In this document: positions 1-64,000 of the stretch, piece by piece
Position numbering within the stretch: the stretch's first letter is position 1
Layout: each line of letters begins with the position of its first letter
Source of the DNA: Kiritimatiellia bacterium
GTDB lineage: Bacteria; Verrucomicrobiota; Kiritimatiellia; RFP12; UBA1067
Assembly: GCA_017450695.1 (NCBI GenBank)
Contig: JAFSTA010000254.1
Span: forward strand, 272-64,271
Direction of reading: 5' to 3'
Length of the DNA: 64,000 nucleotides
Translations under genes and position numbers: made by a program
The notes under the pieces: generated by a model
What the model was told of the DNA's origin: nothing
The model's input: only the letters and a program-made list of their open reading frames with translations
The model's database searches: none

Positions 1-17
1 CTTTCCCTCGCGGGGAT

Positions 18-63
18 GCGCTTGCCCGTCCTCCGTAGCCGTGCGTAGAATGGATCGCGATCA
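18..63 (+). repeat. Dispersed repeat module B (GCGCTTGCC-GTCCTCCGTAGCCGTGCGTAGRATGGATCGCGA), copy 1
   Basis: Near-identical ~45-bp copy at 39353-39397 with one or two mismatches. Confidence 0.8.
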
Positions 64-76
64 TTTGGACTGTGCA

Positions 77-168
77 GAAATTGCTTTCGCTACGGGGAGT
101 CTTGGAGTTTCGGAAACAGGGGCGGCTGTTCTCCAAGCCTCCCATACTCCCAGCACCGAAAGGAACAT
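77..168 (+). repeat. Dispersed ~95-bp repeat family A, copy 1 (GAAATTGCTTTCGCTACGGGGAGTC...CAGCACCGAAAGGAAC)
   Basis: About 85% identical copies at 54176-54265 (+) and 39548-39648 (inverted). All are intergenic. Confidence 0.85.
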
Positions 169-521
169 GGATTCCAGATTCGTTGTTTGGGACGCGCCTC
201 CTCGCGTCCGCTGTGACGCGAACGGACTGACAACCCGTTCTACGGGCATGTTTTCAGACAGGATTTACAGGATTCACGGGATTGGCGGCAGATCCGAATC
301 TTGTAAATCCTGTTAATCCTGTCAAAGTCATGGGGGCGGCCTCACCCGTCGCGCGCCGTCGCGACCGTCGGATTATCCGGCTTAACCGGCTTCACACGTT
401 ATCCTGCCAACTTACCGCCAGCGTGTTGTCTATCCGTTGTTCCAGTTGATGTCCTCTCCAAAAGAGTTCCTTTCGCCACGGCGAGGCAAGGCCGTGCGGA
501 CGCGATGAATCGCGTCCCTCC

Positions 522-640
522 CGATTCGGGCAACGAGGACGTTGCCCCTCCCGTTCTTTGCGTGAGAGAAAAGGTACGCAACATCCGACACGCGCTCGTC
601 GCGTCCGCATTGCTTCTCACGCTTACCCGGCTTCACACGC
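522..640. repeat. Repeat family C core (GGGCAACGAGGACGTTGCCC hairpin + CCCTCCCGTTCTYTGCGTGAG + GACACGCG hairpin), followed by an inverted CCGGGTAAGCGTG module
   Basis: Second copy at 49041-49170 with the modules rearranged. Core motif also at 39700-39728. Confidence 0.75.
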
Positions 641-721
641 TTCACCCGCCAACTTTTTTGACACTTGGATTGTCAGCGGGAAAATGGTATGATGGCGTTG
701 TCTTTTGGAACGGAAGTCTGT

Positions 722-1198
722 ATGTCGATATTCGATGATGTGATTCACAAGTGCCATGTTTGTCTGGGGCTAACGGGAAACACTGGAACCGAGATTATTT
801 CCCGGATGGTGGAATCAGCCGCGTCGCAGGCGTTGATTAGCCAAGAACTCGCCCCCAAGGCAATCCGTGCCGTCTTGAAGCGCGAGATGAGCGCTTCCAC
901 CGCGCTGCCGGATGGGATCGCCCTTCCCCACACCAAGACAGATTCCGTGGAAGACATCGTCTGCATCATTGGGGTTCATCCGCAGGGGATCGAATTCGGT
1001 GCGCCGGACGGACAACCGACCCGGCTCTTCTTCCTCATGCTGATCCCCTTCAGCAAAGCCTGTAGTCACATCGAGTTCCTCGCACAGTTGAGCCGTAGCC
1101 TTCAGGAGCCTGATGTCCGCACCTCGCTTCTCGGCGCCCAGTGCCGGGACGATGTGATCCGAGCCATTTTGAGTCATGTTGATGAAGGAGCACTCTGA
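722..1198 (+). CDS. ptsN: PTS EIIA-type nitrogen regulatory protein PtsN (EIIA-Ntr)
   Basis: PTS EIIA type-2 fold with the active His in the GIALPH motif. About 158 aa. Start chosen at MSIFDD. The stop lies 1 nt before purL. Confidence 0.7.
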
Positions 1199-1199
1199 T

Positions 1200-4100
1200 A
1201 TGAAATCCTCGCTGACACTCCTCGCGGGTCTTCCCGCCTTCTCTCCGTTTCGTCTCGACGCGCTTGCCGAGCAGATTCATCGCCGGATTCCCGGCATCTC
1301 CGATCCCGAAATCGACGCCCGTTTCGTCTATCTGCTCTCCGTCCGTCCGGAGGCGACGCTGACGGACGATTCCGCCGAATTGCAGAAGGCGCGTTCCCTG
1401 TTGGGCGCGACCGCGGAACCGGTCGGGGACGGCGGGTTCTTCGTCACGCCGCGGAAGGGAACGATCTCCCCGTGGTCCTCCAAAGCGACCGATATCTTCC
1501 GCAACTGCGGACTGGACGACATTCTCCGGGTGGAGCGCGGTGTCCAGTTCCGCATCCGCGGTGCGCTCGAAAGCGGGACAGTCCCCCGCGAGCTGTCGGT
1601 GCAGGAACTGCAGCCGGTCTTCTGTGTCCTGCACGACCGCATGACCGAGGGTGTTTATACGGATCTCTCCGATTTCTTCGACCAGCAGCCGCCCCGTCCG
1701 GGGCGCGTGTTCGACGTGCTGGGGCGCGGTCTGGAGGCGTTGCAGGAGGCGAATGTCTCGATGGGACTCGCCCTGAACGAGGAGGAGATCGACTACCTCT
1801 TCCGCAGCTACACAGCGGCGGGACGCAACCCGACGGACACGGAACTGGTGATGTTCGGGCAGGTGAACTCCGAACACTGCCGCCACAAGATTTTCAACGC
1901 GGAGTGGATTATCGACGGGCAGAAGATGGACCGGACGCTCTTCGGCATGATCAAGAACACGCATCGGCTCCACCCGCAGGGAACGCTGGTCGCCTACAAG
2001 GACAACTCCGGTGTGCTGGAAGGGTTCGAGGCGGATCGTTTCTTCGTCGATGGCGAGACCCACACCTACCGCTTCGAGCCGGATCGCATCGACATGCTGA
2101 TGAAGGTGGAGACGCACAACCATCCGACGGCCATCTCGCCCTATCCCGGCGCGGCCACCGGCGTCGGCGGGGAGATTCGCGACGAGGCAGCCACGGGAAC
2201 CGGCTCGAAGACGAAGGCGGGTATCTGCGGATTCATGGTCTCCAACTTGCAAGTGCCGGATTTCCCGATGCCGTGGGAGAAGGAGTTCGCGGAGTTCCCG
2301 CGCCGCCTCTCGCCCTCGCTCTCCGTGATGATGGAGGGTCCCATCGGCGGCGCGTCCTTTGGCAATGAGTTCGGGCGTCCGCAACTCTGCGGCTTTTTCC
2401 GAACCTATCAGGAACTGGTGAACGGACGCGAGCGCGGCTACCACAAGCCGATTATGCTGGCCGGCGGCATGGGGAACATCCGGCGGCAGCTCGTCCACAA
2501 GCAGGACGTGCCGCCCAAGGCGCTGATCGTGCAGATCGGCGGCCCCGCCATGCGGATCGGTCTCGGCGGCGGGTCGGCGTCCTCTCTCGTCATCGGCACG
2601 AACGACGAGGAACTGGATTTCAACTCCGTGCAGCGCGGCAACGCCGAGGTGCAGCGCCGTTGCCAGGAGGTAATCGACGCGTGCGTCGCGCGCGGCGAGA
2701 AGAACCCGATCCTCTCCATCCACGACCTCGGCGCGGGCGGCCTTTCCAACGGCTGCCCCGAACTGATCGAGGCGACGGGGGCGACCTTCGAGTTGCGGAA
2801 CGTGCATAACGAAGAGCCTTCGATGAACCCGATGGAAATCTGGTGTTGCGAGGCGCAGGAGCGGTATGTGCTGGCGATCAAGCCGGAAGACCGCGCCGAC
2901 TTCGAGAAGCTCTGCGAGCGCGAGCGCTGCCCCGTCGCTTTCATCGGCGAGGCTCGCGACGACGGCCGTCTCGTTCTGACCGACAGCCATTTTCAGGACA
3001 AGCCGATCGACATGGATATCGGCATTCTCCTCGGCAAGCCGCCCCGTATGGTGCGCGACGTGCAGACCGACAACACCAAACCCGCGCCGCTCGCCTTCCC
3101 CGCGCGGGTGGATATGCAGAACGAGGTGCGCAACGTCCTGCACCTGCCCTCCGTCGCCAACAAGACCTTCCTCGTGACTATCACGGACCGCACGATCACG
3201 GGACTCGTCCACCGCGACCAGATGGTCGGCAAGTACCAGTTGCCCGTGGCGGACAACGCCGTCACGATGACGGATCTCGTGCATTACACGGGCGAGGCGA
3301 TGTCCACGGGCGAACGCCCCGTCATCGCGTTGATCGACGGTCCCGCGTCCGGCCGCATGGCTGTGACGGAGGCGTTGATGAATATCGCCTCCGCCGACAT
3401 CGGCGACATCGGCAACATCAAGCTCTCCGCCAACTGGATGGCGGCGGCGGGCGAGGCGGGCGAGGACGCGCGCCTCTTCCGCACGGTGGAAGCGATCGGC
3501 ATGGAGTTCTGCCCCGCGCTGGGCATCTCGATTCCCGTTGGGAAAGACTCGCTCTCGATGCGTACCGTCTGGAAAGATTCCCAAGGTGCCGACCACAAGC
3601 AGGTCGCCCCGCTGAGTCTCGTGATCAGCGCGTTCGCCCCCGTGCGCGACGTGCGCAAGACGGTCACGCCCGATTTGAAGCCCGGCGGCAGCGTCCTTCT
3701 CCTGGTCTCGCTCGTGCCGCATGAGCCGTCCGTAAAACCCGACGTTCCCGCGTTGGGCGCCTCTGCCTGGGCGCAGACGCAAAACCAGGTCGGTGATCGG
3801 GCGGCGGACATGAAGGATCCGTCGCGCCTCAAAGAGTTCTTCGAGGCGATGCAGGAGCTGGTTGACAAGCGTCTGGTGCTCGCCTACCACGACGTTTCCG
3901 ACGGTGGCGTGATCGCCACGCTGGCGGAGATGGCGATTGCGGGCGGGCGCGGTTTCACCGCCTTCCTCCCCGGGCAGGCGGGCGAACCGGAACAGGAGCT
4001 GGCGGCGTTCTTCAGCGAGGAACCTGCCGCCGTGCTGCAGGTCGCGGACGAGCATCTGGAAACCGTCCAGGCGATTTTCGCGAAACACCATTTCGCATCC

Positions 4101-5162
4101 GACCAAGACATCCGCAAGATCGGCGAGCCGACCGACACGCGCACGGTCGCCGTCTATATGAAAGACAACCAGAACCTGCAGCGCCGTCTGCTGGATACGG
4201 ACATCACCTGGTTGCGTTGCGTCTGGTCGGAGCTGACTTACCGGATGCAGGCGTTGCGGGACAACCCGAAGTGCGCGGCGGAAGAATACGGGAACGCGGC
4301 GAACGAGGAAGATCCCGGCATGAACCTCCACCTCACCTACGATCCGGACGCCCTGCCGAGCATCCAGGCGGCAACCTCCGCGAAACCGCGAATCGCGATC
4401 CTGCGCGAGCAGGGCGTAAACGGACAGGTCGAAATGGCGGGCGCTTTCACGCTGGCGGGGTTCGACGCCGTCGATGTCCACATGACCGACCTGCAGACGG
4501 GACGGGTCAAGCTGGATGACTTCCGGGGACTGGTCGCGTGCGGCGGCTTCTCCTACGGCGACGTGCTGGGAGCGGGTTCCGGCTGGGCGCGCAGCATCCT
4601 TTACAACGACAAGCTGCTGGACGAGTTCCGCCGTTACTTCGAACGCCCCGACACCTTCACGCTCGGTGTCTGCAACGGCTGCCAGATGGTTTCGCAGCTG
4701 AAGGACATCATTCCCGGCGCGTCGAACTGGCCGGCCTTCACGCGCAACGTCTCCGAACAGTTCGAGGGGCGTTACGTGACGGTCGAGGTACTCGATTCTC
4801 CGTCGATCCTCCTGCGCGGCATGGCGGGGTCACGCATTCCGATCGCCGTCGCGCATGGCGAGGGATATGCGAATTTCACGCACACGGGAGATGCCGCCAA
4901 GGCGGTCAAGGCATTGCGTTATGTGGACGGAAAGGGAGAGGCGACGGAGCGGTATCCGTGGAACCCGAACGGATCGGCGGGGGGCTTCACGGGCTTCACC
5001 TCCGAGGACGGACGCGCCACCATCATGATGCCGCACCCAGAACGCTGCTTCCGCAGCGTCCAGCTCTCCTACCGTCCCGAAGGTATCTTCGAGAACGAGG
5101 CGGGGCCTTGGATGCGTATGTTCCGAAACGCCTACGCATTCGCGACAGGGACGACCATTTAA
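1200..5162 (+). CDS. purL: Phosphoribosylformylglycinamidine synthase, single-chain large form
   Basis: 1320 aa. N-terminal [22 protein letters not shown] matches E. coli PurL. Contains FGAM synthase domains and a C-terminal glutaminase domain (GVCNGCQM). Confidence 0.95.
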
Positions 5163-5197
5163 CCAGGCAACAAGAAGACAACGAGAAAGGGGTTCAC

Positions 5198-6115
5198 ATG
5201 GGACTGATTATCAACGGCGAAATCATTTCCGACGACGTCTTGGAAACATCATACAATTCGGATCGCATTCGCAATGCCTACACCGAACACTGCAAAAGCG
5301 AGGGCATTGAGGAAACCGACGAAGGCAGAAGACAGTTCAACGAGGATCGGATCATTGAGGATACGGTCATCCTGCAGGGCGCGAAAGCCGCCGTCCCGCC
5401 GCCCAAGGAACACGCGATCAAGTCCCGGCTCTCCCAGCTGAAATCCGATCTTTATCTGCCGACCGATACGGTTACGCCGTTCGAGGAAGAACTGCTGCAG
5501 ATCGCGGTCAAGAAATACTATCTCGTGAAGTTCTTCAAGCTGATTGACAGCTGTATTCCCCACCCGACGGAAGAGGAGTGCAACAAGTATTACGAGGAGC
5601 ATCTGGATGATTTCGCGGCAGGCGAGGTTTATCGGTTCACGCACATTTGTTTTTCGCTGGACAATTATGAGTCGCAGACGGAAGCGACGGTGGATCTCCT
5701 GAACCTGAAGGCGAGAATCGAATCCTCGCAGAATCCGGATGATAGCTGGTGGTATGCCATCGGCAAGTATTCCATCACGGTGGATCAGGATAACGGGGAA
5801 TACCCGCCGGTCAAGAAGGGGAAACTTGATCCGCAAATCGAGGCGCCCCTGTTCAAGTGTACGGTTCCCGGTCAAATCAGCGAACCGATCGTCACGAGCG
5901 AAAATACGATCGATCTTTTCCGGTTCGAAGCGGTACGAGATCTGGGGGTCCTTCCGTTCTCGACTGTCTATCCTCTCATCCGCAAACGCGTGTTTCAAGA
6001 AAAGCAAGCCATCGCGACCGGCAAGAAACTCGAAGAGCTGAAAACGAAAGCGGTCATCGAGCACACCCCTCCCGTCCAAGCCACCGGCGAAACCGGGGAC
6101 GCCGCCAGCGAGTAA
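5198..6115 (+). CDS. PpiC/parvulin-type peptidyl-prolyl isomerase-like protein with a SurA-N-like region
   Basis: C-terminal PQIEAPLFKCTVPGQISEPIVTSENTIDLFRFEAV resembles the parvulin motif. Gene GC is about 52%, clearly below the neighbours. Confidence 0.5.
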   Translation: MGLIINGEIISDDVLETSYNSDRIRNAYTEHCKSEGIEETDEGRRQFNEDRIIEDTVILQGAKAAVPPPKEHAIKSRLSQLKSDLYLPTDTVTPFEEELLQIAVKKYYLVKFFKLIDSCIPHPTEEECNKYYEEHLDDFAAGEVYRFTHICFSLDNYESQTEATVDLLNLKARIESSQNPDDSWWYAIGKYSITVDQDNGEYPPVKKGKLDPQIEAPLFKCTVPGQISEPIVTSENTIDLFRFEAVRDLGVLPFSTVYPLIRKRVFQEKQAIATGKKLEELKTKAVIEHTPPVQATGETGDAASE

Positions 6116-6117
6116 AG

Positions 6118-6280
6118 CCGGTTAAGCGTAGTGGTTGGTTAGTGGCTGGTAGGTTTTAGTTGGTAGCTGGTAGGCGGTAGGCTAGAGTTTTTAGAACTTC
6201 TAGCCATTCTAGGCGATGCTCGGTGAGCTTACCACCCAACTACCTAACCACCCAACCACCTAACCTTAAGACGAGGTTAG
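6118..6280. repeat. Long imperfect inverted repeat with a GT-rich arm (GTGGTTGGTTAGTGGCTGGTAGG...) and a CA-rich arm (CTTACCACCCAACTACCTAACCACC...), between convergent genes
   Basis: Strong strand-asymmetric composition. Arms are complementary over about 40-50 nt. The central loop holds a small palindrome, CTAGAA-N-TTCTAG. Confidence 0.7.
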
Positions 6281-6284
6281 AGGT

Positions 6285-7467
6285 TCAATCTTTCCAATCT
6301 GTCCCCCTGCTGAGTACATCACACTTGACGAGCATCCGGGGGATATGGAACGGTCCCTTGAAGAGGTTCCCTTTTGCGTGCTGCGCCACGGTACCGTCGC
6401 GATGGAGATATCCGAACCACTCTGGGAAGTCTGGATCCCTCAAATGACCCCACGCCCAGTCCGCAACGAGTTTGAAACGGTCGAAATACCGTTGCTCGCC
6501 CGTCAAACGGTATGCCTCCAGATTGGCGATGACCGCCTCGCACTGCGGCCACCAGAACTTCATATCCTGCTCATAGCACTGTGACGGGAAGTTGCGGCAG
6601 TCGCGGAACGAGATGATACCGCCGCCACACGTTCCGTCCCATCCCCACTCCCATGACCAGTCTAGAATCTGTAACGCCCGCTCGAGAAGCGCCTTGTCTC
6701 CGCGCAGCCGGGCCGACATCCATCAGAAACCAACTCGTCTCGATGGCGTGGCCTGGATTGATCATACGCCCGGCGCACGTGTCAATGAACTCGCCGTTCG
6801 GACCAACCGTCTCCAGCACGCACCTGAACTCAGGATGGACGAAATATTTCAAGATCCGATCGACCGAATCGGAAATCTGCGCATCGAGAACCGGATCGTC
6901 CAAAACCTGCTTCAACACCATCGCCACGTTGATGAGAATCATCGTAAGCGAATGTCCCTGCGCGGCGACAGCCGGTTCGTACTTGGGCGGAGTCACCACG
7001 GGATCGTTCCGGAACGACAGGATGCGTCTAAACAGCGACAGCGCCCGTTCCGCGCACGACCCGTCGCCGGACGCCCGTGCGTATTCGGCGAGCGCAATCA
7101 CCGCAAAGCATTCAGAAAACAAGTAGCGGCGCATCCGAAGCGGCGTACCATCCGCCGCAACCTCGAAGTACATCTTCCCCCTGGCGTCAAAGCAGCGACG
7201 TTCGAAGAACCCGATCGTCGATTTCGCCGCCGCCAGCCATTCGGGATTCTTTTCCACATGGTTGTACGCATAGGACAGAATATATGCGAACCGCCCCTGA
7301 AACCAGACGCTTTTCGTGGAATCCATCCGCGTACCGTCGCGGTCGAGACAGGTGAACACGCCGCCGTTCACCCGATCCCATCCGTGTTCCATCCAGAACG
7401 GCAGGATGTTGCCGACCAGCTCTGTCCGGCATTTCGCACCAAACTCCGCAATCGAATCTTTTTCCAT
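6285..7467 (-). pseudogene. AGE-family (N-acylglucosamine / cellobiose 2-epimerase) gene, frameshifted
   Basis: Two overlapping ORFs (6571-7467 and 6285-6719) carry the N- and C-terminal halves of one AGE epimerase. The frame switches within GATGTCGGCCCGGCTGCG near 6715. Confidence 0.7.
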
Positions 7468-8022
7468 TTACAGCGTTTCCTCTATCGATTTCCCGTTTGT
7501 TTCCGGCATGAACAGGATCGCCCAGACCATCTCCAGGAGCATCATCGCCGCGAAGAACGCGAAGGCTCCCGTCCCCGTCCGGGCGACGGCGACCGGGAAG
7601 AGCCAGGAGACGAGCATGCACATCCCCCAGTGGACGGTGCCGCCGAAACTCTGCCCCTTCGCCCGCACGTCCGGCGGGAAGATCTCCGAGATGAAGACCC
7701 AGATCACCGCGCTCGCGGAGAACGCCACGGCTGCCATGAAGCCGTACACGCCGCAGAGCGCGAGCCACGGCGAACAGACCGGGCCAAGCGAAATCTGCCA
7801 CGCCACGAGACCGTGCCAGAACGGCGAAAGCGCGAACTCGTGCTGGATCGTCTCCTCGCACCCGGAGATCACCCCCGAGTCAAACCCGAACAGCAATCCG
7901 CCGAGCGAGACAGCGCATACAATCCAGATCAAGAGGGACGATGAGATTCGGTTTTCATCTGACATTTGCGTTCCTCCTATGGTTTCTCCTCTTCTTTCCG
8001 GCACTCGTCGCTCCACTGCCAT
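7468..8022 (-). pseudogene. MFS sugar-porter remnant, in-frame loss of TM2-TM9
   Basis: 184 aa. Keeps the N-terminal GLLFGFDSGVISG motif, the TM10 signature VIWVFISEIFPPDVRAKG and the C-terminal PETNGKSIEE motif, but lacks about 270 internal residues. Its stop abuts the AGE start codon. Confidence 0.6.
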
Positions 8023-8198
8023 CTTTCTTTTTAGGCAAATACCAAACTCCTATTTAGGCGAATGGCAGTAGAGTACCATGTCGTAAGGCCAGGTGTAAGC
8101 ACATTTGAATTGATCTTACCGTTCGGTTTCACCCGTCTGTCACCGTGTTTCCGTTCGGAGCCGTTTCCTTCAAGTAGGTTTCCAGGTTCGTAGTCTGG

Positions 8199-9185
8199 CT
8201 ACTTTTCCGTTTTCTCGAAGAAACTCTCGCAGAACTCTTGTTCCGTCATGCCTTTCACTTCGCCGAGTGCGAGAAATTCCGTCCCGAGCTGGTTACCCCA
8301 GCTGTAGGCGCAGACGAGCCGCCCGCCGTGGAAACAGAAGTCGAGATCGGAGACGTTTCGGTTCTCGGCGGCGGCGATCGACTTGCGTTGCGCATCCGTG
8401 AGCCGCGCCTGGGGATGAATCGCCCGGTCAGCCGCGTCCTCGTGCGCCATGACGATCTTCGGGCTGACCGCCCACGCCTTCAGGTCGCGCGAACGCGCAA
8501 CGCGGGTGCGGTACGCCCCGTTCTGGTGGTCAAGATAGAAGAAGTAGAACATTCCGTCGAAATGGCGCAGGAGCGGAGCTCCCGTGTAGAAGTCCTTTCC
8601 GAACACCGCGCCGGGGATTGTTTTCCAGTCGCGCAGATCTCTTGATTCCGCGAAGAACATGGTGAACGGGTGTCCGACAAGTTCTTTCGGCTTTCCGAGT
8701 TCATACACCATCACGTACCGGTCGCCCGCCTTGCACACCGACGTGTTGTAGCCGCTCCATCCCTCGCCCGACAGAATGACGCGCGGTTCAGTCCAGTTCA
8801 CGAGATCGCTCGACTCCGTGAGGAAAAACCTGTCGCCTCCCCATTTGCTCACGCCCGTAACAACCACCCGGTCCCCTTCCACGAACGCGCTGCCGAGGTG
8901 CAGCCCCTTCGCGAACGGTGGCGTGAAATCCTGTAACGTCTCCAGATCCCGGAAACGGAAGTAAGATACGCCAAGCGAATTACCCGCGTATTTCTTGTTC
9001 TCGTTCGTGTACCGGATGTACTCGAAAAGCCATAGCCTGCCCTTGTGGACGATCGGCGACGTCTCGACGATATACTCGTCGATCGTCCCGAGCCGCCTGA
9101 TTACCGCGTCCTCCGCCACAACGTTCGCCGCCGCGCACAACGCGGCAACTCCAGCGAGCAACCATCTTGTCCTATTCACATGCAT
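8199..9185 (-). CDS. Secreted beta-propeller glycoside-hydrolase-like protein (GH43/GH32 clan-like)
   Basis: Signal peptide MHVNRTRWLLAGVAALCAAANVVA. Repeated blade-like segments with conserved W/D/E residues. Confidence 0.45.
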   Translation of the reverse strand: MHVNRTRWLLAGVAALCAAANVVAEDAVIRRLGTIDEYIVETSPIVHKGRLWLFEYIRYTNENKKYAGNSLGVSYFRFRDLETLQDFTPPFAKGLHLGSAFVEGDRVVVTGVSKWGGDRFFLTESSDLVNWTEPRVILSGEGWSGYNTSVCKAGDRYVMVYELGKPKELVGHPFTMFFAESRDLRDWKTIPGAVFGKDFYTGAPLLRHFDGMFYFFYLDHQNGAYRTRVARSRDLKAWAVSPKIVMAHEDAADRAIHPQARLTDAQRKSIAAAENRNVSDLDFCFHGGRLVCAYSWGNQLGTEFLALGEVKGMTEQEFCESFFEKTEK

Positions 9186-9228
9186 ACCCGTTCTCTCCTT
9201 TTCCCGTTCCCTAAAACAAAATCTGTTT

Positions 9229-12144
9229 TCACAATGCCAGCGTGCTGCCACCGAACCTCACGGTCGGTTTCGGACCCGCATTCGGACCTGGGCGAAGATC
9301 GACCTTCACCGGTTTGCCGTCGCGCCACTCGCAATCGACTTCCCATCCACCGCGAGCGCAAAGGCCGCGGAAGGAACCGTGCTTCGCCCACGAAGACGGC
9401 AGCGCGGGGAGGAGGTCGATAATGAAATTCCCGTTCCCGTCCTTCTCGTGGCTCTGCAAGAGCAGTTCCGCGAAGGCCGCCGCGCCGGCGTAGTTCGCGT
9501 CGATGATGTGGACGCCGTGGGCAATCGACCAAAGCGTGTCCGCCGTTTTGACCTCCATGAGGTTGCCGAAGAGCCTCACCGCCGCATCGCCCTCGCCCGT
9601 GCGGGCGCGGCAGCATACGCGGTGGACGAGTGCCCATGCCTCCGTGACCTCGCCGCGCAAATCGAGCGTACGGCTCGCCGCCTTGAGCCACTCCGGCGTT
9701 GCGCGGTTGATGATCGCGCCGGGGTAGAGCCCCACAAGATGCGAGATGTGGCGGTGGTGCTTCTCCCGCACAAAATCGCCGTAAAAGCACTCTTCGCGAA
9801 ACTCCTTGATCTGCCCGCTTTCGCCCACCTGCACGGGATCGTACTTCGCAAGCTGCTCCTGGCAGCGGCGCACGACGGGGTCGTCCTCGCGCCCGAGCAG
9901 CTTCGCGAACCGCACGAACGCGGCGTTGTTGAGAAGGATCATCTGCTGGTCGAACGCGCAGCCGACGGTGTGATAGTAGCCGCCGCCGCGCTTCGTCTGC
10001 TCCGGCGAGGCGGAGAACGCGGAGAGGTAGAAGCCGTTCGTCTCGACGACGCAACGCGTGAGGAAGTCCGCCATGCCGCGCAGCACGGGCCAGCACTGCT
10101 TCTCCAGGACTTCGCGGTCCTGCGTGAAGTCGTACCAGTCGATGTAGAGCGCGGTGGTGAAGCCGCCCGTGCCGGGGCCGGAGTGCATCCCCGGAGTACA
10201 CGCGACCTGGTACGGCCAGGCCGCCGTGCCCACGCTCCAGAAGTCCTCCGTGACCGGTTCGTTCGCCCCGGCAGGGTTCACGCGGCGCAGGTACTTCTCC
10301 GCAAGGCGCCGGGTGACGGGGCGGAACGCCGCATTGAACGCGGCATACGCCTCCATGCACTCCGCCATGTTGCACGAGAACGCGCCCCAGTAGTCCATCT
10401 GCACGTTGATGTTGTGCCAGAAGCCGGACCCCCACACCGTTTCCAGTACCGGTCCTGCCCAGCAGCCCTGGAGCGAGCCGGGCAACGTGCCCGGACGCGA
10501 CGACGAGGCGAGCAGGAACTTGCCAAGCCGCCAGTAGAGAGCCTGGAGATAGACGCTGTTGCCGCCGAGCGCGCGAAGTTCGGGCGTGGCGAGCGCCATG
10601 TCCGCCGCGTCGAAGTCAACATCGATGGCGCTACGCCCCACGAGCGCGTGGAAGTCAGCGAGGTGGCGCTTCTTCAGTTCGTCGTAGCCGAGCGCGGATG
10701 CCGCCTCGATGCGGCGGTCGGCCTCGGCGGCGGGGTCGGGTCCGAAATACGGCGTCCGATCAAACTCCTTCCCCAAGTTGTACTGGTCCCAGTCCGCCTC
10801 GAACATCTCCGGCACGAAACGGTAGTTGGTGGCGAGCGTGTAGATGACCGTCGCCTCGGTGGCGCCCGCGACGGCGAGGGCACCGTCACCACGTTGTTCG
10901 ACCACGCCGTCGCACACGACCTTGAACCGCCCGGCGAGCCTCACGCCGTATGCGCCGCTCTTTGCGGAAAGGGCAATTTCGCCAGCCTGACATTCGAAAT
11001 CCGACATCCGATATCCAGTCTTTCGACCCTCGACTTTTCGACTTTCTACCATGCCCGTCCTGTCCATCGGCGGTTTCGCATCGAGGAACGGCACCTGGGC
11101 ACGGAGCGTGAACGAAAGCGCCCCCTTCTTCGACGCCGTGAAGCGCATCGCGCCGACTTTATCAGGATATGACGCGAACATTTCGCGCGTGTAGTCCACG
11201 CCGCCCGCCTTGTACTTCACCGACACGAGCGCGTCCTCGAGGTCCATCTCGCGCAGATACTCCGTAGCGTCCTTGTGCCCGAACTCCGCGAACAGATCGG
11301 CGGCGTCCGTCAGATTGCCCTGCCGGTGTCCGCGTTTATGGACCTGCTGCGTGTGGAACGTCGGCTCGGTGAGCTGCAGGCTCTCCACATCGATACCGCC
11401 GAACTCGGACGCGCCGAAGTAGCCGTTCCCGAACGAGAGCGACCGCCTCTGCCAGCCGCACTTGCTCCACTCCGCCGGCTCCGCGAAGCGGATCTTCCAC
11501 GTGGCGTCAGGATGCGGCGCCTTGTTCTCCGTGCGCTTCACGCTCTGCCACTTCGGCACGAATCCGTTGCCAGACGGAACCTTGCGCGTATCGCCGTCAA
11601 TGGACATCGTCACCTCGTCGGATGCGGAGACGTTGATTTCCACGACGGTCTCGCGTCCTGACTGAATCGGCACGGGATGGCTCCACGAGCAGATATCGTT
11701 CCCGATCACGGCGCGGAACTTCCCCTGATAGACGTCCACGAGGAACCCGTCGCCCCTCCCCGGCGTCACGTTGTCGAGAAGCCGCTGGCTCTTCGCGGCG
11801 TCCTTCGTGACGAACCGGCATTTGAAGCGCATTCCCTTCGCCGCGTCTTCCGCCGACGGAAACGGCGCGACCGTGTCGCAAGCCTTCGCGGGACCGGCGT
11901 GGTACGTCTTGCCGCCGAAGGAAAGTTCGATCTCCGTGAACTCGCCGACGAAGCGGTTATGCCCCTTTGAGTCCACGCCGAAGGACATCGGGAGTTTCGG
12001 GTTTACCGGCGCACCGCCGAACGCGGCGACAGCCGCAAGTGCTGTCACCACGCATACGATGGTCGCGCCAAGTCCGGTCCTCCCGATTACAGACGAACAG
12101 AAACTCGTTCCTCCCATTGCTTTCAGAAATGCGATCTTCTTCAT
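9229..12144 (-). CDS. Glycoside hydrolase family 95 (alpha-L-fucosidase) with an N-terminal extra domain
   Basis: 971 aa. GH95 hallmarks [11 protein letters not shown] and [17 protein letters not shown]-terminal signal or lipoprotein-like leader. Confidence 0.8.
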
Positions 12145-12232
12145 ATCCCAAAGTCCCTTCTTTCACTTTCCGATCATACAGTCGAGACCTGTCCCGTGTC
12201 CCTTCTTCTCAGCTTTCGGTTATTCGATTTCT

Positions 12233-12398
12233 CTGTTGGACACTTTGAAATGAAGCATGGCGGTTTGGAATTTTCAGACTTTCATCATTTGGGTGAATCC
12301 GTTTTCTGTCGTAATGTGTGAGCGAGGGATCGAAAAGCCATGTTTTCGGCACTTTCTCTGCGTGCTCTGCGACTCTGCGTGAGAACCCAAACGAGGAA
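12233..12398 (+). repeat. Dispersed ~170-bp modular repeat family D, copy 1 (CTGTTGGACAMTTTGAAA...TTTGGGTGAATCCGTTTTCTGTCGTAA...TTCTCTGCGT...GCGACTCTGCG...AACCCAAACGAGG)
   Basis: Inverted copy at 51244-51470 with an extra ~80-bp CACGGA-rich insert. Partial copy at 30972-31017. Confidence 0.85.
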
Positions 12399-12413
12399 TC
12401 TAGGCTGAAACGA

Positions 12414-12441
12414 AAAACGGGCGGGGAAGAATCCCCGCCCG
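12414..12441 (-). terminator. Rho-independent terminator of the S10-spc-secY operon
   Basis: Minus-strand transcript CGGGCGGGGAUUCUUCCCCGCCCG followed by UUUUU, about 20 nt downstream of the secY stop. Confidence 0.85.
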
Positions 12442-12460
12442 CAAAGGCAGACCGTGCGGA

Positions 12461-13864
12461 TTAGATACCGCGGCGGCTGCGGATGCGACCGTGACGGAGG
12501 AAGCCGTCGTAGTTGCGCATGAGCAGGTGCGATTCCATCTGGCGGAGCGTATCGAGGGCGACGCCCACGATAATCAGCAACGAAGTGCCGCCGAAGAAGG
12601 AAGCCATTTCCCACGGGACCTGCAGCCAGCCGCGCAGAATCTGCGGCAGCAAGGCGATGATCAACAGGCCGATCGAGCCGATCAGCGTGACGCGCGTCAT
12701 CAGCGCATCCAGATACTCTGCCGTCTGCATGCCCGGACGGATGCCCGGCACGTAGGAGCTGTCCCTCCGCAGGTTCTCGGAGATGCGCATCGCGTTGAAC
12801 TGCGTGGCAACCCAGAAGAACGAGAAGAAGAGGATCAGCAGGGCGTAGAGCAGGAGGTGTGTGGCGCTGGTCATGTTCATCAGCTGCTGGCCGAACGACT
12901 TCAGCCAGGCGAGCCATTTGATGTTCTCCGGAATACGGGAGAGGATGGCACCGCCGAACTGGATGATCGGCTGCGCGAAGATGATCGGCATGACGCCCGT
13001 GTAGTTGACGCGGAGCGGCATAAACGTCTGCTGCATCCCGTAGGCGTTTCCACCCATGCCGGCCGAACGACGGGTCGAATGGATCGGCACCTTGCGGACG
13101 CCCTCCGTCAGCATCACGGTTCCCATGATGATCAGGAATCCCATGAAGAGGAGGATGACCAGCTCGACGGGGCTGCGAGAGATCTCGCTGTTCCCGAAGT
13201 AACGCTGCCAGGCCTCCACGCACGCGGCGGGGAGACGGGAGGTGATGTTGATCATGATGATCAGCGAGGTCCCGTTGCCCAGACCGAACGTGGTGATCTG
13301 ATCGGCCAGCCACATCACGAAGAGCGAGGCGGCGGTCATGCAGATCACGGTCATGACATTGAAGCCGATGTTGAGGTGAGCGGGATCCGTTCCCGGCACG
13401 ATCGTGGCGGAGATACCGAACAGCGTCTCAGGCCGCTGGAGCGCCGTCGCGATCGCCCAGCCCTGGAAGATGCAGATGGCGATCGTCAGGTAGCGCGTGT
13501 ACTGCGCCAGTTTCAGACGACCGGTCTCGCCTTCTCGGGAGGCCCGTTCGAGCGTCGGGATCACGGCAGTGAGCAGCTGGATGATAATCTGCGCACTGAT
13601 GTAAGGCCAGATGCTCAGGAAGCCGACGGCGCAATGATTCAAAGCGCCGCCGCTGAACACGTTCAACCAGTCCATCAGCCCGCCGCCCACGCCGGCAGCC
13701 TTTCTGGCTCCCTCCAGCGTGGCCTGCAATGTCTGCCAGTCAACTCCGGGAGTGGGGATCAGGGAGATCAGTCGGCAGATAAAGACCAGACCGAACGTGA
13801 TCAGGATCCGTTTCCTCAGCTCCGGGATCTTGAAGGTATTTGCAAAGGTGGTGAGCATTGGCAT
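12461..13864 (-). CDS. secY: Preprotein translocase subunit SecY
   Basis: 467 aa, ten-TM SecY. Last gene after rplO. Confidence 0.95.
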   Translation of the reverse strand: MPMLTTFANTFKIPELRKRILITFGLVFICRLISLIPTPGVDWQTLQATLEGARKAAGVGGGLMDWLNVFSGGALNHCAVGFLSIWPYISAQIIIQLLTAVIPTLERASREGETGRLKLAQYTRYLTIAICIFQGWAIATALQRPETLFGISATIVPGTDPAHLNIGFNVMTVICMTAASLFVMWLADQITTFGLGNGTSLIIMINITSRLPAACVEAWQRYFGNSEISRSPVELVILLFMGFLIIMGTVMLTEGVRKVPIHSTRRSAGMGGNAYGMQQTFMPLRVNYTGVMPIIFAQPIIQFGGAILSRIPENIKWLAWLKSFGQQLMNMTSATHLLLYALLILFFSFFWVATQFNAMRISENLRRDSSYVPGIRPGMQTAEYLDALMTRVTLIGSIGLLIIALLPQILRGWLQVPWEMASFFGGTSLLIIVGVALDTLRQMESHLLMRNYDGFLRHGRIRSRRGI

Positions 13865-13877
13865 GGCGAGTCACCCT

Positions 13878-14324
13878 CTAACGTTTTACGAGTTCGACCG
13901 TACCGCCCGCCGCCTCGATCTTTTTCTTGGCGGTTTCAGAGACGGCGTTGACCTTAATCGTCAGTTTCTTGGTCAGCTCGCCCATGCCGAGAATCTTCAC
14001 GCCGTCGTACTTGTGGGCGAAGAGTCCGACCTGGTGCAGAAGCTCCAGATCCACCACCGTTCCGTCCTCAAAGCGGTTCAGGCGCTCCACGTTCAACGCG
14101 AAATAGACGACGCGGCTGGGGTTCTTGAAGCCACGCTTGGGGAGACGACGGATCAGAGGCATCTGACCGCCTTCGAATCCCAGCTTGTGCTTGTGGCCCT
14201 TGCGAGACATCTGGCCCTTTTGGCCGGCTGTCGCGGTCTTGCCCATGCCGGAACCGCCACCGCGGCCGACGCGCCGGTACGCCTTCCGGGCACCGGGGGT
14301 ATTTTTCAAAGAAGAGAGATCCAT
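13878..14324 (-). CDS. rplO: 50S ribosomal protein L15
   Basis: Glycine/arginine-rich N-terminus (RRVGRGGGSGMGKT). Confidence 0.9.
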   Translation of the reverse strand: MDLSSLKNTPGARKAYRRVGRGGGSGMGKTATAGQKGQMSRKGHKHKLGFEGGQMPLIRRLPKRGFKNPSRVVYFALNVERLNRFEDGTVVDLELLHQVGLFAHKYDGVKILGMGELTKKLTIKVNAVSETAKKKIEAAGGTVELVKR

Positions 14325-14399
14325 GATAAACTCCTTGTTTAGCCTCTCGGCAGCCGCGGCCGGAAAACCGGCGCGGCCGCAGGAGGCGGATAACAGTAC

Positions 14400-14897
14400 C
14401 TAGGCGCGGATCGCGGCGATCTCCTCGGCCGAGCGGAGCTGGCTGAGGGCGTCGATCGTTGCCTTGACCACGTTCAGGCGGTTCTTGCTGCCCATGGACT
14501 TGCCGACGGCGTCACGGACGCCGGCGCATTCCAGGATCGGGCGCATGCCGCCCCCGACGATCAGTCCGGTGCCGTCCGGTGCCGGCTTCAGCAGCACGCG
14601 GCCGCCGTCGCAGACGCCGAAGACCTGGTGCGGAATCGTCTTGCCGTTGGTCTTCACGTGGAAGAGGTTCTTCTTGGCGGCCTCGCCACCCTTGCGGATG
14701 GCGTCCGCGACCTCGTTCGCCTTGCCGAAGCCGAAACCGACGCGGCCCTGATGGTCACCCACGACGACGACCGCAGAGAAGCTCATGCGGCGGCCGCCCT
14801 TGACGACCTTGGCGCAACGGTTCACGAACACGACGCGCTCATCGAACTCATCCTGACCATCTCTTTCGCGGTCATTACGAAACTTGGGGTCAGCCAT
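14400..14897 (-). CDS. rpsE: 30S ribosomal protein S5
   Basis: S5 dsRBD and C-terminal domain. No L30 gene lies between rpsE and rplO. Confidence 0.9.
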
Positions 14898-15325
14898 TAC
14901 TTCTTCTCCTTAGCTTTTTTGTCCGCGGGTTTCTTTTCCGCCTCGGCCTTGGGGGCCTTCGGGGGTTTCGGCGGCTTCTCCGAGATCTTCAGTCCCGCCT
15001 CGACGGCGGAATCGACGATCTCCTTGACACGGCCGTGGAACTTGAACCCGCCGCGATCCACCACCACGAGCGAGATGTTCGCGGCTTTGGCCGCCTCGGC
15101 GGCGCGCTGCCCGATCACCTTCGCCTCGGCGAGGTTGGCGGAGGCTTCGTCCTTGAGGGACGAGGCGGAGGCGAGCGTCTTCATCGCGACGTCATCGATG
15201 AACTGCACGTACATGTGCTTGTTCGAGATGAAGATCGCCATGCGGGGACGCTCCGCCGTACCCTTCACTTTCTGGCGAATGCGCAGGTGACGGATTTGAC
15301 GTTGTGCTTTGCGATTGAAACTCAT
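14897..15325 (-). CDS. rplR: 50S ribosomal protein L18 with a Lys/Pro/Ala-rich C-terminal tail
   Basis: L18 core ends at GLKI and is followed by [28 protein letters not shown]. Confidence 0.9.
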
Positions 15326-15348
15326 ACTCTTTCAACTCCGTTTAGGCG

Positions 15349-15879
15349 TTACGCCACTTTCTTTCCGACCTTGCGGCGAATCTTCTCACCGGCGTACTTG
15401 ATCCCCTTGCCCTTGTAAGGCTCGGCGGGATAGTAGGCGCGGATGCGAGCCGCCGCCTCCCCGACGAGGGCCTTGTCGATGCCATCGACGGAGATGTTGA
15501 CATCCTTATCGACCGCGATCTTCACGCCGTCGGGAATCTTGTATTCCTTGGGCGAGGCGAACCCGAGCGTCAGGACCAGGACCTTCCCGTTCACGGCGGC
15601 CTTGAAGCCCGTGCCGGAGATCTCCAGTCCCTTGTGGTAGCCCTGGGAGACGCCGATCACCATGTTCTGGATCACGGCGCGGGCGGTCCCGTGGAAGCTC
15701 TTGAGGGAATCGTCCGCGCGGGTGACGACCACCTGGCCGTCCTTCACCTCGACGGTGATGCCCGCGTGCGGGGCGAAAGTCAGTTCGCCGAGCTTACCCT
15801 TGACGTGTACGCCGCCGTCCTGGACGGACACCGTGACGCCGGCGGGGATTGCGATTGGCTGTTTACCGATACGTGACAT
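15349..15879 (-). CDS. rplF: 50S ribosomal protein L6
   Basis: Conserved L6 sequence in operon order. Confidence 0.9.
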   Translation of the reverse strand: MSRIGKQPIAIPAGVTVSVQDGGVHVKGKLGELTFAPHAGITVEVKDGQVVVTRADDSLKSFHGTARAVIQNMVIGVSQGYHKGLEISGTGFKAAVNGKVLVLTLGFASPKEYKIPDGVKIAVDKDVNISVDGIDKALVGEAAARIRAYYPAEPYKGKGIKYAGEKIRRKVGKKVA

Positions 15880-15889
15880 GAGATCCCCC

Positions 15890-16279
15890 TTACCAAATCG
15901 TGCAGAGGAGTTCCCCGCCGACCTTCAGCTGGCGGGCCTCTTTTCCGCTCATGACGCCCCGGGAGGTGGACAGGATGGCGGTGCCAAGCCCGTCCAGCAC
16001 CTCGGGAATATCCTCAACACCGCAGTACTTGCGGAGGCCGGGACGGCTCTCGCGGGTCAGCCCGCAGATCGCCGATTCGGCACGGTCGTTATACTTCAGC
16101 TCGATCGACAGCACACGCGGCACGTCGTCGGTCATCGTGAAGTCCGTGATGTAGCCCTCGGCCTTCATCACGCGGGCGATCTCGCCCTTGATCTTCGAGC
16201 CGGGAAGCTCGATCACGGCATGCCCGGCCTTGATCCCGTTGCGGATCCGCACCAACATATCAGAAATCGGATCGGTCAT
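15890..16279 (-). CDS. rpsH: 30S ribosomal protein S8
   Basis: Conserved S8 sequence in operon order. Confidence 0.9.
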   Translation of the reverse strand: MTDPISDMLVRIRNGIKAGHAVIELPGSKIKGEIARVMKAEGYITDFTMTDDVPRVLSIELKYNDRAESAICGLTRESRPGLRKYCGVEDIPEVLDGLGTAILSTSRGVMSGKEARQLKVGGELLCTIW

Positions 16280-16288
16280 GACATCCTC

Positions 16289-16474
16289 CTACCAGCTTGC
16301 CTTTGTGACACCCGGAATCATGCCGTTCACGGCAAGCTCGCGGAAGCAGATACGGCAGAGTTGGAACTTGCCCATGTACCCGCGGCGGCGGCCGCAACGC
16401 TGACAACGGTGATACCTGCGCGAGGAGAACTTCGGCTCGCGCTTCGCTTTTACCATTAGACTTAACTTAGCCAT
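16289..16474 (-). CDS. rpsN: 30S ribosomal protein S14 type Z (zinc-binding, 61 aa)
   Basis: Contains [10 protein letters not shown]...CRICFRE, i.e. the CxxC...CxxC zinc motif. Confidence 0.9.
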
Positions 16475-16487
16475 TCAAGTCGTCTCC

Positions 16488-17048
16488 TTATTGCGCTTTC
16501 TGTGCGTTCCGGCCCGCGAAGGGCATGCCCATCACCGTGAGCAGCGCACGCGCGCCCTTGTCGTCCGTCGCGGTCGTCACGAACGTGATGTCCAGTCCGA
16601 CATCCAGCTCGCCGGTGACGCCGGTATCGATCATTTCCGGGAAGATCGAGTGCTCCTTCAGCCCGAGCGTGTAGTTGCCGCGCCCGTCGAACCCGCGGTT
16701 CGGGACTCCGTGGAAGTCACGGATACGGGCGAGCGTGCTCTGGGTCAGTCGCTCGAAGAACTCGTACATGCGGTCGCGGCGCAGCGTTACCTTCGCGCCG
16801 ATCACCATGCCCTGGCGCAGCTTGAAGTTCGCGATGCTTTTCCGCGCCTTGCAGAGGACGGGCCGCTGGCCCGTGATCTTGGCGAGGTCCTCGACGATCT
16901 GCTTCTGCACGTCCTTCTCGACAATACCGAAGCCCATGTTGAGGACGATCTTCTCCAAGCGGGGGACCAGCATCTTGTTCTGGATCCCGAGCTGCTGCTG
17001 CAGCGCGGGGACGAACTCGGTCACGTACTTTTCCTTTAGGTTTGCCAT
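16488..17048 (-). CDS. rplE: 50S ribosomal protein L5
   Basis: Conserved L5. Confidence 0.9.
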   Translation of the reverse strand: MANLKEKYVTEFVPALQQQLGIQNKMLVPRLEKIVLNMGFGIVEKDVQKQIVEDLAKITGQRPVLCKARKSIANFKLRQGMVIGAKVTLRRDRMYEFFERLTQSTLARIRDFHGVPNRGFDGRGNYTLGLKEHSIFPEMIDTGVTGELDVGLDITFVTTATDDKGARALLTVMGMPFAGRNAQKAQ

Positions 17049-17054
17049 GGTCTC

Positions 17055-17390
17055 TTACTCCCCTGCCTTCGGTGTCGGGATCGTGTTTCCGGTCGCCTTG
17101 GACTTGCGGACCCACTTGTCGCCTTCCTTGACGCGCTTGATGCGGACGCCCTTCTTGGCGACGGGGTCGTACGGCATCAGCTTGCACAGATGCATGGGCG
17201 CCTCCTTCTCGACGAACCCTCCGTTCGGGTTCTGGTTCGAGCGGCGGATCGCCTTCTTGATCATGTTCAGGCCTTCCACGACCGCCAAGCCCTTGCGGGG
17301 CATGACGCGCAGAACCTTGCCCGTCTTACCGGCGGACTCGCCGGAGATGGCGATGACGATATCGCCTTTCCTGATTCTCGCGATACTCAT
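17055..17390 (-). CDS. rplX: 50S ribosomal protein L24
   Basis: KOW motif IRKGDIVIAISG. Confidence 0.9.
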   Translation of the reverse strand: MSIARIRKGDIVIAISGESAGKTGKVLRVMPRKGLAVVEGLNMIKKAIRRSNQNPNGGFVEKEAPMHLCKLMPYDPVAKKGVRIKRVKEGDKWVRKSKATGNTIPTPKAGE

Positions 17391-17758
17391 TAGACCACCT
17401 CCGGTGCGAGCGAAATGATTTTCATCCCGTAGTCGAAGTCGCGCAACTCGCGCGCCACGGGCCCGAAGATACGGGAGCCGACGGGAGACTGCTTGCTATC
17501 GACGATAATGCACGCATTGTCGTCGAACGACAGGAACGAGCCGTCCGTACGGGCGATCGGATACGCCGTGCGCACGATGATCGCCGTGCAGACCTGGCTC
17601 TTCTTCACCAGCCCGGTCGGGGCCGCTTCCTTGATGGCCACGCGGATGATGTCGCCGATGCCCGCCGACTTCTTCCGCTGGCCGATGATCCGGATGCACG
17701 CGGCGCTCTTCGCGCCCGTGTTGTCCGCGACCACCAAACGTGAACCTTCCTGAATCAT
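17390..17758 (-). CDS. rplN: 50S ribosomal protein L14
   Basis: MIQEGSRLVVADNTGAK. Confidence 0.95.
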   Translation of the reverse strand: MIQEGSRLVVADNTGAKSAACIRIIGQRKKSAGIGDIIRVAIKEAAPTGLVKKSQVCTAIIVRTAYPIARTDGSFLSFDDNACIIVDSKQSPVGSRIFGPVARELRDFDYGMKIISLAPEVV

Positions 17759-17760
17759 GG

Positions 17761-18093
17761 TTACTTCTCCTTCGCGACGATGCGCCAGCGCTTGGTGGCG
17801 CTCAGCGGACGGGTCTCCATGATCGTGACTTCGTCACCCACCTTGGCGGTGTCCGCCTCGTCATGCACGTGGAACTTCTTGAACCGGCGGATCACCTTCC
17901 CGTACACGGGGTGGCGCTCGAGCCATTCGGTTTTGACAACGACGGACTTGATGCCCATCTTGCTGACGACCACCCCTTTGCGAACCTTACGCGTGCCGCG
18001 GGCCTTCTTGGGGGCTGCGGCAGCGGTAACGGGCTTCGCCTCGGCGGCGGTTTCCGCCACAACGGCGGCTGCTGTTTCGGTTGTTTCAGACAT
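17761..18093 (-). CDS. rpsQ: 30S ribosomal protein S17 with an Ala/Thr-rich N-terminal extension
   Basis: S17 core RKVRKGVVVS... is preceded by about 38 aa of A/T/E-rich sequence. Confidence 0.85.
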   Translation of the reverse strand: MSETTETAAAVVAETAAEAKPVTAAAAPKKARGTRKVRKGVVVSKMGIKSVVVKTEWLERHPVYGKVIRRFKKFHVHDEADTAKVGDEVTIMETRPLSATKRWRIVAKEK

Positions 18094-18095
18094 AA

Positions 18096-18296
18096 CTACT
18101 TCTTCGCCTTCCGCTCGGTCTGAATCGTCTTCATCCGGGCAATGTCATGGCGCATTTCGCGCATCCTCTCGGGTTTCTCCAGACCCACGCCCGACGAATT
18201 GTGCTTGATCCTCATCGTCGTGAGTTCCTTGACGGTCTCCGCCAGCTTGACGGCCAGCTCCTCGTCGCTCAGCTCTCTCAGTTCTTTCGCTTTCAT
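18096..18296 (-). CDS. rpmC: 50S ribosomal protein L29
   Basis: 66 aa, MKAKELRELSDEEL. Confidence 0.9.
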   Translation of the reverse strand: MKAKELRELSDEELAVKLAETVKELTTMRIKHNSSGVGLEKPERMREMRHDIARMKTIQTERKAKK

Positions 18297-18299
18297 CGA

Positions 18300-18722
18300 C
18301 TAGACCCCCGCTACGGTACGTGTGACAAACTGGGTCTGGATGCCCAGCTTGGTATCCGCCAGACGCAGGCACTCGCGCGCCACGCTGTCCGGCACCCCGC
18401 CGACCTCGAACAGAATCCGTCCGGGAAGGACCACGGCCACCCAGAACTCGGGGTTGCCCTTGCCTCCGCCCATACGGACTTCGATCGGCTTTTTCGTGAC
18501 AGGCTTGTCCGGGAAAATCCGGATCCAGAGCTTGCCCTTGCGTTTCATCTCACGGTTGATCGCCACGCGGCAGGCCTCGAGCTGCGTGCTGGTCACCCAG
18601 CCGCGCGTCCGGGCCTTCAGGCCGTACTCGCCGAACGCGAGACGGTCGCCGGAGGTCGCGTAACCGGAACGGTTTCCCTTGAACTGTTTGCGGTGTTTAA
18701 CCCGCTTAGGCATCATGGGCAT
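18300..18722 (-). CDS. rplP: 50S ribosomal protein L16
   Basis: [11 protein letters not shown]. Confidence 0.95.
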
Positions 18723-19386
18723 AATTCTTCCTCCTTCCCTGGCCGCCCTGGCGGATCGGCTGGAAATCAGGCTTCTTGCAGATCCACACCTTGATGCCGA
18801 TCAGGCCGGCCGTGGTGTGCGCTTCCGCGAAGCCGTAGTCGATGTTGGCGCGAATGGTGTGCAGCGGGACGGACCCCTGCATGCTCCACTCGGCGCGCGA
18901 GATTTCGGCGCCGTTGATACGGCCGCCCGCACGGATCTTGATCCCGTCCACGCCCATGTCCATCGCCACCTTCTCGGCGCGCTTCATCGCCCGCTTGAGG
19001 GCGACGCGGCGCTCGATCTGCTGCGCGATGTTCTCCGCCACCAGCTGCGCGTCGGCATCCGGGTCGCGGACTTCGTGGATTTCGAGGTAGATCTCCTTGC
19101 CGGTCTTCTTCGCCAGCTCGGCGCGGATCTTCTCCACATCCTGCCCCTTGCGCCCGATCACGATGCCCGGGCGGGCGGTGTAGAGGTTCACGCGGACGCG
19201 GTTGGCGTACCGCTCGATGACGATCTTGGTGATCGCCGCCTCCTTCAGGCGTTTCTTAACGAGATCGCGGATTTCCTGGTCTTCGTTCAACAGCGTGCCG
19301 AAGTCCTTTTTCTTGGCGAACCAGCGGCTGCGCCACTGCTTGTCCACGCCAATGCGGAAACCGATCGGATTTACTTTTTGTCCCAC
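18706..19386 (-). CDS. rpsC: 30S ribosomal protein S3
   Basis: [13 protein letters not shown] with KH domain. Confidence 0.95.
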
Positions 19387-19396
19387 AGTCTTCTCC

Positions 19397-19747
19397 TTAC
19401 GCTTTCGCTTTCAGACCGGCATCGGTCAACACGATCTTGCAATGGCAGAGGCGCCGGGCGATCGGCCGCGCGCTTCCGCGCGCCGCGGCCCAGTAACGGC
19501 GCATGCGCTTGCTCTCGTCGAAAACGGCCAGCTTCACCAGCATCGTCTCCGGTTCGAGGTTGTTGTTGTTCTTGGCGTTCGCCATCGCGCTCTTCAGCGT
19601 CTTCAGCATCACCACAGCGCCCTTGCTGGGGTGGAACATCAAGACGTTCAGCGCGGCGGGGACGGTCTTGCCCTGGACCTCGCGGGCCAGCGCGCGCCCC
19701 TTGAAGGCGGACATCCGGAAATTACGGGTAATCGCAGTTACTTCCAT
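19397..19747 (-). CDS. rplV: 50S ribosomal protein L22
   Basis: Conserved L22. Confidence 0.9.
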   Translation of the reverse strand: MEVTAITRNFRMSAFKGRALAREVQGKTVPAALNVLMFHPSKGAVVMLKTLKSAMANAKNNNNLEPETMLVKLAVFDESKRMRRYWAAARGSARPIARRLCHCKIVLTDAGLKAKA

Positions 19748-19759
19748 CTCGCTTCACTC

Positions 19760-20041
19760 CTACTTGACCGCCTTGTCGGTGTGCGCCCCGTGAGACTTGA
19801 ACGTGCGCGTCGGGGCGAACTCGCCCAGACGGTGCCCGACCATGTTCTCGGTGATGAAAATCGGCATGTGCTGCCGCCCGTTGTGGATCGCGAACGTGAG
19901 CCCGACAAAATCCGGGAGGATCATCGAGCGGCGCGACCAGGTCTTGATGGGCTGCTTCCTGTTGTTGCTCTCCAAAACCTTCTGCACCTTGTCAAGCAGG
20001 CTCTGCTCGACGTAAGGCCCTTTTTTCAATGAACGTGACAT
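19760..20041 (-). CDS. rpsS: 30S ribosomal protein S19
   Basis: [11 protein letters not shown]. Confidence 0.95.
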
Positions 20042-20044
20042 ACG

Positions 20045-20869
20045 TTACTTCCTCCGCTTCAGAATGACTCTGCTGCTCGTCTTCCGGCGATTGCGGGTCT
20101 TGCCGCCCTTCGCCAGCTTGCCCCACGGGGACTGCGGGTGGTCGCCGCCGGACGTGCGGCCTTCACCGCCGCCCATCGGGTGGTCCACCGGGTTCATCGC
20201 CACGCCGCGCACGTGCGGACGGCGGCCCAGCCAGCGCGCCCGCCCGGCCTTGCCGAGCTTCACGCTGCCCCATTCGGAGTTGCCGACCTGGCCGATCGTC
20301 GCCAGGCAGCGCGCGTCGAACAGGCGGATTTCGCCGGAGGGCATGCGGAGCGTCACCTTGCCGCCCTCGCGAGCCATCACCTGGCATCCGACGCCGGCGG
20401 AACGGGCCACCGTGCCGCCCTTTCCGGGAGCCAGCTCGATGTTGTGAACGAAAAGCCCCAGCGGGACCTTACCCAGCGGGAGCGCGTTGCCCACGTTGGG
20501 TTCGGCGTCGGGACCGGACACGACCGTGTCGTTGACCTTCAGGCCGTTCGGCGCGAGGATGTAGCGCTTCTCGCCGTCCTCGTACACCAGCAGGGCGAGG
20601 TTCGCGCTGCGGTTCGGATCGTAGGCGATCGCCTCGACGCGGGCGGGCATCCCCGCCTTGTCGCGGCGGAAGTCCACAATGCGGTACCGGCGTTTCGCGC
20701 CGCCGCCGCGGTGCCACACCGTGATGTGCCCGTGGGCGTTGCGGCCGCCGTTCTTGCGGATCGCCTCCGTCAGACTGCGGACCGGGCGCTTTTCCGTGAT
20801 TTCCTCGAAGGTCAGCGACACGCGGTGGCGGAGACCCTCGCTTCTAGGTTTGAATGTTTTCAGACCCAT
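20045..20869 (-). CDS. rplB: 50S ribosomal protein L2
   Basis: Conserved L2, 274 aa. Confidence 0.95.
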
Positions 20870-20882
20870 GGCTCTTTATCCT

Positions 20883-21161
20883 TTAGACGATTTCAATGCG
20901 CTCGCCGGCCTTGACCGTGACGATCGCGCGTTTCCAGGCGTGCCCGCTTACCACGCGGCGGTTCCGGAGAACGCGCTGCTCACCCTTGTAGTTCTGCGTG
21001 TTGACTGCCAACACGTGTACGCCGAACTGCTTCTCGACGGCCTGGCGGATCTCCATCTTGTTGGCTTCCCGCGCCACCTCGAGCATGTAGCGGTTTTCGT
21101 AACTGAGCTTCGTGCTCTTTTCCGTGACCAGCACACGGCGGATGACTCCTTCGTGCTTCAT
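20883..21161 (-). CDS. rplW: 50S ribosomal protein L23
   Basis: Conserved L23. Confidence 0.9.
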   Translation of the reverse strand: MKHEGVIRRVLVTEKSTKLSYENRYMLEVAREANKMEIRQAVEKQFGVHVLAVNTQNYKGEQRVLRNRRVVSGHAWKRAIVTVKAGERIEIV

Positions 21162-21850
21162 GCCTCCACCTCTTTCTTCTGGGCGCGTTTCGGAGCGAGT
21201 TTCGCCATGCGGGCGAGGATCGCCTCATAGCCGGCACGGGTCACAACCCACGTCCGATACAGCATCAGGGTGTACAGATCGACATCGACCGCCTGCGCCA
21301 CTTCAACCTTCTGCAGGTTGCTCGCGGAGAGCAGCAGGTTCCTGTCTTTCTCGTCCAGACGGTCGGAGAGGATCAGCACCCCCTTCGGCTCCGTCCCGAT
21401 CTTCTTCAGCAAGGCGATCAACGCCTTGGTCTTCGGCTCCGCCAGATCGAACTGCTCAATGATCTTGACCCGGCCCTCGTTGATCATGTCGCTCACGACA
21501 CGGTTGAACGCCAGCTGCTTGACCTTGATGTTGATCTTCTGCGAGTAGTCGCGGGGCTTCGGGCCGAACGCGACGCCGCCGCCGCGCCAGACGGGGCTCT
21601 GGCGGAATCCCGCGCGGGCGCGTCCCGTCCCCTTCTGCTTCCACGGCTTCTTGTTGCTTCCCGCCACCTCGCCTTTGCTCAGGGTGGAGGCGCATCCGGC
21701 GCGCTTGCCGGCCTGGATCGCGACAATCGTGTCCTTGACCGCCTGCTCGCCCCTGTCGAGCGTCAACTTCGATTCATCGACGCTGACTTCGCCCGCGGCC
21801 TCGCCGGCCGCAGAGAAAACTGGAATCGTACTCATTAGGCTTTCCTCCAA
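21158..21850 (-). CDS. rplD: 50S ribosomal protein L4
   Basis: Conserved L4 with a short C-terminal extension. Confidence 0.9.
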   Translation of the reverse strand: MEESLMSTIPVFSAAGEAAGEVSVDESKLTLDRGEQAVKDTIVAIQAGKRAGCASTLSKGEVAGSNKKPWKQKGTGRARAGFRQSPVWRGGGVAFGPKPRDYSQKINIKVKQLAFNRVVSDMINEGRVKIIEQFDLAEPKTKALIALLKKIGTEPKGVLILSDRLDEKDRNLLLSASNLQKVEVAQAVDVDLYTLMLYRTWVVTRAGYEAILARMAKLAPKRAQKKEVEA

Positions 21851-22464
21851 CCCTTGGTGACATACACGATGCCGAACTTCGGTCCGGGGACAGACCCCTT
21901 CACGAGAATCACGTTGTCATCCGGGCGCACCTGCACGACGGCCAGGTTCAGCGCCTTGCGGTTCACCGCGCCGGCGTGTCCGGGCATGTGCTTGCCCTTC
22001 TCGATCCAGCCGGGCAGGTCGCGCGCGCCGACGGAACCGGGGCGCCGCTTCGTGTGGGACCCGTGTCCGGCGGGACCGCCTCTCATGCCCCACTTCTTCA
22101 TCACGCCCTGGAAGCCCTTGCCCTTGGTGACGCCACGCACGCTCACGTACTTCACATCCTTGAAGATATCGACCGTGACGGTGTCGCCCACGCTCAGCTG
22201 CTCCCCCTCGTCCATTTCAAACTCTTTCAGCTCGCGGCACAGCGGCACGCCAGCCTTCTTGAAATGCTCGGCCACCGGCTTCGTCATCCGGTGTTCCTTC
22301 TGCTCGATGAACCCGATCTGCGCGGCGACGTACCCGTCCCGCTCCATCGTCTTCACCTGCACGACCGGGCACGGCCCCGCCTCGATGACCGTCACGGGGA
22401 TACGGACCCCGTTGTCGTCGTAGATCTGGGTCATGCCGATTTTTCTGCCAATCAGTCCTTTCAT
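21835..22464 (-). CDS. rplC: 50S ribosomal protein L3
   Basis: Conserved L3. Confidence 0.9.
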   Translation of the reverse strand: MKGLIGRKIGMTQIYDDNGVRIPVTVIEAGPCPVVQVKTMERDGYVAAQIGFIEQKEHRMTKPVAEHFKKAGVPLCRELKEFEMDEGEQLSVGDTVTVDIFKDVKYVSVRGVTKGKGFQGVMKKWGMRGGPAGHGSHTKRRPGSVGARDLPGWIEKGKHMPGHAGAVNRKALNLAVVQVRPDDNVILVKGSVPGPKFGIVYVTKGWRKA

Positions 22465-22478
22465 GGTGTCACGTCTCC

Positions 22479-22787
22479 TTATACCCGAATGGTGATGTCC
22501 ACGCCGGCAGGCAGATTCAGTTTCTTGAGCTCGTCAACCGTCTTGGCCGTCGGCCCCACGATGTCTAGCAACCGTTTGTGCGTACGCATCTCAAACTGGT
22601 CCATGGACTTCTTGTCCGTGTTGACACTGCGGTTGACCGTGAAGCGCTCGATCTTCGTCGGTAACGGGATCGGGCCCACGACCTGCGCGCCTGTGCCACG
22701 CGCCGTGTCGATGATGTTCGCCACGGCCTGGTCCAGGATTCGATGGTCATAACCTTGCAAACGAATGCGGATTTTCTGGCTTTGCAT
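22479..22787 (-). CDS. rpsJ: 30S ribosomal protein S10
   Basis: [19 protein letters not shown]. Confidence 0.95.
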
Positions 22788-22793
22788 TCTCTC

Positions 22794-24950
22794 TTACCTG
22801 TTCAGTAGTTTCTCTCTTACTGTCCGGGGTACCTCCGCAAACTCGCCAGGCTCCATAGTGTAGCTGGCGCGCCCGCGCGAAAGCGAGCGGATTGCGGTAG
22901 CGTACCCGAAAAGTTCCGCCAGGGGGACCTGCGCCTTGACGATCTGCATGTCACCACGCATACTCATCTCCTGCACGTTCCCCCGGCGCCCGTTGATGTC
23001 CCCCATGATGTCGCCCACACATTCGGGCGGCGTCACGATGTCAAGGGACATAATCGGCTCCAGCAATTCCGGCTTCGCGGCCTGCGCCGCCTCCCGGAAC
23101 CCCATCACGGCCGCGGTCACGAAGGCCACGTCTGTCGCCGACTCTTCATCCGTCACCGAAACGGCAACCACCTTCGCCAGCACGTCCGTCATCGGGTATC
23201 GCGCCAGCACGCCGGTCAGGATGCCGTTGGTCAATCCCTGCTCGATGCTGCCGGCCAATTTCTCGTCCGGCAGATCGCGCCGCGCGGCGGAGCTGATCTC
23301 CACCGCGTGGCCGCTCCCGCGTTTCCGCGGAGAAACCTCCACGGTCACGCCCGCACAGAGCCGTTTCCCGCCCACCGTCTGGTCGAAGAGGAACTCGCTC
23401 CTCCCCGTCTCCGTCACGGTCTCGTAGTACGACACCATCGGCCTGCCCGTGTTCGCTTCACAGTGAAACTCGCGGCGCAGGCGATCCACCAGAATGTCCA
23501 GGTGTAACTCGCCCATGCCGCTTAAAATCAATTGTCCCGTGTCCGGATCGACGCGCTTCTGGCAGGTCGGGTCCTCCGATGCCAGCAGGTCGATCGACTC
23601 TTCCAGCTTCTTCTTGTCCGCGCTGCTCTTCGGCTCGATCGCCATGAACATCACCGGCTCGGGAACGGTGATGCGCTCCAGGTAGCAAGCCTGGAACTCC
23701 GCGCACAGCGTGTCGCCCGTCGTGGCCCCCTTGAGCCCCACGATCGCGCCGATGTCCCCCGTCCGCAGACTCTCGACCTCCGTCTGCTCGTCCGCGAACA
23801 GCTTCACCAGCTTCATCACGCGCTCGCGCTTGCCCGTGCGGGGATTGAACACGTTCTGCCCCTTCTTCAGCGTCCCTCCATAGACGCGGACGAAGAAGAG
23901 CCGCCCCACATACGGGTCAACCGCAATCTTGAAGACCAGCGAGGTCAGCGGGGCGTCCGCGCCCAGCGCGCGCGTCACCTTCGCCCCGCTCTTCAGGTCG
24001 GTCGCCTCCAGCGCCGGACGATCCTCCGGCGAGGGCAGGTACCACACCACCGCGTCCAGCAGCTGCTGCACGCCCTTGTCCCGCAGCGACGACCCGCACA
24101 GCACCGGGACGATCTTCCCGGCGAGGGTCGATTTGCGGAGGGAACGGCGAAGCTCGTCCGCCGTCAAATCGGGATTTTCGAGGTATTTCTCCGCGATGTC
24201 GTCATCGGCGTCCGCCGCCTTCTCGCAAAGCTCCTCACGCGCCAGCCGCGCGGTTTCCAGCATGTCCCCGGATATCTCGGAGACGGTAAATTCTTTCCCC
24301 TCCGTCGCGTCGTCGAAAATGATCGCCTTCATTTCGAGAAGGTCGATCACGCCGCGGAACGTCTCGGCCGCGCCGATCGGTAGTTCGACCTTCACGGGGT
24401 TCGCGTGCAGCTTCGTCGCGATCTCCCCCACGCAGCGGTCGAAATCGGCGCCCATGCGGTCCATCTTGTTCACGAAGGCAATTCGCGGCACCTGGTAACG
24501 GTCTGCTTGACGCCATACGGTCTCCGACTGCGGCTGTACGCCGCCGACCGCGCAGAACACGCCCACCGCGCCGTCCAGGACGCGCAGCGAACGCTCTACC
24601 TCGATCGTGAAATCCACATGGCCCGGCGTGTCGATGAGGTTGATACACTTACCGAGCCAGAAACAGGTGATCGCCGCGCTGGTGATGGTTATCCCGCGCT
24701 CGCGCTCCTGAATCATCCAGTCCGTGACAGTGTTGCCCTCGTCCACGTTTCCGAGACGGTGCGTGCGCCCTGCGTAAAAGAGGATGCGTTCGGTCGTCGT
24801 GGTCTTGCCCGCATCGATATGCGCGACCACCCCGATGTTCCGAACATCGCAAAGAGACGTCAAACCGCCCGCCGGCTGGTTGCCGACGGAGGCCTGTTTC
24901 TCCGTTCCTTTGCTATCCAAGACGCTCACTTGATCACTTCCTGTTTTCAA
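22794..24950 (-). CDS. fusA: Elongation factor G
   Basis: 718 aa. GTP-binding AHIDAGKTT, and EF-G domains II-V. Immediately upstream of rpsJ with no tuf gene between. About 25-aa N-terminal extension. Confidence 0.95.
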
Positions 24951-25048
24951 AGATCATGTGGATAATTCACCTTTTCACTCGAAAAAGATTTGGTTAGTTT
25001 AGCATAAATCCAAGACCAAGACAAGCCCAATTTTTCACTTTTTTCGAC
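24951..25048 (-). promoter_or_regulatory. AT-rich leader and putative promoter region of the fusA-S10-spc operon
   Basis: Sharp drop in GC immediately upstream of fusA. No upstream rpsL/rpsG. Exact -35/-10 elements not assignable by eye. Confidence 0.3.
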
Positions 25049-26327
25049 AGCGCTCGGGGAGCGCTTGGCAAAACCCGACCTCCGCCCCAGGGTCCCGCCC
25101 TCGGCACCCGCCAGGCGCATCCCCGCGCCGCCCTCGGAACTCCCAGGCGCATCCCTGCCGCCCCGGGGTTCCGGCAGGCGCAGCCTCTGCGCCGTTTTCT
25201 CTTCCCAGCCCCCGGAAATTCTGCTATCACCCGCGCCATGCCATACGAACGGGACAAAAACGGGCATCTCAAGGCTGGCATCCGGTTACCCGGCTGGGAT
25301 TATTGCCAGCCGTGGTTCTACATGATCACCCTCACCGTCAAGAACCGCCGACCGATTCTCGGAAAGATCGCCGACGGCGAAATGGTCCTTTCCCCGCATC
25401 GGCGCAAAAGTCGCCGCCGCCTGGAAAAACCTTGGCGCCGTCTTTCCCGAGGTGGAACCCTGCCAATGGGCCCGTCATGCCCGAACATTTCCACGGCATC
25501 ATCTGGGTGAGGAAACGCCTGGCCTCGCCCCTCGGCGAAGTGATCCGCAGCTTCAAGATCGCCGGCTCCAAGGCCAACGCCTCGCTGGAGGCCCCCTGCC
25601 TTTTCGACGGCTCCCCGACTTTCTGGTTTCCCGGCCTGTACGACACCATCCTCTTTTCGAAGGGGCGGCTCAAGAGAATGACCGCCTACATTCTCAACAA
25701 CGCGAAACGTCGCCGGGCCGTCATGCAGAATCCCGACCTTTTCCATACGACGCGCAACATGGAAATCGTCCCCGGAAAACACGGCGACTCCGTCGGCAAC
25801 CACTTTCTCCTGGAAAAGCCCGTCAAAATGTTCGTGCAGGTCTCGCGGCGCGCGGACGAAACCGAAATCGCCGCCGTGGTCGAGCAGGCTCTTTTGCACG
25901 CCTCGCGCGGCGGCGTGGTGGTCTCCGGCTGTATTTCGCCGGGAGAACAGGCGGTGGCGAGAGCGGTTCGCGAAGCGGGACTGCCGCTCATCGCGATCAT
26001 CCCCAGGGGGGCGCCCCCTATTTCAGGCCGAGCGGAGATTACTTTGATGCCTGCGAAAGAGGGAATCTTCTCCTGGTCTCCCCCTCCCCGAAAATCTCCA
26101 AAACCGAACGCCTCACCCGCGAGCGGTGTTTCGCCATCAATGCCATCGCCGCCGAAATCTGCGGCGAAGACCCCGCCCTGATCCACTACCGCGGCTCTCG
26201 CCCCTAGGGTCCCGCCAGACACCCCCGTGCAGCACTCGGAGAGCGCTTGGCAAAACCCGACTTCCGCCCCAGAGTCCCGCCCTCGGCACCCGCCGGGCGC
26301 AACCCCGCGCCGCCCTAGGGTCCCGCA
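25049..26327 (+). mobile_element. REP-bracketed RAYT unit. About 95-bp GC-hairpin direct repeats (25049-25145 and 26231-26327) flank a Y1/HUH transposase gene
   Basis: Flanking repeats are about 90% identical. Each carries GGCGC-N6-GCGCC and GGCGCAG-N4-CTGCGCC hairpins. Confidence 0.7.
25238..26207 (+). pseudogene. REP-associated tyrosine transposase (RAYT, IS200-like Y1 HUH) fused to a DprA/Smf-like Rossmann domain, with reading frame interrupted at least 3 times
   Basis: RAYT motifs WFYMITLTVKNRRP, HUH (VMPEHFHGIIW) and catalytic Tyr (AYILNNAKRR), cf. E. coli YafM. The DprA-like region (GGVVVSGCISPGEQAVARAVREAG...LPLIAIIPRGAPP-YFRPSGDYFDACERGNLLLVSP...RERCFAINAIAAEI) follows in the same frame. 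Frame shifts 2 to 0 to 1 to 0, partly at G6/C5 homopolymers. Confidence 0.6.
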
Positions 26328-26385
26328 CCTCAGCCGGGTTGCGATTTCGCTTGGAAGGGGGCGGGCGGTTTGCTATACTGTCGGC

Positions 26386-27093
26386 ATGAAACGAAATGAT
26401 GAGTTGCGACCGGTCCGGATTACGCGCCGGTTCACCAAACATGCGGCGGGGTCGGTCTTGATCCAGTGGGGCGACACATGGGTGTTGTGTACGGCTTGCG
26501 TCGAGGACAAGGTGCCGTCATTCCTGCGCAATACGGGAAACGGATGGGTGACTGCCGAGTACAATATGTTGCCGAGCAGCACGGTGGAACGCAAGGAGCG
26601 CGACATCAAAAAGCTGAAGCAGGACAACCGCAGCGTGGAGATCGGGCGGTTGATCGGTCGCGCCCTGCGTGCCGCGATTGCGATGGACAAGATCGGCGAA
26701 CGGACGATTACGGTGGATTGCGACGTGTTGCAGGCGGACGGCGGCACGCGCTGCGCCTCGATCACGGGCGGTATGGTGGCGTTGACGGATGCGGTGAACC
26801 GGCTGCTGGCGAACGGGGAGATCACGGAGAATCCGTTGCTGTGTTCCGTCGCGGCGGTCAGCGCGGGAATCTGCGCCGGGGCGCCGATGCTGGATCTGGA
26901 CTACGCGCACGACTCCACCGCCGACGTCGATATGAATTTCGTGATGACGGATGGCGGGCGATTCGTCGAGATTCAGGGAACCGCCGAACACAATCCGTTC
27001 ACCGATGAGGAACTGGATCAGCTGAAGACTTTGGCGAAAAAAGGAATCGCGCAATTGACGGCGATTCAGCGGGAGGCATTGAGCCATGATTAA
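26386..27093 (+). CDS. rph: Ribonuclease PH
   Basis: Conserved RNase PH sequence. About 236 aa. Confidence 0.9.
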
Positions 27094-28054
27094 AAAGGCA
27101 TTGATTACCGGGGGCGCCGGATTCATCGGTTCGCACCTGGCGCAGCAGCTGCTGGACGAGGGGTACGAGGTGACGGCCTTGGACAACCTTTTCACCGGCA
27201 CGAAGGTGAACATTTACGGGCTACTGGAAAATCCCCGTTTCACTTTCATGCTGCATGACGTGACGCAGCCGTTCTGGGGACAGTTCGACGAGATTTACAA
27301 CCTCGCCTGCCCCGCATCGCCCATCCACTACCAGCGGAATCCCGTGGAGACGATCCGCACCTCCTTCATGGGCGTGATGAACGTGCTGGAACTCGCGCTG
27401 AAAACCAAGGCGCGCGTCTTGCACGCTTCCACCTCGGAAATTTACGGAGACCCGGCTGTCCACCCGCAGCCCGAGACCTACTGGGGCAATGTGAACACGA
27501 TCGGAATCCGCAGCTGCTACGACGAGGGAAAGCGCGCCGCCGAAACGCTGTGCGCCGACTACTACCGTGAGTACGGCGTGGATATCCGCATGGTCCGTAT
27601 CTTCAACACCTACGGGCCGCACATGCACCCGCAGGACGGACGCGTGATCAGCAACTTCATCATGCAGGCATTGCATGACCAGGATATCACGCTGTACGGC
27701 GATGGTTCGCAGACGCGCAGTTTCCAGTACATCGACGACTTGATCCGCGCCTTCCGCGCCTACATGAAGTTGAACCAGGATGTAGTCCGCGAGTTTATCC
27801 GCGAGCACAACCTGCCTGTTCCCGTCATCAACACGGGCAACCCCGGCGAATACACCATCAAGCAGTTGGCGGAGGAGACGCTGCGGCAGATTCCGGAGAG
27901 CAAGAGCAAGATCGTGTACGAGCCGTTGCCGAAGGATGACCCGAAACGCCGCAAGCCCGACATCACGTTGGCGAAGTCGCTGCTGGGCTGGACTCCGGAG
28001 ATTGCGCTTCCCGACGGTCTGGCGAAGACAATCGCTTATTTCCGGGGGATGTGA
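27086..28054 (+). CDS. UDP-glucuronate decarboxylase (UDP-xylose synthase)-like NAD-dependent SDR
   Basis: GGAGFIGSH Rossmann motif, catalytic YxxxK and UXS-like conservation. Overlaps the rph stop. Confidence 0.75.
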
Positions 28055-28136
28055 CGATCATTGGATTTGCGCCTTGTTTTCGGCGCGTTCCGTATGTTAG
28101 GATAGTTGCACTCAATGTTTCAAAGGAGTTTTCAGA

Positions 28137-29174
<1,038 letters not shown>

Positions 29175-29185
29175 TGCAGTCGCCG

Positions 29186-29764
29186 ATGGACGAGAAATCG
29201 TTGCAGGCCGCCGCCCGTATCCTGAATGCGGGCGGGGTTGTGATTCTCCCGACGGACACCGTGTACGGAATCGCCGCGCATCCCGGTCATCCCGAAGCGA
29301 TTCGGCGAATCCAGTGCATCAAGGGTCGTCCATCCGACAAGCCGATTGCGTTGCTGGCGGCGGACCGCCAGTCGGTGGTTGACTTCGGCGCGGTCTTTCC
29401 CGGTGCGGCGATGCGGTTGGCGGAGACGTATTGGCCGGGTGCGTTGACGCTGGTGTTGCCGTGCAGGGGAACGACGGAAGGGTTTCGGGTACCGGATTAC
29501 GAACCGACGAGGCAACTGTTACGGTTGTGCGGGGGCGTTCTGCGCGTGACCAGCGCAAACCTGAGCGGAAGGCAACCCGCCGTCAGCGCGGTCGAGACGC
29601 TGCGCGGAATCGGACTGGAGGCGGATTTGGTGATTGACGGCGGCATCTCGCCGGGCGGTGTCGCCAGTACCGTTGTCCGCTTCGATGAAGCCGGTGCGCC
29701 GGTTATCCTGCGCGAAGGCGCAATCAGCCGGGCGGAATTATTGGGAACGGGTAGCAGACAATAG
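29186..29764 (+). CDS. tsaC: L-threonylcarbamoyladenylate synthase (YrdC/TsaC family)
   Basis: YrdC fold motifs PTDTVYGIAA and SANLSG. Confidence 0.8.
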   Translation: MDEKSLQAAARILNAGGVVILPTDTVYGIAAHPGHPEAIRRIQCIKGRPSDKPIALLAADRQSVVDFGAVFPGAAMRLAETYWPGALTLVLPCRGTTEGFRVPDYEPTRQLLRLCGGVLRVTSANLSGRQPAVSAVETLRGIGLEADLVIDGGISPGGVASTVVRFDEAGAPVILREGAISRAELLGTGSRQ

Positions 29765-29817
29765 GTAGTGGTAGCTAGCCAGAAGCTGACAGCTACACGC
29801 GAAGAAAGGAGAGAGAG

Positions 29818-30333
29818 ATGACGTTTGACGAATTGGCAAGGGCACGGTATTCGGTACGGGCGTTTGATCCGCGCCCGATCGAGGAAGAGAAGTTGACACG
29901 TATCTTGGAAGTCGGCAATGTTGCCCCGACGGGATGCAACAAGCAACCGCAACGGATTTATGTCATCCAGTCGGCCAAGGCTCTGGAAACCGTCCGCAAG
30001 GTTACCTCCTGCCACTTCAACGCGCCCGTCGTGCTGTTGTTCGCATACGACCGCACCGACGATTGGCAAAACCCGTTGGAGGCGGGTGTTCATGCGGGTG
30101 TGCAAGATGTCAGCATCGTCGCGACGCACATCATGCTCGCCGCGTGGGAACAGGGAATCGGTTCCTGCTGGGTCAACTACTTCTCCCCGACGGAAGCGGC
30201 TCGCGCGTTCGGGTTGCCGGAGAAAGAAATCCCGGTCTTGCTGATGCCGTTGGGGTATCCGGCGGCGAACGCCCAGCCCGCCGCGTTCCACGCGCAGAAG
30301 AAACCGCTGTCGGAAACCGTCCAGAAACTGTAG
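29818..30333 (+). CDS. Nitroreductase family protein
   Basis: RYSVRAF... nitroreductase fold. 171 aa. Confidence 0.75.
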   Translation: MTFDELARARYSVRAFDPRPIEEEKLTRILEVGNVAPTGCNKQPQRIYVIQSAKALETVRKVTSCHFNAPVVLLFAYDRTDDWQNPLEAGVHAGVQDVSIVATHIMLAAWEQGIGSCWVNYFSPTEAARAFGLPEKEIPVLLMPLGYPAANAQPAAFHAQKKPLSETVQKL

Positions 30334-30343
30334 CGGATCGAAG

Positions 30344-30964
30344 ATGAACCGTTTGACCATCCGTTTGGAAGAACCGGAGGACTACCGCGCGACCGAGAAT
30401 CTGGTGCGCGAGTCCTTCTGGAACGTGTATCGTCCGGGATGCCTGGAACACTTCGTCCTTCACGAGTTCCGGAGCCATCCGGAGTTTTGTCCCGACCTTG
30501 ATCTGGTCTTGATTCGCGAGGGCGAGTTGATCGGTCAGATCATGTATGTGAAGAATGTTCTGCGGACTGCCTCGCAGACGGAGTTGCCGATCCTGACGAT
30601 GGGACCGATCTGCATTCATCCGAATTACCAGCGGCGCGGATTCGGAAAATTCCTGCTGGATCATTCGTTGACTTTGGCGGCCGAGACGAATGCGGTCGGC
30701 GTGTTCATGGAAGGCAACATCCACTTTTACGGCAAGTCCGGTTTTGTGGTCGCCTCGACGCTGGGTGTTCACTACATGGACGAACCTGCGGACGATCCGG
30801 TTCCGTTCTTTCTCGGCAAAGTTCTGAAGGAAGGCGCGCTGAACGGGATCCAAGCCCGCTACCGCGTACCGTCAGGATACTTCGTCGATGAAGAACAGGC
30901 AGAAGAATTCGACCGCCAGTTCCCGCCCAAGGAACGCCTGCGCTTGCCGGGCCAACTGTTTTAA
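30344..30964 (+). CDS. GNAT family N-acetyltransferase
   Basis: Acetyl-CoA binding motif QRRGFGKFLL. Confidence 0.75.
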   Translation: MNRLTIRLEEPEDYRATENLVRESFWNVYRPGCLEHFVLHEFRSHPEFCPDLDLVLIREGELIGQIMYVKNVLRTASQTELPILTMGPICIHPNYQRRGFGKFLLDHSLTLAAETNAVGVFMEGNIHFYGKSGFVVASTLGVHYMDEPADDPVPFFLGKVLKEGALNGIQARYRVPSGYFVDEEQAEEFDRQFPPKERLRLPGQLF

Positions 30965-30971
30965 CCTTGAT

Positions 30972-31017
30972 CCGTTGGACAATTTGAAAACCACGGAGCA
31001 CACGGAACACACGGAAT
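30972..31017 (+). repeat. Partial copy of repeat family D (TTGGACAATTTGAAAACCACGGAGCACACGGAACACACGGAAT)
   Basis: Matches the 5' module and CACGGA-rich insert of the 51244-51470 copy. Confidence 0.75.
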
Positions 31018-31236
31018 AAGCTGATGGGAAAACGTTTCTGTCCGCAGGTCACGCCCATTCGGTTTCGAGAAAACTCTGTATTCCTCGCTTTCTCTGCGTG
31101 AGGAAAGCAACACACCGTGAAGCGACAAGTGTTCGCTTCCCCGAATGTCCCGCGCAGAACTGGTACACAGCGCATTCTGCAGCTCTGCACGAGAATCCAA
31201 TCTAGGCCAATATCAGCCTGTGGTGTTCTGCGCCGT

Positions 31237-34200
31237 TCACTCCACCAGTACCGCCACGCTGCCTTTGCCCTTCAAAACTGCGGTGCCGTAGCCAACGCCT
31301 CCGGTAACGGCACCGAAGACGTTGAACTTGTTCTTCGTCAGCTTACCGCCCTTCACGGCATAGACGGTGAACGAGCCCTTGAACAGGCCGGTTTTCGCAG
31401 TATAAGTCAATTTCAGTCCAGAGACGTTTGTGCCTGTCACCGTCACATTCCCGCCCTTGTACGCAACCTTCGCCGCCTTGCCCGCATCCCACTTCGCGCC
31501 GCTTACCGACAACGGAATGTCGAACGGCGTCTGCGCAATCGGCCCTGGCACGAAACCGGCAATCTTCACGCCATCCAGCTCGACCGTCCGCCTGCCGGCG
31601 GCGACGTTGCTCTTCGCGCCGAGGCCGAACACCTCCCACGCCATCGTGAAGGCGGGTTTCACCGTGTTCTTCCACGGCGTCAGTGCCGTCACGTCCAAAA
31701 GTTCGCGCGTGTTCTTGTCGAACCACGCGACGAATCCGAGCTTGCTCTTCTTCGAGTAGATTACCGGAACGCAGCAGAATTCCTCACCCACCGTCATCAC
31801 GCCAGCCGCGCTCACCTTCGTGCCATCCGCCAACACGCCGGAGATCTTCGCCTTGCCCTTCGCCGCCATTGTGATCGCCAGCGTCGAGTAGCCGCCCTGC
31901 GCGAAGGCGTCGGAATCTTCCGGGCCGAGCGCCAGCACATAGCTCTTCCCGCTGAACTTCGCCAGCACGGCGAGCGCGGCGGCGTTTTTCGTTTTCGCCG
32001 CGTCCGCACCGCCTTCCAGCGTACCGACTTTCGCAACCGTTCCGCCAGCCGCGTCCGCGCCCAACGTCAGTCCCGCAAGCGCGCCGCTTCCCTCGCCGGT
32101 GGCGAGATTGACGTTTCCGTTGACCTTCGTCTTCTTACCCGTGGCAAGCGAGACGAACGTCAGCGTGGCGGCAGCGAGATTCTTCCCCTTTGCCGGTTTC
32201 TTCACCGCCAGCACGAACGTCCCGGTTATTTGTTCCTCGGCATCCAGCACATACCCGTTGAATGTCCCGCCCTTATACGCCGACGGAAGATTCCCGTAGC
32301 CGGGTTCTTCCTGCAACGCGTAGTCGGGGACAGTCCCGTCCGCCCAAACGGCGAAGAGTGTCATCACCGCCCCTTGCGAGGCGGAGAGGTTCTTCACGCT
32401 CGTTCCGTCCTTGTAAGCCACTTTCCCTGTGGCACTCGTTGCCCATCCCTTGAACCTGAAACCCTCTTTTTCAAAGGCGTTCTTCGGCAAGTTCCGTGCA
32501 ACGTCATACACCATCAGGAGGTCTTCCATTGTCCCAGCCCCTCCGTTCGCGTGGAATATGATCGTGTACTGGTTGGCTGCCCACTGTGCCGTATAGGTGG
32601 TGTTTCTTTCCGGAACGGTCGCGGGAACGGCGGGAGACCATCCGGTGAACGCATATCCCGTGCGTGTCACCGTCGGCGCAGAGAGGGGCGTTCCCGAAGT
32701 CAGCGTGACAGACCTTCCGCCGCTTCCACCGTTCGCATTGAATGTCACGGTGACAATCGACTCCCAACCGACATTGCGAATCCATCCGCAGTCGGAACCG
32801 GAACGCCCACCATTGTCTTTCGCGTACACCCACTTCAGCACATGGTTGCCCGTTCCGGAAATATCGAACGATTTTGTCGTCCAGGCCGACGAGCCGCTGA
32901 TCCACGACCTTCTATTTCCGTCGATGAAGAACCGCAGTTCATCGCAGCCCGTTTCTGACGACACGCTCCAGTCGAACGAAATCCTACCGGAACCGGAAAC
33001 CGTCTTTTGGATCCACGTTTCACAGTTGTCGCCGATGGATCCGCTCTGCCACACGCCGTCACCCAGATACATCCAGTCGGCATCCCCGCCGAAATCGAAG
33101 GACGGGATTTCCCAGACGGCGAAGAACGTCATGTCGGACGTGACCGTGACGGAATCGCCTGGCTTGCAGACCACCGCGCCGTCGGCCTGTGTTGCCCAGC
33201 CGACGAAGATCTGTCCGGCGAATCGGAATTCATTGGCCGCGACGGTCAAGGAGCCGCCGCTCCGGCATGACTGGTATGCCATGCTTCCCCTTCCGCCGTT
33301 CGCGTTGTAGGCGATGGAATACACGATCGGTCGCCATCCGGACACCGCCGCCGAGAATTCGCCCTCCCCGTTTTCATTGATTGCCTTCACCCAATACCAG
33401 TAGGTTTCACCGACCTCTCCCTCCGTATCCCAATACTGGCATTTCTCCGTTGTGCCGATCTGCGTTGCGGTATCTGAATCGTTCTCTGTGTTGCGATAGA
33501 CGGCGTAGGACGTTGCGCCGGAGGATGCCGTCCAGCGGAGAACCGTGCCGTATTCGTATTCGCCCTGCGATGCCGTCAGGCCCGACACCGGGTCGGGAAC
33601 GGAAGACGGTACCCAAAGCAAGGAGTCCAATTTTCCGCAGTACCAAGAACCGGAGTCTCCGTACCAATAGGTGTACGTCCAGACCAGTTTCTCGCCCGCG
33701 TTTACCGTCACGCTGCAATTGGTTGATTCCGCCAGTACCGTATCGCCGTTCAGCGACAGACTCGACCCTCCGCGCGTCCACAGCGTAGGCTTGAAGTGGA
33801 ACGTTCCGGGCTTGCTGAACGTAGCTGTCAGGGTCGAAGTCACGGTGCCGGATGTCAACGCGTGATCCTTTCCGCCAAACAAGATGATGCCGTCGGATGT
33901 CTTCGAGATTGTCCACGGCAGAGACGCGTCGTTCTCCCACGTGATGCCGTCGATTCCGATCACCTCATCGAGCGACTGGTATGTGATGGTAAGCGGAATT
34001 CCCGAAACCGCGTTCGCTCCGTCCGGCCACACGACCGCCTTGAGCGTGGTGCCGGGCGCGGGAATCGTGACCTCCCCCGTGTAGCGGATTCCGTTTTCGC
34101 GCGTCGGCACTGATCCGTCTAGCGTGTAATAGATCGAAGCGCTTCCGTCGCCGCCGGAGAGCGTCAGGGAGAACGGGAACGACAGACCGACCGCGTCCGT

Positions 34201-36855
34201 CACGGAGACGACAGGCGCATCGGGGGGAGTCACGCCGAAGAACGACGCAAAACAGGCGATGAGGGATTCCGGCGTACCGAGGTAATACAACCCGTTGACC
34301 GTATGCAGGGAGTCATTGCGGGCGAGCATCGCATCGAGACAGGTACCCGTGTCCGACGCGGAGGCGAACACGAACGTCGGGGGGGATACGCATCCGTCCT
34401 GCTGGCTATACAAGTCGCTGGATCTGTACAACGACCAGAAACGGCTTCCCGAAGCCCCCTCCTGATCCCCCCAGGAGTCGGCCAGCAGATAGACCCCATT
34501 CGCGGCGGCCCATGTCGTGAAGGCATCGCTTGTCATGACCGGTTCCAGCGCCTTGCTCCAGCCGCATCCCGGATAGTCCCAATAGAGTTCCGCGATCAGG
34601 CGGCCGGATTCCGCGACCGCCTCGTATGCCCCCTCGCCCCACAGCGTCCATTCGCCCGCCTTGGGGACATGGCGTTCCACATACACGCCCTCCGCAACCG
34701 CGCTTTCTCCCTTTCCGGGAATAGACGCAACGGCTCTCACCCGCGTGGATTTCCGGACAAAGAAAGGCCCGTTGTACAGCAGGGCGTCTTCCTCGTTGGG
34801 GTCGCTACCATCCAGCGTGTAGTAGATTGATGCGCCCTCTTCCTCGGACGTGAGCGACACCAGCAGCTCGCCCTCGAACGTGCGGGCGGTGGAGGTCGTT
34901 GCCGTGGTCGCCGGTGAGAGCGACGGCATCCGGACAGAATGGAGACGCACCGCGTCCAGTCCGAAGAAGTTTTCTGAATACCCGTATGTGGTCGTCACGC
35001 GGAAAGCCACTTGGTGGTTACCGGCAGGGATTTCAGCCACCGCACCTTGCCATGCCCCGTACCACTGGGTTGCCGACCAAACCGCGTCGCCGTCACAGAG
35101 AACCTCCGCCTTGTAGTATCCTTCTTGGCGGTACTTGAACGTGAGGGTCAACGGTCCTGTTAAAGTTGTCGTGAGCTGGGCGACGGCGTCCGGGACATCC
35201 GGTGTCTCAAGCGCCACGCCGTCAACCGTGTTTGTCGTCTGCACCCGCCAGTCGCCACTCGCCGTCCAGACCAGCTCGGGCAGTCCGAGGGCGTACCCGT
35301 AGTCTGTCTTGGAATAATAGGTCGCCTCGTAAGGAAAGGAGCATTCCCCATCGACAAACGTCGAAGCCTTGACGGTCGTTTTTCCGGTAAGCGTAATCGG
35401 TCCCGTGTAGAGCGGCGAATCCGGCATCGGGTCGCTGCCGTCCAGCGTGTACCGCATCGCCGTCCCCGCCTTGCCCGGCGTGAGGGTCACCTGGAGCGAA
35501 CCGTCGATCAGTGTACCGGACTCCGGCTCGAAGGTGATCGCGTAGGACATCGGAACGGTCTGCGCCCGCCAGTTGACGGCATACGAAAACGTGTTGGCGA
35601 TCGTCTGCGCGTTGTCATGCATCGCGTCGCCGACCGCCACGCCCGCATAGGTGTAGTTCGGCGAGGAGAAGAACGGGACTTCCGTCGTCCGAGCCCCACT
35701 GGGATTTTCGCCCTCGTATGCCATGATCGTGCCGTACGCGTTGTCTCCTACGGTAAAAAAGTATCCTGCGGAATACTCGTAGAGCTGCGGTCCGGGCTGC
35801 GTTTTCTGCACGTCGCTATGCCCGGCTCCGAGATTGTGTCCGCACTCGTGCGCCATCGTGTTCCCCTGCTCGACCGCGCGGATGGCGCAGACGTTATACG
35901 CCGAGTTGCCGAAATTCGAAAGTCCCGTCTCGGACTGAAGCGACCAGCCGACACCGGTCGAGCCGTAGGCGGACCCCGTGTCGATGAGCGTCGTCACGAT
36001 GTCGGCACCGACCACCTCCCGGACAGTTTTCACATCCGCCCAGCCGTCTTCATTGTCGCCGATCGCATAGAGGGCATCATGCACGGATGTCGCCGAGACA
36101 TCAAGTGCGCACACGCCCACCAGCCGGAAACGGAACTTCTCATCCAGCCCCGTGTTGGCAAGCGCGGCGTTCATCTTCTGAACCGCGACCAGAGCGAAAT
36201 TGGTGAGGCCAGCGCCGCTGGAATTGGCGTATGCCACGGCATTCTGATCGTAGGCCACGAGGATGTCGATACAAGTGTCCTCTTGCTCCGCGACAGGCGA
36301 GGGACGCGGAGCGGATTGCAAACGGTCGGCGGACGGCATCTCGTCCTGGATAGGCGTCTCCAGCGCATCGCAGCCGCATTTGCCCGCGTGTGAAGGCTGG
36401 ATTTCCGAAACCTTCACACCGGCCGGAGAGGAAACCACCCTGTAAACCTTGTCATTGAGGAAGTCCTGCACGTCGATCGTCAGGCCGTCGGCGGTACGCA
36501 GGACGACCGCCGTCTGGATACCTTCGTAGCCCGCAACCTCCGCCAGGAAGACATCGCCGCCCAAAGGCGACAGCATTTTCTCTTTCAGGGTCAGCGAGAG
36601 CGTCACGTCGTCAAAGAGCGTGAACGCCAACACGTCGCCAAGCGCCACCGCGCCCACATCCGCCGCGCCCGCATCGAGGTTGAATGACCGCACCACGCCA
36701 TCCGCGACAGCTGCCGCCAGTTGGTCTCTCGCCGCCCGATTTCCCCCCGCCTTCGCCGGATTCGGACGCAGGTCGAGAGAGAACGATTTTCCCCAAACGG
36801 TAGCGGACACCAGACATTCCGCCAACACCATCATTCCGATCCATTTCTTCCACAT
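31237..36855 (-). CDS. Giant secreted multidomain zinc metalloprotease (reprolysin-like M12B metzincin) with chitobiase-C-like (YTLDGSDP) domains and Listeria-Bacteroides (Flg_new) repeats
   Basis: 1872 aa. Signal peptide. HECGHNLGAGHSD zinc site preceded by a reprolysin-like fold. IYYTLDGSDP occurs 3 times. NANGG...GW repeats occur 3 times. Confidence 0.8.
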   Translation of the reverse strand: MWKKWIGMMVLAECLVSATVWGKSFSLDLRPNPAKAGGNRAARDQLAAAVADGVVRSFNLDAGAADVGAVALGDVLAFTLFDDVTLSLTLKEKMLSPLGGDVFLAEVAGYEGIQTAVVLRTADGLTIDVQDFLNDKVYRVVSSPAGVKVSEIQPSHAGKCGCDALETPIQDEMPSADRLQSAPRPSPVAEQEDTCIDILVAYDQNAVAYANSSGAGLTNFALVAVQKMNAALANTGLDEKFRFRLVGVCALDVSATSVHDALYAIGDNEDGWADVKTVREVVGADIVTTLIDTGSAYGSTGVGWSLQSETGLSNFGNSAYNVCAIRAVEQGNTMAHECGHNLGAGHSDVQKTQPGPQLYEYSAGYFFTVGDNAYGTIMAYEGENPSGARTTEVPFFSSPNYTYAGVAVGDAMHDNAQTIANTFSYAVNWRAQTVPMSYAITFEPESGTLIDGSLQVTLTPGKAGTAMRYTLDGSDPMPDSPLYTGPITLTGKTTVKASTFVDGECSFPYEATYYSKTDYGYALGLPELVWTASGDWRVQTTNTVDGVALETPDVPDAVAQLTTTLTGPLTLTFKYRQEGYYKAEVLCDGDAVWSATQWYGAWQGAVAEIPAGNHQVAFRVTTTYGYSENFFGLDAVRLHSVRMPSLSPATTATTSTARTFEGELLVSLTSEEEGASIYYTLDGSDPNEEDALLYNGPFFVRKSTRVRAVASIPGKGESAVAEGVYVERHVPKAGEWTLWGEGAYEAVAESGRLIAELYWDYPGCGWSKALEPVMTSDAFTTWAAANGVYLLADSWGDQEGASGSRFWSLYRSSDLYSQQDGCVSPPTFVFASASDTGTCLDAMLARNDSLHTVNGLYYLGTPESLIACFASFFGVTPPDAPVVSVTDAVGLSFPFSLTLSGGDGSASIYYTLDGSVPTRENGIRYTGEVTIPAPGTTLKAVVWPDGANAVSGIPLTITYQSLDEVIGIDGITWENDASLPWTISKTSDGIILFGGKDHALTSGTVTSTLTATFSKPGTFHFKPTLWTRGGSSLSLNGDTVLAESTNCSVTVNAGEKLVWTYTYWYGDSGSWYCGKLDSLLWVPSSVPDPVSGLTASQGEYEYGTVLRWTASSGATSYAVYRNTENDSDTATQIGTTEKCQYWDTEGEVGETYWYWVKAINENGEGEFSAAVSGWRPIVYSIAYNANGGRGSMAYQSCRSGGSLTVAANEFRFAGQIFVGWATQADGAVVCKPGDSVTVTSDMTFFAVWEIPSFDFGGDADWMYLGDGVWQSGSIGDNCETWIQKTVSGSGRISFDWSVSSETGCDELRFFIDGNRRSWISGSSAWTTKSFDISGTGNHVLKWVYAKDNGGRSGSDCGWIRNVGWESIVTVTFNANGGSGGRSVTLTSGTPLSAPTVTRTGYAFTGWSPAVPATVPERNTTYTAQWAANQYTIIFHANGGAGTMEDLLMVYDVARNLPKNAFEKEGFRFKGWATSATGKVAYKDGTSVKNLSASQGAVMTLFAVWADGTVPDYALQEEPGYGNLPSAYKGGTFNGYVLDAEEQITGTFVLAVKKPAKGKNLAAATLTFVSLATGKKTKVNGNVNLATGEGSGALAGLTLGADAAGGTVAKVGTLEGGADAAKTKNAAALAVLAKFSGKSYVLALGPEDSDAFAQGGYSTLAITMAAKGKAKISGVLADGTKVSAAGVMTVGEEFCCVPVIYSKKSKLGFVAWFDKNTRELLDVTALTPWKNTVKPAFTMAWEVFGLGAKSNVAAGRRTVELDGVKIAGFVPGPIAQTPFDIPLSVSGAKWDAGKAAKVAYKGGNVTVTGTNVSGLKLTYTAKTGLFKGSFTVYAVKGGKLTKNKFNVFGAVTGGVGYGTAVLKGKGSVAVLVE

Positions 36856-37039
36856 GGCATGTTCCCCTTCCTGTTCACAACACCAATTTCAAATGATTCC
36901 CTGCCGGACAAAGCGACAATAACAAATCAAAAGGGTACACGCAAGTGGAAACCGTGGCACTTTACGGAATAGACGGATCTGTGAATCATAAACCTTACCC
37001 ATAACTTAGCTTAGCTGTTAGCCCCCCGCTCGCGCGTTG

Positions 37040-37200
37040 CGTGAGTGATTCGATTCAGATAACTTCTCCGATTGTTCACAATTGGCACAATTGTCATCAT
37101 TGCCACAAATACAAATTGAAATGGCATTGTGATTTGTGACATTGTTGGCATTTGCGAGCATTTGAGAGTTGTGAACAATGAAGTTATAGACGAGCTGTTG
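37040..37200. promoter_or_regulatory. AT-rich segment with phased CATTG repeats (~9-10 bp period) and inverted palindromes ATTGTTCACAAT / TTGTGAACAAT, between the integrase 3' end and the metzincin gene start
   Basis: Local GC below 40% against a ~62% background. Motif recurs at 37079, 37088, 37097, 37125, 37139, 37150 and 37159. Confidence 0.5.
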
Positions 37201-37375
37201 GCTGTTGGCTTCCAGGGAAGCGTCCGTTCTTGTTCACGCGGACGCGACGGAGCGCGTTCCTCCCGTTTTCACGTACTTTGCGTACCTTGCATGAGAAAAA
37301 GTTATTCTCATTTCCATTCACGCGCAAGCGCGGGTGGGGAACTTGCCTGTAAGTTTAGAGCTGGAGAAAATTCCA

Positions 37376-38749
37376 TTACCTGCCCATACCCTCCCCCTTT
37401 TTATCCGAGAGCGGAGGGATGGCGCGAATGAGCCAGCGGCGTTTGACGGTGATGCAGGAGTGGCTGTAGAGGTCGTGCATCGTTTGCGGCGCGTGTCCGG
37501 TGATGCTGTCCGTGATACCGGAGGGACATCCCGCCTCGTCCATGCGCGTGATGAAAGAAGCGCGGAAAGAGTGCATGGAAGCGCGTCCTCGGTGATCGTC
37601 GCGGACACCTGCGGCAATCATAACCCGCTTGACAACGGAGGTGATGCGCGTCGGATGGTAGGTGTAGGTTTCGTGCAGGCAGGGGAAGAGCCAGCCTGTC
37701 GGTGGCTTGGGGTAACGGACCATACGGTTGACGAGGAGGGTCACGATTTCAGGCAGATAGGGTATTTCCAACGGCCACGGTTTCGTCCCTTTCGTCTTGG
37801 GTGGAATGTGGAGAAAGAAGTCGGCGTTCAGTTTTGTGCTGAAGTCTTCCCAGCGGAGGTTGGCGAGCGACCCGACGCGCATTCCGTAGTTCCAAGCGAA
37901 ATAGAGCGCGTCATGTAAGTCATCGTAGAGTTGCGCGTCGATCACCTTCCTGCGGTCGGCGTCCCCGGGGCGGCAGCGGATGATCCGTCCCCGATCGGGA
38001 GAGCGTCGCTGATCGCGTTCCCTCCGTAACTGACGGTGGAACGCACGCGCCTCGTCTAGTGAGAGCCGCCGGTACCGGAACACCCCCGTTCGCTCTTTCG
38101 GCTGGAGACGCAAGCCTGTATTCCAAGGATTCGGCGCATCGGGCCAGATCGTCTGCCAGATCCGTTTCAGCGTATTGAGTTCCGTTCGCGCCGAAATCTT
38201 ACTGGCGAAGAGGTGACGCGTGTACTCTTCGGCGAGTGGACGGGTGATCTCGTCGGCGTATTCGACAACCGTCCAGTTCTGGAAGTTACGCAAGATCTGA
38301 CGGTAACATCCGAGGCTTGACGAAGCCACTTGGTATTTCTGCGTAAAGAGAAACCAGATGTCGGAGAGTGCGACGCGCGGAAAGGGCGTGAGTTGCGGTT
38401 CCGGAGCGGAGGATGACGGGACGGGGGACTGGGCGGCAACTGCGACCGTACCGGGTTCGCGAGGGGAGGCAGGGAGGGTCCGCGACTTGATCACGCGCAG
38501 AAGAATCGAGATCGCCTCCGCAAGATTGGGAACGGAAAGGGTCGGCAGAGAAGTGGTTAACACCAAAGCGCGTCTGCTCGCCTCTTCCGCATCACGAGTC
38601 CGGAGACTGACCGACACATGACCACCCGGTGTACTTGGCAACGGGAATCGATAATAAAAAGTTCCATCTTTGGGGGAAGTCGCAGGGCAGTATTTGCCGT
38701 TGACACGCTTGTACAAAAAACCGCAGGGGGGAGTCAGAATGGTCTCCAT
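37376..38749 (-). CDS. Site-specific tyrosine recombinase (phage-type integrase)
   Basis: C-terminal catalytic box HSFRASFITRM...ITGH...MHDLYSH (R..H..R..Y). About 457 aa. True start at METILTPP; the ORF-track N-terminus reads through a terminator hairpin. Confidence 0.85.
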   Translation of the reverse strand: METILTPPCGFLYKRVNGKYCPATSPKDGTFYYRFPLPSTPGGHVSVSLRTRDAEEASRRALVLTTSLPTLSVPNLAEAISILLRVIKSRTLPASPREPGTVAVAAQSPVPSSSAPEPQLTPFPRVALSDIWFLFTQKYQVASSSLGCYRQILRNFQNWTVVEYADEITRPLAEEYTRHLFASKISARTELNTLKRIWQTIWPDAPNPWNTGLRLQPKERTGVFRYRRLSLDEARAFHRQLRRERDQRRSPDRGRIIRCRPGDADRRKVIDAQLYDDLHDALYFAWNYGMRVGSLANLRWEDFSTKLNADFFLHIPPKTKGTKPWPLEIPYLPEIVTLLVNRMVRYPKPPTGWLFPCLHETYTYHPTRITSVVKRVMIAAGVRDDHRGRASMHSFRASFITRMDEAGCPSGITDSITGHAPQTMHDLYSHSCITVKRRWLIRAIPPLSDKKGEGMGR

Positions 38750-38780
38750 AAAAAAATCCTCTCTTTCACAAGAGAGGATT
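38750..38780 (-). terminator. Rho-independent terminator downstream of the ftsB-like gene
   Basis: Minus-strand AAUCCUCUC-UUGUGAAA-GAGAGGAUU followed by UUUUUUU, immediately upstream of the integrase ATG. Confidence 0.8.
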
Positions 38781-38838
38781 CCCAAAAGAAAGGTCCCGGA
38801 CCGCCTTAGCTTACCCGGCTACACACTAGACACCGTAC

Positions 38839-39216
38839 TTACTGTCCAGAGTTAAATACAAAGACCAGTTCGCCTGGTTGCGCCTGTCTCGCTTCGCGCG
38901 CCAAAAACTCTACAAAGCTGGGATCATTCTTAAAACGCTGCTGCTTGGTCTTGAGCGCCTGGATTTCGTTTTCCAAGTCCCGAATCTCTTGGTCCTGCTC
39001 GGCACGCTGGTTTTCCAAACCGTGCAACTGCTTGACAATCGGATTGCAGAACATGATCCCGCCTCCAATCACGGCAATCATCAGCACAACGAATGACACC
39101 TTCTTGAAAACGGACGAAATCTGACTCTTCTCGCTCACAAGCAACCCCCTTAGCGCGAAACCTACAATCACATAAAACAATGAAAAAAGTTTATACCATC
39201 TTTGTTCGGAAGTCAA
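38839..39216 (-). CDS. FtsB/DivIC-family septum formation initiator-like protein
   Basis: TM segment (VLMIAVIGGGIMF), coiled coil (LENEIQALKTKQ) and C-terminal DPSFVEFLAREARQAQPGELVFVF motif. An alternative start at 39081 would give 81 aa. Confidence 0.6.
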   Translation of the reverse strand: MTSEQRWYKLFSLFYVIVGFALRGLLVSEKSQISSVFKKVSFVVLMIAVIGGGIMFCNPIVKQLHGLENQRAEQDQEIRDLENEIQALKTKQQRFKNDPSFVEFLAREARQAQPGELVFVFNSGQ

Positions 39217-39352
39217 TCAAAAGATTCAAAAAAGTTATTCGCTCAGTTCACAGGAATGGGGAAACAGGGACAGAAGCCACAAGTCACGTGTTGCAAGACC
39301 GCCGTTTCATTTTCTCACGCAGAGCCGCGAAGCCGCAGAGAACGGGATGGGG

Positions 39353-39397
39353 GCGCTTGCCAGTCCTCCGTAGCCGTGCGTAGGATGGATCGCGACC
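39353..39397 (+). repeat. Repeat module B, copy 2
   Basis: Matches 18-63. Confidence 0.8.
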
Positions 39398-39547
39398 TCT
39401 GTAGTAGAACGCGCGGCTTGCGCATTTCGTTCGGAGCAGCGCACAAACGGGCTAGCAGCCCGCTCTACCAAGCGACGCGCCACGACCGCGTGTCACGTCC
39501 CCGAATGTCCTGCTCAGAACTACCGTGTTACAAATGACGACAATGCC

Positions 39548-39648
39548 GCAAACCAACGTTCCTTTCGGTACCGGGAGTTTGGGAGACTTGGAGAAGAGAG
39601 TCCCCTATCTCTGAAACTCCGAGACTCCCCGTAGCGAAAGCAATTTCC
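39548..39648 (-). repeat. Repeat family A, copy 3 (inverted orientation)
   Basis: Its reverse complement aligns with 77-168 and 54176-54265. Confidence 0.85.
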
Positions 39649-40065
39649 GCCTTGCCTAAGCGATCGCCGAGGACGGCGCCCCTCCGTAGGATTGCCTTAC
39701 GCAGAGAACGGGAGGGTCGCGCCCCGTCGCGACGATAATACGGAACACGACTTGCTTACGCGGACGCGACGGGGCGCGTCTCCCACCGCAGGATTGCCTC
39801 GGACAGAGAACGTGTGGTGACAACCGACGACCGTTTGCGCAGAGGGGGTTTGCAAGGACGACAACTGGGACAACGGATGGACAACTTGCGGGCGGTCGTC
39901 GCGCAACCGCATGACGATTCCCATCCGGCTCGCGGTTGCGAGCCGTACCGATTCAAGTTGTTCTCGATGTTGTCCCTGTTGTTTCCCAATCCCCTGCGTA
40001 TGGAAAAGCCCTTGTTCCTTTGTGTTCTTTGTGCTTAAGCCAAATCCCAACAAAGGAATTGATCC

Positions 40066-40797
40066 CTACGGTTCCCAGTTCTCCTGAATACGCTGCGGTT
40101 GCCAGCGCGGGCGAGTGCCGAAGAGGACGGTTCCGAGACGAAGCCAAGTGGCTCCCTCCTCGACAGCCTGAACAAAGTCGTGACTCATGCCCATGGAGAG
40201 CCGAGGCAGACCGATCCCGAATGACTCCTGCCAACGGTCGCGCAGTTCGCGAAGACGAGCGAAAACAGGGCGCGCGAGTTCCGGGTCGGGAGCAAACGGG
40301 GCCATCGTCATCAATCCGGTCAGGGTTAACGAGCGACAGGAGAGAGCCGCTTCCAGAACGGCGGGAGCGGCATCGGGACGCACGCCGGATTTACTGGACT
40401 CGCCGGAGACATTGACCTCCAGCAGAACCTCGGGACGCGCTCCGCACTCGTCCGCGATACGTTCGATGCGCTGCAACAACTCGACACTATCAACGGAGTG
40501 AATGGTAGAAAACAGTTCCAGGGCGGGACGCACCTTGTTTTTTTGCAAATGACCGATCAAATGCCATTCGGCGCCGGGGACACATTCAGGGATCTTCGCG
40601 GCAGCTTCCTGCACCTTGTTCTCCCCGAATTTCGTCAACCCCGCATCCCATGCCTCCCGAACGACATCTGGGCCATGCGTTTTAGTCACGCCCAAAATCT
40701 CGACCTCAGCGGGATTGCGTCCTGCGCGGCGACAGGCCTCCTCCACTTTCGACTGCACCTCGGCGAGGATCTCGACAACGGGTCGCTCGTTCGTCAT
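40066..40797 (-). CDS. yggS: YggS-family pyridoxal-phosphate homeostasis protein
   Basis: Alanine racemase N-terminal-like TIM barrel, GVTKTHG...GHLQ.NK. Confidence 0.85.
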   Translation of the reverse strand: MTNERPVVEILAEVQSKVEEACRRAGRNPAEVEILGVTKTHGPDVVREAWDAGLTKFGENKVQEAAAKIPECVPGAEWHLIGHLQKNKVRPALELFSTIHSVDSVELLQRIERIADECGARPEVLLEVNVSGESSKSGVRPDAAPAVLEAALSCRSLTLTGLMTMAPFAPDPELARPVFARLRELRDRWQESFGIGLPRLSMGMSHDFVQAVEEGATWLRLGTVLFGTRPRWQPQRIQENWEP

Positions 40798-40821
40798 GGC
40801 GGCACCTCAGTATCCGCGCCC

Positions 40822-43800
40822 TCACCAGACGGCGGGGGCGGGACAATTTGTCAGCAGACGGATTGACATCGCACGCTGCTCGTCATACTCCAGCTGCCAC
40901 TTGAAGAATGCCGAGTCTTTCCATTCGCGGAGGTGCGGGATACCGTCCGCGAACGGATAGTTGTCGATCAGGATGCGGCAGGCATGGTTCGAGTCCCACG
41001 AGTTTTCATCGAATGTGTACTGCCGCGCGGTAATCCATTCCGGATCGGTCAGCTTGTGCTTCCCCTTGATCTTGAAGGTCGGGCGATCCAGATCGATATT
41101 CCCGCGAAGGGTCGTGACATTCTGCGGTTCACCGTTGTTGCAGGCGAGCGACATCCAGGCGGTGAGGAAGATGTTTGTGCCGCCCATCGCGCGCTCGACC
41201 TTTCCGGTGAATCCGCCGTCGAACACGTAGCGGTTGGTCGGATCGCAGTTCAGCCAGTACAGCTCCATGAAGGAGAGCGGACGGTTCTCCGGTACGCACC
41301 AACTGTCATACCGGATCTGGTTGTCCGGGAAGCTCATCAACCAAGAGAGTGCGGTCGGCGGCAGGCCGTAGGTGTTCAACGTCGGGTCTCGCGAGATATA
41401 CGCTGTGATATCGGTCGTTTCCTGCACATTGGTGATGACCAGCGTGAAATTGGTCGTAGAGTTCTGCGTAAAGTATGCGCTGTTCAACAGGTTCTCGCTC
41501 GTACTGGAATCCGGATGGACGGCAACCAGCGAGGTGATACGATACCAGTTGCGCGTATCGTACACGACATTGGTCGCGCCGGTCCCCTTGGGCAGTTTGA
41601 AGGAGAGTTTCCTCGTCGTGCCGTTCTGAAGCCCGTAATCGGACGGCGTGATGACGGCAGTGACAACCACATTGGAGAGCCCGGCGTAGATCTCGGGGAC
41701 CTGCGGCAGAATCTGCATGAGGTTCGGCGCACCGGGGGTCCAGACCTTGGTCCCGACGGGGAACGACCTCTGTTTCTCGATATAGCCGGACTCGTTCCCC
41801 TCCAGCAACAGGGTACACCAGTCACGGGTAGTGGAATCCACGCAGTTGGTTACGCTGAGCGAGGCGTTCGGGATATCCGCACCTACGTACACGAGCTTGC
41901 CTTCGGGATCCAGCGCGGCAAAATCGGCACCGTCCAAGTCCGAATACGCATACGCTATGGTATCCTCATACATCCCCAACGGGCGCTTGATGCGGATACC
42001 GCCGTAATCGCCGTTTAGGTACGTTAGAAATCCCGCGATATACATATCCACGTTCGTCAACGAAGGAGTGTATTCTTGCTCTTGGCTAGCGACTAAGAAG
42101 AAGGCATAACCATTGGTGACCTCAGCCTTTCCTTCCATCGCAATATCCAGAGCTTTCGTTATAGAATTGTCACTCTCAATGTTGATACTCCAATTCCGCA
42201 GATCCATGTCTGCCGGAATCGCCAGCTCGACGTACGGGTTGAGACACTCCTTTGCGTTACCGGAGGAGTTTCTGTTCTCATAGGAGTTGATCTCGTTCAC
42301 GAAAACCGTACCCAACGGAATACGGTACACGATGAAGTAGGGCGACCAACCGTCGTACCTCTCGTTCAGGTCGATCGGATAGTACCATTCCGGATTCTTG
42401 AAGGAGTCCCTCTTCTGCACCTGGAAGTAGGAATTGACATTCTGCGCGTCAGAGTAAAGCGCCCAGACGCAGAACTGGACAACCGCATTCTCCTCCTGGA
42501 ACGGGATATCGTCCTCGATCGACGTACGGAAAAGCTGCGGATCATTCTCATCGGGATACATCTGCAGGGTAGTCCCCTGGTGGGGCCGCCAGTTGTTTCG
42601 ATTCGGTTCACCCCAAAGATTCGCGATACCCCACGTGTTCGTTCCCACGTGGTAGCTAACGAAAACATGGATGTTCGAGGGGGACATCCGGAGGTTTGTC
42701 AGGCGTGCCTCAATGCCGATCAGGTCCGAGACAAGCGGCTGTTCGCACACCTCATACTCACCTTTGTTGTTGTGGCGCAAGAGCTTCACGTCATTGATGT
42801 CAAACCCCGGATAGATCGGCTCGCAAACCGCCACATTCTCCAGGCAGACGCGCGGTTTGTCACCGGCCTTGCTCATCTGGAAGCGGATGGCCTTGTACTT
42901 CTCGCCATCGAAGTCTTCCAATTCGGAGGAAGTCTTGGAATACACCGTGTAGTACTGGGAATTCACATTCGTAATCGTCAGGGATTCGAGATAGACCCAG
43001 TTTGTCGTATCCGTATTCCAATCCTCATCCGTCATGCCATAGACGTCAATCGATGTATCCGCGTCGGTCGCGTTGTACTTGCGGGCCTCCAGCCGAACCT
43101 CGCCGACGCCGTTCATCAGCAACGGCGTCTTCAAGTACGGGTCAAAGACATCCATCGGTGAGATGTCCGCATTGACATCCTTCGTCGTCGAATTGTTGAG
43201 AAAGAGCATCTTGCTCTCGTCGAGAGCGATACGGGCGCGGTCTGTGTCCGTAGCCAATCCGTTATAGGTCTTCCACGAGGTGTTCGAGGGCTGCGGATAA
43301 TCCCAAGCCACCATGTTGTCGAACCGAACAATTCCTTTGGCGTTCCCGTACTGCTCGTTTACGATGCGGAAGTAGCCGCCATTCGTATTGCCAAGATAGG
43401 CGGTGACGTGCTTCCACCCGGTCGCGCTGGTTTCCGTCCAACTGGTCACGTCATGCCATGTCGAACCGTATAGCGACTTCTCCTGCACAGTCAGGTGGGT
43501 CGGGGCGGAAGAGACCTTGTAATCGAACGAAAGCTGCCCGTGACCGTTCTCCAGCGCGGGAGTCTGGATATACTGCTCCGAGGAACTCTTCGATCGAGAG
43601 GTATCCAGTTCCACGACCGTACCACGTGTGCCACTTTCAGTCGTCACCCAGCCTTCATACATCGACCACTCGTCATTACCGCCCGTCTGCGTCTTACCAT
43701 GCCAACTGCGGGAGACAATCTCATCGATCGCGATGTCCGCAGAACCGCCGTTCTGGAGTTTCACATGGTAGGACGTCGCCGTTTCGGGCGCGTATGTGAA

Positions 43801-46800
43801 CGACTGGTACGAATAACTGTTCACCGTAAACGTTTGCGCCAACTCCCACCCGTGATCCGCAGGGTCAGTCCTGTACTCATAATTGTTGACCGGCTGCACA
43901 TAGAGGTAAAGGGACTGCGAAGGAAGCAGGGAAGTAATCGTACCGTTGGCAATGTTGTACCGGGAGGACGGCCAGCGCCAGTTGTAGTTCGCGCTGGCGG
44001 AATCGGCAATCAAACTCGTGTAAGATCCAATAACCGGACCTCCAGTAACTGGACCTTGGCTCCATGAACTGATACGGGCAACGCGAAGCTGACTGAAACT
44101 CCCCGTACAATTCGAGATCAACACTCCCGCGTTGCCACAGGTCAATTTTTGGCTAGTCGCGTCCTCTATAGAAAGCGAATCTGTACCGAACGCTCCCCGA
44201 ATGTACACGCTTCCGGTATTATTGTTGTTGTCTCGACTCGTAGTAAACAGGTTCAGTACCAACGATCGACTAGAAACAAGATCCTTCAACGTCCCGCTCA
44301 ATACACCGCTCTCCGCGAGCTTAGTCGGTGTCCCGTTATTCCAGCGATACAAAGCAAACAGGCATTGCTTTGTTGTCAGAGCTGCGGTGGCTGATGCAGG
44401 ACGTTTTTGCGTCACGCGAAGCTCATAGAAGGAGTTGTCGCTCGTGATGTATCCGACCAGCGAGACGGAAAACTCTTCAGGCGCCATTTGCGTAATATTT
44501 ATTTTGGCGGTAAAACTATAGCTTTCCGGAACCGTTCCACTCGTGGTCGGCATAGACGAACCGATATACTGCACCATCTGCTCCGGGGTGAGCGGCGTGT
44601 TGACGCGCGCCTTGAATGAGATGGACTTCAACCCGTCCATGAGCGAGTCTTTGGCAGTCGTGAGATACCCGAAACTGGTGATCCCGTTGGTATTCATCGA
44701 GGAGGTCAGCATATCCCCGCCGATCAGCCGCACCGCAACGTTCCCGAAACTGTCACGCGACGATGTGCTGGCAGTCCAGTATGGGTTGTTGGCTTCATCC
44801 GCCCGTTCCAGTTCCGATGCGTAAGCCGCGTTGTACGCCTTGATGAGATCTTCCGTCTCGAATTCCAACCGATACGTGTTCGGCATCACGGCAGGGAAAC
44901 GGAAATAGGCGTTGTGCAGATCGTCCTCGCTCTTGTTCCAGCTGTCGAAGTTTTCTTTAAACGCAATCGCATCCGGCTGCGCGTAGGTCGTGGCGAAGAA
45001 GTTCGTGTACGACTGCCAATCGTTGAAGTTCTGGTACTCGGCACGGCAGACCTTGTATTCCATCAAGTTCAGATCCAGCGTGACCGACGCATACGCACTC
45101 CCCGTCACGTTAAATTTCATCCGATGCTCGTGATCCGTCTCCTGACAGGAACCACCGGTTGGCGCAAAGGCCGTGACACTGGTTGACTGTGCCAGTTCCG
45201 CCCAGCACCGATAGGTCGTGTCCAGCCGGTGATCCAAGAAACCGTCCGCATTCGTTACGGCGACATAGGTGTTGGTCGTGAACATCCAACACTCGAACGT
45301 ACCGTCATCCAACGTTCGCAGCGGAAGGTATGCACGCCAGATATTGTCGCCTATCAGCTCCATGTGGAACGACTCGTCCTGAATGGTCGTGCCGATCTGC
45401 ATATCCCCGATGTCCGAGGCGTAACGCCGCAACCGCACGAAGAACTCACGTTCCCCGCCCTGCTCCGTGTTCCGCAAAATCCGAGGAGAGAGCGATTCGG
45501 AATGCTCGCTCGAATTCGGCCAGTAGGTATAACCGAGTCCCGTATAATCGACCGGAATGAAGCGGAAACCGTCGAAGTTGCAGACGAAATAGTACTCCAA
45601 ATCGCCCACCCGCTCCTGTGCGGGAATCGCCCCCGTGTACAGCTCTCCGTTCCCCGCACCGTCATCTCCTTCCGCGCCCGGCACATATTCCATCGTGCTA
45701 GCTGTCCACGCGCCAATCGACTGATCCAGATAGCGCCAGCGATAGACCACCTGCACGTTGCGATCTTCCCACGCAGTCGGCACGTTCGTATCGACATTGC
45801 TCACGCGGCAACGAATCGACAACCTTTGCCCCGGTGTTGGATACCCAGGATCGAACGACAGGGGTTCCTGCTCAATCTTTACGTCGGAGGGAGGAGACGA
45901 CACCTGAATGTTATCGATTGCCAGAAAGTAGGCATCTGGATAGGAAACTAGTCCGTTGGGAATTTCATTCGTTGTCACGACAGAGTTTCGGCGAATCCTG
46001 AATCGAATTGGATCATAAAAATTGAGCGTCTGCTGGAAGCGGACGAACCCCTCCGAATTTTGGATTGTATTCTCTTCTGCCGCTAGATTCGTAGAACAGA
46101 CTGCGACCCAGTTATTCGAGAAGATGTGCGCAATTTCTCCGTTCTCGTTCGAGACAACCAGCTCGTCGAAATCGGAAACAAAGTTGGTGTACACATTCCG
46201 CGTCACCCAGTCGAACATATTCGTGGCAATCTCCAGCGAGATTTCACCGGGTTGGTTCACATTGACCGCATCGAAATAAATTGTACCAATTCCATCGGGA
46301 TAGAACGGAGACTCGATGCGGGCGTCAAATGTGTTATTCAAGTTCGCCTGATAATTTGTTATACCAGACATATACTCCTGTGGCCCTATGTAATTTGAGT
46401 AGGGTCCGCGCATCCAAGTACTCGATCCTGTCTTACCTTCAATCACTTTCCAACTAGCAACATGTACATGGTTCGACCCATCCAGCAAATAACGGCGGTA
46501 GTAACTTGCGTTACGGCTGGAAGTAGAAACGTCATTTGGTGCCCCCCCCTCGTGTTCCCATTGTCCTCCAAGATAATCCCCATAATCCGTCCCATCCGTC
46601 CACTTATTGAACAGCATCAACCGGTTTGTATCCAGTTCCGAAGTGCTTTTCGGAATCGACCACTTCGAAACATCCTTGCTGTTCACGGCGGACTGCACGG
46701 TCAGGACGGGTTCACCGCCATCCGTCCAGTAGGTGACTCCCGTTTGCGTATAATCGGTGGGGAAATACCTGCCGCCCGTCACGGTGCATTCGTAGTAGTA

Positions 46801-47862
46801 ATCTACAGCAACGGTTTCCGTCGGGAACTCGATCACTCCCTCGTAGGTCTCGTTGTTTCCCAAACCGTCTCCCGTGCCGGGGCTGTACGACAGCAGTTTG
46901 GAAGAGTAGGCGGATGCCGTAGATGGCTTGTAATAAATCCGGACCGCACGCATCTCGTGCGTGGAATAGAGTAACGCAAGTGCGGAAGAGTCGAAATCGG
47001 CGTTCGAGACGCGGCAACCGACATTCGCTTGCGACAGCACCCCGGGCACCTTGGAGATTTCGCCTCCCTGTACCCGTACGCTATGGCGGGGATAAGAGAC
47101 ACAGATATTATCGACCGCAAGAAAGGCGACGTCCGTGTATGATTCCGTCACCGTTGCATCGACTGTCGCGCGGACAACGCGAAAACAGACCGGCTGGAAC
47201 AAGTCCAATGTTTTTTGGTATTGTACACCGCCTTCATAGACTCCCGGCGAAATATCCAACGTTACTGTGTCGATCGTGAACCAATTGTATGCCCACGTGG
47301 AAGACTCTTGCGCCAGCAGCGGTCCATACGTTCCACTAATCGTATTGTGGACCATATTTGTGGCAATCTGGATCGAGAGCGTACCGGAAGCGGTCGAGTT
47401 GTTCACCGCGTCAAAGTAGATCGTGCCAATGCCCTCGAAATAGACAGGCGATTCGATCCTTGCCCCAAGGGTATTGTGCAAGCTCGCCTGATAATTCGTA
47501 AAATTGCCCGACGAATAGGAATAAATCTGGGGTGCGATATAACTAACTGAATTTGTCGGTCGGAGAAATGAAGACGATCCCACGCTTCCCGAATACACCC
47601 GCCATCCTGACGTGTGAAAATGGTTAGACCCATCGAGCAAATAGCGACGGTAATAGGAATTTTGTCGGCTGGATGTGGAAACTCCGTTCGGCGCCCCGCC
47701 TTCGTGCGTCCATCCACCGTAGTAGTCGCCGTAATCCTGGCCGTCCGTCCAGCGGTTGAACAGCATCCGGCGCTCGATCGGCAGGGAAATAGCGGTATCC
47801 GCCTGTGCGGAGAACACTCCCGCCAAAGCGAAGAGGAGTAGGAAATAGCACTTTCTCTTCAT
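40822..47862 (-). CDS. Giant (2346 aa) secreted protein with an internally duplicated N-terminal ~390-aa module and a C-terminal lamin-tail-domain-like region. Function unknown
   Basis: Signal peptide MKRKCYFLLLFALAGVFSAQA. Module RMLFNRWTDG...YYRRYLLDGSNH recurs at about aa 30 and aa 410. LTD-like VFVNEINSY...NPYVELAIPADMDLRNWSI. Confidence 0.7.
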   Translation of the reverse strand: MKRKCYFLLLFALAGVFSAQADTAISLPIERRMLFNRWTDGQDYGDYYGGWTHEGGAPNGVSTSSRQNSYYRRYLLDGSNHFHTSGWRVYSGSVGSSSFLRPTNSVSYIAPQIYSYSSGNFTNYQASLHNTLGARIESPVYFEGIGTIYFDAVNNSTASGTLSIQIATNMVHNTISGTYGPLLAQESSTWAYNWFTIDTVTLDISPGVYEGGVQYQKTLDLFQPVCFRVVRATVDATVTESYTDVAFLAVDNICVSYPRHSVRVQGGEISKVPGVLSQANVGCRVSNADFDSSALALLYSTHEMRAVRIYYKPSTASAYSSKLLSYSPGTGDGLGNNETYEGVIEFPTETVAVDYYYECTVTGGRYFPTDYTQTGVTYWTDGGEPVLTVQSAVNSKDVSKWSIPKSTSELDTNRLMLFNKWTDGTDYGDYLGGQWEHEGGAPNDVSTSSRNASYYRRYLLDGSNHVHVASWKVIEGKTGSSTWMRGPYSNYIGPQEYMSGITNYQANLNNTFDARIESPFYPDGIGTIYFDAVNVNQPGEISLEIATNMFDWVTRNVYTNFVSDFDELVVSNENGEIAHIFSNNWVAVCSTNLAAEENTIQNSEGFVRFQQTLNFYDPIRFRIRRNSVVTTNEIPNGLVSYPDAYFLAIDNIQVSSPPSDVKIEQEPLSFDPGYPTPGQRLSIRCRVSNVDTNVPTAWEDRNVQVVYRWRYLDQSIGAWTASTMEYVPGAEGDDGAGNGELYTGAIPAQERVGDLEYYFVCNFDGFRFIPVDYTGLGYTYWPNSSEHSESLSPRILRNTEQGGEREFFVRLRRYASDIGDMQIGTTIQDESFHMELIGDNIWRAYLPLRTLDDGTFECWMFTTNTYVAVTNADGFLDHRLDTTYRCWAELAQSTSVTAFAPTGGSCQETDHEHRMKFNVTGSAYASVTLDLNLMEYKVCRAEYQNFNDWQSYTNFFATTYAQPDAIAFKENFDSWNKSEDDLHNAYFRFPAVMPNTYRLEFETEDLIKAYNAAYASELERADEANNPYWTASTSSRDSFGNVAVRLIGGDMLTSSMNTNGITSFGYLTTAKDSLMDGLKSISFKARVNTPLTPEQMVQYIGSSMPTTSGTVPESYSFTAKINITQMAPEEFSVSLVGYITSDNSFYELRVTQKRPASATAALTTKQCLFALYRWNNGTPTKLAESGVLSGTLKDLVSSRSLVLNLFTTSRDNNNNTGSVYIRGAFGTDSLSIEDATSQKLTCGNAGVLISNCTGSFSQLRVARISSWSQGPVTGGPVIGSYTSLIADSASANYNWRWPSSRYNIANGTITSLLPSQSLYLYVQPVNNYEYRTDPADHGWELAQTFTVNSYSYQSFTYAPETATSYHVKLQNGGSADIAIDEIVSRSWHGKTQTGGNDEWSMYEGWVTTESGTRGTVVELDTSRSKSSSEQYIQTPALENGHGQLSFDYKVSSAPTHLTVQEKSLYGSTWHDVTSWTETSATGWKHVTAYLGNTNGGYFRIVNEQYGNAKGIVRFDNMVAWDYPQPSNTSWKTYNGLATDTDRARIALDESKMLFLNNSTTKDVNADISPMDVFDPYLKTPLLMNGVGEVRLEARKYNATDADTSIDVYGMTDEDWNTDTTNWVYLESLTITNVNSQYYTVYSKTSSELEDFDGEKYKAIRFQMSKAGDKPRVCLENVAVCEPIYPGFDINDVKLLRHNNKGEYEVCEQPLVSDLIGIEARLTNLRMSPSNIHVFVSYHVGTNTWGIANLWGEPNRNNWRPHQGTTLQMYPDENDPQLFRTSIEDDIPFQEENAVVQFCVWALYSDAQNVNSYFQVQKRDSFKNPEWYYPIDLNERYDGWSPYFIVYRIPLGTVFVNEINSYENRNSSGNAKECLNPYVELAIPADMDLRNWSINIESDNSITKALDIAMEGKAEVTNGYAFFLVASQEQEYTPSLTNVDMYIAGFLTYLNGDYGGIRIKRPLGMYEDTIAYAYSDLDGADFAALDPEGKLVYVGADIPNASLSVTNCVDSTTRDWCTLLLEGNESGYIEKQRSFPVGTKVWTPGAPNLMQILPQVPEIYAGLSNVVVTAVITPSDYGLQNGTTRKLSFKLPKGTGATNVVYDTRNWYRITSLVAVHPDSSTSENLLNSAYFTQNSTTNFTLVITNVQETTDITAYISRDPTLNTYGLPPTALSWLMSFPDNQIRYDSWCVPENRPLSFMELYWLNCDPTNRYVFDGGFTGKVERAMGGTNIFLTAWMSLACNNGEPQNVTTLRGNIDLDRPTFKIKGKHKLTDPEWITARQYTFDENSWDSNHACRILIDNYPFADGIPHLREWKDSAFFKWQLEYDEQRAMSIRLLTNCPAPAVW

Positions 47863-47887
47863 GGTTCACTCCTTTCTATCAACGTCA

Positions 47888-48820
47888 TCACCGCATCCGC
47901 TTCTGGAGCCGTTGCTCAATCTCCACCCCGTTGCAGAAAGCCCGCGTGATGTCCTGCAAATCCTTTTCGGTCGCCGTCGTCGGCTCGACAACCGCATCCA
48001 CGTGACCGTCCGCGAACGCGACATGCCCCGAATTCCGGCGGCCGGAAGTGTGGTTGAACCCGATGAACTCTTCCGAACTGCTGGACGTCGAGTACTGGCT
48101 ATCGACAATCTTCGTCTGCAACACGCCGTCCAACGCGCTCTCGGAGGTCTTGACATCGGTCTCGCGGGTACCCGGCTTGTAACAAGGTATTTCCGCGAAT
48201 AACAGCAACTTGCTGGCATCGCCATGCCGGGACAAGGCGGTGAGGGAAACCCGTCTCTCCGAATTCGGCTTGTTGTTCCCAGACCGCGCCCATCCGAAAT
48301 ACGGGTTCATCACGTACGACCGCAACGCCGTTTTCCCATGCGCCTTGCAAATCTTTTTGTGCGCGTCACACCCGTACACCTTGATATCGCCGCCGACCAG
48401 ATTATACAATACACCGTTGGAGATCGACTGGAACGCCGGATCATGCACCGACATTTTCTGCCCCTCCGCAAAACAATTCGCGGTCTTGGCGCCAGCCCCA
48501 GGAGAAACCTGGTCACCCTTAGAACGCCCTGTCCAACCGACCCATGCCCCCTGTTCCCGGTACATCACTTTACGCTTGAGGTCTGGCACGGCATAGTCGT
48601 AAGAACCCGCACAAGGCAGATAATGGTACTTCCCCGCGCTCGCGTAGTTCAACGCAGCCTGGGCGAGATTGCGCAAATTGTTCTTGCAGCGCGCTCCACG
48701 CGCTGCCTCCGCCGCATTACTGATGGGCGTAATCAAGGCAACCATCAGACCGCCAATTATCGCAATGACGATCATCAACTCAACCAACGTAAAAGCTCGA
48801 TTGTTCAAAATCCGGTTCAT
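47888..48820 (-). CDS. DUF1559 / prepilin-type N-terminal cleavage-methylation domain protein (type II secretion pseudopilin-like)
   Basis: N-terminal FTLVELMIVIAIIG methylation motif. C-terminal GHVAFADGHV, the H-X9-DG-like signature of a family expanded in Planctomycetota, Lentisphaerota and Verrucomicrobiota. Confidence 0.8.
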   Translation of the reverse strand: MNRILNNRAFTLVELMIVIAIIGGLMVALITPISNAAEAARGARCKNNLRNLAQAALNYASAGKYHYLPCAGSYDYAVPDLKRKVMYREQGAWVGWTGRSKGDQVSPGAGAKTANCFAEGQKMSVHDPAFQSISNGVLYNLVGGDIKVYGCDAHKKICKAHGKTALRSYVMNPYFGWARSGNNKPNSERRVSLTALSRHGDASKLLLFAEIPCYKPGTRETDVKTSESALDGVLQTKIVDSQYSTSSSSEEFIGFNHTSGRRNSGHVAFADGHVDAVVEPTTATEKDLQDITRAFCNGVEIEQRLQKRMR

Positions 48821-49040
48821 GGCACTCCTAATCCAGCGTTCTTTTTCCCTATTTTCCGCTTTTCTCCAGCATTTGGCAAGCCGAAAGTTCGATTATTTGT
48901 GAGTCCCTTCCAAATTCTCGTTCCCGAGTCCTGAATGGTGGCAATCTACCCAACCGCTAATGATCCCCCCCCCGTGCCACTTTTTCGCCTCTCGAAGCCG
49001 CTGAAGATGCAATCCTATTGCCTACTTGCCTATAGATTAA

Positions 49041-49170
49041 CCGGGTAAGCGTGTTCTGCATTGCGCACGCGACGAAGCGCGTCCCAATTCGGGCAACAAG
49101 GACGTCGCCCTCCCGTTCTCTGCGTGAGGGAAAAGACACGCGACACGCGCCCGTCGCTTGTCGCGTGTCC
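49041..49170. repeat. Repeat family C, copy 2 (CCGGGTAAGCGTG module + GGGCAACAAGGACGTCGCCC hairpin + CCCTCCCGTTCTCTGCGTGAGG + GACACGCGACACGCG...TGTCGCGTGTC hairpin)
   Basis: Aligns to 522-640 with module order rearranged. Confidence 0.75.
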
Positions 49171-49449
49171 CTTCTTCTCAGCCTTTCAGTCTCTCAGCTG
49201 GCGCGAAGCGCCTTACCCACTAACCGATAGGCAAGGCAGGGATTTGGAAACAACGGAAACAACATCCAGAACAACTTGAATCGGGACGGCCCGCAACCGC
49301 GAGCCGGATGAAAACCGTCGCGCGTTGTCGATCCGTTGTTTCAGTTGTTGCCCTTCCTCCTCTCGGATGTTCTCCGCGATCAGCGAATGATTCGGGGAAG
49401 CGGTACTCCTGCCGCTTCATTCTGTTCCGTTTCCATGCAACAGCGACCC

Positions 49450-49550
49450 GAGTGTCGCACCCACGATTTGGCGGTATGTTCCACCAACTCGACCTCTGTG
49501 CCCTCAAGGCTGCGGAGTGTCGCACCCCCGATTTGGCGGTATGTTCCACC
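49450..49550 (+). repeat. Two 36-bp direct repeats (GAGTGTCGCACCCMCGATTTGGCGGTATGTTCCACC) separated by a 29-bp unique spacer
   Basis: 35 of 36 positions identical. Period 65 bp. Only two units, and no cas genes nearby. Confidence 0.7.
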
Positions 49551-49690
49551 CTTTGCGGACTTCGCGTACTTTGCGTGAGGTAATCCTGACGCCTTCCTTT
49601 CGTTTCTCAGCCTCCCAGCTTTTCAGCTGGCGCGAAGCGCCCCGCCCTGTGAGCGCGGGCGGCGGGCTGACTACCGACTGTTGCCTTCCG

Positions 49691-50548
49691 TCACTTTCGT
49701 GACAGCGGAACGGCGGATTTTCCACTGGCACACGAACGCACCTTGTCCATTTCCCGCTCATACGCGATGAGCAGGTCGCGTTCGTGTACGATGCGTTCAC
49801 AGAACACCGCGTATGGCATCAGCGGCTCGCCGACGCCGTTCTGCGACTGGGATGTGACCGCATCCCGAAATCTCCCGAAAGTTCCGTCCACGAACCATTC
49901 CGAGAGAATATCCGTCATCTTGCGGTCGCCAATCTTCCGCCGCAGGGTACTGCGGATTTCAGAGCTGCAGGTGAAGTCCGTGGACGCCTTGACAAACGCC
50001 AGCATGATGTCGCGCAGTTCGCCGAAATGCTCATAGTCGAACGCGGTTACGGCACGGCGGAAACAGTCCATGAGACGCGTTTCGTTGTCAAAGAACTCCT
50101 CCACCAGCATCCGGGAGTAGAAACAGCCAATCAAATCAGACGGCTTGAACAGGTTCGGCAGGGCACCGACCGGCACGTCTCGCCCTTGAAGATGCTCCAC
50201 TCCGGCCCGCTGCGCGAAATCGAGTCCCTTGCGCGCGGCCGCGAATTCCGCCTTGTCCGCAAATGTCATCTCAAAGTACAGTTTCGCAAAACGCGAGATG
50301 TAGTAGTGCGCAAGGTCATCGTTCCGCAGAATCTTCGCCGCTTCCTCGCGGGTCGAACGCTTGAGCGTGAGCAATTCGATCAGAACGGCGAGGGCACAGG
50401 CTGCGAACAGGTTCACCGCGATGTCGCATCCGAGAGCCATTCGCGCCGACACCCCGCCACCCAGCCAGAGGTACCAGACGACCGCAAGTCCGCTGATGAA
50501 CAGAACGGCCAGTTCGACAGCCAATGAAATCCTGAACCACTTCATCAT
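49691..50548 (-). CDS. Membrane-anchored hypothetical protein (2 N-terminal TM helices, ~200-aa cytoplasmic helical domain)
   Basis: Start overlaps the stop of the upstream nitroreductase gene by 4 nt, suggesting an operon. No recognisable catalytic motif. Confidence 0.5.
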   Translation of the reverse strand: MMKWFRISLAVELAVLFISGLAVVWYLWLGGGVSARMALGCDIAVNLFAACALAVLIELLTLKRSTREEAAKILRNDDLAHYYISRFAKLYFEMTFADKAEFAAARKGLDFAQRAGVEHLQGRDVPVGALPNLFKPSDLIGCFYSRMLVEEFFDNETRLMDCFRRAVTAFDYEHFGELRDIMLAFVKASTDFTCSSEIRSTLRRKIGDRKMTDILSEWFVDGTFGRFRDAVTSQSQNGVGEPLMPYAVFCERIVHERDLLIAYEREMDKVRSCASGKSAVPLSRK

Positions 50549-51114
50549 AGTACTTGTACGCGCCGGGCAATGTCCTCGCCAGCCTTTGCGGCGGGTGGCT
50601 CCACGATGCCGCCGAACGGCATCTGTGCCACAAGGATGTAGTTTTCAGGCAGCCCGAAGAGTGTGCGCACGGCCTTATCAATGATCGGGTTGTAATGCTG
50701 GATGTTCGCGCCGACACCAAGTTCGGCGAGCCCCGCCCATACCGCCAGCTGCAGCATACCGTTCGCCTGCTGTGCCCAGATCGGGAAGTTCGCGGCGTAG
50801 GGAACAAAACGTTCCTGGAGCGCCTTTACGACATCCGAGTCGTAAAAGTAGAGCACGGTGCCGTACCCCGCCTTGAAGCCATCGATCTTCTCGCGTGCGA
50901 CCTTTCCGCCGAACGCATCGTAGATCGTGTCCCACAACTTGTCGTGCTCCTCACCCAGCGCAAGGACGATACGCTGGCTCTTCATGTCGAAAGCGTCCGG
51001 CACAAGCGCCGCCGCCTCCTTAACGAGCCGCACAATCTCCCCTGCGTCCACGGGCAGCGCCTTGCCGATCTTGTAAACCGATCGGCGCAGTCTCAATGCA
51101 TTTGTCAATGACAT
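50545..51114 (-). CDS. Nitroreductase family protein
   Basis: LRRSVYKIG... nitroreductase fold. 189 aa. Confidence 0.7.
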   Translation of the reverse strand: MSLTNALRLRRSVYKIGKALPVDAGEIVRLVKEAAALVPDAFDMKSQRIVLALGEEHDKLWDTIYDAFGGKVAREKIDGFKAGYGTVLYFYDSDVVKALQERFVPYAANFPIWAQQANGMLQLAVWAGLAELGVGANIQHYNPIIDKAVRTLFGLPENYILVAQMPFGGIVEPPAAKAGEDIARRVQVL

Positions 51115-51243
51115 GACTTCACCTCATTTCGCTCATTTCATGGGCATTATACCAAAATAACCAGCCAGATGCGAGTGCAAGATCAAGCCTTGCCTAGAAG
51201 TGGGTGGGCCGGGTAAGCGTGTTAAGCCGGGTAGGCGTGCCAA

Positions 51244-51470
51244 CCTCGTTTGGGTTTTCCCGCAGAGTCGCAAAATACGCAGAGAAAGTGCTTTCACCCG
51301 CACACACGTTACGACAGAAAACGGATTCACCCAAATGGTGAAAGCCTGTAAAATTCCAAAGCGCCATGATTCACCACGGAATACACGAAACTCACGAAAA
51401 CGACGTTCCAAGAAACGGATGATTTTCCGTGTAATCCGTGTGTTCCGTGGTTTTTCAAATTGTCCAACAG
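51244..51470 (-). repeat. Repeat family D, copy 2 (inverted, with ~80-bp CACGGA-rich hairpin insert), preceded by a CCGGGTAAGCGTG tandem module at 51218-51243
   Basis: Its reverse complement aligns with 12233-12398. Confidence 0.85.
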
Positions 51471-51603
51471 CGGAATTTAGGTTCAACGTTTCCAATCGGA
51501 GGTTCATTCCTACTGGATTCTTGGAACATTCTCTGCGTTCTCTGCCTCTTGCGCCTCTGCGTGAGACATTCAACCGCGGTTATTAGGTTTAACCCTCCCT
51601 ACG

Positions 51604-51652
51604 CCCCTTCGATGAGGGTGCCGAGGTTGGAGAACCACTTGAGGGACGGGGC
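51604..51652 (-). repeat. Remnant 3' end of a TetR-family gene (encodes ...NAPSLKWFSNLGTLIEGA*) directly after the AAA ATPase stop. Direct repeat partner of 53197-53250
   Basis: Nucleotide and encoded-peptide similarity to the TetR C-terminus at 53191-53250 (PHLEWISNLGILIEGQ*). Confidence 0.7.
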
Positions 51653-51655
51653 GTT

Positions 51656-52999
51656 CTACAGGAACATTGCCATGTAGATTGGCAGATGGCGGATGCCGTC
51701 CTTAACTACCAGATCCTTTGTGTAGAGGATACAGGGGGCATCGAGACGATCCTTGAACTTCTTCACGAACTTGTCCAGCGAAGCGTGATGTTGGTATGCT
51801 CCGCTCTTGACCTCGACGGGGCATATCATATCTCCCTTTCGCAAAAGGAAGTCTATCTCCACCCGCCCCTCGCCGTCGCCACGGTCCGGCCTGGAATAGA
51901 AATAGAGCTCCACGCCGTTTGCCGCAAACGCCTGCGCCACGGCGTTTTCCGCTATCATGCCTTCGTTCACCGACAGCTTGTCAAGCATAAGCGCACGGTA
52001 GAGTTCGTTTTCAGTGTACGGTCTGCTGGCAAACGTCTGCGCTATCAGCAAACCCGTGTCCGACGAGTACACTTTCTGCGTCGCGAAATCCTCGCTCAAG
52101 GCAAGCGCGACGTTCGGATCGGTGGCGTTCCTGGCGATGTTTACGATGTGCGACTCGGAAAGCCACCTGAACGATTTGGCGTATTCCCGCATCCGCGCGT
52201 CCGCATCCACGGCGGACAGCATGTATTTCTTCTCCTTCTTCGACAGCTGACCGGGTATCTGCTCGAAGATGCCGCGAATTTTCGGCGCGTCTATTCCGGC
52301 GTATTTCGATATGTCGTTCCCGTACAGTTTCAGGATGGAGCGCTTGATGCGGTCAACCCTGCCAAAGTCGCACGTCTTGACATATGCGTCCACGGCCTGG
52401 GGCATGCCCCCTACAAGGAGATATTCGCGGAAACGTTTCATTACCGCCTTGTGGATGGCCTCTCCCATGGGCCTCATCTCCACAAACGCCTTGCGGGCGA
52501 AATCCACCGAAATGGAATCGCCAACCGCCCAGCAGAATTCCTCGAAATCCATTGGGAACATTCCGATGGACTCCTCTTCCGATGGTATCGTGATGCCTTT
52601 TACGTTTTTCTTGATGGAAATGAGCGATCCTGTTTCAATGTAGTCGTAGCGCCCGTCGGCGACAAGGTACTTGATCAACTGACGCGCCTGGGGGCATTTC
52701 TGCACTTCGTCGAATACAATCAGGCTCTTGCGCCTCTCCAATCTCCTGCCATACGAGACCATGAGGAGGTTGAAAAGTCCGTCAAGGTCGTCGGGATGGT
52801 TGACAATCGCATCCACAACCCCCTCTTTGGGACGGTTGAAGTCTATGAGAATGGAGGAAGCGTATTCGCGTTTTGCAAACTCTTCGACAATGGAACTTTT
52901 GCCGACGCGACGCGCACCTTCGATTAACAGTGCCGTGCTACCGCACGACACCGCTTTCCATTCCGTCATCTTATCATAGATTTTTCGCTTGAAAAACAT
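51656..52999 (-). CDS. AAA-family ATPase with C-terminal DUF4143 domain
   Basis: Walker A GARRVGKS, Walker B LIVFDEVQ. 447 aa. GC about 50%, well below the flanking DNA. Confidence 0.85.
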   Translation of the reverse strand: MFFKRKIYDKMTEWKAVSCGSTALLIEGARRVGKSSIVEEFAKREYASSILIDFNRPKEGVVDAIVNHPDDLDGLFNLLMVSYGRRLERRKSLIVFDEVQKCPQARQLIKYLVADGRYDYIETGSLISIKKNVKGITIPSEEESIGMFPMDFEEFCWAVGDSISVDFARKAFVEMRPMGEAIHKAVMKRFREYLLVGGMPQAVDAYVKTCDFGRVDRIKRSILKLYGNDISKYAGIDAPKIRGIFEQIPGQLSKKEKKYMLSAVDADARMREYAKSFRWLSESHIVNIARNATDPNVALALSEDFATQKVYSSDTGLLIAQTFASRPYTENELYRALMLDKLSVNEGMIAENAVAQAFAANGVELYFYSRPDRGDGEGRVEIDFLLRKGDMICPVEVKSGAYQHHASLDKFVKKFKDRLDAPCILYTKDLVVKDGIRHLPIYMAMFL

Positions 53000-53190
53000 G
53001 GCATTCCTCGCGTTTCGCGATAGATTATATCATAAGTTATCACGAAAATGCAAGTTGCCAAACATTGTTTTCCCACGAAAACGTCAGTTGCCAGACATAA
53101 CATTCTCACGTTTTTCCTACTGTCATACACCCCCTGAGACAGGGGGTGTGGCGCAAAGCGCCGAGGGGGTATGCGGACGAGACGAGCTCC

Positions 53191-53810
53191 CTATTGCCCT
53201 TCGATGAGGATGCCGAGGTTGGAGATCCACTCGAGGTGCGGGACGGGGCTGATGCAGGGCCCATTCACGGGCTTGCCGGCGACACAGAGAACCGTGTAGA
53301 GGGTCTCGACGAACAGCTCCTGCTCCGAGACGCGGATGTCGAGCGTGCCGTCCTCCCGGGCCTTGCGGATGACGGTGTGGAACTTCTTCGCAAACACATT
53401 CACCGCCTCGTTGAGGGGCGCATCTGCTCGGCGGAGCACTCCACGTGCTTCACGTAGGTGTCGAAGTTGCGGTTGAACTTGAGAAGATCCTTGTGTGAGC
53501 GGTAAAGCTCGATGATGCTGTCGAGGTAGATCTCCATCTCCCCGAGGGCATCGAGCTGCGCGCCGTTCTTCGCGGCGTAGTTCCGCTCCACCTCTTCATG
53601 CATAGTATTCGTGGTGCCAAGCTCGATGACGAGGTCGGGTTTCGTCTTGAAGTAGCGGTAGAGCGTGACGATGCCGAGGACCGCCGCCTCGGCGATTTCC
53701 GTGAGTTTCACCGCCTCGATGGAGCAGGCGGCAAAGAGGCGGAACACCGCCTCCAGCACGCGTTTCCGGCGAACAGCCATCTCGGCCGCATCTTTCTTTG
53801 AATCTCTCAT
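53191..53810 (-). pseudogene. TetR/AcrR-family transcriptional regulator, frameshifted at a C4 homopolymer near 53420
   Basis: N-terminal HTH (LTEIAEAAVLGIVTLYRYF) in ORF 53400-53810. C-terminal ligand domain in ORF 53191-53439. One extra C in GCGCCCCTCAAC would restore a ~205-aa protein. Confidence 0.7.
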
Positions 53811-54175
53811 GGCGTCCGATGTGGTTGTTCGACTATCATATTGTAGTACTTCCCCTGCGCATGTGAAATCGGGAAGTTTTGGTGGCCTCCAACCTCGTCA
53901 TGCGCCCCTTGCGCGGGAGGGGCGTAATTTATTGCGCCTGTGTTGCCGAAAGCCTGAGCTTGAGGAATGGCAACGGCTTGTCGCCTACCAGCACATCCAC
54001 CGTGACGCGGCCGGAATCGACCGCCACGGGGAGCGACACCGGACAGGGTGACTGTGCCGTTGCCGGAAGCGATAGGCGCTTCGCACCAGCTGAGAAGCGG
54101 GGAAACTGAGAAGAAGAAACATGTGCAACGAATGGGAGGGCCGCGCCCCGTCGCGGCCGTTTCGGCGGGGCGGAA

Positions 54176-54265
54176 CTTGCTTTCGCTACGGGGAGTCCCG
54201 GAGTTTCGGAGACAGGGGTACTGTTCTCCCAACCTCCCAAACCCCCAGCACCGAAAGGAACGTTG
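54176..54265 (+). repeat. Repeat family A, copy 2
   Basis: Aligns with 77-168. Confidence 0.85.
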
Positions 54266-54504
54266 ATTTGTTGCCTTGCGGGGCAACAGAACAGAATGAA
54301 GCGAAGCTGAGAAGTAGGGGGAAACTGAAAGGCGGTCGCGACGGGGCGCGACACTCCCGGATAAGCGGGGGAAGCATTCCAGATTTTCCGGGCTTTCCGG
54401 AAATTTTTCCTAGCGTGACAAGTCCCGCGCCCCCTACGGGGACGCGGGTACAAAAATGGGGCGGCGCGGATACCCCGCACCGCCTCAATGCGATTGGCCT
54501 AAAG

Positions 54505-55428
54505 CTAGCTGAAGAGCCAGGTGGAGAGGTAGCGCTCGCCGGTATCCGGAAGAAGCGCGACGATCGTCTTGCCCGCGAACTCCTCGCGCTTGGAAAGTTC
54601 CAGCGCCGCCCACAGAGCCGCACCGGACGAAATACCGATCAGCAACCCTTCCTGTGCCGCCGCCGCACGGGCGGTCGCGCCCGCATTGTCGGCGGAAACC
54701 TGGACCACTTCACTCAGGAGTGTCGTATCGAGCACTTTCGGAACGAAACCCGCGCCGATTCCCTGAATCTTGTGGGGGCCGGGCTGTCCACCGGAAAGGA
54801 CGGGCGAGGTGTCGGGTTCAACGGCGAAGAGCTTGACCTCCGGATTTTTCTCCTTGAGATACTTGCCCGTCCCCGTAATCGTTCCGCCCGTACCGACACC
54901 CGCGACGAACGCCGCAACTTCCCCGTTGGTGTCGCTCCAGACCTCCGGTCCCGTTGTGCGGTAGTGGAAATCGGGATTCGCGGGATTCTCAAACTGCTGC
55001 AAGATGATCGCGCCGGGTGTCGCGTCGCGAAGCTCATTCGCCTTCGCGATCGCCCCTTTCATTCCGGCCGAACCGGGCGTCAACACGATCTCCGCGCCGT
55101 ATGCCGCCGCTAGCTTGCGGCGTTCGATACTCATCGTTTCGGGCATGGTGAGGATCAGATGATACCCCTTCACCGCTGAGACAAGCGCGAGTCCGACACC
55201 CGTGTTGCCGCTCGTCGGCTCGATGATGGTCGCACCGGGTTGGAGGATGCCGTCTTTTTCAGCGGCCTCGACCATCGCGAGCGCAATCCTGTCCTTCACG
55301 CTGCCGCCCGGATTGAAGAACTCGACCTTGGCGAGAACCCGCGCCGCGCCCTGATTGAGTTTCGGAGAGATTTCCACAAGCGGCGTACCGCCGACTTTCT
55401 TGAGGATGTTGGTGTTAATCGTACTCAT
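54505..55428 (-). CDS. cysK: Cysteine synthase A (O-acetylserine sulfhydrylase)
   Basis: PLP-lysine motif NPGGSVKDR and TSGNTG. 307 aa. Confidence 0.95.
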   Translation of the reverse strand: MSTINTNILKKVGGTPLVEISPKLNQGAARVLAKVEFFNPGGSVKDRIALAMVEAAEKDGILQPGATIIEPTSGNTGVGLALVSAVKGYHLILTMPETMSIERRKLAAAYGAEIVLTPGSAGMKGAIAKANELRDATPGAIILQQFENPANPDFHYRTTGPEVWSDTNGEVAAFVAGVGTGGTITGTGKYLKEKNPEVKLFAVEPDTSPVLSGGQPGPHKIQGIGAGFVPKVLDTTLLSEVVQVSADNAGATARAAAAQEGLLIGISSGAALWAALELSKREEFAGKTIVALLPDTGERYLSTWLFS

Positions 55429-55453
55429 TGCCTTTCCTTTCTGAATTGAATTC

Positions 55454-56335
55454 CTAGAACTGGTACTGAATCGAGAAGACGGCTCCCGAGCCGACCCCGA
55501 GATTCTTCGCCGAACCGCGCCGGTAGAACTTGTCCTTGTCGCCCGTCTCGGCGAACGCCGCCACGAGCGAAAGCCGATCCGTCACGAACCACGCGACATG
55601 CCCGTCGTAGTAGTCGTGGTTACGAATGCCGTCACCCGCATCCACGCCCTGCTTGTATTCCAGACCGATGGCGACATTCTTCGCCGGCAACACGTCAATG
55701 TTGCCGAACGCGACCGCATCGTACTCGTTGTGTCCGACAACGCCGTTCACCACCTCGTCGGAAAGCAGGACGCCGGCGGAGAGCAGGACTGGTACCGGTA
55801 ACTGCGTGATCAACTTTGTCGCCACCAGATAGGCGTCGAATCCGTCATCATCGAGTCCGAGCGCGTCAACCGTCTCCGAATCTGTGTACTTGTACACGCC
55901 GCCGACCGCGAACGCGGGCAACCACGCAGTGTCGAACGCGTTCTCGTCCAGAAACCGCAGTTTCGCACCAAGGTTGTAGGTGTTGATGTTCTTGTCGCCG
56001 TACTTGTGCGCGTTCACGAACCCGTACCCGGCGGAGACCTCCAGCCGATCGGCGAAGGTCAGCGCGGCGGAGGCCGCCCACCAGTTGATTCCCGCGTCGT
56101 TCAGATTGACGTACCAAAGCCCCGCCTGCGGCTTCGAGACGACCTTGTTCACGTCGTTCGACTCGCCGCCTTCCCACGGCAGACCAGCCGTGTACGCGAG
56201 TGGGTTGAAGGCGATACCGCCCGTACCCTGCAGGTTGTTCAGCGGGACACCCGCCCAAGCGGTTCCCGATCCGATTCCGAATGCCGCGACCGCAAGCGCG
56301 GCGCGAATGAGACTGTTGCTGTTCTTCTTGTTCAT
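55454..56335 (-). CDS. Outer-membrane beta-barrel protein (porin/transporter-like)
   Basis: Signal peptide. Alternating amphipathic strands. C-terminal ...FSIQYQF aromatic terminus. Confidence 0.55.
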   Translation of the reverse strand: MNKKNSNSLIRAALAVAAFGIGSGTAWAGVPLNNLQGTGGIAFNPLAYTAGLPWEGGESNDVNKVVSKPQAGLWYVNLNDAGINWWAASAALTFADRLEVSAGYGFVNAHKYGDKNINTYNLGAKLRFLDENAFDTAWLPAFAVGGVYKYTDSETVDALGLDDDGFDAYLVATKLITQLPVPVLLSAGVLLSDEVVNGVVGHNEYDAVAFGNIDVLPAKNVAIGLEYKQGVDAGDGIRNHDYYDGHVAWFVTDRLSLVAAFAETGDKDKFYRRGSAKNLGVGSGAVFSIQYQF

Positions 56336-56470
56336 GGTTCAAACTCCTTCTGTGGTTGGGACGCCTCGTTCCGGGGCGTCCTGTTTTTTCGCTGTTTCTG
56401 TCTGTGAATCGTTTGTTCAAAAGGAACCCCATCCGGCTTGGGGTGAAAGCCGGATGGCGTTCGACTCTGG

Positions 56471-57049
56471 CTAGGAAGCCTTTCCGAGCGCGGTCGCTTC
56501 CGGTACTTCGACCAACGCCCCCGTCTTGACATCGTAGATGTACCCGTAAATGGGGATGTACTTCGGAACGAGCGGATTCTCGCGAATCCTCCGGACATCC
56601 TCCACCACGCTGGCAGTCAGATCGGAAATCGGCAGGAAATCGATATGACGCGAATCGGCGCCGCCGTTCTTCGTCTCGTTGTACCAGCCATCCGGGCCGA
56701 GCGATGCCGTGTCCAGACTCTCGTCCAGCAGCGCGTGGATCACCGGGTTGGTGAACGTGAGCATCCCGCAGTCGCTGTGGTGGATCACGAACCATTCCTG
56801 CGTTCCGAGTAACTTGTGCGAGATGATCAATGACCGGATCGTCTCGTCGTTCACGCGTCCGCCGGCGTTGCGGATGACATGGGCGTCACCTTCCGCCAGC
56901 CCCGCAAACTTGGCGGGGTCGAGACGGGCATCCATACAGGTTACAATCGCGAAGTGACGGCCGGGCGGGATCGGCAGTTTGCCTTTCTCGCCAAAACCTT
57001 TTTGATAGGCGGCATTCGCCGCCAAAACCTCATCCAATACTTGACTCAT
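56471..57049 (-). CDS. Beta-class carbonic anhydrase
   Basis: Zinc ligands in CMDAR and HxDCG motifs. 192 aa. Confidence 0.85.
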
Positions 57050-57099
57050 GGTTGTTCTCCTTTCTTTGTTATTCGGCAGTCAGGTTCGCCACAGCCGCG

Positions 57100-58395
57100 T
57101 TAGATTGCGGCCAGCGCGTCTTCCAACGCACCGATGATATCATCGATGTGTTCCAGTCCGATCGAGAGGCGTATCAGTTCCGGAGCGATGCCGCCTTTCG
57201 CCAAATCCTCCTCCGACAACTGTGAATGCGTGGTCGAAGCGGGATGAATGATCAGGCTTTTCGCATCGCCTACATTCGCAAGAATCGAGAAGATGTCGCC
57301 GTTCGCCGCGTCCGCGAGCTTCCTCGCCTCTTCCGAACCGCCTTTCACGCCGAACACGACCACGCCTCCCGCGCCGTGCGGCAGATACTTCGCCGCCAGT
57401 TCCGGCTGGGTGAGCGAGGGATATTTCACCCACGCCACCTTCGGATGCTTCTGGAGCCACTGGGCGACGGCAAGCGCGTTCTCGCTGTGCTTCGCGATAC
57501 GGAGCGGAAGCGACTCCACGCCCTGCAGGAAAATCCACGCCGCGTCCGGCGCGAGCGTTGGCCCCTGATTGCGAATGCCGACCGTCAGCAGACGGATCGA
57601 GAACGCGATCGGCCTCAGCGGTTCCGGCAGGTCGTGCGCGAAGCGCAGTCCGTGGTACCCGGCATCCGGTTCGTTGTAGAGCGCGAACTTGGGATCCGTC
57701 CAGTCGAAACGTCCCGCATCGACCACCACGCCCCCGATGCCCGCGCCATGCCCGCCGATCCATTTGGAGAGCGAGTGGATCACCAGATCGGCCCCATGGT
57801 CAATAGCCCGGAGGAGAGGCGGCGGCGTGAACGTCGCGTCCACCACCAGCGGCAGGTGATGCTTCTTCGCGATGGCGGCGTACCCCTCGATATCCGCAAT
57901 GTCGAGCGCGGGGTTCCCGACCGCCTCGATGAACAGCAACCGCGTCTTCTCGTTGATGGCCGCTTCGACCGCCGCGAAGTCATTCACCGGCGTGAAGTTC
58001 ACATGGATTCCGACATTCGGCAGAATCGCGTCAAACTGCGAGAAGGTGCCGCCGTACAGGTTGCTCGCCGCCACGATCTCGTCCCCCGCGCGGGCGATGT
58101 TCGTAATCGTGAAATAAATCGCCGCCGTACCCGAAGAAAGCGTCTGCGCCGCCGCGCCGCCTTCCAGCGCCGCGATCCGCTTCGCCAGCACATCGTTCGT
58201 CGGGTTCATCAGGCGAGCGTAGATGTTACCCAGCTCGCGTAGACCGAAGAGATCGGCGCCATGCTGGGAGTTGCGGAAATTGTATGCCGTGGTGCGGTAC
58301 ACCGGCACGGCCCGTGCGGATGTCGCGGGATCCCCATGCGGATCCTGTCCGGCGTGAATCGCCAGCGTCTCAATGTGGTATTTTCTCTCGCTCAT
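57100..58395 (-). CDS. metY: O-acetylhomoserine/O-acetylserine sulfhydrylase (PLP-dependent)
   Basis: Cys/Met-metabolism PLP enzyme. SLSKWIGGHG PLP-lysine. Start at MSERKYHIETL. Confidence 0.85.
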   Translation of the reverse strand: MSERKYHIETLAIHAGQDPHGDPATSARAVPVYRTTAYNFRNSQHGADLFGLRELGNIYARLMNPTNDVLAKRIAALEGGAAAQTLSSGTAAIYFTITNIARAGDEIVAASNLYGGTFSQFDAILPNVGIHVNFTPVNDFAAVEAAINEKTRLLFIEAVGNPALDIADIEGYAAIAKKHHLPLVVDATFTPPPLLRAIDHGADLVIHSLSKWIGGHGAGIGGVVVDAGRFDWTDPKFALYNEPDAGYHGLRFAHDLPEPLRPIAFSIRLLTVGIRNQGPTLAPDAAWIFLQGVESLPLRIAKHSENALAVAQWLQKHPKVAWVKYPSLTQPELAAKYLPHGAGGVVVFGVKGGSEEARKLADAANGDIFSILANVGDAKSLIIHPASTTHSQLSEEDLAKGGIAPELIRLSIGLEHIDDIIGALEDALAAI

Positions 58396-58646
58396 GTGGG
58401 TTCTCCTTTCGTGTGCTTGAACGGGACTTATCATAGCACTTCTTTCGGGTATCGCATAATCGGAAAATATTGATCTTGTCGATAGGAAATTCCTATGGAT
58501 TTCCGGAGAGGGGGAGGTAGCGATGTATGACAGGAACGGCGACGAACACGTCGCCGCACAGAACAAACACATGGTTGGATGGTTCGTTCGCCACCCGCGC
58601 ACCATTTTGCGGCGGCTTAAGGATAAGCCGCCCTACCAGCCACCAC

Positions 58647-59441
58647 CTACCACACGATGGTGCGGCATTCGAAGACGGGGCCGTCTTTGCAGACGCGCGC
58701 CAAGTACTCGCTTCCGTCCTTGCGACGGATTTTCTGCACGCACCCCAGGCAGGCGCCGACACCGCAGACCATTCGCTCGTCCAGCGACAGCCAGGCACGG
58801 CACCCTTCCGCCTCCGCCATCGCGCCAACCGCCCGCAGCATTCCCGTCGGACCGCAGGCGAAGATCTCCGCCTTCTTCCCTTCCTCGCGGAGTTGACGCA
58901 ACGTCTCTTCCAGCGGGACCGTCACCAACCCCTCCGTTCCGCGTGAACCGTCCTGTGTCGCAATCTTCACCGTCCAGCCGATCGGCCCGAAATCCTCCGC
59001 CGCCAGGATGTCCGCGGCGGTTCGTCCGCCGATCAGCGTGATTCCCCTACCCCCCGCGCGCGCGGCGAGGAAACTGAGCGGGGCAACGCCGTATCCGCCC
59101 GCCACGCAGACCGGCACGGTTCCCTTCGCGGGTTTGGGGAAACCGTTGCCGAGCGGACCGAGAACCGGAACCGTGTCCCCTTCCCGAACCCGGCTCAACG
59201 CACCCGAACCGCGTCCCACGACCTTGAACAGGATGCGCAGTTCCCCGCCTTCCGCGCCGTAAATGCTGAATGGACGCCGCAGGGCGCTCGTCTCTAGCCC
59301 GGGAACGCGGAGATGCACAAATTGTCCCGGACGTGCCCGGCCGGCAATCTGCGGCGCCTGCAACCGCAACGTCCAGTATTCCGCCCCGACCGGGGAAATC
59401 GACAACACCTTCGCCCCTTCGTCCCAACAATCCGTCTTCAT
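58647..59441 (-). CDS. PyrK-family FAD/NAD(P)-binding electron-transfer protein with C-terminal [2Fe-2S] cysteine cluster
   Basis: RPFSIYG FAD motif, GGYGVAPL NAD motif, C-x4-C-x2-C...C. No pyrD or asrA/asrC partner in the window. Confidence 0.65.
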   Translation of the reverse strand: MKTDCWDEGAKVLSISPVGAEYWTLRLQAPQIAGRARPGQFVHLRVPGLETSALRRPFSIYGAEGGELRILFKVVGRGSGALSRVREGDTVPVLGPLGNGFPKPAKGTVPVCVAGGYGVAPLSFLAARAGGRGITLIGGRTAADILAAEDFGPIGWTVKIATQDGSRGTEGLVTVPLEETLRQLREEGKKAEIFACGPTGMLRAVGAMAEAEGCRAWLSLDERMVCGVGACLGCVQKIRRKDGSEYLARVCKDGPVFECRTIVW

Positions 59442-59617
59442 GACCCTTCCTTTCCCCCGCGCGGCTCCAAGGCGCTACGCGCAGTTCCCAGTTCCGAAAG
59501 ATGCCTTCCGTGAGTTCCGTGGGTTGGACAGGCCATCCGCCGGCTCGTCCAATACGACACGTGACATACACGACTCATCCCGACCGCCTCGCCGCGACCG
59601 CCCCAGTACCGTTCCAA

Positions 59618-62600
59618 CTACGGACGCGTCGTCACCTTGACCGCGCCGTTCGTATGGACGGTAACATCCAGCACCGCATTGGTCCCCTGCAGTTCCGGCG
59701 GCGCGGGAGGCCCTGCCGGCTGCAACTCGTTTTTCGCCTCCAGATAGACCATCTGCGTCCGCACGCGGCGGATCTCCGTGTTGACAAGAGCCGCGGCGTC
59801 CATGTGTCCCGCCACCGTCAGCTTCTTTTGGAAATCGCGCAGTTTTTGCAGGTATTCTTCCGTGATGCCGATCACCCGTTCCGAACGTTTCCTGCGAATC
59901 GACACCTGCTCGTCCACATACCGCTGCTGCAGGACAGGCAGTTCAGGCGCCGCCAAGTCCGCGAGATTCCCCGCCGTCAGCTCGCGGTCGGCCTCGAACC
60001 GCCCGATCTCGTACCGCACACTCTCCCACCCGCTGTAGTTTCCGGCGCGCTGGTACTGATCCATCAGTTCATGCAGCTTGCCGAGATAGGCATCCGGCCA
60101 CGCGTCCATCTGCCCCGCGAATTCCTTCATCGCGGCGGTCAGCGTCTTCTCGTACTCCGCGCGCATCTGCTCCACATCGCGCAGACGGGTTTCTCCCGTG
60201 GTGGTGGAGAGAAGCACGACCTGGGGCGGTCCAGGTTCCGAGTCCGCCGCATGTTGCGCGGCGGCCAGCGTCTTCTCCGCCTCCAGCATCTCCGACGCGT
60301 TCTTGACACGCAGAATCTCGTCGTTCACGGATTTCGCCTCGTCGAGGTTTCCTTTCTTCGTCAGACCGCTCTGCAGTTCGGTCAACTCGTTCACATACTT
60401 CTTGCCGAGCGTCACCACCTTGCGGGAGTGTACGAGCCGCTGGTCACTCTGCAGCTGGCGGTATTTCTTCCACAGCAACTTCAGCTCAGAAGAGGCGGTG
60501 TTGGTCTCCGTGCCAGACGGCAGCAGGTGCGTTTCGTCGAAGCGTGTGATCTCCGACTGCACCTGCATGTATCCCTCGAAGTCACCCGACTCTTGCCGCA
60601 CTTGCTGGAGCTGCTCCAGTTCGTTCAGGTAAGACGTCGGCCATGTCTGATCGAAGTCGTGCATCTGCGCGGCGATACCCTCCAGCTGCCGCTCGTAGTC
60701 CCCCTTCTTCTTGCGCAACACCAGCGCCGTCTCGGAGACGGTCTTCACATTCGGCGCGTTCGTCGCGGCTGCGGTAACGGGGAGGGAAGCAGCCTTCTCG
60801 CCGCGCATGAAGAAATCGTTCAGCCCGCTCTTTGGCGGCAGAAGCGGGGTCACGCAATACTCCGTGAAATGCGGGATAATCCGTCCCGTCCAGTCATAGA
60901 AGGCGTGCGCCGGCTCATAGGCGAGCCGCAACGCGGTCGGGAACGGGGGCTTCTGGAAATGCGCCACGACCGGCAGACTGATCAGGTAGAACATCATCAT
61001 CACAAAGCAACAGACGAGCGTCCAGAAGGTGTTCCGCACGACCTCGTGCCGGTGGATCGCGCGCCGGATCTTCATCAGCTCCGGATCGTCCGACGCCACG
61101 ATGCGTTCCAGGTCGTTGTAGAGCCGCACCGTCGAATGCCACTCGCCGTTGTGGATGCACTGCTGGGCGCGCAGGATGTCGCGCTGGGCGGTGAGCGCCG
61201 GAATCTGCCGCAGCTCCGCCTCGAACTCGTTCCGGTCCTCCGCCAGCAGCCGGTACTGCTGGATGAACCTCGCCGCGCGTTCATAGTTCTCGGCATTCAT
61301 CTCGATGGGGATCTGCTCTTTGAGCTGTTCCCGGCGACGGATCAGGCGCCCCGCCTCTTCGCGCATGGTGGCGATTTCCTGCAGGTACTTCCGGCCCGAA
61401 GGCCCGGCCGGCTCAAACCCGTTGACGCGTCCCGCGTAGGAGACCACGCGGTCGTAACGTTGCAGCGACATCGCCTCCTTCATCTTCCTGATCAGCTGCT
61501 GCACGACCTCGTAGGCGCGCGCGTCGGCACCGCACGTACCGCAGTACTGAACGCCGACGAAGGTATCCGCGCCGCACTCTGGACACGACTCGCTGCCGTC
61601 CCATCCGCACTCCGCGCAGAACTTGGTGGTCAACGGATTCACCGCGTCGCACCACTTGCACCGCCAAGTCGTCTTGACCGTCGGGATCTCGATCCGCGTC
61701 TTGTTCTGCACTTTCTGCAACGCGTCCATAAACGCGGCGGCGGAAACCCAGCGCTGCTCCTTGTCGGTCGCGAGCGCCTTGACAACCAGTTCGCGCAGCG
61801 TGACGGGAATGTCCTGTTCACGGAAGTAGCGCGGGTTCTGTCCCGTCAGCATGAAATAGAGCAACGCCCCCAGCCCGTACACGTCCGAGCGCTCGTCCGT
61901 ATGCCGCGCGTCGCTCTCCTGTTCCGGCGCCCCATATCCGAGCGAGAGCAGCTTCTCGCCCGGCACCGTCAGCTGCGACTCGTCGAGTCCCGCCTGCTTG
62001 AGCCGCGCCAACCCGAAATCCACAATCGTCGGTTCGCTGATTTTGTCGAGCAGAATGTTGCTCGGGTTCAGGTCGCGGTGGATCACGCCACACGAGTGCG
62101 CGTACGCGACCGCCGAGGTGATCTTCAGAATCAGGTCGATAGACTCGTCTGCGGAAAGCGAGCCATGCCGGGAGACGTAGCGGTCCAGCGTGAGCGGCGG
62201 GTTCGGATTGACCAGCCCGCCCGCCTCGGTCTTCTTGCGGACGATCGTATCGTCAGGTCCCGCGATGTACTCCATCACGATGTACGGCCCGTCGTTGTCC
62301 TCCCCAAGTGCGTAGATATGGACGATGTGGTTGTGGCTCAGCGAGGCGACCGCACGCGCCTCGTGCAGAAACCGCTTGCGCAGGACGGCGATCGACTGCG
62401 CCTGATGGTTGAGTCGCTTGATCGCGACGAAACGCCCGAGCCGCTTGTCGCGCGCCAGATACACGATGCCCATGCCGCCGCTTCCGATTTTGCTGTAAAT
62501 CGTGTACTGGCTGAAGAGATCCTCGTTCCCCGGTTCCGAAACGGACTGATCTCCTTCCGGCGGGATTACAACCGTATGATCGCCGGACTCGCCGGAGACG

Positions 62601-62689
62601 GGCGTGACAATCCGTTCCGTCTTCGGGTCCTGATAACCCGTATCCGTCGGCGTCACCTCGATTCTGTCCGTCTCGTTTTTCTCGTCCAT
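59618..62689 (-). CDS. Membrane Ser/Thr protein kinase with double zinc ribbon, single TM and a periplasmic domain built of ~60-aa repeats
   Basis: Hanks kinase motifs GSGGMGIVY, AIK, HRDLNPSNILL, DFGLA. Four CxxC pairs (CKWCD...CAECG...CPECG...CGTCG). TM FWTLVCCFVMMMFYLISLPVV. Four repeats of W..YL..L..L...Y...G...GW..V..EI.RFE. Confidence 0.85.
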   Translation of the reverse strand: MDEKNETDRIEVTPTDTGYQDPKTERIVTPVSGESGDHTVVIPPEGDQSVSEPGNEDLFSQYTIYSKIGSGGMGIVYLARDKRLGRFVAIKRLNHQAQSIAVLRKRFLHEARAVASLSHNHIVHIYALGEDNDGPYIVMEYIAGPDDTIVRKKTEAGGLVNPNPPLTLDRYVSRHGSLSADESIDLILKITSAVAYAHSCGVIHRDLNPSNILLDKISEPTIVDFGLARLKQAGLDESQLTVPGEKLLSLGYGAPEQESDARHTDERSDVYGLGALLYFMLTGQNPRYFREQDIPVTLRELVVKALATDKEQRWVSAAAFMDALQKVQNKTRIEIPTVKTTWRCKWCDAVNPLTTKFCAECGWDGSESCPECGADTFVGVQYCGTCGADARAYEVVQQLIRKMKEAMSLQRYDRVVSYAGRVNGFEPAGPSGRKYLQEIATMREEAGRLIRRREQLKEQIPIEMNAENYERAARFIQQYRLLAEDRNEFEAELRQIPALTAQRDILRAQQCIHNGEWHSTVRLYNDLERIVASDDPELMKIRRAIHRHEVVRNTFWTLVCCFVMMMFYLISLPVVAHFQKPPFPTALRLAYEPAHAFYDWTGRIIPHFTEYCVTPLLPPKSGLNDFFMRGEKAASLPVTAAATNAPNVKTVSETALVLRKKKGDYERQLEGIAAQMHDFDQTWPTSYLNELEQLQQVRQESGDFEGYMQVQSEITRFDETHLLPSGTETNTASSELKLLWKKYRQLQSDQRLVHSRKVVTLGKKYVNELTELQSGLTKKGNLDEAKSVNDEILRVKNASEMLEAEKTLAAAQHAADSEPGPPQVVLLSTTTGETRLRDVEQMRAEYEKTLTAAMKEFAGQMDAWPDAYLGKLHELMDQYQRAGNYSGWESVRYEIGRFEADRELTAGNLADLAAPELPVLQQRYVDEQVSIRRKRSERVIGITEEYLQKLRDFQKKLTVAGHMDAAALVNTEIRRVRTQMVYLEAKNELQPAGPPAPPELQGTNAVLDVTVHTNGAVKVTTRP

Positions 62690-63060
62690 GCAGCAGACCT
62701 CCGTTTCATTCTCAAATGACGCCAGTATATCAAACCCCGCAACCAATATTCAATCAATATTCAATCCTGAGTATTAGGGTGTGGCGCATCTCCGAATCGT
62801 ACATGTATCCCGGAATCGACTCGGTTTCGCCGTCCGAACAGATACGCATTCCAAGCGGCACGATGCGGATACGCCCAGTGTCAATCGCCACTGTGGTTTT
62901 TCCGCGCGTGTCGGTTGTCGCGTGTCGCATGGTCTCGTCCGTCGCGTATGTCCCGTCCCGCCGCGAAAGACACGCGACACGCGACAGGCGAAACGACCCA
63001 ATTCCACGGCGCGGAACCGTCATCGAGGGACGCGCTCCGTCGCGTCCGAGACAGCCCAAC

Positions 63061-63140
63061 TGGTAGGGCGCGTGATCCCTAACGCGCCGCACCACCGGAT
63101 AATCCGCCCCGCATGGTAGGGCGGCTTGTCCCCAAGCCGC
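63061..63140 (+). repeat. Tandem REP-like hairpins (GGTAGGGCGCGTGATCCCTAACGCGCC / GGTAGGGCGGCTTGTCCCCAAGCCGCC)
   Basis: Two adjacent GC-rich stem-loops sharing a GGTAGGGCG leader. Confidence 0.6.
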
Positions 63141-63273
63141 CGCTCCTCGCCGTCAGCCGTGAACTACGGAAGGGGCGCGATCCGGCGCGTCCACATACCC
63201 CTCTCACTTCAGACCGTTCTCAATCGACGCTACTATTGAAGAACTGAAGAATCGAATACGCGCACTTCGTTCG

Positions 63274-64000
63274 CTAGTTGGAGTTTCCGTGGACAGGGCG
63301 AATAGACTGCCCGTCATCGCGGTAGCCGTAGCCCGTGTCGTGGTTGCCCGAATCGAAATGCAATATTCCGGCGAGGTGTCCGATGTTGCTGTTCGAGTTC
63401 GGGACGGACGACCAATAGATGCCGCACCAACCGGAACAGAGCGAAGTCCCCCTGCCGAACCCGGCGCAGGGGAGGAAGATGCTGTTGGAAGCGTAAGTAC
63501 CCCTTCCGCGAACAACGTACCCGTTTACGCCGAACATCGTCGTCCATGTCCAGTCGCATTTGTTGTTGAGATCGGATAGTTCCTGAAATGTCGGCATACG
63601 CCAGCCGTCGCCCCACTGTACCTGCGCCGCGTCATGTGCCGGCGCGAGGACGTACGCATCCTTCGACACGATCCTCCCCTCGCTCTGCAAAGTAGCAATG
63701 TTCTTATTGGACGTTGGACATACCCCGAATGAAAAATTGAACGTCTCTCCTTCCGGATGATATCCCGTCGTGTCGCCCCACCAGAAATAGAGACCGTAGT
63801 CCCAAGGATTATCCGCACCGATATTCCTGTCAGCCCAATACGGGCCTCCCTCCCAAAGCTGAACCTTTTTGGGGGTCTCTTGCGTTTCGGTTAAAATCGT
63901 CTCACCATCGTCTTTCAACGTAATGGACTCGTTTGTAGCGATTAGAACCGCCGCGCTACCCTTGCCCTTCAGGACGGCGGTACCGTACCCGTTGCCGCCC
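63274..64000 (-). CDS. FISUMP (Fibrobacter succinogenes major paralogous) domain protein, 5' part beyond window end
   Basis: FISUMP hallmarks LWEGGPYWADRNIGA, GWRMPTFQEL and CAGFGRGTSLCSGWCGIYWSS. ORF stays open to the window edge. Upstream residues GYGTAVLKGKGSAAVL match the C-terminus of the 31237-36855 protein. Confidence 0.7.
   Translation of the reverse strand, partial: GGNGYGTAVLKGKGSAAVLIATNESITLKDDGETILTETQETPKKVQLWEGGPYWADRNIGADNPWDYGLYFWWGDTTGYHPEGETFNFSFGVCPTSNKNIATLQSEGRIVSKDAYVLAPAHDAAQVQWGDGWRMPTFQELSDLNNKCDWTWTTMFGVNGYVVRGRGTYASNSIFLPCAGFGRGTSLCSGWCGIYWSSVPNSNSNIGHLAGILHFDSGNHDTGYGYRDDGQSIRPVHGNSN

Follow-up and report, generated by a model that had tools for sequence, protein, structure and literature searches.

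RAYTs are the best-known "domesticated" bacterial transposases, and their role for the cell is debated. The REP sequences that flank a RAYT gene classically lie in inverted orientation (the REPtron), and tens to hundreds of REP or REPIN copies are found in a genome. IS200 elements, by comparison, carry a terminator-like hairpin upstream of their gene. Extended forms of the Y1 transposases have been described in TnpAY1 subclasses 2.1 and 2.3, where the extensions comprise 37–69 residues, occur in Proteobacteria and accompany N-H-x-H motifs; DprA is not mentioned in that work (PMC6006769). Two single-stranded DNA (ssDNA)-binding signatures are known in DprA: G-S/T/A-R, in the loop after strand β3, and F/L/Y-x-x-R-N/D, on helix α6 (Wang et al. 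2014, PMC3950713). Binding of ssDNA has been shown experimentally for Helicobacter pylori DprA (HpDprA; PMC3950713) and for ShosA (PMC11961720).

The locus described here lies in a 64-kb stretch of DNA (the window) from a rumen Kiritimatiellae MAG. A pseudogene on the + strand (25238–26207) occupies the space between fusA (22794–24950, - strand) and rph (26386–27093, + strand). Translations and homologs show that it encodes a 322-amino-acid protein in which a Y1-HUH (RAYT-like) domain is joined to a DprA-like domain. The reading frame starts at 25238 and closes with a TAG stop at 26205–26207, and three frame changes are needed to read through it, passing from frame 25238 to 25239 after ~25398, to 25240 after ~25472 and back to 25239 after ~26012. 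An intact ortholog of 322 amino acids, P0117, shows 93% identity with the repaired window protein and is encoded at the same site adjoining fusA in a related strain (L081). DNA identity between this strain and the window is 97.7% over fusA and 94.2% over the gene. Pairwise alignment with L081 locates the three breaks: an A inserted at 25398, one C too many in the C-run at 25471–25473 (CCC vs CC), and a net loss of one base at 26006–26013, comprising a G6 run and the next bases (AGGGGGGCGCCCCC in the window, AGGGGGTTCGGCCCC in the ortholog).

Assemblies from one species disagree on the length of the G-run at the third frameshift (6 vs 8 G, an inferred count), and the ORF products P0115 (234 amino acids) and P0116 (190 amino acids) diverge only from this point on. 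The 234-amino-acid ORF fragment of the window is identical to NCBI MBQ7190882.1, and the same broken ORFs, with products of 90, 190 or 234 amino acids, recur on eight or more contigs that derive from different samples. This recurrence in independent assemblies makes an assembly error unlikely. A first-pass annotation had suggested that the gene might be decaying or mis-sequenced; the decay is genuine, with a frame truly broken by three indels, whereas mis-sequencing is improbable. The repaired protein also carries Q143R, F258A and K263R, all at positions conserved in 90% or more of the family. The dN/dS of the window gene against its ortholog is 0.34, and the adjacent fusA segment shows zero non-synonymous changes. 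Programmed frameshifting was considered and rejected, since orthologs need none and slippery sequence is lacking at two of the three sites. The copy in the window is a fixed, non-functional pseudogene and is best annotated as a pseudogene of a Y1-HUH/DprA-like family, instead of as two hypothetical ORFs. The first-pass annotation had further proposed that it sits where rpsL-rpsG would precede fusA; such a displacement is unsupported, as a close relative has the identical arrangement, and neither rpsL nor rpsG was found in the 64-kb window.

Among 5.8 billion proteins searched, 95 relatives were identified, and the intact ones (57–77% identity, 100% query coverage) are single ORFs of 320–400 amino acids; distant relatives, at 27–45% identity, have an unchanged two-domain layout. 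A profile built from the C-terminal domain only was run against 1.84 billion cluster representatives and matched 1704 proteins, 1207 of them at E ≤ 1e-10. All 89 listed matches of at least 300 amino acids also carry the RAYT-like N-terminal domain. The C-terminal domain thus never appears without a Y1 domain among the 89 full-length top matches, suggesting that the fusion is obligate. The earlier view that both halves belong to one gene is borne out by these proteins, and the same fusion proves to be intact and widespread in relatives. The family comprises ~1,200 clusters at 50% identity, and genomes sampled at one per species contain at least 546 loci. For the 80 of these that were listed, hosts include Kiritimatiellia, Lentisphaerae, Verrucomicrobiota and one planctomycete, together with many Prevotellaceae, Muribaculaceae and Bacteroidaceae, including the cultured Prevotella lacticifex and Hallella absiana.

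Copy number is low. The 64-kb window holds one copy, and genomes with two loci have paralogs that are only 36–67% identical, which points to RAYT-like rather than IS-like behavior. Two-domain members were not found in plasmid or phage collections, where the plasmid search gave N-domain-only matches on two large plasmids and the phage search gave no match, and a viral fold library contained no two-domain relative. A literature search found no paper joining RAYT or HUH transposases with a DprA-like domain, in keeping with the initial impression that the architecture had not been described. The fused architecture is a conserved and widespread chromosomal family that has so far gone unannotated.

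The Y1-HUH nuclease domain spans 25283–25734 on the + strand (repaired residues ~16–165). It carries the motif MPEHFHG, with the HUH codons at 25486–25494, and the motif AYILNN, in which the catalytic tyrosine is encoded at 25687–25689 and an asparagine follows four residues on. Across an alignment of 76 homologs, H83, H85 and Y150 do not vary, and N154 varies hardly or not at all. The domain has the defining features of the Y1 HUH superfamily, an HUH motif and a single catalytic tyrosine (Y-x-x-x-N/Q), and it has the TnpA fold, a four-stranded sheet with HUH on a strand and an αD helix bearing the tyrosine. The best curated match of this domain is NCBIfam REP_Tyr_transpos (NF047646), to which the repaired protein scores 36.7 bits, the cut-off being 80. 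All 76 family members match this model (best E 1.4e-12), and the window protein and P0001, at ~37 bits, do not reach the trusted cut-off (80 bits) of this RAYT/TnpAREP family model. Pfam Y1_Tnp gives weak matches only, in 24 of the 76 members. A Pfam search with the repaired window protein alone returned nothing useful, recognizing neither Y1_Tnp nor DNA_processg_A.

The C-terminal half (25735–26204, + strand; repaired residues ~166–322) forms a DprA-like Rossmann domain of the SLOG superfamily, in which G186, G224, S233, E236, C272, G275 and R294 are invariant or nearly so across the 76 sequences. At the sequence level, the domain resembles DprA only marginally (E 0.01–0.05). Pfam DNA_processg_A (PF02481) matches three of the 76 members at E ~0.1, and the top matches of the family profile against PDB sequences are H. 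pylori DprA (E 0.011), spanning the first 53 residues of the C-terminal domain, and ISDra2 TnpA (E 0.012). A profile of the C-terminal domain alone gives E 0.05, no gain over the full-length profile (E 0.011). Structure comparison of the predicted protein ranks ShosA (8ZVA) highest, with a score of 14.4, followed by IS608 TnpA (13.5), HpDprA (12.8) and E. coli TnpAREP (12.5); other DprAs score 11.1 and 9.8, and LOG-type SLOG proteins reach about 7.5. A Foldseek search gave concordant results.

These matches of the predicted structure indicate that the DprA assignment of the first-pass annotation was correct at the level of the fold. The modeled fold of the residues after the RAYT-like domain is DprA-like, whereas the evidence stops short of placing it in the DprA family proper: Pfam DNA_processg_A does not match the window protein, and both ssDNA-binding signatures are only partly conserved. 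At the first signature, G50-T51-R52 of HpDprA aligns with [V/I/C]-S202-R203 in the family, where the serine and arginine are at least 90% conserved and the glycine is not. The second is not conserved as such; the corresponding helix, equated by the order of secondary structures and not by residue-level superposition, reads h-T-R294-x-x-C-x-x-h-N301, with an invariant arginine and no R-N/D pair.

A 90-nt direct repeat brackets the pseudogene. The upstream copy, R1 (25048–25137, + strand), is 92% identical to 26230–26319 and contains the hairpin AGCGCTC-GGG-GAGCGCT, the box GCCCCAGGGTCCCGCC (25084–25099) and the hairpin GGCGC-ATCCCC-GCGCC. Between R1 and the gene, the segment 25138–25203 (+ strand), delimited by alignment and a terminator-like match, contains extra partial repeat units and a gene-proximal hairpin, GGCGCAG-CCT-CTGCGCC (25177–25193), which lies 45 nt before the ATG and is followed by a T-rich tail. 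A 59-nt stretch within this segment is missing from the intact ortholog in L081. Downstream, repeat and motif searches identify a box copy, CTCGCCCCTAGGGTCCCGCC, that overlaps the stop codon and precedes a degraded hairpin (26197–26229, + strand); the degraded hairpin itself (26217–26229) reads GCCAGACACCCCCGTGCAGCAC in the window and GCCAGGCGCAGCCTCTGCGCC in relatives. The second repeat copy, R2 (26230–26319), and a further box copy (26308–26327) occupy 26230–26327 on the + strand, between the pseudogene and rph. A 15-nt version of the box, GCCCYAGRGTCCCGC, occurs four times (25084, 26201, 26266 and 26312), always on the + strand and always at the gene flanks. Sub-strings of the 90-nt repeat are found in only two places in the 64-kb window, with 0 expected by chance. 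R2 duplicates 90 nt of lineage-specific upstream sequence. When folded as ssDNA, the upstream repeat copy outperforms shuffled sequence and the downstream copy does no better than shuffled, so strong structure is not claimed for the whole 90-nt repeat.

An Rfam scan of the region matched no family. A metagenome-wide scan with the repeat core GAGCGCTTGGCAAAACCC gave 30 matches, all of them 18–23-nt chance matches in a collection (JGI) that does not include this organism. Other dispersed hairpin repeats with a AGGGTCSCGCCC core are also present in the window, sharing only a 12-mer with the flanking unit, and L125 carries tandem copies of this AGGGTCSCGCCC-core family downstream of its homolog.

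Cognate units flank the orthologs of the close clade, where they read on the coding strand as the box GGGTCYCGCC and, after it, a hairpin, GCGCA(G/C)-NNN-(C/G)TGCGC, often with a T-rich tail. Their number varies from locus to locus. L124 has five tandem units upstream and two degenerate ones downstream, and L126 has three upstream and two downstream. L131/L132 has two units upstream, the proximal of which ends 25 nt before the true ATG, and one downstream, starting 7 nt after the stop. L088 has four units upstream, and L001, a near-identical strain, has one; in neither was a full unit seen downstream, where each shows a hairpin-like fragment after the stop. The gene-proximal hairpin of the window is identical to the downstream hairpin of L131, and an equivalent is found in L124, L088 and L126, with compensatory stem changes (CAG/CTG vs CAC/GTG). 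Same-strand units are found on both flanks in the window, L131, L124, L126 and L088. The unit pattern matches only at gene-adjacent, + strand positions in the clade loci and the window; neither the rest of the 64-kb window nor ~130 kb of sequence surrounding the relatives contains another copy.

More broadly, repeats common to both flanks are present at 14 of 79 testable loci (10 of them direct), compared with 4 of 109 control genes from the same loci. In more distant members the repeat sequences differ but follow the same design: L013, L024 and L033 have tandem hairpin units of 77–86 nt, L080 has a long direct repeat together with arrays of simple sequence, and L045, the only locus with an inverted-pair arrangement, has hairpin pairs of this kind on both sides. 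Units are absent from the close relatives L125, L127 and L129 and from most distant relatives. In L125, L127 and L129 the ATG directly follows a -10-like TATAAT, suggesting that the arrays are insertions into the 5′ leader. Where present upstream, the units follow the -10-like box and precede the ATG, which places them in the 5′ UTR. On these sequence comparisons, the flanking units belong to the gene. The first-pass description of them as REP-like holds insofar as the repeats travel with the gene, flanking orthologs in other species; they are not REPs in the defining sense, being direct instead of inverted and having no extra copy in the DNA covered. The REP-mobilizing role suggested in the first-pass annotation is accordingly unsupported.

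Genomic neighborhoods are not conserved overall. The first-pass annotation had drawn attention to recA, which does lie ~1.9 kb downstream of the pseudogene, but this proximity, like synteny with fusA and rph, is conserved in none of 80 related loci, and a link to recA was rejected. Nine Prevotellaceae/Bacteroidaceae loci place the gene directly after polA on the same strand. Several PVC lineages show gene sets resembling restriction–modification (R-M) systems around it. In L090, the gene (X) lies inside a type I R-M operon, hsdM-hsdS-X-hsdR, with overlapping stop and start codons; in L124/L126 it stands between PLD-SNF2 and an Eco57I-like methyltransferase, and in L127 between DUF4391 and SNF2. 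PADLOC weakly matches one of the 76 members to PsyrA and finds no system match for the other 75. No ShosT-like neighbor is present in the annotated loci, and the neighbors in the window are fusA and rph. An association with R-M or defense systems as a general rule was rejected, as it concerns ~6 of 90 loci and PADLOC is essentially negative. The search for an empty site or a near-identical second copy found neither, and the gene occupies the same site in related strains.

Several explanations can account for parts of this evidence. The family may be a classical RAYT/REPIN system, in which a domesticated transposase keeps a genome-wide REP/REPIN population and the flanking repeats are its local members. 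The match to REP_Tyr_transpos, the Y-x-x-x-N(P) motif typical of class-2 TnpAREP-like proteins (PMC6006769), the low copy number with divergent paralogs, the REPIN-like hairpin pairs of L045 and the dispersed AGGGTCSCGCCC-core repeats of the window, with their tandem copies in L125, are consistent with such a system. It is nonetheless unlikely, given that the flanking unit is confined to the gene in the DNA covered, that the units are direct and that their likeness to the dispersed family is limited to a 12-mer. An autonomous IS200/IS605-like element, with the repeats as left and right ends bearing subterminal hairpins for peel-and-paste transposition and the DprA-like domain as an accessory, would explain why the end units share one orientation, like LE and RE of IS608, and why a terminator-like hairpin precedes the gene. 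Close homologs in unrelated contexts, including R-M-like operons (L090, L124/L126, L127), and GC-rich units set against AT-rich host flanks in L131 also fit. This explanation is quite improbable in view of the missing multi-copy state, as no genome has multiple near-identical copies and paralogs are 36–67% identical; the absence of plasmid- or phage-borne members, a tnpB partner or an observed empty site; and synteny that is conserved across Prevotellaceae species (after polA, nine loci) and between strains here.

A third possibility dispenses with mobility, making the protein a host DNA-metabolism or defense factor that processes ssDNA in replication and repair, or together with R-M systems, with the units as operators or terminators. 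Its position after polA, its type I R-M operon with overlapping stop and start codons, the R-M-like neighbors in three further lineages, the structural match to the Shosta defense protein ShosA, the single PsyrA match and the placement of units in the 5′ UTR are compatible with this role. Most of the ~90 loci, however, have unrelated neighbors such as glycoside hydrolases and sulfatases, 75 of 76 members lack a PADLOC system match, the linkage to polA is limited to a single clade, where it may reflect inherited synteny, and loss of the gene is evidently tolerated in this species; a host function unrelated to mobility is very unlikely.

The locus is probably a decayed cassette of ~1.3 kb, consisting of a gene for a Y1 HUH–DprA-like enzyme and its own box/hairpin cis-elements, with the enzyme acting on its own flanks. 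Judged on the DNA covered, arrays that are strictly local, lie on the same strand and vary in copy number favor such own-flank action, as cassette movement or array remodeling, over the maintenance of a dispersed REP population. The intact protein combines an N-terminal Y1 HUH ssDNA nuclease/ligase of the RAYT/IS200 kind with a C-terminal DprA-like Rossmann domain. Its gene is bracketed on the coding strand by the GGGTCYCGCC box and short GC hairpin, which here fall within the duplicated 90-nt segment. By analogy with IS608 and ISDra2 TnpA and E. coli TnpAREP, a dimer may recognize the hairpin units when they become single-stranded, on the lagging-strand template or in repair or transcription bubbles, and may cleave beside the 5′ box, forming a 5′-phosphotyrosyl link. 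The DprA-like domain would hold the adjacent ssDNA and might pass it to RecA, a purely conjectural step. Cutting and rejoining at its own flanks could lead to excision or integration of the cassette or to expansion and contraction of the unit array, instead of genome-wide REP dispersal. The window copy is inactive, owing to its three frameshifts, its substitutions at near-invariant residues and the degraded downstream hairpin. Speaking against this proposed cassette, the hairpin and T-run could simply be a duplicated transcription terminator; some close relatives lack units, the downstream repeat folds no better than shuffled sequence, and no empty site was seen.

More tentatively, and with considerable doubt, the fusion may represent a class of site-specific recombination enzymes for ssDNA that has yet to be described, widespread in Bacteroidales and PVC bacteria of gut and rumen, in which unit nicking, strand capture and RecA nucleation are coupled. 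If so, sequence-specific cleavage would be coupled to homologous recombination through a tethered DprA-like domain, and such enzymes could move or copy the cassette, remodel tandem arrays or act jointly with R-M systems on invading ssDNA. The family joins a RAYT-like ssDNA nuclease permanently to a DprA-like domain, has members in cultivable Prevotella and Hallella, and has a C-terminal half that current domain databases leave unannotated. It thus offers a natural experiment in the coupling of HUH enzymes to downstream ssDNA handling. The short, well-defined cognate DNA units make biochemical tests straightforward, and the family could supply new sequence-specific HUH tags.

Among known systems, RAYT/TnpAREP (E. 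coli YafM/RayT, PDB 4ER8) shares with the window family a low copy number per genome that is not IS-like. The window family, however, fails to reach the NCBIfam equivalog cut-off, with 37 bits where 80 are required, has an extra DprA-like domain of ~155 amino acids, and is accompanied by direct, often tandem units that are not seen dispersed in the DNA covered. The IS200/IS605 TnpA proteins (IS608 and ISDra2; PDB 2VHG and 2XM3) resemble it in having subterminal-type hairpins on both flanks on the same strand, but the tyrosine motif of the window family is Y-x-x-x-N and not the Y-x-x-x-Q of subclass 1.1 (PMC6006769). The family also lacks multi-copy behavior and tnpB, and its protein is twice as long owing to the fused domain. 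Compared with DprA/Smf (H. pylori DprA, 4LJK/4LJR/5MLL; S. pneumoniae, 3UQZ), the window family lacks SAM and winged-helix/Zα domains as well as the motif-1 glycine and the motif-2 R-N/D pair (PMC3950713), and its DprA-like domain lies behind a nuclease. ShosA/PsyrA, the DprA-like antitoxin of Shosta/PsyrTA defense (8ZVA), differs in that its domain partner is SAM instead of Y1-HUH; the window family has no ShosT-like phosphoribosyltransferase partner. TnpAY1 subclasses 2.1 and 2.3 (Quentin et al. 2018, PMC6006769) are similar in their class-2-like Y1 core, a conserved C-terminal extension and no typical REPs, whereas the window family is set apart by its DprA-like Rossmann domain of ~155 residues, its [ED]-H-F-H motif and its distribution in PVC bacteria and Bacteroidales.

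Members of the Y1-DprA-like family, in which a RAYT-like Y1-HUH nuclease domain is fused to a DprA-like Rossmann domain, occur in several distinct gene neighborhoods. In the window, rpsJ and rplC directly follow fusA, with no tuf gene between them (21835-24950), and rpsL-rpsG is absent before fusA and throughout the 64-kb window. Together these features make an unusual str/S10 arrangement, of which L081, a close relative, has at least the divergent fusA/Y1-DprA part in common with the window. The third frameshift of the window pseudogene lies at a G-run (26006-26011) whose length varies among assemblies of the same species (the window and loci L083-L087): it comprises six G in the window, where the ORF product is 234-aa, and an inferred eight G where the product is 190-aa. 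Neither length restores the frame, and the variation suggests homopolymer slippage in a gene that was already dead.

A second neighborhood is found in nine Prevotellaceae/Bacteroidaceae genomes (L016, L017, L019, L020, L025, L039, L040, L047, and L065), in which the family gene lies 3' of, and on the same strand as, the DNA polymerase I gene polA. The two genes are separated by 15-300 nt or overlap slightly, as illustrated by L017 (polA, 3105-5876; family gene, 5923-6966). On the upstream side these loci likewise have a polyprenyl synthetase gene in common, and the downstream neighbors differ. One homolog contig, L069, is binned as Paratractidigestivibacter (Actinomycetota) and is 88-91% identical to L078 from Hallella absiana (Bacteroidota) across several kb, including the family gene. 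This likeness probably reflects mis-binning rather than recent transfer.

Other homologs are associated with restriction-modification genes. In one lineage (L090-L093, protein P0061), the Y1-DprA-like gene is located between hsdS and hsdR of a type I restriction-modification operon (6001-7023 in L090), with which it looks to be co-transcribed because gene spacing is tight and its stop overlaps the hsdR start by 4 nt. Close homologs lie in the opposite orientation within restriction-modification or defense-like islands that have an integrase close by (L124, 4383-12962; L126, 5799-11049; L127, 1-12319). The L124 and L126 homologs are flanked by genes for a PLD-SNF2 helicase and an Eco57I-like methyltransferase, and the L127 homolog has DUF4391 on one side and an SNF2 helicase gene on the other, at a site adjoining an N6/N4 methyltransferase, a Schlafen/AlbA_2 ATPase, and a ResIII endonuclease.

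The box+hairpin units flanking the family gene vary in number. Upstream of the gene, two near-identical Verrucomicrobia contigs carry one 30-nt unit (L001, 2255-2305) versus four (L088, 2235-2370), so these arrays grow or shrink over short spans of time.

Several long intergenic regions of the window (18-173, 12264-12396, 31001-31113, 39303-39993, 49041-49641, 51244-51576, 54135-54278, and 62903-63143) share mosaic modules, including a 117-nt match (57-173 versus 39551-39667, 80% identity) and CTCTGCGTGAG-containing units. These modules look like a MITE/REP-like repeat landscape and bear no sequence relation to the 90-nt repeat bracketing the pseudogene. Direct repeats of ~100 nt (46262-46359/47402-47499) and 45 nt (46574-46618/47723-47767), at 72-76% identity and with copies separated by ~1.14 kb, suggest tandem paralogous genes.

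A dispersed hairpin repeat, GGGAGGGTCGCGCCCCGTCGCGAC, could be the true dispersed partner of the enzyme family, since its AGGGTCSCGCCC core is also found in the box flanking the family gene. L125 carries six copies of this hairpin family in tandem (2062-2277), ~300-500 nt downstream of its homolog, and the related L129 has a single copy at ~1721. The window contains three copies (39710-39733, +; 54134-54157, +; 54335-54358, -), two of which form an inverted pair ~175 nt apart, resembling a REPIN.

What the first reader, a model, noticed from the sequence alone, without database searches (positions are those of the whole stretch)
51604..53810. Low-GC AAA ATPase (DUF4143) cassette inserted in frame at the 3' end of a tetR gene, flanked by ~50-bp direct repeats derived from TetR C-termini; neighbouring tetR frameshifted
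The last 17 codons of a TetR paralog (..NAPSLKWFSNLGTLIEGA*) follow the AAA ATPase stop codon directly and in the same frame at 51604-51655. An about 85% identical stretch encoding ..PHLEWISNLGILIEGQ* ends the adjacent TetR gene at 53191-53250. The ATPase gene is about 50% GC against about 62% around it. Its upstream leader (53000-53190) holds tandem 28-bp repeats (CACGAAAAYGYMAGTTGCCARACAT) and a perfect ACACCCCCTG-AGA-CAGGGGGTGT hairpin. This looks like horizontally acquired DNA captured by recombination between tetR paralogs, or a cassette that targets tetR 3' ends. The intact-looking TetR is itself frameshifted at a C4 run, a possible phase-variable tract.
Basis: partly seen in the sequence, partly recalled or inferred. 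Interest (0 to 1): 0.55.

Follow-up and report, generated by a model that had tools for sequence, protein, structure and literature searches.

The report
Defence-candidate ATPase cassette with flanking duplication
A compact, self-promoted gene for an ATPase-nuclease (the widespread but untested phage-defence candidate PDC-S01) sits beside a decaying tetR pseudogene between two copies of about 60 bp of local DNA, and similar long duplications of host sequence around about 8% of its relatives hint at an undescribed way of inserting single genes.

Summary
The sequence features are real. A 447-aa AAA_14+DUF4143 ORF (51656-52999, minus strand) lies between two direct repeats (53187-53249 and 51595-51652, about 85% identical). 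Its leader carries phased tandem repeats and a perfect hairpin, and the neighbouring tetR is frameshifted.

- The repeat is not TetR-family sequence. TetR homology stops 7 nt before it, and no other protein in the database carries the peptide.
- ATPase cassettes are not associated with tetR (1 weak hit in 166 loci).
- The frameshift is a lost A in a TAC codon, identical in seven assemblies, so it is not a variable C tract.
- The GC contrast is 53.7% against 59.7%.

The ATPase is PADLOC candidate PDC-S01. It moves as a discrete unit of about 1.45 kb: three repeats phased at 33 bp, a promoter and the ORF up to its stop codon.

Two family-wide signatures emerged:
- Leader repeats with a 32-34-nt period occur upstream of 72% of 165 ATPase ORFs, against 5.7% of other ORFs.
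- Long flanking duplications occur around 12 of 148 ATPase ORFs, against 1 of 287 others. In clear cases they duplicate host genes (guaA, htpG, an epimerase).

The window copy is best read as an old insertion with a target duplication. The mechanism is unknown and no empty site was found.

The parts
51656..52999 (-). PDC-S01-type ATPase-nuclease ORF (447 aa). It has AAA_14 and DUF4143 domains, Walker A GARRVGKSS, Walker B LIVFDEVQ, and a PD-(D/E)xK-like motif EIDFLL...VEVKSG.
   Evidence: Pfam. PADLOC PDC-S01, E 4e-111. Motifs read from the translation. 100% identical to a Kiritimatiellae MAG protein.
53000..53110 (-). Conserved cassette leader. It holds three 33-nt phased repeats (proximal 53041-53073, middle 53074-53106, distal unit degenerate), core AACTTGCATTTTCGTG. 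An extended -10 (TGATATAAT) lies at 53024-53032 and the RBS is GAGGAA.
   Evidence: Repeats. Alignment of 17 subfamily loci. Homology with cassettes in other contexts starts at 53110. Family-wide 32-34-nt periodicity. The promoter is read from the sequence and was not called by the consensus scan.
53111..53186 (-). Spacer of 76 nt between the upstream repeat and the conserved cassette. It holds the perfect hairpin at 53127-53149 and a second small hairpin, GGCGCAAAGCGCC, at 53150-53162. It is not shared with any other cassette copy and its origin is unknown.
53187..53249 (-). Upstream direct repeat (DR1). It now forms the last 19 codons and stop of the tetR pseudogene reading frame, plus 4 nt beyond the stop.
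51595..51652 (-). Downstream direct repeat (DR2). It begins 2 nt after the ATPase stop codon. It is about 85% identical to DR1 with one 6-nt indel.
53257..53810 (-). tetR pseudogene (TetR_N HTH). It has a 1-nt deletion at about 53419 (the A of a TAC codon). An 11-nt indel at 53260/53261 is polymorphic between strains. The native last ~28 codons are missing.
51133..51594 (.). Non-coding stretch at 48% GC between DR2 and the nitroreductase gene. It is built partly from dispersed repeats that also occur at 12251-12396 and 30974-31016. This is context, not part of the cassette.

Best explanation
**What it is**
- The locus holds one copy of a discrete, self-contained gene cassette of about 1.45 kb (window 53110 to 51656).
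- The cassette encodes an AAA+ ATPase fused to a PD-(D/E)xK nuclease-like domain. This is the PADLOC phage-defence candidate PDC-S01.

**How it got there (inferred)**
- The cassette, with 76 nt of extra DNA on its left, was inserted long ago just past the 3' end of a tetR ORF whose native C-terminus had already been replaced.
- The insertion duplicated about 60 bp of the local target. DR1 stayed attached to tetR, and DR2 is the orphan copy after the ATPase stop.
- The two copies have since diverged to about 85% identity.
- tetR is decaying: one frameshift, an 11-nt indel and a lost native 3' end.

**The leader**
- The 33-bp phased repeats are the family's conserved cis element. They overlap its promoter.
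- They are most likely binding sites through which the encoded protein, or an oligomer of it, autoregulates a potentially toxic nuclease. This is inferred.

**Shown and inferred**
- Shown: family identity, cassette boundaries, the repeat anatomy, recurrence of flanking host duplications in relatives, and the tetR lesions.
- Inferred: that the window's repeats arose as a target duplication at insertion, who catalyses insertion, the autoregulatory role of the repeats, and any defence function.
For: **Identity**
- Pfam AAA_14 and DUF4143. PADLOC PDC-S01, E 4e-111.
- The literature describes PDC-S01 as an unvalidated ATPase plus PD-(D/E)XK candidate. It is the most frequent single defence locus in rumen genomes (PMC13356809, PMC12988326).

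**Discrete unit**
- L189 and L190 are 89.4% nt identical over window 53110-51663 only, with unrelated flanks.
- The same edges appear in L090, L188, L001-L003 and L091.
- Alignments show conservation starting at the first repeat and ending at the stop codon.

**Flanking duplications recur**
- 12 of 148 ATPase-type ORFs have them, against 1 of 287 other ORFs (Fisher p = 1.6e-5).
- Inserts are 1350-1870 nt. Repeats are 30-192 nt or longer. The right repeat starts 2-23 nt after the stop in 7 of 13 cases.
- In the clearest cases one copy completes an intact host gene:
  - L143: the guaA 3' end, in the same layout as the window (GMP_synt_C 1-92/92).
  - L020: the htpG 5' end (89 nt, one mismatch).
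  - L043: the epimerase 5' end.
  - L105: the C-terminal domain of a surface protein.

**Age**
- All seven assemblies of this species carry the insert.
- GC3 is almost at host level.

**Leader**
- Tandem repeats with a 32-34-nt period occur upstream of 72% of 165 ATPase ORFs, against 5.7% of 333 others.
Against: - No empty site was found, so the duplication is inferred by analogy with other loci.
- TetR-family homology stops only 7 nt before DR1. The left edge of DR1 is therefore itself a discontinuity, unlike L143 and L020. A simple target duplication does not predict this. It needs an earlier replacement of the tetR 3' end ending almost exactly there, or a more complex single event.
- The DR-bounded segment carries 76 nt that are not part of the conserved cassette.
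- Four of the 12 positive loci have repeats that are microsatellite arrays or leader-like arrays rather than plain host duplications (L078 twice, L039, L052).
- The control ORFs are mostly housekeeping genes. The enrichment may therefore mark recently inserted genes in general, not this family.
- The structure model is poor (pLDDT 59). DNA binding by the protein is untested.
Confidence: 0.55

Rival explanations
1. The cassette was captured by recombination between two tetR paralogs, or it specifically targets tetR 3' ends. DR2 would then be the C-terminal remnant of a second tetR.
For: DR1 is the 3' end of the present tetR reading frame. DR2 reads as a similar peptide in frame after the ATPase stop.
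Against: - The repeat peptide has no similarity to the strongly conserved TetR-family C-terminus.
- No other protein in 5.8 billion carries it.
- No native tetR C-terminus lies elsewhere in the window.
- tetR is absent from 165 of 166 other ATPase loci.
- The codon differences between the copies are all non-synonymous (sequence).
- In strains L087 and L088, DR1 is out of frame with tetR.
Confidence: 0.04
2. The two repeats are copies of a short dispersed genomic repeat, as in the surrounding intergenic DNA. They either happen to flank the cassette or served as substrates for its recombination into this site.
For: - The neighbouring intergenic regions are mosaics of dispersed repeats.
- In L188 and L090 the closest cassette relatives are bracketed by REP-like palindromic elements.
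- This would explain why the left edge of DR1 is a discontinuity.
Against: - There are only two copies in 64 kb, and none in 187 fetched loci outside this species or in viral contigs.
- The unit has no palindromic or hairpin character (fold z about 0) and no terminal inverted repeats.
- Both copies sit exactly at the edges of the inserted block.
Confidence: 0.12
3. Campbell-type or multi-step replicative origin. Either a circular or linear intermediate carrying the spacer, the cassette and a copy of the 60-bp segment from a related donor was joined next to the resident copy. Or a replication fork switched templates several times at the same point. The result is tetR'-T-spacer-cassette-T in one event.
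For: - It accounts for three things: the discontinuity at the left edge of DR1, the extra 76-nt spacer, and the loss of the tetR 3' end.
- The variable repeat lengths in other loci (30-192 nt) fit a ruler-less process better than a transposase.
Against: - Homologous recombination between 85%-identical 60-bp segments would be very inefficient. The longest identical run is 15 nt (sequence).
- No microhomology is visible at the cleanest junctions, for example L020.
- Random fragments would not share the same cassette edges in at least 10 contexts.
Confidence: 0.15
4. An integron-type gene cassette with attC sites, or an integrase-mobilised islet with att repeats.
For: - It is a single ORF bracketed by about 60-nt similar repeats, and the downstream one starts right after the stop codon.
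- GTTAAAC (matching GTTRRRY) follows DR2 (sequence).
Against: - Neither strand of either repeat folds better than shuffles.
- No GTTRRRY follows DR1.
- There is no recombinase in the bounded segment.
- The repeats in other loci are plainly host gene sequence, and the target differs at each locus.
Confidence: 0.02

Closest known systems
PDC-S01 (PADLOC phage-defence candidate; Pfam AAA_14 + DUF4143; COG1373)
   Same: - Full-length match to the PDC-S01 models (E 4e-111).
- Same two Pfam domains, with Walker A/B and PD-(D/E)xK-like motifs present.
- Single-gene locus in a rumen or gut organism, where the family is reported as the most frequent defence-type locus.
   Different: - Nothing in the searchable literature describes its cis elements or how it moves.
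- Found here: a conserved array of 33-bp phased repeats in the leader, defined cassette edges, and long duplications of host sequence around a minority of copies.
- Defence activity itself is unvalidated.
Transposons and IS elements that make target-site duplications
   Same: Discrete unit found in many unrelated sites, and in about 8% of copies flanked by direct duplications of the target.
   Different: - No terminal inverted repeats.
- No recognisable transposase.
- The duplications are 30-192 bp or longer and vary in length, rather than being short and fixed.
- The bounded insert sometimes carries extra non-cassette DNA.
Integrative islands that insert into gene ends and carry a replacement copy (tRNA- or gene-3'-end-targeting integrase elements)
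   Same: After insertion the host gene stays complete because one repeat copy supplies its end (guaA, htpG, epimerase). An orphan fragment lies on the other side.
   Different: - No integrase.
- The target differs at each locus.
- The repeats are local host sequence, not an element-borne att site.
Iteron-regulated initiator genes, and ORC/Cdc6 genes with origin recognition boxes
   Same: An AAA+-type protein gene preceded by 3-4 direct repeats phased at three helical turns and overlapping its own promoter.
   Different: - No small plasmid consists of this gene. In the plasmid collection the closest matches (46-50% identity, 142-317 kb) lie on large records; the smaller plasmids carrying a match (down to 24 kb) hold only distant paralogues at about 27% identity.
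- No evidence of replication function.
- The fold matches to ORC, TnsC, MuB and McrBC are weak and come from a low-confidence model.

Membership tests
PDC-S01 / AAA_14-DUF4143 ATPase | Match to the family's profile models over the full length | tested here: met
   PADLOC PDC-S01 E 4e-111 over residues 3-447. Pfam AAA_14 76.6 bits and DUF4143 81.3 bits, both above their cut-offs.
PDC-S01 / AAA_14-DUF4143 ATPase | P-loop Walker A/B motifs and a C-terminal PD-(D/E)xK motif | tested here: met
   GARRVGKSS, LIVFDEVQ and EIDFLL...VEVKSG in the translation. All lie in invariant columns of the 38-sequence alignment. DUF4143 is listed as a PD-(D/E)XK family in PMC3424549.
PDC-S01 / AAA_14-DUF4143 ATPase | Protection against phage | not testable with these tools
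   The literature states that validation is pending (PMC12988326).
TetR-family regulator (neighbouring gene) | N-terminal TetR_N HTH | tested here: met
   PF00440, 33 bits. 73% identity to homologues.
TetR-family regulator (neighbouring gene) | Intact ORF with the family's C-terminal helix | tested here: not met
   1-nt deletion. The profile alignment stops at residue 189 of about 218. The conserved tail is absent.
Integron gene cassette | Imperfectly palindromic attC sites that fold as hairpins and have R''/R' boxes | tested here: not met
   Fold z-scores range from -0.68 to +0.65 on both strands. GTTRRRY follows DR2 only (sequence).
Integron gene cassette | IntI integrase and attI nearby | not tested
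   Only the ORFs at 49-56 kb were examined, and none is a recombinase.
IS element or transposon | Terminal inverted repeats and a transposase gene | tested here: not met
   The best inverted-repeat scores at insert ends are at chance level in 13 loci. The only ORF is the ATPase.
IS element or transposon | Short target duplication of fixed length | tested here: not met
   Repeats range from 30 to 192 nt and up to about 300 nt.
Diversity-generating retroelement (TR/VR pair) | Reverse transcriptase, with mismatches confined to adenines of one repeat | tested here: not met
   There is no RT ORF. The mismatches between DR1 and DR2 involve all bases (sequence).
Phase-variable homopolymer switch | Tract length varies between strains or reads and restores the frame | tested here: not met
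   The sequence at the site is identical in L085-L089, L186 and L187. The lesion is a lost A, not a change in the C run. Raw reads were not available.

The most novel reading that the evidence does not exclude
PDC-S01 genes are not, or not only, immune genes. They would be autonomous single-gene mobile elements. The encoded AAA+ ATPase-nuclease would bind the 33-bp phased repeats, cut the cassette out at its defined edges, and insert it at opposite-strand nicks 30-200 bp apart. Repair would then duplicate the target and often leave the host gene intact. This would be a new class of transposition, and it would explain why the family is the most abundant 'defence' locus in rumen genomes.
Probability: 0.15. 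Interest if true: 0.85.

Novelty: new variant of a known kind. Interest (0 to 1): 0.55.

Why it matters
PDC-S01 is reported as one of the most common defence-type loci in prokaryotes and the most frequent one in rumen genomes. Its function and its means of spread are both unknown.

This analysis gives it a defined cassette anatomy: 33-bp phased repeats, a promoter, and an ORF ending at the unit's edge. It also shows a recurring insertion scar of long, variable duplications that keep genes such as guaA and htpG intact.

If the scar reflects a dedicated mechanism, there are two readings:
- It is a new way of moving single genes without a classical transposase or integrase.
- The family is a selfish element that has been counted as immunity.

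If it reflects host replication or repair, it is a useful marker of recent single-gene insertions in gut anaerobes. Either way it yields concrete experiments.

Tried and rejected
- **TetR origin of the repeat.** I tried all three frames, DNA alignment to a tetR homologue, a 118-member profile HMM with shuffled-tail controls, and tblastn of native TetR tails against the window. There was no similarity beyond ...GLFLPP.
- **Repeat peptide as the C-terminus of another protein family.** A search of 5.8 billion proteins found only the locus's own ORF. The motif was also absent from the 80 genome loci.
- **attC or hairpin nature of the repeats.** Rejected by folding.
- **DGR-type repeats.** Rejected from the mismatch pattern.
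- **Terminal inverted repeats at insert ends.** None found.
- **A fourth copy of the leader motif hidden in the conserved ORF 3' end.** The PWM scan, which completed only for the window's own copy before the script stopped, gave at most 0.7 bits there against 32 bits in the leader. Synonymous sites also vary across the 17 subfamily loci.
- **Plasmid replicon idea.** No small plasmid consists of this gene; the close matches (46-50% identity) are on 142-317-kb records, and smaller plasmids down to 24 kb carry only distant paralogues. Phage hits are only unannotated virome contigs.
- **Empty site.** Contigs holding the exact nitroreductase or cysK proteins all carry the insert. The TetR homologue contexts are not syntenic.
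- **E. coli complete genomes for an empty-site test.** No DNA match.
- **RNA genes.** Rfam and tRNA scans of 48-56 kb were empty.
- **Structure.** The AlphaFold model is poor (pLDDT 59). Foldseek gave only weak AAA+ and PD-(D/E)xK-type hits. No solved relative was found by sequence.
Full report
**1. What is in the sequence**

The minus strand carries, in order:
- cysK (54505-55428);
- a 690-nt repeat-rich spacer;
- a tetR gene (53810 down to 53191);
- a 447-aa ORF (52999 down to 51656);
- a 460-nt stretch at 48% GC;
- a nitroreductase gene (51114-50545) and a 285-aa ORF.

The 447-aa protein matches Pfam AAA_14 and DUF4143. It is 100% identical to a protein of a Kiritimatiellae metagenome-assembled genome.

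The direct repeat is real. Positions 51595-51653 and 53187-53245 are 59 nt long and 85% identical without gaps. With a 6-nt indel the match extends to 51652 and 53249. There is no third copy in the window. The downstream copy begins 2 nt after the ATPase stop and reads in frame as NAPSLKWFSNLGTLIEGA*.

The hairpin at 53127-53149 is perfect and unique in the window. The leader repeats have a 33-nt period.

GC is 53.7% for the ORF against 59.7% for the window. GC3 is 70.5% against 73-75% in the neighbouring genes.

**2. The tetR gene**

tetR is a pseudogene, and not a phase-variable one. Alignment to a homologous gene shows CGCCCCTACAACGAG in the homologue and CGCCCCT-CAACGAG in the window. The lesion is therefore the lost A of a TAC codon in the conserved RPYNEAV motif, not a change in C-run length.

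Seven independent assemblies carry the same lesion and the same overall arrangement. They come from different samples and are 99.6-99.9% identical to the window. This is not an assembly error.

Strains L087 and L088 carry 11 extra nt (CCTCTTCCTCC) at window 53260/53261. With those 11 nt, TetR homology continues to ...GKPVNGLFLPP, which corresponds to ...GKYAEGLVYPP in the family.

**3. The repeat is not TetR sequence**

- All 118 full-length homologues end with a strongly conserved tail...YPPDGE.DMT.EL.MLK.MI....
- A profile built from them aligns the reconstructed tetR only to residue 189. The peptide encoded by the repeat scores nothing alone; the whole reconstructed tail beat 193 of 200 shuffled tails, but the profile alignment ends at the PP, before the repeat peptide.
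- The native tail is nowhere else in the window.
- A search of 5.8 billion proteins with both repeat peptides returned only this locus's own small ORF.
- The codon differences between the two copies are E/K, I/F, I/T and Q/A. None is purely synonymous.
- In L087 and L088 the upstream copy is out of frame with tetR.

The repeat is therefore non-coding, lineage-specific DNA that now happens to close the tetR frame. TetR homology ends at 53257, only 7 nt before the repeat starts at 53249.

**4. What the ATPase is**

It matches the PADLOC models for PDC-S01 at E 4e-111. The literature describes PDC-S01 as follows:
- a single-gene phage-defence candidate found by 'guilt by embedding';
- an ATPase fused to a PD-(D/E)XK domain;
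- still unvalidated;
- the fourth most common defence-type locus in prokaryotes, and the most frequent single locus in rumen genomes (PMC12988326, PMC13356809).

DUF4143 was classed as a PD-(D/E)XK family of unknown function (PMC3424549). Walker A, Walker B and an EIDF...EVK motif are present and invariant among 38 relatives.

No solved structure is related by sequence. The AlphaFold model is poor (pLDDT 59). Its Foldseek matches (McrBC, ORC, TnsC, MuB, AF1548) are weak, so they count only as consistent with an AAA+ plus nuclease architecture.

**5. The cassette as a unit**

Close relatives (75-89% nt identity) sit in at least 10 unrelated contexts. Homology always starts about 111 nt upstream of the ATG, at the first leader repeat, and ends at the stop codon.

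The nearest copy in another context (L189/L190, 89.4% nt identity) matches window 53110-51663 and nothing else. Two things follow:
- The window's 76-nt hairpin spacer (53111-53186) is not part of the mobile unit.
- Neither are the two repeats.

Only 1 of 166 ATPase loci has even a weak TetR hit, so there is no targeting of tetR.

**6. The leader repeats**

In the subfamily they are three copies of AACTTGCATTTTCGTG at 33-nt spacing. The last copy sits just upstream of an extended -10, TGATATAAT (and the sequence).

The pattern holds across the whole family, though the motif sequence differs between subfamilies. 72% of 165 ATPase-type ORFs have a tandem repeat with a 32-34-nt period in the 200 nt upstream. 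Only 5.7% of 333 other ORFs do.

Three helical turns between sites that overlap the promoter suggest cooperative binding by an oligomer. The simplest reading is autoregulation by the encoded protein. That is an inference.

**7. Flanking duplications elsewhere**

I tested the 600 nt upstream against the 400 nt downstream of every long ORF in 160 loci. 12 of 148 ATPase-type ORFs had a direct repeat at E below 1e-8, against 1 of 287 other ORFs (Fisher p = 1.6e-5).

Four of the 12 are microsatellite or leader-like arrays and are ambiguous (L078 twice, L039, L052). The closest cassette relatives, L188 and L090, which were not among the 12, sit among REP-like elements.

The rest are plain duplications of host sequence around a 1.35-1.87-kb insert that holds only the ATPase gene:

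| Locus | Repeat | Host sequence duplicated |
|---|---|---|
| L020 | 89 nt, one mismatch | Intergenic DNA, RBS and the first 20 nt of htpG, which continues intact after the downstream copy |
| L143 | about 190 nt | Last 84 nt of guaA plus 108 nt downstream. The upstream copy completes the GMP_synt_C domain to its last residue. Same layout as the window. |
| L043 | 60 nt | Start of an epimerase gene |
| L105 | at least 142 nt (about 300 nt with the decayed part) | C-terminal domain of a 952-aa surface protein. This ATPase is in the same subfamily as the window's. |

These cases rest.

The repeats are imperfect (85-99% identical), so they are not k-mer assembly artefacts. Their lengths run from 30 to 192 nt or more. 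The inserts have no terminal inverted repeats. In 7 of 13 cases the right repeat starts 2-23 nt after the stop, and exactly 2 nt after it in both the window and L020.

**8. Reading of the window**

By analogy, DR1 and DR2 are most simply the two copies of a target duplicated when the cassette was inserted. They have since diverged to about 85% identity. Three observations fit an old event:
- All sampled strains carry the insert.
- GC3 is nearly that of the host.
- The nearest cassette elsewhere differs by 10.6%.

One thing does not fit. In L143 and L020 the flank plus repeat is continuous host gene. In the window the left edge of DR1 coincides, within 7 nt, with the point where tetR homology ends. 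That requires one of three things:
- an earlier replacement of the tetR 3' end that ended almost exactly there;
- a multi-switch replicative event that used the same point twice;
- transfer of the repeat, spacer and cassette as one block.

I cannot decide between these without an empty site, and I found none.

**9. Mechanism**

No classical machinery is present. There is no transposase, integrase or reverse transcriptase. There are no attC-like folds, tRNAs or Rfam families.

Variable duplication lengths and blunt-looking junctions argue against a ruler-type transposase. The shared cassette edges in many contexts argue against random fragment capture.

Two candidates remain:
- Host replication or repair, meaning fill-in of opposite-strand nicks or template switching.
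- The element's own ATPase-nuclease. I give this about 15%.

The control set cannot tell whether the scar is specific to this family or marks recently inserted genes in general.

**10. Verdict**

The tetR-paralog, tetR-targeting and phase-variation ideas are rejected.

The object is a member of a known candidate family. It carries previously undescribed family-wide cis features and an unusual insertion scar that deserves a systematic survey.

Noticed in passing
window 53260/53261; L087 2729-2739, L088: An 11-nt indel (CCTCTTCCTCC) inside the tetR pseudogene is polymorphic between otherwise 99.6-99.9% identical strains. The longer allele keeps more TetR homology. The deletion in the window allele happens to put the repeat-encoded tail back in frame.
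   Followed up: partly
window 54169-54270, 39549-39651, 81-166; 51244-51373 and 12251-12396; 49239-49310 and 39922-39993; 49450-49550: Intergenic regions of this genome are mosaics of dispersed 40-130-nt repeats, 85-97% identical and in either orientation. The 48% GC stretch below the ATPase is partly built from them. The family and its mobility are unknown.
   Followed up: partly
L078 913-1076, 2648-2786, 4016-4179: Two different DUF4143-type ATPase paralogues lie in tandem in a Bacteroidales MAG. Each is bracketed by (TGAAACCC)n microsatellite arrays, giving three arrays for two genes. This would fit serial insertion into one array.
   Followed up: partly
L189 about 240-330 and 431-541: The closest cassette relative in another context has a second, different array of three 33-34-nt phased repeats (TCTTGTATTTTGGCGAAAT...) about 110 nt upstream of its own. 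This looks like a leader left behind by another cassette.
   Followed up: no
L039 553-672 and 2082-2201: Leader-type repeats (AAATTGTGAGAATTTGCAGGA) occur on both sides of a single ATPase ORF in direct orientation, with no second ATPase gene after the downstream set.
   Followed up: partly
L147 2885-3000/4360-4473; L170 2925-2978/4329-4382: In these loci the duplicated segment ends 0-22 nt before the ATPase start and includes an RBS. The ORF appears to have been inserted without its own leader, behind a copy of the next gene's 5' UTR.
   Followed up: no
L095-L100, L085 (contig ends inside window 51656-52999): Many independent metagenome contigs of this species break inside the ATPase gene. This suggests near-identical copies elsewhere in the same samples that tangle the assembly graph.
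   Followed up: no
window 52527-52724: A roughly 200-nt stretch of the ATPase gene, beginning at the Walker B region (LIVFDEVQ) and running downstream of it, keeps 70-76% nucleotide identity with homologues from Bacteroidales, Clostridia, Spirochaetes and Methanomassiliicoccales that are only about 48% identical as proteins.
   Followed up: no
window 40822-47862 (minus strand, 2346 aa); L081-L084 4708 onward: In other genomes the homologous intact tetR is followed directly by a roughly 2,100-aa Laminin_G_3 protein gene. The window has a 2,346-aa ORF about 5 kb further down the same strand. The DNA between tetR and that ORF may therefore be a series of insertions. The 2,346-aa ORF was not scanned against Pfam here, the collection's precomputed table lists no Pfam family for it, and no comparison with the Laminin_G_3 protein was made.
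   Followed up: no
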